Shown piece by piece: positions 1-64,000 of a stretch of 64,000 nucleotides of DNA (positions are counted from its first letter, which is position 1; every line of letters begins with the position of its first letter). Below the pieces are notes generated by a model. That model had not been told where the DNA came from. It was given only the letters and a program-made list of their open reading frames with translations, and searched no databases. Both the position numbers and the translations under genes were made by a program. Source of the DNA: Hormiphora californensis (Eukaryota > Animalia > Ctenophora). The stretch lies in contig CM035354.1 of the NCBI GenBank assembly GCA_020137815.1, positions 4,154,001 to 4,218,000 on the forward strand, read 5' to 3'.

Positions 1-1989
1 ATTTACCGACTAACCTGAGTTTCTTGGTGATCATCCTTCTAATGAACATTATCATGCATCGAGCACTAGTTTCCTACTTTGTCGCCCAACTCAAGACAAG
101 TCCATGTCATGCTGACTTCCCTCGTGACTGGGTTTGTGTACCTCGCTATAAAGCACACTAGCACAAGAATGAACCCTCCTCCCTCTCCCGCTGAGGTACC
201 GGGCATGCCAATAGGAAACGGTACAACCCTAACGGACTCTCTCTACTGGATGGCTGTGGGGATGAGCAACATGGTATTCTCCAGCAACATCTACTGCTCA
301 CTAGTTCTTACAATAGGCCTTGTCCTCAGCTCTCCCATCCTCGGATTAATGTCCTGGGTTGGCTAGCGCCTGTGGCGGTTCTCACAGTCCTAATGGTGGC
401 ACCATACAACCTCACTGACTCTACAATCCAACTGTACCTCTTCCAGGGTGTGCTAAACATGGGCAGCGTGGCAGGTCCTCTTTTTCGTTCTCAACAGGGA
501 ATCATTCCTGCTGGGTGTCCTGACAACTGTTTCCTCGACCCTTATCTCCATTGCTCTCCATGTGGTAGCCGGACAGGTCACTGTGATCGGGGCCCTAGGG
601 ATGCTATCTAGTCCTAATTCCCGTGCCACATGTTCGGTAGCTACTATTCCACGTGTCATCCCAGTAGGATTTGGTATCCATGACGACCCCGGAGGAACAC
701 TGCAGGAGGTACAGGCTGTCTAAACACGTGCTGGGACAACTAAAGGGTGAACGGGTCTGGTTACTGAAACAGAGATCTGAAGTGTTTAGCAAGATCGAAG
801 AATCACTACTCCCTGCGCTAATGTGTTCCCTGGCGGGTCAGAATGATATGGATCGGTTGAGGAGGCTGCTGGAGTTTGGTGCTAACCCGGACACCCCTGA
901 TTATGGGGGCAGGAGCCCTATACACGTGGCAGCTAGTGAGGGAAACAAGGAGGCTGTGTACGTGTTGCTGAGATACAGAGCTGATATCAACAGGTTGGAT
1001 AATGGGTGTCATACCTGCCCTGACAGCGGCCCTAGTCTCACCGTCACTTTGATCTAGCTCTCTACCTTCACAGAAAGGGTGGTAAGGTTCTCCTTCCTTC
1101 AACAGAACCTGGCCACCACTCTGTGCGAGATGGCATCCAAGGGGGACACCACAGCACTGCAAATGTGGATAGGACTGCGGGGTTAGTCCGTCTAGTGTGG
1201 CTGATTACGGGGCACGGACTCCGCTGGAGTACGCTGCTAACGATGCGACAAGAGCAGTCCTTGCACGGCGGTGTGTTCGACTCCAGGGTATTCATAGAAA
1301 ATCACATCGCCCTCGATTTGGATAAACCTGTTCCCCGGTTCACCAGGATTAGAGCGTGGCCTACCCCAAACGTGGATTCTGTGGTAGTTGGGGGAGGTGT
1401 TAAACAGCGAACAAAACCCCTTCCTAGCTGCCCCACTCGTGTGTCTCCTTATGTTGCTAGGCGACGGAGAGATGCTGCGAGAGTATTTCAGACTACACTC
1501 CACCAGCCTCCACACGTTACGAGACTTATGACTGGTCGGACTCCTCTTCACATGGCGTGTAGCACGGGAAACATAGCTGCTGTCCGGTTACTGCTTTGGA
1601 ACAAGGTGGATATCAACTGCCATGGACAGGTTTGGGTCAACTCCCCTTACTTGAGGCATGCCGGAGCAAGCACGAGAAGGTAGCGAGGTATCTGGTGCGG
1701 CGGGGTGGTACTCTCCCCACCAAATACACCCCGGACCTCTACTGGGCGGTGTGGGACAGTGAGTATGAAGATGGTGACGAGACTGGTGGAGTGTGGGGCA
1801 GATCCAGGGAGGGTTGACTACGCGGGACGGAGTCCACTGGACATTGCTAAACCGGCCATGCGGGAACACATCGAGGGGCTGGTGAGCGAGGGAGGGGGAG
1901 GAGGGGGAGGGAGGAATGCAGCACCATCACCAGAGAACACCAGCATTCAAGTCCGATCATCGCTAAGAAGAGGACGTCCAGCACGATAA
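1..1989 (+). CDS. Divergent urea transporter (UT/SLC14 fold) fused to C-terminal ankyrin repeats; 5'-partial, several frameshifts
   Basis: Stitched frames read ...AVGMSNMVFSSNIYCSLVLTIGLVLSSPILGLMSWVG...FVLNRESFLLGVLTTVSSTLISIAL...IPRVIPV-LVSMTTPEEHCRRY. This is colinear with the UT C-terminal half (GVGQ..DNPWTGGIFL.AILLSSPL..; ..VTYPEENR). ORF 671-1057 runs from that motif straight into DYGGRSPIHVAASEGNKEAVYVLL; later ANK motifs are GRTPLHMACSTGN, TPLLEACRSKH and DYAGRSPLDIA. The 3' end is approximate. Confidence 0.75.
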
Positions 1990-2839
1990 CCCTGACGGTG
2001 CACAATGATAACCAAATTAGAGCGTGCGATGGAGAGGATATGGGGAGTCATGTCTAACTGAGGGGAGGGTGAGAGAGAGATAGGGGTATTACTTCTCTCT
2101 GTTAGTATCCACGATCCAGTGGGGAGTATCATGTCAGTATGTCTAACGAGAATCTCGTATCCAGTGGAGACTGGAGAGTATGAGATTACCCGATACAGTA
2201 CATCACAGCGCCAGCAAAACGAGAATCATCCAAAGTCAACAAGAACTCTCAATCTTCCAACAAGAATTCTCAACTAGCCATGGGAGTAATCCCAAGTATT
2301 CGATACCCAAACTAAAGTGGGATGGATTTAAGATATAAATCGAGGCGAAAACAGTCATTCAGAATTTATTTGTTTGTGTCTGTATTTCACATGTTTATAA
2401 TTGTTTACCCGGTTTTTTATTCAAAACAGGGAACCAAATTGTAGTTTCTTTATCTCGTGTATAACTCGGCTAAACACTTTTGGCCGTATGTCAAGCAATC
2501 ACTAACTCTATAGAACATGAGAACGTCATGAAACAAAACCGGTTTCTCTACAATCGGGGGGGGGGGGGGTGAGAATCGGTGTCTCGTGTGAGAGGAATAG
2601 ATAAGAAGAAGAAGAAGACTTTCCAAGCGGGGATGTGGGCATTGCATATAATACGTATATTCCTCCATGAACCCATCCAATATACATACTGCTTTCTACA
2701 ACCATCACCTACTCATAACACTTCAAAAAGTTCAAATCAGTAATCACCATGCCATTGTTACCAAGTGTAACTAAGTGTTGCCAGTGTTACCAAATGTTAC
2801 TATGGTATCCATCAGTATAACCACCCATACATAACATAC

Positions 2840-3284
2840 CATTCCAAGGTTAGCCTTCTCTGCAGCCAGCATGAGAGGAGTCCAGTCCGCCTGTTTAAGG
2901 GCGTCCACAGCGGCACCATGTTCTAGTAACCATTGAACCATCTTGTTCTGGCCGTGCTGGGCAGCCTCGTGAAGAGCTCTCTTTCCGGTCTTATTGGCAT
3001 GCTCCATGTAGCCTCCTGGGATGATGGGGGGACTATAACATAGTGCTTTGTCTCTGTCTCTCACCAACTCTCTCTATCTTGCTCTCTCTCCCCTCCCTCT
3101 ACATCCCTTCCTCTACCTCTCTCTATCTCTATAGCCTATATATCTCTCTATCTCTCTTACCTCCGAATTTATGAAGTAGCACCTCCGCTACATTGGTGTG
3201 TCCGTTCTTGGCTGCAATTATCAGGAGTGTATCTCTGTTCTTGTTACAGCATGAAATACATCCTTCACCATTAGACAGGGATTC
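2840..3284 (-). CDS. ANKRD16: ANKRD16-like ankyrin repeat protein (two internal exons, 3284-3161 and 3015-2840; terminal exons not resolved)
   Basis: DTLLIIAAKNGHTNVAEVL and GKRALHEAAQHG...GAAVDALKQADWTPLMLAA match the ANKRD16-type KRPLHEAA..VDCLKKADWTPLMMA signature. Canonical ag/gt boundaries. Confidence 0.7.
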
Positions 3285-5205
3285 CTGAATGTTAACATGG
3301 TTACCATTGTTACCGTTGTTACCGTGGTAATATATCATGGACTATGGTCTCTTGTGGTTGTCCAATTTAGCTGATCTTGGTCACATTGGAAAGCTAATCG
3401 ATAGCCAAACATAATTGGTTAAATTTTGAACCGGAAAATATTTTTTCCTGGAATGAATGACAATGTTCATTCCGATCAAAAAAATGAATTTTGAGCTAGA
3501 GGTCTGAAATTTTGGTCAAGTTATTTATTTGTCTCATAGAGTTACTGAACCAAATTTTAGCGCTCCACGATATCTGGAACTATGGTAGACTTGGGGTGGG
3601 CATTTTTATTGCCCCACACGGTAGTTACCTTTAGGCACATGGCCCGGCCCTTGGTAGCGAGGGTGATAAGCCCGCTTGTTCGACAACCACAGCCTTGGAC
3701 CATCCTGGGTTCCAAGGGATCGTAGGGCGAATGCAGCTACAATAAATCACTGAACCTGGGAGTTGGGAAGCATTTAGAGATTAGTATAGAACTCTCGCCT
3801 TCTTTGGGATTGGTTTGGGTTTGGGTTGGTTGGTCCTTGATGAATCCGTGGCCCCTCGACACCTTGACACCCTTACCACCATTCTTCACAGTGATGGAAT
3901 TCTCCTCCTACCCAATGCGGCTCGAGTGAAAACAAGTGACAACGTCAGAGTTATTTGGGAGGAGAGCATGAAACCATCTTTGTGCTTGCCAGCGCAATAT
4001 TGCTATGATAGTTTTCGGTGGGTAAATAGATTATTATTGATTATTAATTTGCTAAAAAACTCAAAAAAATTGGGGTGAGTTCACCCCTAGTGGAATCAAT
4101 TATACCCCTGGTACCTATATCATCCGGGACCTTTTGGGGAGCACACTTGCATATCTGCAGAGGTGGCTCAACAGTAGCCAAGTTAACTCTGAGTTGCATA
4201 GCATATTCGCATCGACACATCTCACTTCCCAGGAGAGACCATGGACTACTGTATGAGGGAGATCAGTGACCTACCCTCCGACAATGATTGATTGCAGCAG
4301 ATTTTATATCGGATATTTGAATAAGAAACAAACATTGTGTTTTAATTAAAATCGTATTTTCAAGACAAGTGGCCCTGTGATAGGGTTATTTAGGTGATAG
4401 GTATGTAAAATTTCACCGTTGCGCTTGCCAGCGTGCTATGAGCTGATGATTGGTAACTAAAGGAAAGTGGAACCGCTAAGTGAGAGATAATAATAATTGA
4501 TGCTTTGCAGGGGTTTATAAGACCACCCCTACCGGATATAATACTTGGCTAAGGTACCATCCGGGAACTTTATGGAAACGTATGAAACGTGTTTAATTGC
4601 TCTCTTGTTGCATTGTGCTTCGTTTCACGTTCTCAGACGCCAGAATGGGATGTTTTCCTCATTAAAATGCGGCTCAGCTCAGGTCTGTCTCTAGTTCTCC
4701 CAGAATCCTAATTTTCAAGGGAGTTCGTACGGAGGGTTCCAGGCTATACCGTCTATACCCGGGTGGTATGAGACTTGGTACGCTTTAGCTTAATGCCCCC
4801 GAATCCCGACGTCCCGTTTTTATTTTCCCGGCGGTTAAAATTCCCACGACCCCTCACGTCTGCGCGCGCCGAGTTTGGCTACCAGACGCAAAGCGCGTTA
4901 CGTTTGTCAAACTCACCAAAGTGTGACAGAGAGAGGGCCTGGTCTTGTCTCACAATTCTAGGTTTCCCGTGTGGCGGTGTCTATGAAATAAGATGCGGTG
5001 TGAGCCACACAATAGCTGCTGCAGTAGTTCTCTCACCAGTATCTATCACACAATACACCGGACATAATGCTAGTGGAGAGGGTGTGTCAGTACTGGGATA
5101 ATTGGATAACTGGGTCAAGTTAAAATGGGGGGGGGGGGAATAAAACAGCGCTTTGTTAAAACAGGTTGTCAGTATAATAAATTAGTTAAAACCAAGTTAA
5201 AAGTA

Positions 5206-8200
5206 TCACTCCAGGCCAGATGCAGTAAAGATACACTCCATAGCGCCCTGCAACTTCATATACTGCTCCTGGGCTTTGACCTCCCACTGCAGACGCCTCC
5301 TAAGTCTCTCAAAGAGGTTGTCAATAGCAGGAGACATGCCAATTACAGATGAATATAGATCTGAGTGGGGTTGAGGGGGGGGGGTGTTAGTGAGGTCAGT
5401 AGTCCATAACCATTATACATTACAGGACAGGTCTTATATCACCAATGTCCTAACTTTTAGCCTGGTGTGTACACATATTCCAACTGAAATACTACTTGTG
5501 TAGCTCATACTGCATTTCATATAGTCAGACCAATATAAATTACCTGCCAGTATGTGTGCTACATCCACCAGTACAGTACAGTGTTTAGGATCCGTTACAT
5601 TCCGTACAATAAAACTCAGAATGGGAGCCAGAGTCTCCTCGTTCCGTCCCGATAGTACACTTTTCATGGCGTCACGTCGGAACAACTCCTGAAGAACACT
5701 AACCACCACCTCCGCATTCTGTCGTGTCTGGGGAGAGGGTGGGTTATACAAAAAGTCCATACTTGAGGCTTACCTAATGGGTGCGTTAATTAGCGCTAGT
5801 GATGTATAAGCAGGAAGGGGGTATGTTAGAATGGTATAATGTACCTCAAGGACGCTATCAAGAGCCTCTGTGTATTGAAACTTTTTCAAGTGCTGATCGT
5901 ATTTTGATAACTTCTGTCTCTTCGCACCTGAATCCGCTATACTGTCTTTCTGAAATGGGAAATAAATAGTCAGTCTCAAAACAACTAATTGGTAAGCATT
6001 ACTGTCATAATTAATGTTGAATTGATCCTCAGCTCTTACCGGTCCTGGAGCAATATTCTTCCCTCTAGCAAAGTATGCGAATGATCCTGGTTTTATTGCA
6101 GACACGGGACGTTTCACAGCATCCTCTTTACCCACTGGACTCTCTCTGACATTTAGTACCCCATCACTACACCCAACAACGAGGTGGCTGTTGCTCGTCT
6201 GGAGATATATGGAGTTAAAAATGAGAGGAGATAGAGGAACACTTCGTTTACAAAATGTTGATGGAAAGCGAGAGAGAGTAGAGCACGGCGAGGCCTGAGG
6301 GATTGGGGATTCTACTGGGACTGGGGGACGGGTGCATGCAGTCGAGCAAGAGCAGGGAGAGTGTGTGGAAGGATAGTGTTTAGGGGGAGGGGATAGGATT
6401 GTGGATTCTAGTGGGGTACAGCAGCACAAGAGGAGTGGTACTCACCGTAGTCCCCACGGATAGAACAGGTGCTGCGTACTTGATGGAATGTGTAACTTTG
6501 TATGTTGATAAATCATACATCTTAACTTGACTGAGAGATAGATCATAAAGTTATATAATGATTATCCCTTCTTTATATCGGAATAATAGAAGGCTCGAGC
6601 CGAATCGAACCCCTTTTTTGGTTCTTGAGACGACAGGAGGCTCTTAAAGCCGTTAACAATCGCCCAAAACTCACTGATCTAGAGACCCGGATAGTAGTCT
6701 AGTACCAGTGCCATCCAAACTGATACAAGATACAGTTTTCTGATGGTTGGAGAGGACGGCCAGGGGACCTCCACTAGATCTGTGAACATCCCAAACCTTT
6801 ATCCTGTGGGAGAATAGAGTTATAACTAGCATGTGTATTAACCTGCATTACACTAGTAACCTGAGCTATTATGTTCCAACTGGGATCAAGTTAATAACCT
6901 GCATTATGCTAGTAATAAGCAAATTAAGCTAAGATGTATACAGTCGGACCACATTTACCGGAACCCGATTTACCGGGATCTCACTGTATTCCAATGTCGT
7001 GATTTACCTGTTACCCCCACAACTGATGGCCATTGAACCCGATGGAAGAAGGAGGCAACCCTCAACGGGTGCACCGTGGTCAAGTGTGGCTGCTACCTCT
7101 CCACTCCTCTTATCCCACAGTTTTACTGTGTGATCGTAGCTTCCTGGGGAGAAGGATACTAGTTATTAGAGATGGTACGGGGGGAAGGGAGACTAGAGAT
7201 AGTGAGGGGTACTGAGGAGGCCGGAGGGTGCACTAGACTAGAGATGGTACAAGGTATAGTCTAGTTATTAAAGAAGATCTCTGATCTACTAATTATTAAC
7301 TCACCCGTTAGCCAGGAGTCAGGTTGTGATGGTGAAGTTGAAGCACACCTCACATAATCCTCATGTCCCCTCATACACAGCACCTCCGCAGCTGTTGAAA
7401 GATCCCAGCACCTCACCGTCTTGTCGTCCGAACCCGTCAAAACATGGATATTACTCTCGTCAAATCTATAGTGGGGAATCAAGTGGTTACTAGTGGGGTT
7501 ACTAGAGAGGTTACTAGGGAGGTTACTAGTGGGGTCATCTTATTGGTCATCTAGTCTCTAGACCAAAAAGTTTTCACACAAAAGACTTCCCTCTCCCAAC
7601 CGATGGCTGCACTGTGTGAGTAAAGATACAACTTAGTATGAATACAAAAAAACAATATTTACCTGGTGACGTGAACGGCCCGAGCGTGACCAGCAAACTG
7701 CCTGAGGATAGACCTTGTTCCAACTTCAAACACCTGCGCAGGGGGATAACAATAAACACAATATACTACTGAGATGGTGTCGTGTATGGTCAGACAATCT
7801 ACTCATCCCCTCTCATTCTCTTTCTCTCTCATGAGAAATGGTTCAATCAAACTGATCAAAAAGATAGTACTTGATATAATACTCTTTTTCTCCCCAAGGC
7901 CAACGGCCACGGTAGTTTCCACAAGGGGACGTCTATACTCCCCCTCCTTTAGAACTGGCGCTGAGAGAAAGATTCTTCTTTCTCTCACCGCCAGTTCTCA
8001 AGGAGGGGGAGTATATTACTCGACAATCACCTGTACAGAGTTATCCTCAGAGCCAGCTACCAGCAGCTTTCCATCTCTCCTAACAAATCCCGAGTAGGCA
8101 GTCTTCTTGAACCTACTGACTGTCTGTACTACATCACCTTTCCTCGCACTGTAGACTGTCACCTGAGTGAGTGGGTTCAATCAATAGTTACACTTCCTTG

Positions 8201-8994
8201 TTTTATTAATTTGAATAAGTAGGCTCAAGTTTTTCATTTATTAAACTAGTAAAATATATGTTAAAAATGATATGTTAAATACCTTAGTTCCAGTAGTAGC
8301 TGTGTACAAGTCAGATCCGGAAAATGAGAGATGAGACACTCCTCCATACTCTTTGAAGGCTACTGCAAACTGGAAAAAGAGGAATTATATCATCAGTATT
8401 CATTGGAAAATAACAATAAAATTCCAGGCGAGAAGCAACAGCAAGAATATTCTATGAAACATGTTCAGATGAATCAAGATGCTGTGACGTCTTTTTCCGA
8501 GAACAATGTTCTCAGAACATCTCATCAGCCTACTAGACTTCTGTAGATATATCACCTTGATTCTATAGAGTAGTATGTGATACTGTCAGATTGCGATGAT
8601 TAGATTGAGATATATCAGAGAACGATAGAGATCAGAAAGAAGAATGTTAATATACTCATATTCATTGCATCTAGTTCTTGGCTCAAGATGTCAATATAAC
8701 AAGCTAGGCCACCAACTGTGTGTTTCTACTAGTGCGAATGTCACTAGAAAATATTATGATTTATGGTGTAAGAAAGGTCAATGCCATTCACTTCATTAAT
8801 TCACATGTTCATTGTTTATTCCCGGTGGTAATCTGTCAAGCATTTATCATTTACTAACTTGTTATCTCTCTATTCAACAGTTCAAAAATTCTTCAACCAA
8901 CCTTGAATTTCTTCCAGAATCTAGTCTCGGGTGGGTTAACTTTGGGTACAGTTCGAGTGTGTTCACGTATTATCAATTTCTTGACATCTGCCAT
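5206..8994 (-). CDS. UTP15: U3 snoRNA-associated protein 15 (WD40 + UTP15 C-terminal domain), 12 exons, about 498 aa
   Basis: Exons 8994-8902, 8369-8283, 8162-8031, 7733-7663, 7465-7305, 7143-7008, 6803-6675, 6530-6446, 6198-6040, 5949-5845, 5727-5544, 5360-5206; all GT-AG and phase-consistent. Motifs SRFKKTAYSG.VRRDGKLLVAG, GHEDYVRC, SYDHTVKLWD, NHQKTVSC, KYDQHLKKFQYTEALD. Confidence 0.95.
6939..6988. mobile_element. Minimal Tc1/pogo-like MITE remnant in a UTP15 intron
   Basis: TA|CAGT...ACTG|TA termini with an internal repeated ATTTACCGG. Confidence 0.5.
7934..8015. mobile_element. 82-bp hairpin MITE (TA-flanked, CTCCC termini) in UTP15 intron 3
   Basis: TATACTCCCCCTCCTTTAGAACTGGCGCTGAGAGAAAG, a 6-nt loop, then a near-perfect reverse complement ending GGAGGGGGAGTATA. 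Confidence 0.7.
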
Positions 8995-9326
8995 GGTCTG
9001 TTAGTAAATAATTGTAGGATCAATTAGATGGGCTCGTAATGGAGAATTAACTTTGGGATCAAGGTTTGCAGTGGCGGTACAGGGGTATGGTAAGTATTTT
9101 TTGGAAGAAAGAATAAAGGTTAAAACCAAGACTGGGTTATTTTGTAACACAATTGAAACATAGTCAAACTATTAATATGTATAAATAAATGCTCAAAATA
9201 TAAACTCCAAAATATTTACAATCCCAATGAATTAAAAGTCGGCACAGAGAGAGAGAGAGCACACACCTCTCAGCTATAACGAAGTTACCCCTCCTTGGTC
9301 AGCGTCTAGTCATGCGAAGTTACTAA

Positions 9327-9846
9327 GGGGGGGGGGGGGGCCTGCCGCAAGAATCTCATGCCTCATTGGCGATTTTCAGGGTAGCTGGGATTTTTGAGAT
9401 TTTCGATTTTTGGCTAAAAAACGTGGGATTTTTGAGATTTTTGAGGCAAATTTGCGATTTTTCGGGAAAAACCGCAAATTTTTCTCAAAAATCTCATAGA
9501 AAGGAAAAATTTCCATTCGAAAATTTGGAATAGAAACAATCCTTGTGTTTTTTTACCAAAAATCGAAATTCTGAATAGAAATTTTCCTTGTGTTCTAGTA
9601 CAAAAGTTAATGTGAAGCTAAAACATGAAATTTACCTATTTAAATTACTAAATTGATATTATGATTAAGTTTTAAGCTAAAAAATATGTCGAAAAACTGA
9701 GTATTGGCAGCCAAAATTGTGCCAATTTACCACAAAAATCTCAAAAATCTCAAACGTAATTGAGCAAATTTTCCCAAAAATCTCAAAAATCTCATCGGCC
9801 GAAAAGAGGGTAGCTGAGATTTTTGCGGCAGCCCCCCCCCCCCCCC
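9327..9846. mobile_element. MITE with poly-G/poly-C termini
   Basis: G(n)-CTGCCGCAAgAATCTCA ... TGAGATTTTTGCGGCAG-C(n). Internal GATTTTTGAGATTTT / AAAATCTCAAAAATC motifs are inverted. TACTAA flanks both sides (9321-9326, 9847-9852). Confidence 0.8.
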
Positions 9847-9869
9847 TACTAAACACGGTATCATGCCGG

Positions 9870-11878
9870 TTACAAGGCCAGGGTGTGCCTTTGGACGCAA
9901 TTATCTGCCCCACAAGTCACAAAAACCCCGTCCTCTCGAATACCTAGTCCCTCGACTGATCCCTGGTGAATTCTCTCCGAGTATACTACATGTCCTACCT
10001 CCGCAAACACCCGTTGCGATTCCTCCGCAAGCGTTCCTGAACTCTCTCCTTCACTGACCCGCCAAACAATTACATATCCACCAGAACTTGTACACACAAC
10101 AAACAACTCTGAATTCCTTCTTGATAAACCCAATGTAGGTGAGGGTTGATGCGCCAATAACGTTGCTAGGCAACGCCATTCTTACCAAAACACTCCCAAC
10201 CTTCCGTTCCTCTCTCAACCACTCACGAATAACAGCTGTATTGTCATCAGAGCAAGTTACAATCAAGCGATTTACCCTCCCAGGTGCACCATGCGACCGC
10301 TGTCACAGCTAGTAGAGTGATCATCTCTTATCACAGGCAACCTGCTTCCTTCGTTTCCAGATCTGTAATCAGGACTGTTTGGTCCTCGGAGGATGTAGCG
10401 ATAAGGTTATCATCTCGTCCTGGTGAAAATGCAATTGACCATATTTCCGCTCTGATGTGGAGGGAACCAAATCGAGGATTAGTACAGGTCGGATCAGGGT
10501 GGTGTACTAACAAGGTGAAGCTGTGGACTGGATAAGGTTCGGAAAGAGTGAACACCTCAACCTCACCAGACACAACACCGGCACACAGTAGTCCATTGTG
10601 CACTTCAATACAGGTCACCGTATCTTTAGCATTCATAACACAGTCAGTATCCATGGTAACCAGGTTAGCTTGGTATAACGATCCGGTGAGGGTACCAAAG
10701 AAGGCTCTGGAAAGGCTTTCAAACCGGACACATCGCACAGAATCAGGGACTACAGCAACTATAAGAGGGGTGACACTGGGTGGTTTCCATAGCAACAGAT
10801 TTCCACTCATGTCCCCGGATAGAATTGTATCACCATAGATATCCACACCCGCACAGGACACAGAGTGGTGTTGAAGGGTCAGGAGAGGGGTCTCATTCTC
10901 ATATCTACATATCCCATCCACTGTAACAGCCCAGAGTGTGTGTTCCCTGGTTGCTAGGTAACAAGAGAACGCCCCTGGACCAGGGAAACTCCGTACAGTT
11001 GCCCCGGTAACAACATCAAGGATTATCATGGTTGAGGAGTTTTTCTGAAGGACCACGTGGTTTGGACCAGAGAACACCATAGCCCAAATTGGGATACTCG
11101 AAACGGTTTTGTGGTGAGCGATCTGGGTGAGTGATCCTGAGTCAAGGACCACAATGTCACGTGACTTGGTGGATAGGACAGTATATGTGCTGTTGAGAGC
11201 GCACCCCATTGACATTTCCGAAGTGATATCCCATCTCCCGACCTCTCTCAGAACGCCGTGTTTTTCAATCGGTGGTTGGAGTTTGAGGAGCGAAAACTCG
11301 GGCTCACACCACCTCCATGCAAGGAACTCTCGATCCCCGCCTTTTACGGTGGAAGCTGTATCTCCACCTATACCGGTGGAATTTCCACCAAGATTTCCTC
11401 CTGTTGGACAAACTGCGACTTGGTATATCCTGTCCACGGTTGAAGCTATCATTTCAGCTGAATCGTTGTGTAAGTGATACACCGCCAAACAGCTAGGATC
11501 AAACTCCCTCTTGCCTCGACCAAGGACCACTAACGTCGTATTATCGATGAATTTAGCGAGGGCTAAGGGTGCAGAGGGACAGGTAAAAGTTAGTTTTACG
11601 GTCCATTGAGCATCATAAACAGCGACAAGACCGGACCAGTCACCGCTCACCAGTAGGGACCCATCTGGAGAACAGCTTAGGAATGTTATAATGCTGCGAT
11701 GGTGGGGTGTCACATGATCGACATGTGATCCGTCCGGTGCCCAAGTCCTGATGGATCTAGAAAAAGGAACAGAGAGGGATGATGATGATGAGTGAAGGAC
11801 GGCGCCTGTTGTTACCGTGTGAACACCAAACACCTCACTCTCCAGAGACATACATGGAGCCGATATGTTATTCTCCAT
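9870..11878 (-). CDS. Intronless WD40 beta-propeller protein; frameshifts near 10335, 10285 and 10110
   Basis: 515-aa ORF with WD motifs (SPDGSLLVSGDWSG, ILSGDMSGNLLLW, IWSIAFSP..LIATSSEDQTV). It continues in other frames (LIVTCSDDNTAVI; HQGSVEGL..FVTCGADNCV) to a stop at 9870. Confidence 0.8.
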
Positions 11879-12296
11879 ACTTTGATAGTATCAAGCGACT
11901 TGTCTGAGCAGTGGATGGAATCCTCAAAAAGCGACTTGTCACTGAAGCTCCTCACATATTACACTGATCCTCATGAAGAAAACATCCTGGTGGCAGACAG
12001 CAAGTATAATATCAACAGACGACAGTGATGTTGTGTGTTTGTATTAGATCGCGTTTAGAAAAACAACACAATATGATCTTGTTAACTACACAAAATATTT
12101 TTTAGAACAAATAACATAATAATGAGTTCACACTTAGTATACAAACTGAACAAAACCCCATCCCTATTCACACTGATAAAGCCATACATGTTCAATCAAA
12201 GGGGAACTCAAATGATAAATCTCTCCGCTTTGCCTCAACAAGACTCCATAATCAATACGTCACACTATAGATGTAGTAGATCTAGTAAAGAAAATG

Positions 12297-12347
12297 CCAG
12301 TATCTAGTAGAGATACGGCCAGTATCTAGTAGAGATACGGCCAGTAT

Positions 12348-12366
<19 letters not shown>
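12297..12366. repeat. 22-bp tandem repeat (about 3 copies) overlapping the reductase stop codon
   Basis: Unit GGCCAGTATCTAGTAGAGATAC repeated. Confidence 0.85.
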
Positions 12367-17383
<5,017 letters not shown>

Positions 17384-17547
17384 ACTACTTTAAACTTTTT
17401 GAAGGAGTTGTTAAATTACAATCCTACGACATGTTTTAAGTATAAAAAGGAGCAACAAAAATTGTCTTCAAATAATACTAAGGTTAAAAACACATTCTTA
17501 ATTTGATTCTGGACTTCTTGGCTGTAAGTGAAGGTTAAAGCAATTTC

Positions 17548-18843
17548 TCAAGTGTTTGTTAATAACTTTGCAATATCACAGTAACTTTGAGCGGATGGGG
17601 AAGAGGACAAGTTCTGTAAAAGTTCACCTTTGTCCAACGCCCGAGACAAGTTAGGATCAATGGGAATGGAGCCGAGATAGTTAATGTTACAGTGATCAGC
17701 CAGCTTCTTTCCACCACCCTGACCAAACAGGAGACCACAATCGGAACAGTTCGGACAGACGAACCCACTCATTGTTTCTATGATACCAAGAACATTAGCA
17801 TTGGTCTTCTTGCAGAATGTAACCTGTCGTAGCACATCCGCAGCAGCAACAGCCTGAAATACAATATGTTTACATGTTTTTTACTGGGAAGATTTATTTT
17901 AGGTGTACTTAAAAGGCAAGGAATTCAATACAGACATAAAAACCGTACACACTAGGGACCCCACACAGCATCTGCTGCAGCTAAGGGGCCCTTAAAACTT
18001 GATAGAAGGCTAGTAAATTACTGCAAACGCCTCGTATGTATCACAGATGATAAATACAACATAGAATTACAAGATCAAGTTTTTAACGGACTCCTTTGCT
18101 CTGTTGCTAGTACCTGTGGTGACGTTACCAGGACAACAGAACACCCTGGAATGCACTCCATAATTGTCATATGTTCATCAGAGGTTCCAGGAGGGGTGTC
18201 AATTAACAGGTAATCAAGTTCTCCCCAACACACATCACTCAAGAACTGTTTTATCATTGCTGTTTTCTTGGGACCACGCCAAATAACCGGGTCATCCTGG
18301 TTTTCAACAAGGTAGGAGAGAGATACAGCGGAGATACGGCCCTTGCCCAGAGGAGCACTAAGTGGTAACCATCCCTGTGCGCAGGAGTGTATTGAACCCT
18401 ATTGGAAGGAGTTTTGATATTAAATATTAAATAAAATGAAATATCATCCATTATAACACGAGGATTGTGTGTCCGATCATTCATGGTACTACCGGGGGTG
18501 GGGTACCTTAAGTCCGATCATTTTCGAAAGAGATGGCCCGCACAAGTCTGCATCTAGGACTCCGACAGAGTGACCCTGCGATGCAAGTACTCCAGCGAGT
18601 ACTGTGACAGTCGTGCTCTTCCCAACACCTCCCTTACCTAGAGAACGGTCAAAGAATCAGGCAAACTGCAAAGCAAGGGCTCCCGGATCAGCGTAAAACG
18701 GCATTTTATTTCTATAGTTAATTTCCTAAATCAAAATTGAGTTGAAATTTTTTCAAAACATTAAGTTTATTACCTGAAAGAACAGCTACAACTCGGTTTA
18801 CACCTCCAATACCTGCTGATGGGGTTTCGACCGAAGTTGCCAT
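17548..18843 (-). CDS. NUBP2: Cytosolic Fe-S cluster assembly factor NUBP2/Cfd1, 4 exons, 263 aa
   Basis: Exons 18843-18774, 18637-18507, 18398-18114, 17853-17548. [49 protein letters not shown]. It lacks the N-terminal Cys cluster of NUBP1. Confidence 0.95.
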
Positions 18844-19834
18844 GGGTATACCGTGTACTAAAAGTGGTTGATTAAAAATTGCCTTTTATCAGTTCAAATG
18901 TGCATTTCTGATAAAATGTATGCTTTGGAGTTATGCTTGAACTTTGATAATACCCCCGCTGTGGGTATTGAGGCGGTTGAGCTCGAGCAAGCCAACTTCA
19001 TCTGTTTGACTTAACTCTTTTACAGTTGCATATAATAAAGTTGGAATCGGTTGCCATACGCTAGAGTCATAATTCAAATATTTCAATGCGGGATGATAAC
19101 TGATGCTGCGCTTTTGAACAGGCACAGGAGAAAAATTTTTTTTAAACCTGAAACGAAGCAGTTTTGAGCTTCAAATTTATATCGGTGCTTGATAAAATTT
19201 GGCGCGCGGAGCTGCGCGGCACAGTTTTGTTAATTGCGCGTTGCAAAGTCGCGCGCTAAAACAATTTCAGTAAAAATTTTGTTTTCCCCACGTCCGCGTC
19301 CGCGTCGGGAGGTTTTGGGGCGCCGTTACGATCTGGGTGTTTGGAGGCCTGTTTACAGGTGCGCGCTGCCAAAAAAGTTGATTCACTAAAATGGCTCTAA
19401 CCGCCAAACCACTCAACCGTTTTGGCTGATTCAAAGTTTATCTGGTAGGGAATGTCAAGGCCTAACCCATTTCCCATTTCCCATTTCCCTGTCCTTCCTA
19501 CATCTTCATGAGACTTAGTAGAGGGATCATCCAAGCCAGAGTAGTGAGAATTTTAGGTTCTTAGTGTGTTTTTTTTCTGTTTTAAGTGTATCTTGGCCTA
19601 CGAGTTTGTGTAGAGTCTGAGTAGATGAGGTTCCAGATTGACTGAGTCTAAAGGGAGAAACGAAAGAAGAAAGAAGATCCATACATACCGTTTTAACGTT
19701 TTTACCGATAAAAAAACTATGCCATGCATGTATGGACAATAAACTATTCGTGATGCTGAACTCTATTATTACCTATTAACCGTGTGTGTCTCATCTGATA
19801 TTATGTCTGTTGTTATTATTTTGATGTTCACTTG

Positions 19835-20030
19835 TACCTGTTTGTTTATTTATTTATTTGACTGTTCTTTTGTTTGTTTGTTTGTATGTATGCTTGTTTG
19901 TTAACTTTCTTGTTTGCCTGTCTGTTTAGTGTTAACTTATTTGTTTGTTTGTTTGCTTATTTATTTGTTTGGTTGTTTGTTTGTTCGTTTTGTTTGTCTG
20001 CGGACTGTGTTGATTTGTTTGTGCACTTTT
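19835..20030. repeat. Degenerate (TTTG)n low-complexity tract
   Basis: Direct inspection. Confidence 0.8.
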
Positions 20031-20495
20031 TCAAAAGCCGTTGTATCTCAGTTATTTAATTGTGCAGTTTATGCTGATGTTATCTGCCTCATTGTATCGT
20101 GAACTAGCTTAACCCGCTTTAGGTAACCGCTGGTGCTTTCACATCAGCCTTGTAGCTTATTTTTTATATCTATTTATATTAAATATGTTTGGTGTAAGAG
20201 CGGGACAAGGTTTTAATATTTTTATATTGACTTTGTGATAAATAGTGATTAAACTTAAACTTAAACTTAACCAAACCCCAACCCTAACCCTAACCCTAAA
20301 AAACCGTTTGTCAGCACTCCCAAAACACCCAGATTTTAACGCTGGCCGAGGTTTTGCCGGAGAAGTAGGGAAGGTTTTGGAGCGAGCGGCCAGGAAGATC
20401 TGTGACAGGCACAAGGAATGTTACGCTGAAACCATGTCCTTCATTCGTGAATAGACACGATTCAGCTTACTGAGATCAACACTTGTTGCGCTTAG

Positions 20496-20669
20496 GGAGG
20501 CGAGACACTGTGTTGAGACGCACACCATTGCGACGCGCATTGCGACGCGCATTTTGGCTTTGCGACGCGCATGTGCGCGTCGCAATGCCAAAATGCGCGT
20601 CGCAAAGCCAAAATGCGCGTCGCAATGCGCGTCGCAATGGTGCGCGTCTCAACACAGTGTCTCGCCTCC
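20496..20669. mobile_element. CpG-rich palindromic MITE with internal TTGCGACGCGCA repeats
   Basis: GGAGGCGAGACACTGTGTTGAGACGC ... GCGTCTCAACACAGTGTCTCGCCTCC; almost fully self-complementary. Confidence 0.8.
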
Positions 20670-21972
20670 AGGGGCACCAAGAGACGTGTGATCCCAGTCA
20701 GAGTGGAAGATGTTGACTTTCGAGATACATGAGCAGAGAGAGGGAGAATGAGTATATGAGGGTGTGTGGGTAATTTATTGTAATTTATTGTTCCAGTTTT
20801 CCCCAAAAAATTTTCAGTAAAATTTTGGCCAAAATATTTCGGTCCTTTTTTCCGATTGTAAGTCCTTGAAAAATGAAAAGCGCTCTCTTATTCCCATTGA
20901 GCTCGTCAGAGGGTTCTGTAGCATATGCATTTTTAATTTTCTAACTACAATTCCTGATATGATATAGTCATAGAGACTTCATCCCAGGTCCCAGGACCTG
21001 GGTGCATTGGAAAGAGCCACAAGGATTTTAGTGCACCCTGGATGAAATCTCTATCTTATAAGGAACTGGAGTTATCACAGACAAAAAACTCTGTGAAAAC
21101 CAGGGGATCAAGAATAATATTTACACTCACTGACTAGCAGGCAGTGTAAAGCTCATAATTGTTGCACAGCACGCTGTTTTTAGTGTTCATCGTTGTTCAA
21201 TGAGCAATGCTCAATGAACATTGCTCATTGAGCATTGTAATTAAATTGTTTGTTTTCTCGTGGCCCTCTAAATAAATTGTTTGCTTTCTCGTGGCCCTCT
21301 TCTATAACAGTATTACATGATCACATTTCTAATTTGTTTTTTAGTTATGGTGCTGTGAATATTTTAAGACTCACGGGTGACGAAGAAAGAGGAGAGCCGT
21401 CAGCCAGTACCCGATCAGTGAAGAGGTTCGAACAATGAGAGCTGCTGAGAAAATCTACGTTTTGTCCCTCTATGCTGGAGTAGCATTTGCTTGGATTGTC
21501 GTACTCTATGCAACATATATGAAGGAAACTGAGCTTTTTTAGTAAACTCAAATTTTGACAAGTACGGATTAATGGATTTAATATTTGTTATGGTGCTGTG
21601 ATAATTCAAATGCATGCATGAAAAAAGTGAGACTATCAGATTTGTCATTAGCCGTTTTAGGTCTTTTTATTTTCGTGTCCAGGGAATCATCAGAAGAAGA
21701 GACAGAGCGATTCGGTAGAAACAAAGCAGAGCTTCAAACTGTTCATTGTTCAATTATATTTTGTTTAACACAACAAATATATGACATTCCCATCGCATGG
21801 TTATTTGTCAAAATGTTTCTTCCCTTACTCAAAAGTGAAACATAAATAGCGTCAGCAGAAAGCAAAATTTACAGCTTCACACAACGCTCTTTCTTCCTAC
21901 CTCTTTCGTAGTATGTTGTATGGGAACGTAGCAATGTAGCATAGCCACGCACAGCTGTGGTCTGTCATAGAA

Positions 21973-23004
21973 TTACTTCTTGTCATTAGCCGTCATTCCA
22001 GAAGTAGACAGTATTCCCCCTGCAGGTACATACTGCCTACTACCGGGTAACACCAACCCCCACAAAACCCTCGTTGTGACCCACGATACAACCCAAACTT
22101 ACCAAGTAGTCTGCACTGAACCTCGTTACTCCAATCTCCATCGTCTTGACAGATTATCACAGCATCTTCACCGATCAGTACATGTCTGTGTTTGCAGGTA
22201 ATGGTGATGCTGGTCCCAGGTTCCTTTGCCGTCCAGTTTCCATCAATCGATCCTTCAACAGTGAACGCAGAACACTCTGGGGAAGATGTTTAGTATGATT
22301 AGCCGGAATAAAACAGCTTTAAAATGATGAAATACCTTTTGGTGTTGCACTGTTATTATAGTAGTCAGATGCTGTGTCCATCTTGTAAAACTCGATCTTC
22401 TCCACAATATCACCACCCCACTTTGTAACACAGTTGTTATCTGAACTATCTGCGAACGGATAGTTTAGCACCTCCACATTGTTACATGTGATTCTGAGGG
22501 CAGTCTCTGTTTTTGTAATCGTCCATATCTTATCCACCTCTTCCTCCGGGGGCTGTACTGGCAGGACTTTGTAGTAATTCTGGCAATACACCATCCTATA
22601 CTCTATTGGGGTGGAGAAGAAGATATACAAAGCTCTGTATTCGCCGTTATTGTCGTACATCATCACAACAATAAAGTCATAACTTCCCGAAATAGTGTCC
22701 GTCTTTATCTGTAGAGGTGTTCCCTCTAAGTCCCAGTCGATCTTTTTTTCCCTCTCTACAGCTTCCCAGCCTGAAGGACTGAAGGTTACTTTCAAGTTAT
22801 CAATAATGTGACCGCTTTTTGATAAACTTATTAGTGGTCTGGATGATTCCTTGCTCCCGAATTAATAACTCTATTATGTATGTGTATTCAATTTAAATGT
22901 GCTATCAACTGGTAATTTTAAAGTTTTCTATAAAGTTATAACGAACCTGTTCCAGTGGCTGGTTGCCAAAAGGCCGTAAGGAAAATTATCAGAATTATTC
23001 GCAT
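21973..23004 (-). CDS. Secreted protein: signal peptide + about 145-aa unnamed beta-rich domain + Sushi/CCP domain (exons 23004-22947, 22770-22336, 22276-22103, 22019-21973)
   Basis: Signal peptide MRIILIIFLTAFWQPATG. All introns phase 1. Exon 3 reads ECSAFTVEG..PGTSITITCKHRHVLIGEDAVIICQDDGDWSNEVQC (Sushi C..C..G...C..G.W..C). Confidence 0.85.
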
Positions 23005-23098
23005 TGTCTGTTTTCTACTAAGAAAGATAGCAAACCTTCAACACAACTTGTGGAAATGAAATATTTGCTCTCTATATTCCTTATTATAGCCTATTGAC

Positions 23099-23266
23099 CG
23101 ATGGAGAGCAAGATGATTAGAGACAGGGAAACTATAATTATAATATGCAGCAGGCAGCATTCTTTATTTTCCCTATATATTATTTTCCCTATAGATTATT
23201 TTCCCTACAGATTATCTAGGGGAAATTAAGAATGCTCCCTGTCTCTCGTTATCTTGCTCTCCATCG
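23099..23266. mobile_element. Small MITE
   Basis: CGATGGAGAGCAAGATga..GAGACAGGGA ... TCCCTGTCTCtcgttATCTTGCTCTCCATCG inverted termini. Confidence 0.7.
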
Positions 23267-23624
23267 CTCAACGCTCATTGCCTCATTATCCGACAAGCAG
23301 AGAAGAGCAATAAAACACACTTTATTCGATAGTTAATATTTGTCTGTTCAGTTATATAACGAATATAATTCTTGTCAATAATCTTTCCCCGCCGACCACC
23401 CATTAGCTAACTATCTGCTACCTCCTCCTCCCATTTAGAAATGTCTCTGCTCTCTCCCTCCCAATTTAGAAATCTCTCTGCTCCCTCCCCCTCTAACTAA
23501 CTCGATCCGACCATAAACTAAACTTCAGATGCCCGTAACCCCTAAGTCCTAACAACAACAAAAAACTGTGAAATTTTGGCAAATTATATTTATACTCCCA
23601 CTAACAACACCATTATTTAGCAAT

Positions 23625-26600
23625 ATGGCTGGCGATGCAACATCAGTGTTTCTACTGATGATCAATGGACAAGTTGAGAGTGCCCAGTTCCCCCTATATG
23701 ATGATCTGTACTGTAGAATGACGGTGGTTTACGGTGCTGACTGGCTTCTCGTGTCAGGTACACAAATTCACTGAATTTCTGTCCTTTCCAAGATTTGGTA
23801 CAGAAATCAGCAGTATCTCTTCTTTGTCGGTTTTTCTTCGCAGGGCTGTAAATTATGATTTTATTTTCTCATTAGGTCTGGAGGAAGGAACGTCTCAGAT
23901 CACGAAGAAAACGAAGGATGAACATCAGAAATTTGTTTGGAACTTTCCCATTGAGGTAAAAAAGCACACAGAATTGGCTATTTCATCAAAATGTAAAATC
24001 CACGATAAAAGTTTGCAAAAATATCCGCGTCGAGCAGGGTTCGAACCTACGCGGGCAGTGCCCATCAGATTTCAAGTCTGACGCCTTAACCACTCGGCCA
24101 TCGACGCGCTGAATTTCGAGCAATTCACGGTAATATAATTCAGAGAGTTGCCACAAACTGCACACTATTTCATGTGGCGTGTTATTCTTTACTATATCTC
24201 ATGATGCGCCTCCCTCAATAGGTCACACTGAAGAGCACTAATCTGCATGGCTGGCCACGTTTAGTTATTTCCGTGTATGGACTTGACAGTTTTGGACGAG
24301 ATGTCGTGAGAGGATATGGGTGTGCCTTATTTCCTCTTACTAGTGGACATCACTCTATTAAGGTATGTACATGAGTTATGAAAACTTTATGTAAGATTTT
24401 AATCGTTATTTTTTCCCTGCCTGATGTTTTTAGCACACACGTGCTAGAAAGATCATTCAGGGTTTAGAAATCAGCAGATTGTGTAGTTAGCTAAAAGTGT
24501 CTGTCCATCGTTACACATACTAACAAAGTCTGCTCCTCCATAAATCTTTCAACTCACACTTTGTTGATGCAACAAAGGAATCGATTAACACGCATTGTGG
24601 CACGCAATTACTCGCTCGTATCACTTCCTAAATACGGGTCAATTTGAAAAACTTTTTAATAGCTAAAGTTTTAGTTTGAACGATTCTCTAGTGATATGTG
24701 GTGGTTTCAGTATTTCAAGTGCTCAAATCTAGCCGGAATATGCCTCCAAACGCGTCACAGGTCACTAATGGGTTAAGGGTACACCTGGCGTTTTTCATCA
24801 TCGAGTGCCCAACCAAATGACTTCACCAGGGTTTATGCCATACAAAATGGACCTCAAATATGCAATTTTAGCCCTAAAGTCGAATTCATATTTTTGTTAC
24901 AGCCTATTTTCAAAGTGGCGTTTTTTCAATTTTTATCGAAATTGTTTACCTCAGGACCACTTTTTTGAGATAGAAACATTAAATTATTGGAATTTGAAGA
25001 AAATATAAAGGAAAATAAGCCCAAAGAAGAATTTTTGAAATGGAGCTTATTTCTGGCCATGAGAACGGTTTACTTTTTTGCGTCTTTGACACGCTGGCTG
25101 AGAATGTTCCCATGCTTCATTAGAGATGAAAATCTGGAAATAGTTGCTAAAATTGCATATTTGAGGTCCATTTTGTATGGCCTAAACCCTGGTGAAGTCA
25201 TTTGGTTGAGCACTCGATGATGAAAAACGCCAGGTGTACCCTTAAACCTTCCAAACGTGTTGAAACTGAGATGCTATATATTAGGATTGAAGGGGTATAA
25301 TCCCCGATAAACGGGATATCCCAGATATCCCGGTTATCTAAAAAATGCCAAATATCTGGGCTACCTAATGTTTTGAATATGATCCGTTTGGTTTACTAAA
25401 ACTAATTAGAAAGTCCGTCAAAAGAAAAATGTAGGACAGAGGATTTGAATCCTAGCTGGTAACCAAGGAAAAGTATTTCATTTGAAACATAAACTGTAAA
25501 ACACGGCGGGAGTAGTTTAACATTGCAAGAAACAAAAAGAAACTATTATTATAAGAATACAACATGGTAGAGGACCTCTCAAATACACACACGTATATTA
25601 TCTACTAGCTGTCTTCCAGCTGAAGTTATTCATTGTTTTCGTTAGTACCATGATCGGCGGAAGACATGTCTTTGACTTTACTTTCAAAGTACTCCATCAT
25701 CTTGGTCAACACGTTGCTGTACAAGATGGGATTCAGAACCGAGTTGAGGGGTAGGATGTTGAGGGAGAAGATCTGGTACCACGGTGACATGTCCAAAACC
25801 TCGGTCGTGTGGAGGGCACAGCAGATCAGGAAGGGCATCCAGCAGCAGAAATCAGTGATGCAGATCAGAGAGACCTTGCGGCTTAGCGAGTTGGATCTTT
25901 GGGTACCTTGGACATGTGACCTCTCGGTAAGAATACCAATCGCTACATGGCATATAGCGACACACACGAAGCACAGGAAGTGAAAGAAAAGATAACCCCA
26001 AACGTAAACCACCTGGGGATCATCCGGGAGAACGAATGCCTTGAACATGCACACTGGGTCATTACCGTAAAAGGACAGCTTCTTACCTCTTACTGGATCA
26101 TAATCCTGGGAAAACATTTCAGAGATCATATCTTGGAATGTCCTCCAGGATATATCATTACCAGAAACACCATGTCTGGTTTCATAGCTACCATGGTAAC
26201 TCCGCAGAATCTTTAGCAACCGACTTTTGTCCATCACCCCAAGAAACAGGCCAATATCTCTTTCAAATACCAGTCCGTTAACAAACCAATCATCAAACGG
26301 TTCAAGTAACGGGAAAACAGACACTGTTAGAGATACCACAGTGACTGCTGCGAGAAGGGATCCCAACTTAACCTTCAAATCCCTCGTTACCTCATCTGAT
26401 CGGCGGTATCGAAGGGCCATGACAGTACTACGGAGCCGGAAACAGCTTATCAAAGCCATTGCAAGGGACGAGATGGTAGACCCGGTACTATTCAAAACCC
26501 CAATCACTGTGCACGGTATTCCGCTGATCCAAGCGATTTGCTCTTCACAGAAATTGGATCCATGAAACCAGTGGGATGTTGTGATAGTAAGAAGGTATAT

Positions 26601-29600
26601 AGATGTGAGGAGATCTCCATAGGAAATTGCCAAAACCATCATTTGGTTTATGTATTCACCACTCTTCTCCGATTTCTGCTTAAAGCTCTTGTGAAGTGAA
26701 CCTACGCCAAAAAGGAATCCCACGATTCCCATAGCGAGAGAAATACCCAAACTCACATTACTGCTGACGGCTTTTCTTTTGCAGTTCTCGTTACATTCAT
26801 CAGATAGGTCCTTGCAGTCAATTTTACCATCACACTTCTGGCTCAAGGCCAGGAAACCGGATTTATCGGAACACTGGAAGTTGTTCATACAATCCTCCTC
26901 ATCGGACCTGTCCAAACAGTCATCAACAAGATCACACACCTTCTCGAACACGATGCAGTTTGTGTTTTTACACACGAACAGGTTGTTGTGAAACCGGCCC
27001 TGAGACCTTAGCACAGTTGTAATTAAACCAAGCTCTAAATTGAGAGAATAGATCGGGGTTTTGAGGTTGCTACAAGTGTTATGTAGGACTGGCCTTTTCA
27101 AGGGACACCACGTGTTGTGGCAAAGCCCTGAACAGCTGTAAAACACATAAGCTTCCCCGTACAAGTACCCACAGGAGTATTTCCTAGTCGGAAGAACCAA
27201 GTTTGTAGTTAGATTGTTGCCGAAGAACTTATGGAATCGATGTTTGAAAGTACTGGATTCGCATCGTTCACCCGTTAGCAGAAGAAGAGATTCAATGCCT
27301 TTCACACAAACTGAACTTCTGAGACTTTTTCCTTTTGATGTTGTAGTTTCTAACATCTTTCTGGTTGTTTGAGGTGTACTTTTAGCCATGCGGCACACTC
27401 CTTCGCCACAATTTGCGGCGAAGGAACATAAATGCGAGGACTCCAAAAACTGTGATCTATTCTGTTTGCATATGAAGACATTGGTGCATCTGTTTGGCGA
27501 GTATTTAATTGTCCTCTTGTCGCCGTTGCCGCACGTTTGCCAGTCAGATTTCTCAGTCCTCCCCATTGAGACAGTCAGCCACTCCATCCTGGACCCAGTC
27601 CACTGGAATCCTAAGAAGCCCCTGATTCTGACTAAAACCACGAACACACCATCTCTGTGTGAGCTTTAAACACAGTTCCATCCGTTCATCTGCACCCATA
27701 GCACAGTCATCTTGTCCATTGCACAACCGATGCTTATGGATGGTGCAGTGCCGGTTGATAGTCATGCACTTTTCTTGCATGTCATCATCACACAGCTTAC
27801 CCTCTATCTCATGACAGAGGACGTAGATCGAAACAGTAGAGAGATGTACCACCTATATGGCACGAACCAGCAATCTTAGCCGGGTCTGTACAGTTTGTCT
27901 GGTCTAAACTATCATTGCAATAAGCTACACTAGTTAGCCCATGGATTAGTTTGTATGCGGTTGAGGTTAGAGGCATGAAGCACCGTGAACCGTTATACAG
28001 TGGAAATGTATCTTTTCCAAACTGTGCTACAAGAGTGATCCTGTGGAATATTTGTAACAGCTTCTTCTTTAGGACCTTCGAAATATATTTTATCGTTGAA
28101 GGGTTCTAAGTAATATTCATCACCTCGCCTAACCACTGCTCCATATTTGTATCCATCACAGTTACTCTCCTCGACACAACTCAACAAATTTTTTTTCCAG
28201 TTCCCCTCCAGCTCCACTTCATCGCAGACACCGTCACACCATCCACCCTCCTTTATCCATATCTCAACGCTTTCACCTCCAACAGTGGAAATGGTGTGCT
28301 TAACCCGAGTCTCGGCTCCTGGGCATATCTGTTAGGTAGGGTGAAACCTGTACATCATTTTCACCACTGAAACAGAGTTTTCCACACACGGGAGCCATTT
28401 GGAAGAGAGGATCTCTGTCTGCTTCTACTATTATTATGTTAGTACTGCCACGTCCGCAAGCCTGGTACTGGACGGTATCATTTGGGCACAGGCTAGTCAC
28501 GTAGGCTATTCTGGACCTCGTGTAAATGTCAGTATACAATCGTTTGTAGTAGGTAGAGGTGGAGTTAAGACAACGCATCAGAATTCCATCACTGGGTGTT
28601 CCTCCACATTGTTTCACTAGAAATCCATGATCGACTGCTACCCGGCACTCCTTGCTGCCGATTATATGTCCTCTGATAGTGGCTATCACAGCAACGAAAT
28701 ACCAAACAACGAACATGTTTTGAATTGAATTCCAGGTTTTCGCCTCAAATTTCAGCGACACCGCGAAGTTTTCAATTATTCCATTCTAAAAGTTTTATAT
28801 AGTGGAAATAGTGTCTAAAAAATCGTGACGCACCCGGGCACCGAGGCACCTTGCATTCTCGAACCATCAAAGATAACGAAACAATGCATACGATTTGCCC
28901 ATACCCGTTATGTAAGGAAGGAAACTTTTCGAGAATATAACTTTCAGCTATTTTGTCGAAGAATTTAAAATCAAGGCAGTCCGAGGCAGTAAACAAAAGG
29001 GGCGTTTGATCAACTGACACCAGATTATATATGTATGCAGTTGTTGAGAGAGCCATCTCAAATCTACAATCGAACTGGGAGCAACAAAAATAAGTTGTAA
29101 GTGTCTCCCAAAGGCTCATCTACAAAGTTCTGAGTACTCATCTACATGTTTATGGCCCACCTTGTATTAAGTTAAAAGTTCTGAGTGCTACTAAATATCC
29201 ACGTCAAGGCTTTTATCGGCGGACATTGTAGAATGGTTAACATTTCGCAATTTCAGTTTCATTGTCTATGTCCCTTCGGATATATGGCATATATATATGC
29301 GCTGGCAAGCGCAAAGGTTGCCATGATGTTATACACAAAATTAGTAGACCTTTATTATTCATATTATGCATTAATTGGCAGGGAAACACAGCATTATGAA
29401 ACATAATCCATTAATTATTCTTGTTACATTTCCCTAATCGATATAATCTGTCTCTACAATTTTAACCACCACCCATTTCTAGATCCCAATGTTTGTACCC
29501 GAGTCCACATCCCTGCTCCAAAAGTTTACAAGTTGGCTCCTGGGCACAAGACCTGAGTTTGTGGACCCCAAATTCGTTGCCCAAAGTGAGGGCCGAGAGG

Positions 29601-29710
29601 TGACCAGAGTGAGGAGCCAGGGTTCTGTTTCGATAAGCTGCAACATCATGAGCAAGGATCTAGCAAAAGCAGGATATGCAGTTAACTCGCTCCAGAAGTG
29701 CGGATCGTGA
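23625..29710 (+). CDS. B9D1: B9 domain-containing protein 1 (ciliary transition zone), 4 exons, 193 aa
   Basis: Exons 23625-23757, 23876-23955, 24222-24362, 29483-29710. [98 protein letters not shown]. Confidence 0.97.
24026..24107 (-). tRNA. tRNA-Ser(UGA), antisense in B9D1 intron 2
   Basis: 82 nt. Acceptor stem GCGTCGA/TCGACGC, D-arm TGGCCGAGTGGTTAAGGC, anticodon arm TCAGA-CTTGAAA-TCTGA, long variable arm, GGTTCGAAC T-loop, downstream T5 terminator. Confidence 0.97.
24777..25241. mobile_element. TTAA-flanked MITE with about 100-bp TIRs (Kolobok-like GG termini)
   Basis: TTAA|GGGTACACCTGGCGTTTTTCATCATCGAGTGC ... GCACTCGATGATGAAAAACGCCAGGTGTACCC|TTAA. Confidence 0.88.
25626..28716 (-). CDS. 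LDLa-repeat GPCR (GRL101-like, no evident LRRs), apparently intronless, nested antisense in B9D1 intron 3; about 5 frameshifts in the 5' half
   Basis: Signal peptide [16 protein letters not shown]. LDLa repeats [43 protein letters not shown]. 7TM with [10 protein letters not shown] and [12 protein letters not shown]. Confidence 0.85.
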
Positions 29711-30003
29711 CACTAGGGGGTTGTTTCGTGTTGTTAAATTACTACTGAACGAGAGAGATGGTGTGACTTTCGAGAGAGAGGTGCAATTGTTGTGGACCAG
29801 TGACTTGGACATTGTCAGTTATTATTTATGAAAAGGGGACATCTTTGGAGGGCGCGGGGATGATTTTATGAAAAAAGCGCGCGCGTAGGCACTGTATGTT
29901 CTATCGCGCATTGGACCGTGGGAAAATATAGTTCTCAATGTTGTGAAATGACCAATTCTTGACATGTGACGAGATGCTGGCGAAAGTGGAGTGTTCTATT
30001 ATA

Positions 30004-31135
30004 GGGGGGGGTGACACGTAACACTTTGTAACACTTTGTAACATGTAACGTGCACAAAAAGTTTTCTGCACATGTTACAAAGTGTTACATAGTGTTACAA
30101 AGTGTTACATAGTGTTACAAAGTGTTACATAGTGTTACATAGTGTTACAAAGTGTTACAAAGTGTTACAAAGTGTTACAAAGTGTTACAAAGTGTTACAT
30201 AGTGTTACAAAGTGTTACATAGTGTTACAAAGTGTTACATAGTGTTACAAAGTGTTACAAAGTGTCACAAAGTGTTACAAATTGTTACAAAGTGTTACAA
30301 ATTGTTACAAATTGTTACAAAGTGTTACAAATTGTTACAAAACACAAGGATTTGTAGCGAAGCAAATTTTCAACGGTTGGTGAATAAGTAATTTGAACGA
30401 CTTTGGTGTCTTTCTAGAACACATCTAAAAGTTTTAAATCATTTCTAGGGTTAAAACATACACTTTTTTACTAATTTGCGGATGTTTTGAGCCTCCGATG
30501 TCATCGACTGTGGAAATCAGGGCTGAAATAGTCCATTTGGTAAAGAAAAATATGAACTTTAGACAACGGTAAAGTTTTTAGAGTGATATTAGAAGTATTG
30601 TGCCTCTCAGAGGCCCCCAATGTGCTGAGTCACCTGTGAGTTGTGACCCAATTGACTTTTTTTCATAGGTAATCGATTCTTTGTACTTAATAAAATGATA
30701 TACGACGTTTCTGTTGGAAAAAGAAATAAAATTTTTCCAAAATCAATTTTTTGGTCAAAGATTGAAAATGTGCTTCGCTACAAATCCTTGTGTTTTTGTA
30801 ACAATTTGTAACACTTTGTAACAATTTGTAACACTTTGTGACACTATGTAACACTTTGTGACACTTTGTAACACTATGTAACAATTTGTAACACTTTGTA
30901 ACACTATGTAACACTTTGTAACACTATGTAACACTTTGTAACACTTTGTAACACTATGTAACACTTTGTAACACTATGTAACACTTTGTAACACTATGTA
31001 ACACTTTGTAACACTATGTAACACTTTGTAACACTATGTAACACTATGTAACACTTTGTAACATGTAACGTGCACAAAAAGTTTTCTGCACATGTTACAA
31101 AGTGTTACAAAGTGTTACGTGTCACCCCCCCCCCC
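30004..31135. mobile_element. Foldback element with poly-G/C termini and about 370-bp TIRs built from a 10-bp satellite (AGTGTTACAW)
   Basis: G8-TGACACGTAACACTTTG ... CAAAGTGTTACGTGTCA-C11. Inverted 10-mer arrays at about 30073-30340 and 30795-31063. TATTATA duplicated on both flanks. Confidence 0.88.
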
Positions 31136-31449
31136 TATTATAATTGGCCAATTCCTGAAAGGCCTATGTGTGTTATAGCTGGAATCAAGCCTTGTGTATA
31201 ATATTAGTAGCTGTTGTTGATGTTATAGTTTGTAGGCATATTGTTATGACAACTAATTTTGTACAGATATGAAACGTATATTTATTTCTATCACTTTAAC
31301 AAAATACGCTGTTGTTAAAAATCTCTGTGACAAATAAAACGAATTACTTCAATTTCACGAAAATGGTTCGACATGTTTCTCTCCCAAGTTGTTCAAACTA
31401 TCTCTTATTGACTTTGAAGTAAAATTAAAAAGAGATTAATTCAACCATC

Positions 31450-33675
31450 TCATGTCTCTGGGTCATCCGAGCAGTCCCGTGTCAAACAATTGCTCAACGA
31501 TAAAAATGGGAAATTGTCACTATCAACACCCGTGTATCCCAACAGTAACTTTTCTTTAAAATAAAAGTTATCTAGAGCTAGCTTGTGCTCAATCGTCAGA
31601 TTAGCAAATGCTAACGCAGTCAATTCCTCCGAACTAAACAAGTCTTTTCCATCTTCAATTCGACTGGCTGGGAACTCAAACTTTTCTAAACTTGGCACCT
31701 CTCTCTTTAGCTGCTCTATGTGTTCCTCAGCAGTTTCTAGCGGGGCTATTAGGTTGAATCGTGTTGAGCAGAGGGCAATTTGATCCACGTAGGGCGCGAA
31801 GTGGTGGTTATCTTGAACTGAAACGTTGAGGTGGGATAAGTGAAGTTTAGGAAAAACACGATAAATTATTGTGTACTTATCATTATTATGTGTCACTTCT
31901 TTCTCCAAAACTAATTATATCCCTAATTACCCTCTAATTACCATTTTGGTGCTCTAGGAGATGGTCCACGAACTGTTCAAATGATGGTCGATATGAATGC
32001 CAGGGTTTCCATGCCTTCCTCGCTTCAGATCCATAGTTATTCTCTATTATATTCTGGGCGAATGAGGGAGATGATTGTTAATTTCGTAGAATCTATATAA
32101 TGGTATAGCTAATAGGGTTCTTGCTTCCCCAAATAAAATAACTCTTTAGAACAACTTCTCATTCTCTCTCTCTCTCTCCCCTTACTTTAATTGCTCATTC
32201 TCTCTTGTCTAGACAATACAACGAGATAACTATTATAACAGCACACTGTCTGGTTTCATATATTCAAATAGTTAAACTAGTCTGGTACGAGATTTACTGC
32301 TAAGTGGCCATTAGAATTGGGTAAGCGGTAAAGGTTGACATACTGAATTGGCATACTGGAGTTGCTTTAAATCAGCTACAAACGATCCTACCGCGTACAA
32401 AAATGAATCTACAAAAAGGGTCGAAATGCTACTAGCAGTAGCAGTGCTACTGGTACAAAAGTGCTAACTGCTATTACATACCTGAACAATTCGTATATAA
32501 CCGCCACCTAGATTCCGAATGATTTTGTTCCGATATCCGCTAACGAGCCTGACAAAGGGATGTCGGACAAAGGTAACGGAGTAATACTCTGCTAAGGCCT
32601 TCTTTTGAAATTCTTCAGGTTCATCCCATAGACTCCTGGATGAGAAAATACGTGTTGAAAAAAGAACTTTCTCCTTTCAGTATAACCTAATCATGTACAT
32701 CTCCAGCAAGCCAATTCCCGACAGTCGACAACATTCAACCACCATTCGCCCCCAGAAATAGAATTCACCAAAAATAAACCCATGTATCCTGCAGTACTTA
32801 CATTAGTTCGGGGTGTTCTTTTTCCTCGTGGACGTTTTCCATGTCAGTATAGTTCAACTCACTGCCCCCGATTCGCAGTAAAAACTTCTTAAAGGATGTG
32901 CTACCTGAAACAAGGAATAGTGACAGAGCTGGTATTCTTAAACTAATATCTGCACATTGCACAATTAATGCTAAACAAATTCAACCTTTTCTTTTTATGT
33001 ATCAACCCTAAATGAAGATCTAGAATGAAATTATCAACTAACTCTCGAATAACGTACCACATTTTGGGTTTGCAATGTAGAGAAGTCGATGCTGTGAGTT
33101 GTAATAAGCCATTCGGGGATAAGAATGGTTAGTATCTAGTCCAGTCTTATGGCACTCTTTCTTTATCTTTTTCGCAAGGTCTTTTTGACTCGGGGGCTTG
33201 AACTTTCTCTGGGGGGTTTCCAGAACATTAAAAAGATCTAGTATTTTCCAAAAATAGCATAGTTTGAAGTTAATTTTCCGCTCATAGTTACCTTGTTAAT
33301 GTCTGAGATGATTCTTCGAATTCGGGGTGTAAGATGGAATTCTCTACTTCCCTCTCCCTCCCCAATCAACACCTTCATCTCGGATGTTAGCTCGGATGGA
33401 ATTCCTGCGGGATTGATTAATTAGGGACCAAGAAAAAAAGGGAATACTAAAATGAGAATCGAGATCCCTTGCGGCTTGCACCTCACTATAAGAATCACTT
33501 CAAATGATTGAACAAGCTCCAACAGGGTCTGGCTGTGGTCTGGGAACCCCAGCAGCTCGAATACCTGGAGTTGGCCTCAGTGTATATCCATGTATAGAAA
33601 CAGGGGTAGTCTTCACCAGACCCTCTAAATCTCCAGCGGGTGTTGGCTCTTCTGTTGGGACCAGCTGTACATCAT
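31450..33675 (-). CDS. Golgi-type carbohydrate sulfotransferase (Sulfotransfer_2 / CHST8-14-like); first TM exon unresolved, possibly near 36055-36175
   Basis: Exons 33675-33565, 33404-33292, 33208-33058, 32904-32802, 32635-32482, 32053-31942, 31817-31450, phase-consistent. 5'-PSB HRLLYIANPKCGSTSFKK, 3'-PB TFVRHPFVRLVSGYRNK, also PSFEQFVDHL and NHHFAPY..C..FNLIAPLET. Confidence 0.9.
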
Positions 33676-33681
33676 CTGTTA

Positions 33682-34107
33682 GTATACTTGGTAATTGCAG
33701 GACGGGCCACGATAAACCTGGAAGTAGAATTGGTTGGGATTGGTTGGAATTTATTGTTATTTGTTTTTTGCTGGGTCGAGCAACGCAAGTATTCATTTGC
33801 TGATGTGATCTGATAGGGAACCTAAGATCTCGAGAGAGGCTGTCAAAACCTTCACACCATGCCGAATTTGGAAGTTTATTGTAATCCAAAGTTCCAGATG
33901 AATACTCAAAAGCCGAAACCTAGATTTGTCAGAAGAGAGAAAGAGATCCCATAAACTTTTATTAATCTGACTTAGATTTCCCCACGCCAATCTCAGAATG
34001 CACTCACCCGTATTTCCATATTTGTCATGGTAGCTGCCCGCAAGGAGGAAAATAACAATAACAGAAATAAAAATGACAATTTTAACCGCCGAGAATCCAG
34101 TGAAAGC
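33682..34107. repeat. Direct repeat A, copy 1 (copy 2 at about 35667-36033)
   Basis: GTATACTTGGTAATTGCAGGA...ACCGCCGAGAA.CC.GTGAAAGC recurs with substitutions and indels. Confidence 0.85.
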
Positions 34108-35667
34108 AAGGTGGCCACGGATTGTTGGTCATGGTTAGCGAGGTGGTGCGTCAAAACGGTGATAGTTGTGAGAATAAAAATTATGGGAGCACTCTGGATC
34201 AATTCCTTGGTAACTTTTTCCATAATTTTTTGTCAAAAATTCGAAAATTCATTTTTCATTCCTTCATTCATTTCTCGTTCATTCATGATGTGAGCATCCT
34301 AATTTTCCATCATTATGCTATTTTTCTTTGGCTTGAATTTATCTTTCCAATGAGCACCATGAAAATGAAATTGAAGCACCAGGTCACTCAGCAGTTGAGA
34401 AAATGTTCATGCATGATTTTGGCTCTTTTTGCGACTTTCAAACAGATGTATCACGGCTATCTTTCGTTTAATCTTCTTAAAACTTTGGGAAAACATTGGA
34501 TAAGCAAAGATCTTTGCTCACAAGAAAAATCAAGGCCAAAGATCAAAGTTCATTTTTCATTTTTGTTAGTTCATTCCGTTCATTCAGGAACCAACGTCCC
34601 TAAAGTGATGAAAAGGTTTGGGTTTTGTTTGGCCCATGTCCTGCAATGACAGAGAGGTGTAATAGCGTGTTTCCGGGCTAGTTTGTGGGTGTCCATGTGA
34701 TCATGATGATATCTGACACCTTTTCTGAGCCATAATTAAGGTATTTTCTCAAATTCAAGCATGTAACTTGGTTTTTCTGCGATTAGTACCGTGCAGCAAT
34801 GTTATGAGATCTCTAACACCTCAAATGATGATTAGCTCAATGAAATGAGTTGATTTATGATTGAAAAGATTAAAACCGATGTCAAATTGAACGAAACGAA
34901 CAATTACATCATAAATCAACTCATTTCATTGAGCTAATCATTATTTTTGAGGTGTTATGAGATCTCCTAACATTACTGCACGGTACTAATCGCAGAAAAA
35001 CCAAGTTACATGCTTGAATTTGAGAAAATCCCTTAATTATGGCTCAGAAAAGGTGTCAGATATCATCATGATCACATGGACACCCACAAACTAGCCCGGA
35101 AACACGCTATTACACCTCTCTGTCATTGCAGGACATGGGCCAAACAAAACCCAAACCTTTTCATCACTTTAGGGATGTTGGTTCCTGAATGAACGGAATG
35201 AACTAACAAAAATGAAAAATGAACTTTGATCTTTGGCCTTGATTTTTCTTGTGAGCAAAGATCTTTGCTTATCCAATGTTTTCCCAAAGTTTTAAGAAGA
35301 TTGAACGAAAGGTAGCCGTGATACAGCTGTTTGAAAGTCGCAAAAAGAGCCAAAATCATGCATGAACATTTTCTAAACTGCTGAGTGACCTGGTGCTTCA
35401 ATGTCATTTTCATGGTGCTCATTGGAAAGATAAATTCAAGCCAAAGAAAAATAGCATAATGATGGAAAATTAGGATGCTCACATCATGAATGAACGAGAA
35501 ATGAATGATGGAATGAAAAATGAATTTTCGAATTTTTGACAAAAAATTATGGAAAAAGTTACCAAGGAATTGATCCAGAGTGCTCCCATAATTTTTATTC
35601 TCACAACTATCACCGTTTTGACGCACCACCTCGCTAACCATGACCAACAATCCGTGGCCCACCTTGT
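34108..35667. mobile_element. Long foldback (about 750-bp inverted arms, about 46-bp spacer at 34862-34907)
   Basis: CAAGGTGGCCACGGATTGTTGG ... CCAACAATCCGTGGCCCACCTTG. The mirror ORFs 34122-34649(+) and 35123-35662(-) are nearly identical. Confidence 0.9.
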
Positions 35668-36033
35668 ATACTTGGTAATTGCAGGATGGGCCACGATAAA
35701 CCTGCAGTGAAGTTGGTTGTTGATGGCGATTTGATCTGATAGGGAACCTAAGATCTCGAGAGGGAGGCTTTCAAATCCTTCACACCATGCCGAATTTGGA
35801 AGTCTATTGTAATCCAAAGTTCCAGATGAATACTCGAAATCTGAAACCTAGATTTGTCAGAAGAGAGGAAGAGATGCCATAAACTTTTATTATTCTGATT
35901 TAGTTTTCCCCACGCCAATCTCAGAACACTCACCCGTATTTCCATATTTGTCACGGTAGCTGCCCGCAAGGAGGAAAATAACAATAACAGAAATAAAGAT
36001 GACAAGTTTAACCGCCGAGAAACCGGTGAAAGC
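35667..36033. repeat. Direct repeat A, copy 2
   Basis: Same orientation as 33682-34107. Confidence 0.85.
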
Positions 36034-37269
36034 TGATCCAGTAGCTGCCACACCCGTCATGATAAATTAGTAAAGAAGTATATCAGAGAAAGAGGATCAG
36101 CTGAGTGACAACAATGTAGCCCACAATATATTATAGCAGGTGTGCTCTTATAACGTACCAGCTGCTAGTAGCCATGTAAGGGGGCTTTGTTTGTTGCTCT
36201 AACTATATAACTTATATAGCCCGGAGTGTTCTTTTGTATACATCCTAGCTTATATTATATAAGCTGATGTATACAAAAGAACACTCCGGGCTATATCTAT
36301 TGTAGAGAGGCATGAAAGAAAGGGACGTGTACTGTTTGGTGAGGGAAGCTTTTGATATTCAAAAAAGAACACGCCCACACAAATGATTCCCGATCTATAT
36401 CGAAGGAATGATATATTCTCCAAACCCACTGCACCATACTGTGCGAGATAAAAACAGCAGATAAATGTGTGAGCCACATATACCTTGTATAGCAGCTGAT
36501 ATTACACACGAGATATCCCCATGGTCTAACCATGTCCGTACTAGACTCGCACTCATCTATGCCAGGGTTACCAGGTAACTCATTAAACACCTGCGGGATG
36601 TAATCACTGGTTAGCTTATAATTAGCTAATTAGAACGGTTTTGCAGAGACCGCGCCGCTTTTGTTACCAAGGATAATCTGGATTTTGTCAAGAAGGGACG
36701 GTGTGGGAACAGTGACGTTGAGTTTTCTACTAATGATGATGACGATGAGGAGGCTAGGTGCTAGGTGCTAGGTGCTACTGTAACAGCCTCTACCCAAATG
36801 TGAGTTGAATTTGGGGGGGGGGGGTAGGACTGTGGAGGCTAGATGCTACAGCCTCTTTACAAATGTGAGTTGAATGGGGGGAGCCGGGGAGGGGGGGTTG
36901 GAGGCTATAAGGTGCGACAGCCTCTACCCAACTATGAGTTGAGTTAAGTTGGGGGGATAAATGTGAGTTGTTGCGGCATAATCCGAGACATCAGTATTGC
37001 TCAACCCTCTCTCACCGCACCCAATAAAAGAAGAAAATAAGAAGGGTGTCTGGGAATAGTTAAACCGCCAGTCGAACAATATTTCGAATGATGTAATGCA
37101 AATACTGCATATTAAATTTCTGGGCAGATAAATTGACTTGCGATGCAACTGTTTATATCTCACCCTCCAGTCATTATCTTTCCCTCTTTCATTCCCTTCT
37201 TTTTTTCTGTCAAGAATTTACGAGAAGGATTGAAGGAAGATCTATAATCATATTTCAGAATTCAGGGGG

Positions 37270-37890
37270 AATATTAAAACAAATCGAAATCTCCCTTATC
37301 CACAGCAAACGTGGTTGAGAAAAGTGCAGAGGAAAGAGCCATTGAGCCAATGCTAACACCTACATCCCCAAACTACCTCTACCAAAAGAGTGTGTCAGTT
37401 TTATCGAAGCTATTGAGTTGTAGCTGGTTGTATACGTATGAAAACCTGTCTGACGGCGGCGCCCATCCGATCTGAGACCTATAGTGGAGAGCTCCAATCA
37501 GAGTCAATAATGAAATCATCAGTAATTTATTTTTTATGAGACACAGCTGATCTATAATTATATCCATGACAGTGTTTAACCAAAACGGGGTGATCTATCT
37601 GATAGCCAACACCAAAGTCTGAATATAATGCCAAGCAACACCATGGAAAAGCTGGGTAGCGCCCGGATCTCGGAAACGTTCCTCGTTTGGAATTATCAAA
37701 TCCGTGCTGCTTTCTCGGGTATGATTTAAAATTCCAAGAATTACTCCTGTGGCCGTATGGATGATTTCAATTCCAAGAACATATAGTATCCAGGTGCACG
37801 TTCTATTTTTGGAAAACCATCGCGTGCTAGGAGAATACGTTGCTCTAACATGATGAATATAACTATGCACTGTTATGTAGTAGGAGCTGG
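37270..37890 (-). pseudogene. Possible degenerate or frameshifted 7TM receptor fragment
   Basis: Stitched frames give successive hydrophobic helices (IVIFIMLE; WILYVLGIEIIH; YIQTLVLAI..FWLNTVMDIII; LLMISLLTLIGAL; WLFPLHF). Several frameshifts are needed. Confidence 0.4.
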
Positions 37891-38916
37891 GAGAGGTCAG
37901 AACTGAACGTGACCCTGCTGACGCACATTTAACCGGCAGTAGTTATAACATCTGGCACGGCTGGGCCGGGGGGGGGGGAATGGAATAGAAATATTTCATT
38001 CGAATGCATTCCCACTGTATAAACAGCTTAGTAAACTTTTGAATAAGAATTAACATTTCCCCCTCTCCCCCTCAAGTCGGAGATAGACTCAGCTCTACCT
38101 ACTATCTGGGGTTACAATGCACATATATTTGTCCATTCGGAGCTGTTTCGAAACAAAATCTCAAAAATGTGCCCCGGCCCCTTAGGTCCTAGGATGTCTA
38201 GACGACATCTTTAGCTGCAATCTGATGACTCGAAAATTTGCGAAGAATTTGAGTAGCGCTTCCGCAATTGGCCGAAAACTATGCGAATGTTCAAATGTCC
38301 AAGTTGTTCAGTCTAGAGCAGGAGTGGTGTGCCCTCAACTGAGCAGAGAGAGACCGGGGGAGAAGATAAAGAAGATAGTGCATCATGATGGTGATGACTG
38401 ATGATGCAGAAGAAGAAGATGAGAAAGAGAAGCAGTTATTTGATACCAACATACATACATGAACTAACTAACTAAGCAATAAGGGAATAAATTGTGAACT
38501 AACATAAAAGACTATACTAGTATAGCTTAGCAGCCATGACCCCCTCAAATATTATGACAATTTGTAACACCATTATGTGTATGGCATTGTTTTTACAAAG
38601 AAATTGCTGGTTATTTAGCTTTTAAAAAAGATAAGAATTCACAGAGGGTTTAGCCACGTTTTACACCAAATCTGATTATGACATGAACCGAATATGATTT
38701 TGGTTACGACATACATCACATGGCACTGTCATGACTCATCTACCAACTAGAAGGTATGAGAGAGTCTCGCAGTATGAGACCACGATTATCAAAGTATCCA
38801 AACTGGGGGGGGAGACATGTTGCAGTCATAGCTGCAGTAGTAGCACTGTCATGTAGAACTTATGAGACCACAATAAGACCACGTTTATCAAGTATCCAAA
38901 GTGGGGGAGTGGGCTA

Positions 38917-41133
38917 CTATCCAGTTGTACTGATGGATAGAGTCTGCTGTTCAGTTACCATCTGATCACTACTAACCACACATCCCAGGACTCCACCCCT
39001 TATCCTCCCTGCTAACTTCCTCGCCTCCTCTTTCACGTGGCTACTCCGGGATAGGACCACGGCATTAGCGAGACTGTTCAGGGTGGGGAAGATGAAGATG
39101 AGGGAGTTGAAGGTTTCAACATTACAGAACACTTGAAGCTCCCAGATTGGGGAGTTAGCGCTCGAGCACACTATAGGTTGAATCAGGAAGAACGCTCCAA
39201 ACACGCCATAGCATAGGAAGTTAACCATTGCTAGTGCCACGATAGATTGTGTAGCCTTTCTATACTCGTTGGGCACTAACGGGTTAACTAAACCACACAG
39301 AGAGCAGAGAGCCAGGAGGAAGGATAGAGTCACCACAACTAGGAACAACCCCCACTCGGACTCCGCGAAATATGTTGTGAAGTAGAATTTCTGGTCTAGA
39401 ATCACCATGGAAATGGCCAGCACCCAACACACTGCGACCATGCAGAATACCCGTGTGGAGGAGACCATGGTTCGGTAGAGGAAGGGTCGGAGGAGTGCCA
39501 GGAGGCGGAGGGAGACGAGGAGGATAGTACTGAACTCAGCCGCGTAGACACTGAACAACTCTGTAGTGTGAGGGGAGGGGGTGAACAACTCTGTAGTGTG
39601 AGGGGAGGGGGTAAACAACTCTGCTAGTATGAGAAGAGGGGGTGAACATGAGGGGGTTGGGGATATAGATGGCGGGGTGGGGTATCAGGAATAAACGGAT
39701 CAGGATCTAGCCCTTCCCTCACCTCATTAAATGAAATTGGTGCTCAAAGAAAGTAGGTACATATTTGACTAAATTTGACCTGATAAAACAATTTCCAACT
39801 GTACCTATATAGAGTGCAGCGTTTTCAAAGTTAGCCAATGCCTCCGTCATCCTCTCTCTATAGCTGTACAGCTTCACTGAGTAGATTGAGATGCAGCAGA
39901 CACTTGATATGATGTCCAGGGTGAGAGTGTTGAGAAATGCCCCCGCCACTGGAAGACGCCACGATCGGGAGTATACCACCAGCTGTGTGGGGTTAGAGGG
40001 GTTAGAGGGGAGTATACGACCAGCTGTGTGGGGTGAGAGGGGTTAGAGGGAGTACACGACCAACTATGTGGGGTTAGAGGGGTTAGAGGGAGTACACAAC
40101 CAGCTGTGTGGGGTGAGAGGGGTTAGAGGGAGTATACCACCAGCTGTGTGGGGTGAGAGGGGTTAGAGGGAGTACACGACCAGCTGTGTGGGGTGAGAGG
40201 GGTTAGATATAGAGGGGGTATACGACCAGCTGTGTGGGGTGAGAGGGGTTAGAGGGGGTATACGACCAGCTGTGTGGGGTGAGAGGGGTTAGAGGGAGTA
40301 CACAACCAGCTGTGTGAGGTTAGAGGGGTTATAGGGAGTATACGACTCTGTCCAATGCTCTGACCACAGAACTGTCTCGAGCGCTCTGCGTACAGACCTT
40401 ATTTGAGAGAAATGATAATAGGGTCAGGCCAATGCTCTGACAGATACGACTAGCTGTCGGAGTATAGTTTGGCGATCAAGCTAAACGCTCTATTTTATGA
40501 AATGCGATTGGATATGTCAACTCCCTTCAATAGATGTCAGATCAGAGACAGATAGAAGAAGGGGGCGGGGAAGAAATATGAAGGTTTTTTTTTCTGAAGA
40601 AGTGGTGGAACAAATGAACGTTCACAGAGACTTTCATTTGAAATTGCTACCATCTTGAAACGCATGAATAAGTTGAGTTAATTAACAGAAGAGCCATGCA
40701 TTAGAATTGTCGACTTCGAGTACGTGGCTTCGTTCTATTAATAGCTTGAAATTCAACCATACGCTGAGGCTCATAACCTCAGAAACTTTCAGACAAATCT
40801 GACAGGATATTAAAGGGGTTGAGAAGTTTTACATCCCTAAAAGGGGTATAACTTGACAGACTATTATCTGTCAACTAGAAAAACTTTTGAGTAAAAGTTA
40901 AGCTAAAGTTTAAGATAAAGATAGGGTGAATCGGAAAATATATTAACAAAAGCTATTAATAGATTGTAGATTGAGTTATCCATTTAATAGCATGACAGCA
41001 GCAATATGTTTCTTACCAAGAAAGAGTTGTAGAGCAGGTTCACAATAGCAATGGGGATACAGATGGAGGGCACAACTCGTTGAAATATATCCTTCCTGTT
41101 CCACTGCGATGCCATGTCATCCAACAGAGCCAT
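38917..41133 (-). CDS. Divergent class-A-like GPCR, 3 exons (41133-41017, 39982-39805, 39560-38917)
   Basis: Seven hydrophobic segments. TM1 PSICIPIAIVNLLYNSFL, TM3 STILLVSLRLLALLRPF, TM7 IFIFPTLNSLANAVVLSRS. Phase-consistent splicing. Confidence 0.85.
39553..39643. repeat. 30-bp tandem repeat (about 3 copies) spanning the exon-3 acceptor
   Basis: Unit GAACAACTCTGTAGTGTGAGGGGAGGGGGT. Confidence 0.9.
39975..40345. repeat. About 40-bp minisatellite (9 copies) spanning the exon-2 acceptor
   Basis: Unit about ACCAGCTGTGTGGGGTGAGAGGGGTTAGAGGGAGTACACG. Confidence 0.92.
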
Positions 41134-41610
41134 AATAACTTTGCGAGCGAATCAGCTCCTAAGTTGAATATATGCAGGTCAGAAAACAACTGACTGCGTT
41201 TGCAGTGTCTCCCGAACTACACTCCCAGCTTATCAGTAGGACATGGGTCATATGATACCCCGCATGCAGGATATATACTGTATATATTCGTGACCTGAAT
41301 TTGACACCTCCTAGAATTCAGAGGAAAAAAAGAACGTTAGCAAGCAAATTAAGAAGTTGGTAAAATGATACCTGAGATAGACACCCCAAAAGAAACGACA
41401 ATTTCACAAACTGATAACAACATCACGCAACATTTTTTCTTACTTTTTTTTCTGTCTGTATCTGAGTTGTTCTGTGTCAATTCCAGTGGAACTGCAGAAC
41501 TGGAATTTAACTTCCACTTCCAGTTTGTCATAGTTGTGTGACTCAGCCTGCTTCATCTTATCACACGATCAACTCTATAGTTCTTGTCTCTATAGCAACC
41601 AGCTGTTACC

Positions 41611-44036
41611 ATGGTTACCATGATGATGCCAGATCAAGTCAATGTCAGCACTGTGGAGGATATCATTGTTTACAAAGTTATTCCATCGTGTTGTATTGTG
41701 GTGGCAACCATCGACCTCATACTAAACATCATCCTGGTTAGTAATTGCAGGGTGAGATTAGTCGTCTACAACCTTTGAGGGGGGTGGGATTTGTGGGATT
41801 AGTATAGTGGTCTGGGGGAGGCTGTCAGAGCATTGGCCTGACCCATTCTCATTTCTCTCAGCGCGCGAGAACTGTGGTCAGAGCATTGGCCTGACAGGGG
41901 GGAGGAGGGGGTATGGGATTTGTGGTCTGGGGGTTCGGGGTTATTTAGTACTTTTGGGAGGAGGAAGAGGAGGAGGTATGGGATTAGTTAGTAATTTTAG
42001 GAGGAAGGGGTGGTTTCGGAAGATGAAGTGGACGGAGGGGTGGAACAAATTGATAAAACTGGTTTTTTAAAGGAATAATAATAATGAAATAACATGTTAA
42101 CGTTCAAGTTCAACAACTCACTCTAATCATCCCCCAGATAATAGTTCACGTGAGACTAAAGTTCTGGAGATGTCCCGCCACCCTGGCCTATGCCAACATG
42201 ATCTTATTGGGGTGTATCAGCTCCCTCTCTGCCTTCCTTCTTTTTACACTGAAACTAGTGGAAGGAAGCAACCCGTACGAGATTAGGTCACAGACCTTTC
42301 ATAAGATACTTGACGTGCTTTTTGCAGTGGGTGAGTGTGAAACAATTTTCCATATTTTCAATTTGACCATTATGAAATCCCCGGATAATTATGTTCCAAA
42401 ATCCCAGAGGCCAGATAATAAGGTGATTTAACTCAAATTTTAGCCTCAACCACAAAAAAATTTGTTACAACGGATTTCCACCTCAAATGTACTCCTAAGG
42501 GTCCCCTCTATCGATTCCAACCAATGTTCATATTTGTTCAGGGGTGCTAAGGCCTCATTTCCGGGTGGGCGTGGTACCTGTATTTTCAGCCTGAGGCCAA
42601 AACCATAAGTACCCTTAAAATAGGAGTAGAGATAAAATCGAGGGCACTAGAGTGATCAGCGTCCTCGCATTAGTGGGGGTAGGTGCTGGAATTAAGTCTC
42701 TATCTCATCTGGTTAATTAGATAATTGGATAATTAGTTTGGCGCATAACCGTTTTTTGGCTATATGGCTATAGCCACTTAGGAATGGTTTAAAGACTTTT
42801 CATTGGTGCCATTTTGTAGGCAAAGCGAATTTATGGGGGGTCGACGTCGGACTTTTAAGCTCTATCTTCAACCGTTTAGCCGTTATTTGGGTTTAACAGT
42901 GTTCAAAATCGGGGATTTTACCGTATTTTGCTCATTTGGAGAATCTTAAAAGCCAAATAACGGCTAAACGGTTGAAGATAGAGCTTAAAAGTCCGACGTC
43001 GACCCCCCATAAATTCGCTTTGCCTACAAAATGGCACCAATGAAAAGTCTCTAAACTATTCCTAAGTGGCTATAGCCATATAGCCAAAAAACGGTTACGC
43101 GCCAAACTAATTATCCAATTATCTAATTAACCAGATGAGATAGAGACTTAATTCCAGCACCTACCCCCACTAATGCGAGGACGCTGATCACTCTAGTGCC
43201 CTCGATTTTATCTCTACTCCTATTTTAAGGGTACTTATGGTTTTGGCCTCAGGCTGAAAATACAGGTACCACGCCCACCCGGAAATGAGGCCTTAGCACC
43301 CCTGAACAAATATGAACATTGGTTGGAATCGATAGAGGGGACCCTTAGGAGTACATTTGAGGTGGAAATCCTTTGTAACAAATTTTTTTGTGGTGTTCCT
43401 GGCTTATCACCTTACTAAGAACTTAAGAAAGAATTCTAAAACTAACTGATTTTCTCATTTTCAGAGATCTACTCCATATCATCTGGTTTAGTTTCAACGT
43501 TCCTCCTGGCCATCCTTCGGCTCCAGGCTCTCATGTTCCCCTTTGCCTTTGTCAACATCGTCCAGCACCGATACATAGTGCCCCTCATTCTAGTAAGCGA
43601 ACTGGCCGGCTGCACCGTGGCCTTTATCGAGACCCACTTCTGGGCACTCGATACCCACCAGATCCTCGTCAACATCTGGTTTGCATATCTCGCCATCTCA
43701 GTCACTGTCTTTTCTGTCGCAGTGGCTGTTCTCGGACCTCTCCGGAGGCACCGAGACAAGGTGATCAGGACAGTGGCAGGAAGGTTGTTTGCCCTGGCCT
43801 TCTGCTACATAGCCTGTAACGGGTGTTTTGGAGCCCTCAACATAGCCCGGTTCTATCTGTGTGTGGATACTGGAAGCAGGTTTGTGCACCCCACTATGAA
43901 TAGGATGGTATGTCAGAACGATAACTTTATTACCGTCGTCTTCATCTTCCCAACTATCAACAGCATGGCAAATGCGATAGTCATTGCACGGAGTCAGCGA
44001 GTGAGGAGAGAGCTACGAACATGGGTCAACTGGTGA
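41611..44036 (+). CDS. Divergent class-A-like GPCR, paralog of 38917-41133, 3 exons (41611-41736, 42138-42330, 43465-44036)
   Basis: Same exon positions and phases as the paralog. TM3 STFLLAILRLQALMFPF, TM7 VFIFPTINSMANAIVIARS. Confidence 0.87.
42418..43416. mobile_element. About 1-kb near-perfect foldback element in GPCR intron 2
   Basis: Arms about 42449-42890 and 42953-43394 are reverse complements with few mismatches. Outer TAAGGTGAT/ATCACCTTA termini. Confidence 0.9.
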
Positions 44037-44892
44037 ACAATTCTCTATACTAGAAAAACATTGGTGAACTGGTACACAATGATCTAGACATACATGGATC
44101 AACTGGTGAACAGTTCTCTAGACACAAATGGGTGAACTGCAACTGGTGAACAATGAAACACTACTCGAGAAATGTGCAAGTTCGACCCTGATCTACCGAA
44201 GCTGAAACTTTCAGTGAAAGAGCAGAAAGACCACGCTGTCATTTTATGAAACAAAATGCGGTGTGAGCCACACAAGCTCGACCCTGATACCAATTGGACA
44301 CTGATCAACTGCTAATTATGATAGAACAATTGCCATGAAATAAAAACTGGAAACCATCATGGACCTCCTGACGTACATAATAGCCCCACACACTTGATTC
44401 TGAATATTGGAAGGGCCTGCACAGACTGATCAAATGATAAGAGACTGATCTGAATAACTGAAATCGAAGTTTCCTATTCGTTATAGTTGTCCATTTAATG
44501 CAATATACTAATTCTGGTACGCTGTTTTCAGATTTTATGCCATCAAGATGTTATGAAATAGAACCATAAATTGTAATTTATGCGACAAACTGCGTGTTTC
44601 CAGGAATTATTCAATAAAGATTGAATCTGAATCTTTTAATCTCTGAATCTTTCAATCTCTGGATCTAGATTTTACAATTTCAAGGAAAACATTTCTAAAA
44701 GCTATGTGGTTGCTTGTATAACATAATTCTCGAGGTCCGATACTCGATAGCTACCGCAGTGGTGGTAGTACTACTTTCGGTACAAAATGTGATTTCGTGA
44801 GATGGTCTCTTGCTTAGATGACCAAGGCAATCTACTTTTTAGTGTGCGTGTGTGAGACTGAGATAGATAGATAGAGAGAGAAAGATAGAGTG

Positions 44893-45045
44893 AAAGAGAG
44901 AGAAAGAGAAAGAGAAAGAGAAAGAGAAAGAGAAAGAGAAAGAGAAAGAGAAAGAGAAAGAGAAAGAGAAAGAGAAAGAGAAAGAGAAAGGAAAGGAGAA
45001 AGAGAAAGAGAAAGAGAAAGAAAGAGAGAGAGAGAGAGAGAGAAA
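44893..45045. repeat. (AGAGAA)n / (GA)n purine tract
   Basis: Direct inspection. Confidence 0.95.
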
Positions 45046-45461
45046 GATTGAGAAAGAGAGAGAACCTTTGATTGCCCGTGACCCATAATTTCGTGATTTT
45101 TGTGTTCCGTTTATGGACTAATGTTCCGAGGTGAAAGCTATTATAATAGTGACCGTCTATAGCACGCACTATAAGTTCTATTATAGCTGAGAGTGATTCC
45201 CACATACACGTAGCAGGTGATCACTATGATAATAGTATCAGCCATTAAACCCCCTCATTGCATACAGTGTACTGTAAGTTAAGTAAATATTACCAAAATG
45301 TCTTTTTTCACTCCAAGAGCTGTACTATTTATTTTATCAGTATGATATTCAATGTCAAAAAATATAATTTGTCTCTCAGATCTCGATTTTGGCGTTCAAT
45401 ATCGCCTTTTGTAACATACTATTTGGCTTACTGAGAATCATTCGTATCAATGGTAACTGCA

Positions 45462-47254
45462 TCACTGAGAATCATTCGTAACCATGGTTTCCGGGATGCA
45501 GACAGGTTGTTCGTTGCTGCCCTGGCTTGGTCGACTGAACATTCGCTGTAATTCGAGCTGACTTCCGGCGGCTGACTTGAGTCGAGAGAACTGTCTGCTC
45601 ACTGTGGGGGAGGGGTAGTTGAGAATTTCAAGTTGGGTGTTGCAGTAGTCCCTACACACATGCACACAAACCTACCCCTGTCAAAACTGTCTCGAGCACG
45701 CGTCTTCGCTTGGGCGACCTGGCTCCTGACAGTATGCACTAGAGAAATAAAAAGTGGGGGAGCATTGGGGGATATTTCATATTTCATATTTTAACTTGTG
45801 TTGAGTTAAATGGGTAGTAGGACTTAATAAATTTTAACCACCTTCTCGATCACTCAAGCTACAAGGGAGAGGGAGAACATCTTGATCAAGATGTTCTCCC
45901 TAGCTCCCTTGCAGTAGTACTAGTAAACTACTACTAAACTACTTTTGCGGCTATTATAGAGTGTAACATCTTACGTTGTGCTATCAGCTAACGTACAACT
46001 ATCCGATTGGGTTTAGTTTTGTATTTATACCAAATTAGATTTATAAAATTTGCTAATGTCACCCCCCAATCCCCGTACCTGAGCTCACGATGGAGGACTT
46101 CTGTGAGTGTAAGTAGCTCCTGATACTGGCCATTCTAATGGGGTAGAGCCACGGGTTGAATGTCGGTCCCAGGAATATCAGAGCTCGGCTTATCAGTATG
46201 AATTCCTGCAGAGTTATAGTTTGAAACATCATACTTGATGTAGTTTACTGAATGCGCTGAGATTACTATTAGTAAACCTAAAATAGCGCTGCGGTCCAGG
46301 TGCAATTCATCCTGGTCACTCTACATGCATATCAACATGTATTGGGTGGTTTAAACGCGAAAAGCAATTATACCGGTTATAGTTCCTTTTTTCTAATTCT
46401 CCCTCTCTCTCTCTCTCTCCTCTCCTTTATTTTCTCTGCTCTTCCCTCCCGTTTCTCTCTCTCTTCTCCTCTCGTTTGGCTTTTTTCATTTGCCTTTTTT
46501 CATTTGTCTCCTTACCACAGCAGTTTGAGTAGCATATTAAATATTCAGGACTACCCTTGGATTCATGCCCCAAATGAACTTTTTTAGTAGGTGCCAATCG
46601 AGCATTTGTCTCATCCCGGACAGTCTGGCGGCGCTCAGATTGGGTCATGGGGCCGCCAGACGTAGTCAGATCCGGTCAGAGCATTGACCCGGCCCTATTC
46701 TCAGACCTGACAGGACAGATCTCGCTTACCTCGGAGGTATCGCGGTGAATAAAACGGTTGTGTATCTGGTAGTATCGGTAGGGGAGAGTCGAGGCGATAA
46801 TCAGGATGGCTTGCCCTGTTGAAACAAGACAGTTTGTCTTGATACTTCGTTGTGCCCTATAAGGAGAGAGAGTTATTTTCAGTAGTTCGCCCATAGGGGG
46901 GGGGGGGGAACAGTCGTGCCTCAGGTTCAGGTGAGAAATCAGGAGTAAATTGCCAAGACCTGATCTGATTCAGGTCTCGGCAATATTACTGTTTTCCCCA
47001 TATAGGCCATGACTATGTAATGAGCAACTTATGGAGTACGTTCCATTGAATAATTCCATAAAGTAGTAACTTTTCTTGATTAATAAAAAACTTACCCCTG
47101 AAATCGTTTTTTATCTCAAAGTTTGAATGTGAAAACTGTTATACGTTTGCTATAATTTTCGTACGTGGTCGGTCGATTCGAAGGTCGAACAACGTTATAG
47201 TAGAGATTTAATGAACTTTTCGGAGAAAGAGAGGGAGAGAGAGAGAGAGAGAGG

Positions 47255-47295
<41 letters not shown>

Positions 47296-47411
47296 TAGAC
47301 TCTCGCGTCTTCTGACTCTCTCGCTCTCTCTCGCTCTCTGATCTCTCTTTCTCACTCTCTCTCTCTCTCTCTCCCTCTCTCTTCTCTCTTCTCCTCTCTC
47401 TTCTCTATCCT

Positions 47412-47460
<49 letters not shown>

Positions 47461-49315
47461 ACTCTCTCTCTCTCTCTCTCTCTCGTTTTGCTTCATTTCC
47501 AGGAGACTCCCTGTGTCTCGCCACCATTACTTAGATAGTATTTTCCACCTGATATAACTATTTCTCTTGTAAAATGACAATAAGGTTTTGTATTATTAAC
47601 AACTAAGTAAGCTTAAATTTTGTTTAAGGATGCTAGCTCCGCGATGATGTTGCGTTGACACTATTCCTCGCAACGGCTTCCGCGATGGATAGGAACCAAT
47701 CCTTACGAGATTACGAGATTCACTTTTGTAACGCTGTTATAGTGTCCATGTCACACTCACTCTGTCTCTAATGTCTCTAATATGTCTCTAATATGTCTCT
47801 AATATGTCTCTAATATAAGTTATAACTCACTCTGTCTTGCGTTCCTCCGTGTTATGGAATCTCTTGCTGCTTTCCAATATCCGCGAGATAGTCAGAAGGT
47901 TGGTGATAACCAGCGCCAACACAGCCAACCCCATGGTAAGGGGCACGAATATGTTCTCCCAGTTTTTAACGGCGTCGCCACTCCCGGCCAGGTATCAGAT
48001 TTGCTATCAAATGCCAACTCACACGCTGTAAAAAAGAGAAGGGGTTTTAGATCATGATTTATTAAAATTAGAGATTAATTTCCCGTTTAGTCTTACGATT
48101 ATTATATGTACGGGGTGGTATAAACTTAAAGTTCGGGGATTTGAATTGTCCACAGCGCCTCAAAGGGGGTATGTAGTATGCTGGTATGCAAATGAACAAT
48201 GCAATATGTTCTTCGGATTTGAATCAATCAACACTATACACCCAAGTGCTAGTGTTGAAGGATTTAATTGCGAAGTGTGCAATGTGTAGATTCCTCACTC
48301 GTAGTTTATGTCAGGAAATTATTAATACCCAAGCTGAGGGGAAAAAAGGTACAAAATCTTCGCCCCCACCACTTACACATGAAAAGCTTGCTGATTGAAA
48401 CTGCAGTTGTTCCATTTCTAAAGACCGTCCTGGAGCATTTGAATGACTCGGTCCCCAGGGCACCCAGTGCCACTATATAGGGGACTATCATAGCAAGGAA
48501 TGGGATCACAGTGCATGTTATCGCAGCCACCACCGTCTTCCAGGGCTTGATGGAGAAGGAGTATTGGAGTGGCAGGTAGATGTGGCCAGCCCTGTCCGTG
48601 CAAATAGCCACTACCAGGAGGAGTTGAACCCACACAATGTAGTCCAAAATGATATTTACCATCGCCCTGAGGGGAAGAGGTGTTAGTAACACCTGGGGAT
48701 ATCGCCCTGAGGGGAAGAGGTGTTAGTAACATCTGGGGACCGGATATCACCCTGAGGGGAAGAGGTGTTAGTAACATCTGGGGTTATCGCCCTGAGGGGA
48801 AGTGATATTGCGCTGAGGGGAGGTGTTGTCGCCCCGAGGGGTGATTTGAAAGAATTTTCGAGACTTACTGGTTATAGAATCCGTTTCGGAGGGTCTCTGC
48901 AGTTTCAAAGTCAGATGTTGTAAAACATATTGCAGCGGGAATGCCAACCAAAATCACCATGACAACATCCAATACCGACAAATACAAGCAAAACAGGTTG
49001 GATTGGAAGAAGGGGTGCTCCAGAATCCTCCGTATGTTCCGGATCACCGCGTAGAAACAACTCACATTTCCGAGGAGGGTCCCAAGAACCGGCAAACCAA
49101 ATAAACGAACCGAGAAGATGGAGTTCAGGTTCTGTCCAGTTTTGGTCTGACACAGGTTCGGGAGTGGAGATAGGTTGGGTCGATGTGATGTTGGAATATG
49201 CACCAGTCGTGGAATAACCGCCTGACGTGAAGTTGGATTGACCGTCAGTCATGTTGTCAGGAAGAACCGGCCCCTCGCTGAAGGCATTGTAACTGGGAAT
49301 CCCGCTTGTTACCAT
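45462..49315 (-). CDS. Class-A GPCR, 7 coding exons (49315-48869, 48666-48377, 48025-47831, 46856-46730, 46205-46079, 45738-45676, 45601-45462); frameshifts near 49085 and 47980
   Basis: N-glycosylated N-terminus; GTLLGN (TM1), YLSVLD (TM2), AICTDRAGHIYLPLQY (TM3), ASTLPY (TM6), GPTFNPWLYPIR (TM7). Confidence 0.88.
47225..47503. repeat. Opposed (GA)n and (CT)n degenerate tracts in a GPCR intron
   Basis: Direct inspection. Confidence 0.85.
48661..48842. repeat. About 40-45-bp tandem repeat (3 full + degenerate copies) spanning the exon-2 acceptor
   Basis: Unit ATCGCCCTGAGGGGAAGAGGTGTTAGTAACAYCTGGGG. Confidence 0.9.
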
Positions 49316-49442
49316 AGTAGTCCTGTAGGGAGATGGTAAGGGACCAACTTACAAAAGTACCCGGGTATGCAGATGGGAAATATTTTGGACAAGAAATGGT
49401 GACAAGAAGTTTAGTCGTACGTTTTAGTGCGGGCTTCCTTCC

Positions 49443-49443
<1 letters not shown>

Positions 49444-49495
<52 letters not shown>

Positions 49496-49558
49496 AGATG
49501 GAGAGAGAGTGAGAGAAGAGGATAGGAGAGAAAGAGAGAGAGAAAGAGATAGAGAGTG

Positions 49559-49597
<39 letters not shown>

Positions 49598-49611
49598 TGA
49601 GAGAGTGAGAG
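49444..49611. repeat. (GA)n-rich tract
   Basis: Direct inspection. Confidence 0.9.
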
Positions 49612-50566
49612 ATGTCGGGAATCCTGCTAAAGGATCTATCACTGACCATTGACACACAGTAACGCATGCAATGAGATAGTTCTTGGACAACACAATTGAT
49701 GGCTTCGCTATATGGACCTTTGACCGAGTTCCTGCAGTACACACATATGTACACAGGGACATGGAGACAAAGATACATAAAGAGTTGGAGATAAGGTGGA
49801 GACAAAGATCAGCTATAATTATAAAAAGACAACACAAATATTGACGGTAAAATAGTGAGCCACGACCTTTGTCATATGATTATGTCCCAATACGACTACG
49901 TGCAGAGATTATTCCGACCTGTCCAGACCGTACCCGGACAATATGCGGTTTGCTCAGCGTTTGGTCTAGGGACCAACTTACAAAAAAAGAACCCGGGTAT
50001 GTTAACCACAAGTACTCGATAAAGGCAAGCATGGCACAACGAAGAAGATTCTCTCTAAGATTAAGGCATTATAAATACACTGAAATGAAATCCAATCACA
50101 GTGTATCGTTGGTGATGACGCAGCTGCAAGTGTATTATGGGTGACTGCGTCAACAAAGCTTTGGTGAATGCGTCACCAAAGTGACCAAAATGCGTAACCA
50201 ATCCTCCAAGTGCACCGCTAAGCTCACCTTATGCCCAGCAAGAGCATGTAAAACGTTTCAAATGCAGTATTAAGGACTGGGAATCCCAATATTCCCCTAA
50301 TCGTGTTCCATCGTGTTCCATATGCTACAAAGACCAGGCCGCTCAATTAGTAAAACTTGTAACATCTGGCTCCTGATTTATGAACCGTGCTATTTTATCC
50401 CGCTCAGTGCCCACGCCCATCATGCTCCAGCTAGCAGGCACCGCGCAGACCAAGCCAGAGTGGAACCACTTAATTAAATATTTTATAAAGGAGCACTTCT
50501 ATCGTGCACTAAAGGAAAGGCTTCGTATGACGACATGGAATGATGACAGCACACGGTGTCCCTTAA

Positions 50567-52022
50567 GGAGGTGAAACCTCGACTAGATAAAGTTTTTTGG
50601 AGACCGGACCTAGGTTACGTATTTTTGACCGAGGAATCCGAAAAACATAAAATTAAAATCGAAAACGTAGCGGTTTTTGCGTAAAACGGCAAAAACTGTC
50701 ATTTTTCAGCGATTTTCGATTTTTACGCTTTCTAGAGATTTAAAAAATATTTCCTTACAAGATATGATCTTGTGCTTCTAGACTAATAAAATACAATCGA
50801 TTTGCTACAAATTGGTCCCGGGTTTGTGTGATTTGGTCAAAAGCTCTCTTTACTGTGGCCCATCAAAGATGGCCACTCTGTAAATACGTTTTTGGCTCCT
50901 GTGGCCGCAGATGTAAACCAAAAGAAGATTTATTATACACCAAAATTTGCGTCTTCTGAAGGCGAACAACCTGGTTTTTACGAAATTTGATTTCATGCAG
51001 GCGTTCAAAAATTACAGCCGAAAAACTGGTACAGTGGATTTCGGAAATACCCCTACTTCAACAAACCCTAATCCAGATAAGATTTCGAAAAATATACATC
51101 TTCATACATGAAAATGAAGCTCAGACAAATGCCAACGTGATGCAAAAAACGGGAAGTGTGTAACTTATTTCGTTTAGAAGCTATAGCGAAAATAAAAGTG
51201 CTTGTATTTGCCTTGAAAACACCCTCTAAAAACCATACTTTCAGACAATTTCTGACAATTTCAAACAAATTCTGTCCACAGGGGACTAAGTTGTTGCACT
51301 GGAGGTTACATTTTATTCGTATTGCATTTTTAGACAGATTTGCTATTTTTCAGGGCTTTTAGAGGATGTTTTCAAGGCAAATACAAGCACTTTTATTTTC
51401 GCTATAGCTTCTAAACGAAATAAGTTACACACTTCCCGTTTTTTGCATCACGTTGGCATTTGTCTGAGCTTCATTTTCATGTATGAAGATATATATTTTT
51501 CGAAATCTTATCTGGATTAGGGTTTGTTGAAGTAGGGGTATTTCCGAAATCCACTGTACCAGTTTTTCGGCTGTAATTTTTGAACGCCTGCATGAAATCA
51601 AATTTCGTAAAAACCAGGTTGTTCGCCTTTAGAAGACGCAAATTTTGGTGTATAATAAATCTTCTTTTGGTTTACATCTGCGGCCACAGGAGCCAAAAAC
51701 GTATTTGCAGAGTGGCCATCTTTGATGGGCCACAGTAAAGAGAGCTTTTGACCAAATCACACAAACCCGGAACCAATTTGTAGCAAATCGATTGTATTTT
51801 ATTAGTCTAGAAGCACAAGATCATATCTTGTAAGGAAATATTTTTAAAATCTCTAGAAAGCGTAAAAAGTCGAAAATCGCTGAAAAATGACAGTTTTTGC
51901 CATTTTACGCAAAAACCGCTACGTTTTCGATTTTAATTTTATGTTTTTCGGATTCCTCGGTCAAAAATACGTAACCTAGGTCCGGTCTCCAAAAAACTTT
52001 ATCTAGTCGAGGTTTCACCTCC
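50567..52022. mobile_element. About 1.46-kb TTAA-flanked foldback (Kolobok-like; about 660-bp arms, about 125-bp spacer)
   Basis: TTAA|GGAGGTGAAACCTCGACTAGATAAAG ... CTTTATCTAGTCGAGGTTTCACCTCC|TTAA; arms nearly identical. Confidence 0.9.
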
Positions 52023-53319
52023 TTAAGGGACACCGTGAGCAGTTACAATTTCTGAACCATTTCAAAGGTGACCCCTCCCGTGCACAACCTATTAGAAGCT
52101 GCAAAACAATGAGTCTCTGCACTCGCTACGGCAAAGTTTAGCATAAGTAAATGATCATTAGACATTGTTTGCTATAAACCACTTCAATTGAACCACAAAC
52201 ACACCCTCCCTCCACCATTTAGCAGCAGTACAAACTGTAACGTCAAACGTGCCCTGCTGCTACTGTATCAGACTAGCCAAATTAATAATTATAAACACAC
52301 GCCGTAACAATATCAGGAACAATATACCCATGTTAAAAACTTAGATCGATTAGGATCGATTATATCTTATAGGTTTATAGGATACAGCTGGTCTGAGGGT
52401 CACCTTATAAAACATATCATGCACTACAGATCTGTGTGTATGTAGGGTGCATGATGGGTTTCATCTTTACAAATTACAAACTTCAAGTTAAAGGAAACCG
52501 AGATATGTTCATGTTAAGCAAAGCAGAGCTGTTCGTAATAAACCACCCTAATGCTGCCTACAATTTCATTTATACTGTCACCTGTCATAGCTTCAATAGT
52601 CATAACACTGTGGAATCGATAGCAGAGGTAGTCTGCTGCAGCAGCTAGACATGAAAAATAAACATAAAAATAAACATAAAATGAAACTGAGTAGACGTGA
52701 GTGCCAAGTAACATGGGTTTTGCTTTGGTGAACAAAACACCTAGATCTGTGACCAGGATGACCGCAGCGCCGAGCCGAGAAGGCACTGGGGGCAAACAAG
52801 GACATTGGAAGTTTCGTAGTTTCACAAATGCACTAGGGCCCCAATATAGCCTTCGGTGACACTAAGGACGTGGAGAGGTCGCGTGAAAAAAAGTAACAAA
52901 AAAGAGATCAGTACGGATAATCATACTCATAGAGGTAAGGGGTATCATGAGGAGAGATAGCAAACACCTGTCCGAATTCAACAGAATACTATTGACCAGA
53001 AGTAGTAGTAGTAACTAACTTACTTTAGTTAGTCACGTGGCAGAACTATAGTGTGCCACGTACCGTGTTACTCCAAAATAATAAAGAGAAGTTAAAAAGA
53101 TACTTCAGCTAACTTATTCAAGAAGTCGTATTAGTTACTAATTCTAGTTACTGACTAGTTTTTACTTATGCTTTTGGAATAATACTGCACATGCCACGCC
53201 CGAAAGCTACATCACTACAACGTGACTAACTGTGACTGGTGAAAGAGACCCTCAACAGTAAAACGTATAGCGGCAGATCTCCCTGACATAGTTCTCAAGA
53301 TTAAATTACACTAAATTTA

Positions 53320-54434
53320 AATAATGTTTTTAAAAATTTTTGGGTTTTAAAAGGGGGCCGGGGGCCCAAAAACATATGATCGATTATGCATAGGGCCCCT
53401 TTTCTAACAAACCCAAATTGGAAACCAGAAGTTCATGTTAACAACAGATTTTGGGAAAAAAAAAAAACCCCTGCCAATTCAAATACTTAAAATTTTAAAT
53501 AGTATAACTTTTGGAAAAGGGGGGCAAAAATTTTAAAAAAAATAAAAATAAAATAAAAAAAACTGGTCCAAAAAAAGGTTTTTTTTAAAAACCCCTTTTT
53601 TTTTTCCCCCCGGGGAAAAGGCACGGGGGCAAAAAAAAACGTTTTTCCCAAAATGGGGGCCCAAACCTTGGTAACCGACTAAGGGGAAAAAAAGTAACAA
53701 AAAAATAAAATTTTCCCCCATGGGGGTTTTAAGGTTTAAAAAAATTAATTCAAAATTTTTCCCCAAAAGTTTAACTAATTTTTTTTTCCCCGGGCAAACA
53801 AGGGGCCACCCCCCCCAAAAAAATAAAAGAAATTTAAAAAATTTTCCCTAACAAAAAGATTTTTTCAATTTCTAGTTACACTTTTTTTTTTTTTTAAAAA
53901 AACCCCTCCAAACCCCTTAAAAACCCCCAAAAAGGGGGGGAAAAACCCCCCAAAAAAAAACGAAGCAGATCTCCCTAATTTTTTCGTTAAATTTTTTCTT
54001 TTCCTAAAATTTTCTCCCCTTTGAAAATTTTTTTTTTTTCCCTTTTTATCTTTTGGGGGGAAAAAATTTTTTATCCCCCCACCCCAAAAAAACCCCCAAT
54101 AAATTTTCCCCCAAAATCTTTCTCCCAAAACCCCTTCGAGTTTTTTGTCCCCCCTTTTGCAGACCAACAAACCTTTTTTTCCTTCTTTTTTCCCCTTAAA
54201 ACCCCTTTTTCCCAAACCCCGAATCTTGAAATGGCCCGGGGGGAAAACCAGTGACAAAAAACGTTCGATTTTTTTTAAAAAGGGGGGTTTTTGCGACCCC
54301 CCCGGAAAAAAACCCCTCCCTTTTTTTTAACCATTTAATTAACCTCCGGGCCTTTTGTTTTTCACCTCCCCCGGTGAATTTTCCCAAAACCCCCCCAAAT
54401 CCTTTAAAAACCGCCCGAAACACCCTACCCCCCC

Positions 54435-54486
<52 letters not shown>

Positions 54487-57400
54487 TTAAAAAATTTTTT
54501 TTTTTTTTTTTTTTTTTAAAAAAACCCCCATTTTTTTTTTTTTTTTTTTTTTTTCTTCTTTTATTTGTCACCCCCCCCCCCATCATGTGAACCCCCAGAC
54601 AAATTTTCCCCCCCCCAGAAAAAGGGGAGGGGGGGCGGGGGTAAACCCCGGGAATTAAAACTGGGGTAGTTGAGATAACCTTTTAAAAATCCGTTAAATT
54701 TTTTAAAAACGAAAGCCAAAAACCCCCCTCCCTTTTTCATGCAACTGTTCCCCCCTCCCACTGAAAAGAAAATAAGAAAATTTTTAATGGGAAATTTTTT
54801 AAAGGGCAAATTAAGAAAAAACCCAAAAACAGGGTGGGAAAACGTCCCATTAGAAAAAAAAAGGGGGGGGGGGGGGGGGGGGAAAAAAAGGGGGGGGTGG
54901 GGGGGGGGGGGGGTTTTTTTTCCTTCCTTTTTTCCCCCCCCCTTTTTTTTTTTTTCCCCGGGTCTCCCTCCCCCCCTTCCAAAAAATTTTTTTTTTTTTA
55001 AAAAAAAAAAAAAGAGGAGAAAGAGAAAGGGGAAAAAAAATTTTGGGTTTTTTTTCCCCCCCCTTTTTTCTTGGGTTCCCCCCTAGGTCTTTCTTGTTTT
55101 GGGGCCGGGGCCCCTTTTTTTCCCCCCCTTTCCTTTTCCCCGCCCAAAATTTTTTCCCCCCGGGGGAAAACAAGAAAAAGCCGGGCGGGGCCAAAAAAAG
55201 GGCCCCCTTTTTAACTTTTCAAATTTTGGTTTTTTTTTGTGGGCCCTTTTAAGGGTTTTGGCTTTTTTCCCCTTTTGTTTTGAGTTTTTTTTGGAAAAAG
55301 GTTTTTTTTTGGCCGAGAGGGGGGGCGAAGGAGGGGGGAAGAGGGTTGGAAAAGGATTTTTGGGGGGGGGGGGGGAAAAAAAAAAAAAATAAGGGGGGGT
55401 GGGGCAGGGGTTTTAAAAGGGGGCCTCGGTTTTATCTCTTACTTCTTTAAAACCCCCAAAAAAAAAAACCCCCCCAAAAAAACTTTTCCCCCTTGATTTA
55501 AATTAGGGGGGAGGAAAGGAATATTGGAAAAAAGCAGAGAGAGTGAAGGGGAGGGGAGAAAGGAGAAGAGAGAGAGGAAGGAGGGAGTTTTGAGAGCGGC
55601 GGGGGATTTTTTCCCGAGCGGCGCGAGGAAGCCGCCCTTTTTGGGGCCCCTTTTCCCCCTTCCCCCCCGGTTTTTGGGGGGCCCCCGCCTGTTGGGGAGG
55701 GGAAGAGAGACCCGAAAAGAAAAGGGGAAAACTGCAATTTAAAGGGAAAAGGCCCCAAAAAAAAAACTATGACTGTCAAAAGGGGCCCCCTGTGAAAGAG
55801 GCCCTGCAGCTGCCGAGGTCCTAAAGATAAAATGGAAAGGGCTTCCTTTGGGGGCCCCCGGGCCCTCTGAGCGCACTGAGAAACAAATTTGGGGATTGGG
55901 GCCCCCCATCAGGGGAAAGGGGGGATAGACTGAAGGGGGGGACCAAAAAACCCGGGCAAGGGGTTAGCCGAGAAACAGGGGATTAAAAAAGATAGAAAAC
56001 CCTTTACCTTAAAGTTGTATCCTTAATTTTTTGCATTTTTCTGGGCGTACCTGAAAAAAAAATGGGGGTTTGGGGGGGCTATAATGGTTCCCCCTCGGGA
56101 GTTGTGCCCCGGTATGTACAAAAAGGGGGTTAACCCGGTTGTGGTAAGGGCACCTGAAAAATGATAGATATTCCGGGCCGGAAAAAAAAATTTTTAAGCG
56201 GGTCAGGATAACTGAAGGCCTCAGATTTAAAAGGGCCAAAACCTATCCTAACCCCCCAACCCAAATACAAAAAAATGCCCAAAACCCAAAAAAAATACCC
56301 CTAAAAAAAACTGCGATCGACAAACCCCAAATTTTTTAAATCCCAAACTGCCCCCAACCCCCCAGACTTTCCCCGCGATGAAACCCAGGACAGGGGAAAG
56401 GGCCCCTTTAAATCAACACGCTTTCCCGTGACCCCCGGGCCCCCCAAAAACAAAACCACCACACCCACACCAGAAGGCTTTGGGACAAAACCAGGGAAAA
56501 AGGGGGAGATAAAGGGACTAAATAAAACTATAAAGTAGAATCCCAACCGGGTGGTGAAATATAATAAAAATCCATAAATAAAACTAAATAATTTTAAACC
56601 AAATGACAAAACATAAGAAAAACCTTTTTAAAAAAAACTGAAAAATGGGTGTTTGCAACAACAAAAAATTTTTTTCTTTTATCATTTTTTTAAAAAAAAA
56701 ACCACTTTTCAAAAGGGGGAGGGCCCGAAACCCCAACACCCCCCTTAAAACCTTTTTAATGGTTCTCTCTCAAATTAAACAAAACAAAAAAAAGGGGAAA
56801 CCCCAAAATTCCTGCGAAACAAAAAACAAAAAAACTCACCCTCAGCCCAAACCAAAAAATTAAAACCAATTCTACCAGCACAAACAAAAACCCCCTTCTG
56901 CACCTCGAGTGGAGGTCCGTTCTCTCCCCAAGGCCCCTTTTGGGTGTGGGGAAAAACTTAACCCTGAAATCGAGGGAAAGGGCCCCGCCCCTCTGTTCAG
57001 CAGGTGGGCGAAAAAACCCCCATAAAATCCCCTTTATATTTCTCCACCTACACCTTTTTTTTTCACCCCCTCAACAAGAAAAAAAACCCCTACGGACAGG
57101 GATGCCTTCGTCAGTCATTTTCCAAAAAGCCCCAAATTTTAGGTTTGTATTTGTTGCAAAACTAGATGCCGATTTCCATCACACATACACAACGTATAAT
57201 AAACCCATATAATAAACTCATTCTGTGAACTCTGCATATGTATCTGAGATTGGGACAATTATAATTGTCCCAATATTTGGAACTAGAACTATCAAAAAAA
57301 AGGGCCACGGGTTACCCCCCCCCTCCCACGGGTTACCAAAAGGGAAATGCCCAATTTTTTATTCATGTCTATCTGGGACCCTTAAATAAAACTTTAATTC

Positions 57401-57650
57401 ATAAAATATCTTGATAAATAGCAAACGTGGCTTCATCCAATCGTGTTGGGGTTCTTTTTGAAAAGGGAGGTGTATGAAAGGGGAAAAAAAAAAGAGAGGG
57501 GGCCAGAAAGAGGGGGAAAAAGGGAAAAAGGGGGGGAAGCGGGAGAGTCCCTGGTCCGGTTTGGAGGGGGGGCCCGGGGGGCCCCCCTGGGGGTAAAAAT
57601 GGGGAGCGAAGGGGGGGAAAAGACAATTGGGACGGAATAAACTATGGGGG
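53320..57650. other. Homopolymer-dominated segment, probably low-quality read consensus
   Basis: Dense alternating A/T/G/C runs; ORFs are only F/K/G/P-rich; fairly abrupt borders with normal sequence. Confidence 0.8.
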
Positions 57651-58878
57651 CTTTTCTCGCGTTATTTGGATCGCTACATGGTTATGCTTGTCTACCACAG
57701 AGATAACTCTCTCTACTCTTTACGCGATCACCATAACTTGTAATTTCATTGCTTAGTTTCCAATACTGCAGGGTTGTACTGATATGTCGACCCGATCTGA
57801 GCGTACTCTGTCAAAACGGGCGCCACCATACAGTGCACTATGGCAAATCCTGCAAAGTAGGAGTAACTTTTCTACCAACACTCAACCACTAACCATCTGC
57901 AGCAATCCTTATACTTTATAGGAATAATCACTTTCACTTCTCTGTGGCCATCTCTGTGGCCCTGTCTCTCTCTCTTTCTGCCTATCAGTCTCGCTCACTG
58001 ACTGCCTCCTCCTCTCTTTCACCCTCTCTGTCTCGCTGTCTTAGTGTCTTTCTCGCCCTTGACCTTTTTCACTCACTCATGGCAGCTCAATTCTCTTTTT
58101 CTGTGTTCTCTTACTACCTGTTGCGTGACCAGAGAGAAAATGAGAGACTCTCTACAATCTTATCTTTCTCCCTAGCTTACTTTCATTTCTGTCACACTTG
58201 TCAAAGATTGCTCGCCAAGCTTTGCCAATAATAAAATCTATACAATTTGATTGGCAGTAGATTCGATCGCTGAGTGTTCAGGGTTTAATCCCCTCTTATC
58301 TTATACAGTATCCACTGTGTATAAGAATTATAGATTTATAGTTCTCCATCCCACCATATCTCGGGATTATCATTATCTGACTATATAATGCGACAAGGGG
58401 GCCCAAACCTGATCCACTGCAACGACCGACCTGAAATCGTCGTCACGGATAAAATCACATCCCAAAATATTGCTAAGTAACTCTCTTGATCTTTTTCTCG
58501 CTTTTTCTAGAGATATATGGGATCACATTGTATCCAAGTCTCTCACTCTCTCTCGGCCCGGTTCAAATATTGATATGATTGATATCATCAGTTATTCCCC
58601 TCCCCCTCTCTACATTATGCATATATCATTTGACCACTATCATCACTCTATTGTCAATTGTGTGTGTGTGTGTGTGTCTGTGTGAGAGGGTTACCCTGTG
58701 ATGAAGATTAAGCCGACTGTAATGAAGAAAACTCATTTTATTTATTGGTACTCAAGATATATTGACCCCCTCTTTCCTTTTCTCTCTCCCTTTCTGACTA
58801 TCTATGTCTCAGACCTCGGTCTCTCCCTCTATCTCGCTCTATCTCTCTCTATCTCTCTCTCTCTCCTTCCCTCTCTGA

Positions 58879-59148
58879 CTTGAAAATGGATTGAGATGGT
58901 GACCCTGGCGTATATTCTCCAGTATAACTTTGAATGCATTTACTTTTGATTGTAAAATTAAAACATAAGTTCAATCTCTCTCTCTCTCTCCCCTCTCTCT
59001 GACTTTCCCTGTTCCCTCTCTCTCTCCTCTCTCTGACGTTCCCTGTTCCCTCTCTCATTCTCTCATTTCTTGAAAATGGATTGAGATCCCTGGCGTGTAT
59101 TCTGCAGTATAACTTTGAATGCATTTACTTTTGATTGTAAAATTAAAA
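58879..59148. repeat. Local duplication of an about 85-bp segment (58879-58965 and 59068-59148)
   Basis: CTTGAAAATGGATTGAGAT..CCCTGGCGT.TATTCT.CAGTATAACTTTGAATGCATTTACTTTTGATTGTAAAATTAAAACA occurs twice. Confidence 0.85.
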
Positions 59149-59994
59149 CACAATTGTTCATTCTATTTCCTCTCACTTATACAGCTATGAAACATCTAAT
59201 AGATGCAGGGAAATCCGGATCAACCTCTGGTGACTCTACCCCCTCTCCCTGGATTTGTTGTGATTTGTCACCCCTTACTCAACAACCCTGGAAATTGTTT
59301 GTCGTGGTTGCGGTGCTGGTACTACCAGTGGTAGTGGTGTCATATATTGTACTGACCCACTGAGATTTTTAAAGGGAAAGAGTGAGGGACTGAGAGATGT
59401 GATGAGTTCGGTATGCTACATACTATCTTTTCATCAAAGACTAATGAATGAGCTATATCAATTATACAGATTGGTTCCTATAATATGAGTCCAATTGTAT
59501 TCTCTTTTATACGGGGAGGGAAATGAGTGATATATTGAGAGAAAGATAGAGGATGAGAATAAAGAGAAATATTGAGTGACTGACGAAAATCTGGAGAAAG
59601 AGAGCTAGTGGCTGAATATGAAGGGAGCCGTTTAGAAAATATCAGATAAAGGACCCGAATTAGAAACTTTGTAGATCTAGTTCATGAAAATGTCAGCCCG
59701 TCGCCTCAGACATATTTTATAATGTCAAATTATCTTTCTTTCATGCTCACGAGGTAAAGAAACTTAAATCTGTCCATATTTTTGAGTTATGTTAAGCATA
59801 AATATGTCTGCGTCTTTTCAGTTAAATATTCTTTACTTTGAAAGCTTTTCCTTCGGATATTCATTCATGGTTGCTCAACAAGTCATGGTGGGTTCTTTCC
59901 CTGCTAAAATTCATAATATGACTCTAAACATGCAGCTTGATCCTCCATTTGCGTCAGAGACAAAGTTCTTTTTGTACATCTGTTTTTCTGTTTT

Positions 59995-60029
<35 letters not shown>

Positions 60030-60123
60030 GGTTGTCTGTCTGTCTGTCTGTCTGTCTATATTATCTCTATTTAAACCCTAACCTATATTATCTCTATTTA
60101 AACCCTAACCTGTTGTAGCTGTC

Positions 60124-61321
60124 ATGGAGCCGCTGTTAGGAGGGAACTACACAGGCGCAACCATCCACCAGATTTTTGAGGGACAGTTGATGGTTCGAAT
60201 ACCGGCCGCTGTCGTCATCTCCCTCATCCTGATTGAAGGTAAATTATCGTTAATTAATATCATCATTGAATAGTCGGACTATTTTAAAAACTCAATGTCT
60301 ATCTTATAGATCTCTTTGAAGCCACCAGCCCAGTTTATTAACTGTTAACACTATTCTCGACCCTCGGCATCTCTCACCACACCTGCACCCCGAGTTAGAA
60401 TGTAACATTGCAACTAACACCCTTATCCCGCAGGAATTCTAGGTAACGGATTTGTAATCCACGCCACCTTCAAAGCCCGGGTTTTCAAAGTGGACCGGAG
60501 TACAGTTGTGTTTATCCGACATTTAGCCATCTCAGATGTGCTCTACATCGTCCTCAATGTCCCTCCCTTCCTGGCCTACCTGCTCTCCCTCCCTAGCGAG
60601 GCGAACACGGCCATCCTACAGCGGGCCTGTCACATTATGGGCAACATACACGGTGCAATGGTCCACTGCAACGTGGCCTTCATCCTAGCCATATCCATTA
60701 ACCGGTTCCTGAGGTGCCTGAAACCCATGCAGCTTTCCGTGATGAACCCGACCCAGGCAGCGTGGTGTCTAACTGGTTTCTGGTGTCTTGCCATCACCCC
60801 CTCACTGGTTAAAGTGGCCCTCCAAATTGGGGATATTCTCCCCATGTACACCTTTAACTCAACCCTCCTCCGATGTGAGATGCCAGATGCAAACAGGGCC
60901 TGGGAGACTTACCACACCATCACCGCATCCACGGCCTTCTCCCTCATCCTATTGTGCAACATTGGCCTTCTTCTCCTGACCCTCTCACGTAACTCTCAAA
61001 TGTTAACAAAGAGAATGCGGAAGGTTAAACTCCAATCATTCCTGATAACCGGAGGGTTAACGACAATATTCTTGTTGTCATGGTTACCCCTCATCACGGA
61101 GAATCTTATGGATTGGATGGGAGCGGTGGTACCCGATGCACTTCGTTATCTCAGCCCACCTGTACATTGTCAATACCTTTAGTAACCCCATTCTGTATGT
61201 GTTTATCAGTGCGGGGTACTACCAGTTCCTGCAGTTCAAGTTAAAGTTGCTGAAGATCAAGCTGGAGGAGAGAGTGGAGGACATACCCGTTATGATGAGG
61301 GACCTTAGGGAGAGATGGTGA
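60124..61321 (+). CDS. Class-A GPCR, 2 coding exons (60124-60238, 60434-61321); one frameshift near 61155
   Basis: GILGNGFVI (TM1), HLAISD (TM2), AISINRFLRCLKP (TM3), FLLSWLP (TM6), NTFSNPILY (TM7). Confidence 0.9.
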
Positions 61322-61809
61322 CATGTCACTGCATGGTGTTCCTATGGTGATAATTGACAATATATTTGGTCAGAGACATAATTCGTACCCTGTTCGTCAA
61401 ACTCTTGCAGTGATAAACCCAGTAGACAATCGATGGTTATGGAGGATCTCCCTTGGAGACACCATGAAATCATGGTTCATGGATTCCAGACGATATTTCG
61501 GAATATTCGATGTGATACAGATACTCCCTTATCAGTAGATATCTGTTTTGTATGACCTTTATTTACGTCGTGACATTTGGTCATAGTGGTCCTACGTAAC
61601 AATGATCTAGCAATGACTAGATGAGCACATGTGAACAATATAATATCTCGATGATCACGGCAGAGTTTTATATCGATGATTATTGATCAGTACCACTAGC
61701 GGCGCCATGTGTAGGGCTGGTATCACCACATGTCATATATCTCGAAGCGTTTAAAAACGTCAACCATGCTCGCCATATACAGTTGCACGTGATCGACGCG
61801 AGCATAGTC

Positions 61810-62001
61810 AGAGAGAGAGAGAGACGAGAGGAAGAGGAGAGAGAGGACTGAGAGGAGAGAGAGGATGAGAGAGAAGAGAGAGAGAGAGAGAGGAGAGAGA
61901 GAGGTCAGATGAGAGGGAGAGAAGAGAGAGAGAGAGAGAGAAGACGAGACGAGAGACGAGAGAGAGAGAGAGAGATGAGATGTGGAGGAGAGAGAGGAGA
62001 T

Positions 62002-62037
<36 letters not shown>
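61810..62037. repeat. Degenerate (GA)n tract
   Basis: Direct inspection. Confidence 0.9.
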
Positions 62038-62042
<5 letters not shown>

Positions 62043-62821
62043 TCAGAATGGTCTCCGTCTAGACAACAAGACTGCAACTGTCAGTGCCTGACAGCATCAC
62101 CCTTGATACTGATAGAGCTGTGATGGGTGATTTTTTGAGAACATTTTTTACTAAAATTAGAATATGTTAGGATTGGCTTGCAGTAACGGAGTTACTACAA
62201 GTGCTGGGACTAGCAGTCATAAAGTTCAATTCTAGAACCTCTATGCGATGCCCCTCTATTAATAGAGGGGCATGGCATGCAGGGGTCCCGGTCATTGGCA
62301 GTCAGGATCATCTTTGATGATTCGATATGATACCCACTGGGTGTCATATCGAATCATTATTACCCAGCCACAGCTCTGGTGAATTTAGGGGTTTGTTTTT
62401 AGGATAATTGATGTAACTGTTACGCTGTCAGTGTTTATTTAATCATTCCATACACAAGTGATCTGCGTTTTCAAGGGGCCGTTTGGGGGTGGCCAATGGA
62501 TAGTTGAAGAATGAATTCAAAATCATGGGCAGCAGATCTATTCCGCAGAACCACACCAACATCATGATAATATTACCTCAAGTAGAGAGATCCTCACAGA
62601 TTCTAATATCAGCGCCATCTCCGATCCAAGTCTAGATCCACATTTGTAGATAAACGAATCCACATACACCTGCTAGTCGCTACTCTCTCGTATAATATCT
62701 AAAAGGGGGAGAGATGATGAGAAAGAGACGTTATATGGTTTACTACGTGGGCTTCCCTGCCATAAACAGTATAGCGATCAGTTGAGTGGTATCGATACTA
62801 CTATGTGTATTATGTGAGTGG

Positions 62822-62858
62822 GAGAGAGAGAGAGAGAGAGAGAGAGGACCTTGGAGAT

Positions 62859-62898
<40 letters not shown>

Positions 62899-62905
62899 AG
62901 AGAGA
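62822..62905. repeat. (GA)n tract
   Basis: Direct inspection. Confidence 0.9.
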
Positions 62906-64000
62906 CTGTGAGGGTAATTTGGTGACTGAGTGGTAAGGATGAGTTAGTAAATCATATATTCATGATGATATATAATAATATCATTGATATTGACGGTCGA
63001 CGGAGTGAATTGAACTTGAAGCTGAAGGTAAAACGAATCTCAACTCACCATGATCTGATGTGGAAGCCACAACTTCTTGACAGAGATCAGAAGCCAGAAT
63101 TAATGTCTCATAGTTTCTCTCCCACTACCAGCGTCACAAAAGCGTATTGCTACTTTTGGATCCGCACAGGAATCCACTCAACTACTAACTAGAATCCTGG
63201 GAGAATCCCTATAACAGCTGTAAATATTTCTGTAAATATTATAAGTTATTGACACTATATTATGTTGTCACTGAACATGAAAATATAATACTAATAGTAG
63301 TTGTGGAACGTTTTGTATTGTTTCATGACCCGATGCCGAGATTTGAGGAACACCAGAACTATAACTCTAATGTTTCTCAGATCTCTGAGACCATGGCTGA
63401 TTTAGAAACGGCCTGGGACAAAAAGAACTGGAATACAAATTGTTCCACAACCACTATGATGGGGTCACCACGTGGGTAAAAACATGATTTTGGGGGGTTT
63501 TTACTGTGAAAATTTAAATAATAATATATCAACAAAAACACATTCAACGGTTATATATTTTGTGATAGGGCTGCTGCTCAGGGTGAACATTCCTGAACAA
63601 TGACGGTAACCATGGTAACCATGGTAACCATGGCAACCATGAAGATCAATGTAGGTGGTGCAGACTCTGTAAAAATATAGATCTCCAGCTCTGTCTGGCG
63701 GTGCCCAGTGCGTTCAGATCGGCTCGGCGCCGCCAGCTCCAGTATCACTAATATGTAAAATATTTTATTAAGAAACGTCAGGCCACGCTGCTGATGGACT
63801 GCAATGAATGAATCTCCCAGCTGGTATGACACACATATCGCTATATTAATAATCTCTGTATCAAAATAAAAGCACTGACTCATGTTTCCATCTCTGAGAT
63901 TCTAACTAATCATCTCTCTCTCACACACTCTTTATCTATCTCGTTCTCTCTCTATCTATCTCTCTAATGGTCTCTCTAACATCTCACACATTTAACCGGC

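Follow-up and report, generated by a model that had tools for sequence, protein, structure and literature searches.

The first 2 kb of a 64,000-nucleotide stretch of Hormiphora californensis DNA (GenBank assembly GCA_020137815.1, contig CM035354.1, positions 4,154,001 to 4,218,000; hereafter the window) is coding sequence that the assembly splits into many short frames. Here we show that these frameshifts are assembly errors within one intact, selected animal gene, and that the gene fuses a membrane domain of the urea transporter (UT) family to a double block of ankyrin repeats. A preliminary description of the DNA had proposed that both parts belong to one gene, and a single repaired frame, Pfam matches to UT and ankyrin families and the pattern of silent changes bear this out. 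As far as alignments can place it, the canonical T-x-P-F filter is not intact in either repeat of the membrane domain, with threonines that reach the pore sites in some registers and not in others. By its predicted protein, we class the gene with the UT family and with a published group of UT–ankyrin proteins, and keep it apart from the canonical SLC14 urea channels.

Table 1 Features of the window (positions count from its first base; aa, residues of the read-through translation)
Feature	Position	Strand	Basis
Extra single bases (16), assembly insertion errors	105, 363, 371, 476, 597, 625, 639, 666, 1014/1016, 1034, 1096, 1171, 1527, 1533, 1618, 1768		Short-read contigs
Inferred breaks (3)	near 1262, 1389, 1650		Frame repair
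UT-family membrane domain, C-terminal two-thirds (aa 1–230)	3–700	+	Pfam UT; profile of eight UTs; bovine UT-B and dvUT alignments by eye; 24 of 26 changes silent
Repeat-a pore-signature site, no intact T-x-P-F	96–117	+	Thr site at Met36 (109) or Thr32 (96, profile)
Repeat-b pore-signature site, no intact T-x-[PS]-F	580–604	+	Four alignments, Gly195–Gly198; one gapped MAFFT alignment, Thr192
Linker after TPEEH, predicted helical (low confidence)	701–775	+	13/38 identity to UT-EF-hand proteins; models with pLDDT 41–68 there
Ankyrin block 1 (roughly four repeats plus the beginning of a fifth; DY-x-x-R-[TS]-P motif at 899 and again at 1203)	776–1242	+	Pfam Ank; local matches
Inter-block linker of about 50 codons with two inferred breaks	1243–1390	+	Silent changes at 1332 and 1362 back the frame
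Ankyrin block 2 (motif at 1523 and again at 1816), sharing 32% identity with block 1	1391–1855	+	Pfam Ank; block alignment
Gly-rich low-complexity tail; stop at 1987–1989, 2055–2057 or earlier	1856–1989	+	
UTP15, intron-split	5200–7540	-	
WD40 protein	10334–11890	-	
NUBP-type NTPase, intron-split	17551–18398	-	
tRNA	24026–24107	-	
7tm_1 (rhodopsin-family) receptor	60418–61179	+	

A single frame under purifying selection

Short-read contigs from two studies omit single bases of the window sequence at no fewer than 16 places among the indels listed. The contigs came from runs X2, X5, X7 and X11 for positions 1–3600 and from X2, X4 and X5 for 1–1060, X2 and X4 being one sample; the listings cover 12 of 90 indels in the longer comparison and 12 of 19 in the shorter one. 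Removing the bases in Table 1 yields one open frame of 436 codons from base 3, and random sets of eight one-base deletions opened 3–1010 in only 16 of 20,000 draws. With the three inferred breaks added, of which those near 1262 and 1650 are demanded by contig gap counts in the 1–3600 comparison, a single frame of about 655 codons results, with no intron required over the 2 kb. Overlapping short-read contigs tile 12–1060, and each of two haplotype contigs spanning 513–697 has four gaps. At the 5′ end, 13 unaligned letters ahead of base 4 in an X5 contig extend the open frame, so the gene starts upstream of the window. Its stop is uncertain because only one of the three gaps in an X2 contig across 1659–2008 could be placed. 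The errors are concentrated at the start of the window, given that X2's listed contigs have fewer gaps past 2250 and that the neighbouring UTP15 exons have, by eye, no evident shifts. Farther along, at about 53500–57700, the assembly contains homopolymer-rich, garbled sequence that resembles raw long-read noise.

Purifying selection acts on this gene. Among the 53 substitutions listed, 51 are silent in the repaired frame (all 27 ankyrin-part changes and 24 of the 26 UT-part changes), against a chance expectation of 16.1 ± 3.3 and a maximum of 28 when the same changes were put at random places in 5,000 trials. The count comprises 40 of the 47 substitutions listed on 1–1060 and 13 more within 3–1990; 15 duplicates and 12 entries beyond 1990 were excluded, and 243 further entries fall outside the count. 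So high a silent fraction rules out a decayed copy and places the UT and ankyrin parts in one frame. A pseudogene, or two separate genes that merely look fused, would accommodate the roughly 19 frameshifts in the window sequence and the lack of any one short-read contig across the entire gene, and a gene that is intron-free unlike its neighbours could suggest a processed copy. However, the short-read contigs of two studies lack the indels, as do both haplotype contigs across 513–697, the tiling of 12–1060 is continuous, and changes are overwhelmingly silent on both sides of the junction; we consider this explanation very improbable.

A search of the rest of the window found no second copy of the gene. 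UTP15, the WD40 protein, the NUBP-type NTPase, the receptor and the tRNA are ordinary neighbouring genes, and nothing evident links them to the UT–ankyrin gene. The intron-split neighbours (UTP15 and NUBP type), together with the rhodopsin-family receptor, show that the host is an animal. Gene transfer as an origin is supported by no test; its hints are the lack of introns and a GC content of 0.53 against 0.43 for the window (0.49 for another long ORF). Downstream, a separate intron-split ankyrin gene (Pfam Ank) on the minus strand at 2774–3341 converges on the UT gene, and its comparison with the UT-gene tail gave no significant match at E ≤ 0.01. An X7 contig (organism B) connects position 3021 with position 992 through 75 intervening letters, and in this contig a copy, about 90% identical, of part of ankyrin block 1 (992–1141) seems to lie beside an exon of the neighbouring gene (2921–3021). 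Elsewhere, 34104–34646 (plus strand) and 35126–35770 (minus strand) have near-identical translations on opposite strands, which suggests an inverted duplication within 33.5–36 kb. A 180-aa ORF on the minus strand at 22322–22861 has no Pfam family and no clear ESM Atlas match; it resembles a domain expanded in ctenophores, and some other ORFs and the intron repeats probably resemble ctenophore sequence as well.

The membrane domain and its pore signature

In a Pfam scan of ten pieces from 1–1989, one piece matched UT and four matched ankyrin families (two above the cut-off). The UT match (PF03253) lies in a piece of 98 aa at 70–363 and is narrow (25.3 bits, with the cut-off at 25; E 1e-5; model positions 121–201 of 292); all four PDB matches for that piece at E ≤ 10 are urea transporters (E 1–7). 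A profile of eight reference UTs, of which five come from named bacterial plasmids and three are UT-EF-hand proteins, aligns with aa 18–238 at E 7e-15, and aa 1–235 score 38.8 bits against at most 11.0 in shuffles (970 reported of 1,000). The Pfam and profile matches together uphold the UT fold that had been proposed for 1–700, and on this evidence we assign the membrane domain to the UT family, with a predicted UT fold. In order, it comprises the last two helices of repeat a, a long outer loop, the whole of repeat b and a terminal TPEEH; the first part of repeat a falls ahead of base 1. The pieces at 372–476 and 478–594 had no PDB match at E ≤ 10 and no Pfam family, BLASTP of 106–363 against the UT-EF-hand protein P0154 was not significant, and an ESM Atlas search with the UT piece gave no usable match. 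Comparison of the UT pieces with plasmids by tblastn gave no matches or chance matches, and PF03253 exceeded its cut-off in none of three sets of 2, 199 and 5 genomes or records and in 1 of a further 3, where the match was the seed UT.

Many family features are retained. The pore helix of repeat b (259–279) keeps its Phe, and F146 and L150, which by eye correspond to bovine UT-B F283 and L287, are kept, with Gln at the bovine N284 position and L-F-Q in place of the repeat-b G-[FY]-N. The long outer loop contains an N-G-T sequon at 217; by residue number, N-x-T sequons stand at aa 72 and 135, the first of them in the same loop as the glycosylated N-V-T of bovine UT-B. The T-x-P-E-E pattern of TPEEH (686–700) also closes dvUT and bovine UT-B, and we rejected TPEEH as a mark of tailed UTs, since it is general to UTs. 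An 872-base contig from run X11 (RNA by guess) matches 241–294, over the repeat-b pore helix, at 47 of 54 bases and possibly comes from a related UT-like gene.

The pore signature is altered. T-x-[PS]-F is absent from aa 1–235, whereas each of the eight reference UTs has at least one copy, and all eight keep the repeat-b Thr column. For repeat a, MAFFT, an ungapped scan and the bovine alignment by eye agree on Met36 as the Thr site, with a scan score of 5.3 for that register against -13.0, and the profile instead selects Thr32 (T-S-P-V). For repeat b, the site is read as Gly195, as Ala196 (bovine, by eye), as Leu197 (dvUT, by eye), as Gly198 (profile) or as Thr192 (MAFFT). His185–His230 align gap-free, by eye, with bovine UT-B H323–N368, so that Ala196 falls on T334 and Gly-Cys on P336–F337. 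Thr32 and Thr192 each lie four residues ahead of the gap-free sites, their registers require gaps of 3–5 residues in or beside a membrane helix, and the signature Phe is gone in every register. The LPTNLSF that opens the window was rejected as the repeat-a pore motif because the alignments place it one helix earlier. Among bacterial UTs, a Burkholderia protein (L019; 1450–2340, minus strand) is missing the repeat-a motif and keeps that of repeat b, so loss of a single motif does occur, and the repeat-b Asn is absent from two annotated bacterial UTs (L022 and L023).

The junction and the ankyrin tail

The ORF at 668–1057 (129 aa) continues after VSMTTPEEH as an ankyrin repeat (E 6e-11 for Ank_4), as the preliminary description had reported, although the accompanying claim that the junction does not depend on frameshift repair could not be sustained. 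Only about ten UT residues (aa 221–230) lie inside this ORF, and seven one-base errors (363, 371, 476, 597, 625, 639 and 666) separate it from the Pfam-scoring UT piece; the link between UT and ankyrin parts therefore leans on frame repair. Each of these seven repairs is backed by short-read contigs. The last 14 or so codons of the ORF, from 1014, are off-frame. From TPEEH to the first ankyrin helix there are 41 residues, and two AlphaFold models have mean pLDDT values of 49 and 45, too weak for a fold search.

The two ankyrin blocks align over 154 aa at E 1e-17. By eye against P0023 and P0094, each has roughly four complete repeats followed by the beginning of a fifth, which agrees with the 9–10 repeats in two similar blocks first described, and a generic ankyrin profile detected only five. 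Block 1 was compared with 155 sequences that came mostly from one search and are biased to long ankyrin proteins. Its best local matches in this set are P0023, P0094 and P0025 (cNMP_binding and Ank; 102, 90.5 and 82 bits), and it matches an asparaginase tail (L001) at 77 bits, the median being 51. P0023, P0094 and P0025 are likened to plant Shaker channels by Pfam content only. A metagenome scan recovered seven loci, five for generic ankyrin proteins and two for animal asparaginase genes, the latter being the closest loci found to block 1 (45% over 60 residues); a genome scan gave one chance match. By these scores, and within a biased comparison set, the subtype of block 1 appears closest to that of channel-like proteins with a cNMP-binding domain and of asparaginase. 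Block 2 is less specific in type, with a best score of 79 bits and generic proteins reaching 73.

Possible function and relation to known systems

We propose that the protein is a tail-regulated passive small-solute channel with a pore retuned away from the urea optimum; partners that bind the tail would likely control its activity or placement. We regard this reading as evenly poised between right and wrong. The preliminary description had suggested a regulated channel or small-solute sensor; the regulated-channel idea is reasonable, and what it had missed are the erosion of the pore signature and the subtype of the ankyrin repeats. On family knowledge, the product would be a glycosylated plasma-membrane trimer bearing three tails on the cytoplasmic side, where the UT C-terminus lies. 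UTs form trimers of ten-helix subunits (PMC12171576). The predicted helix after TPEEH could couple the tail to the channel, as may be envisaged from the plant channel GORK, in which a bridge from the cyclic-nucleotide-binding domain (CNBD) to the ankyrin repeats sets the channel state (PMC12318183). The solute would be small and neutral: candidates are ammonia, water, a small amide or amine, and urea passed more slowly. Urea, water and NH3 share one pore in mammalian UTs, and a Thr-to-Val change at the second site abolishes the flux of all three (PMC12171576). Given this effect and the retention of the repeat-b Thr in all eight reference UTs, the pore could be shut instead of retuned.

A shut pore would suit a non-conducting scaffold or sensor, in which the UT fold has lost transport and the ankyrin tail anchors or signals. 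Selection on the gene is still strong; the missing T-x-[PS]-F, the L-F-Q of repeat b and the Ala196 and Gly-Cys that fall on T334 and P336–F337 of bovine UT-B all lean the same way. Against it, the rest of the pore lining and the spacing of the helices are conserved, bacterial UTs vary too (L019 in the repeat-a motif, L022 and L023 in the repeat-b Asn), and smaller side chains would be expected to widen a pore, not block it, so that we hold this explanation possible but on the unlikely side. Another view, of an ordinary urea channel that the tail only targets or stabilises, supposes that the pore threonines have shifted by one helical turn. Thr32 and Thr192, four residues before the gap-free sites, are each put on the conserved Thr by one method, which would fit ordinary urea transport, and the asparaginase domain of the human protein needs no ankyrin tail in order to fold and function (PMC5443537). 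Yet each of those registers opens gaps of 3–5 residues within or next to a membrane helix, Met36 is preferred by the ungapped scan and the signature Phe is lost in every register; we find this account doubtful. A bolder reading is improbable yet conceivable: a urea-channel fold turned, in an early-branching animal, into a non-urea channel or solute sensor, both its pore threonines lost while purifying selection stayed strong, with doubled Shaker/asparaginase-type ankyrin repeats that read or set the pore through the TPEEH helix. If true, this would make the protein the first transceptor with a UT fold and would mean that the UT–ankyrin fusion had arisen independently here.

The tail-regulated channel that we favour matters because UTs are treated as always-open urea pores, and a UT under selection that combines a tail of regulatory type with an altered filter would be a natural test of whether this fold can be gated or repurposed. 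How non-nephrozoans excrete is for the most part unknown (PMC6687202); in a ctenophore host, the gene would bear on how nitrogen waste moves in animals without excretory organs. Among the publications listed by our literature searches, we found no functional test of any UT ankyrin tail and none on a ctenophore UT.

The preliminary description did not recognise the architecture as described, but UT and ankyrin repeats have already been reported together. A survey by Cagliani et al. (2026, PMC12998343) records ankyrin repeats in 25 of more than 1,330 UT proteins, from Rotifera, Arthropoda and Alveolata; the combination is thus published, which largely refutes the supposed novelty of the architecture, although it is confined to a minority. 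In that survey, added domains are mostly C-terminal, TRP-like regulation is proposed for the UT–ankyrin proteins, and the ankyrin-tailed UTs are noted and none is tested. Its 638 metazoan rows (536 vertebrate, 70 arthropod, 23 rotifer, 5 annelid, 2 tardigrade and 2 not identified) carry no Ctenophora, Porifera, Cnidaria or Placozoa label, and the Hormiphora host lineage therefore probably lies outside it. To the published class, the Hormiphora copy appears to add two tandem ankyrin blocks, a pore signature that appears intact in neither repeat and a host probably beyond the survey. Our own searches for eukaryotic UT–ankyrin homologues gave weak blanks: one generic ankyrin protein among 172 candidates, none among 132 in a second search, none in the best 150 of 114,498 (a list swamped by long ankyrin proteins), and, among 7,998 scored, three UT-EF-hand proteins (P0152–P0154) and no UT–ankyrin protein.

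Set against known systems, the Hormiphora protein resembles the rotifer, arthropod and alveolate UT–ankyrin proteins (for example, UniProt A0A814UYH3) in carrying PF03253 and ankyrin repeats in one chain (PMC12998343). With vertebrate SLC14 UT-A and UT-B and bacterial dvUT and Yut it shares the helix order of repeat b, the pore-helix Phe, the equivalents of F283 and L287, the outer-loop sequon and the C-terminal T-x-P-E-E; those proteins are without an ankyrin tail and have T-x-P-F signatures, neither of which appears intact here. The UT-EF-hand proteins likewise place a regulatory-type domain 40–60 residues past the same TPEEH junction, around which 13 of 38 residues are identical, but they carry EF-hands instead of ankyrins and keep both pore threonines. 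In block 1, DY-x-x-R-[TS]-P-type repeats recall those of Shaker-like CNBD channels (GORK and AKT1 type) and of the animal asparaginase ASPG. No Pfam match to a voltage sensor, K+ pore or CNBD was found on the ten pieces of 1–1989, so that the ankyrin subtype alone is shared with these channels; the Hormiphora protein has no CNBD, potassium pore or asparaginase domain, and its ankyrin block is doubled.
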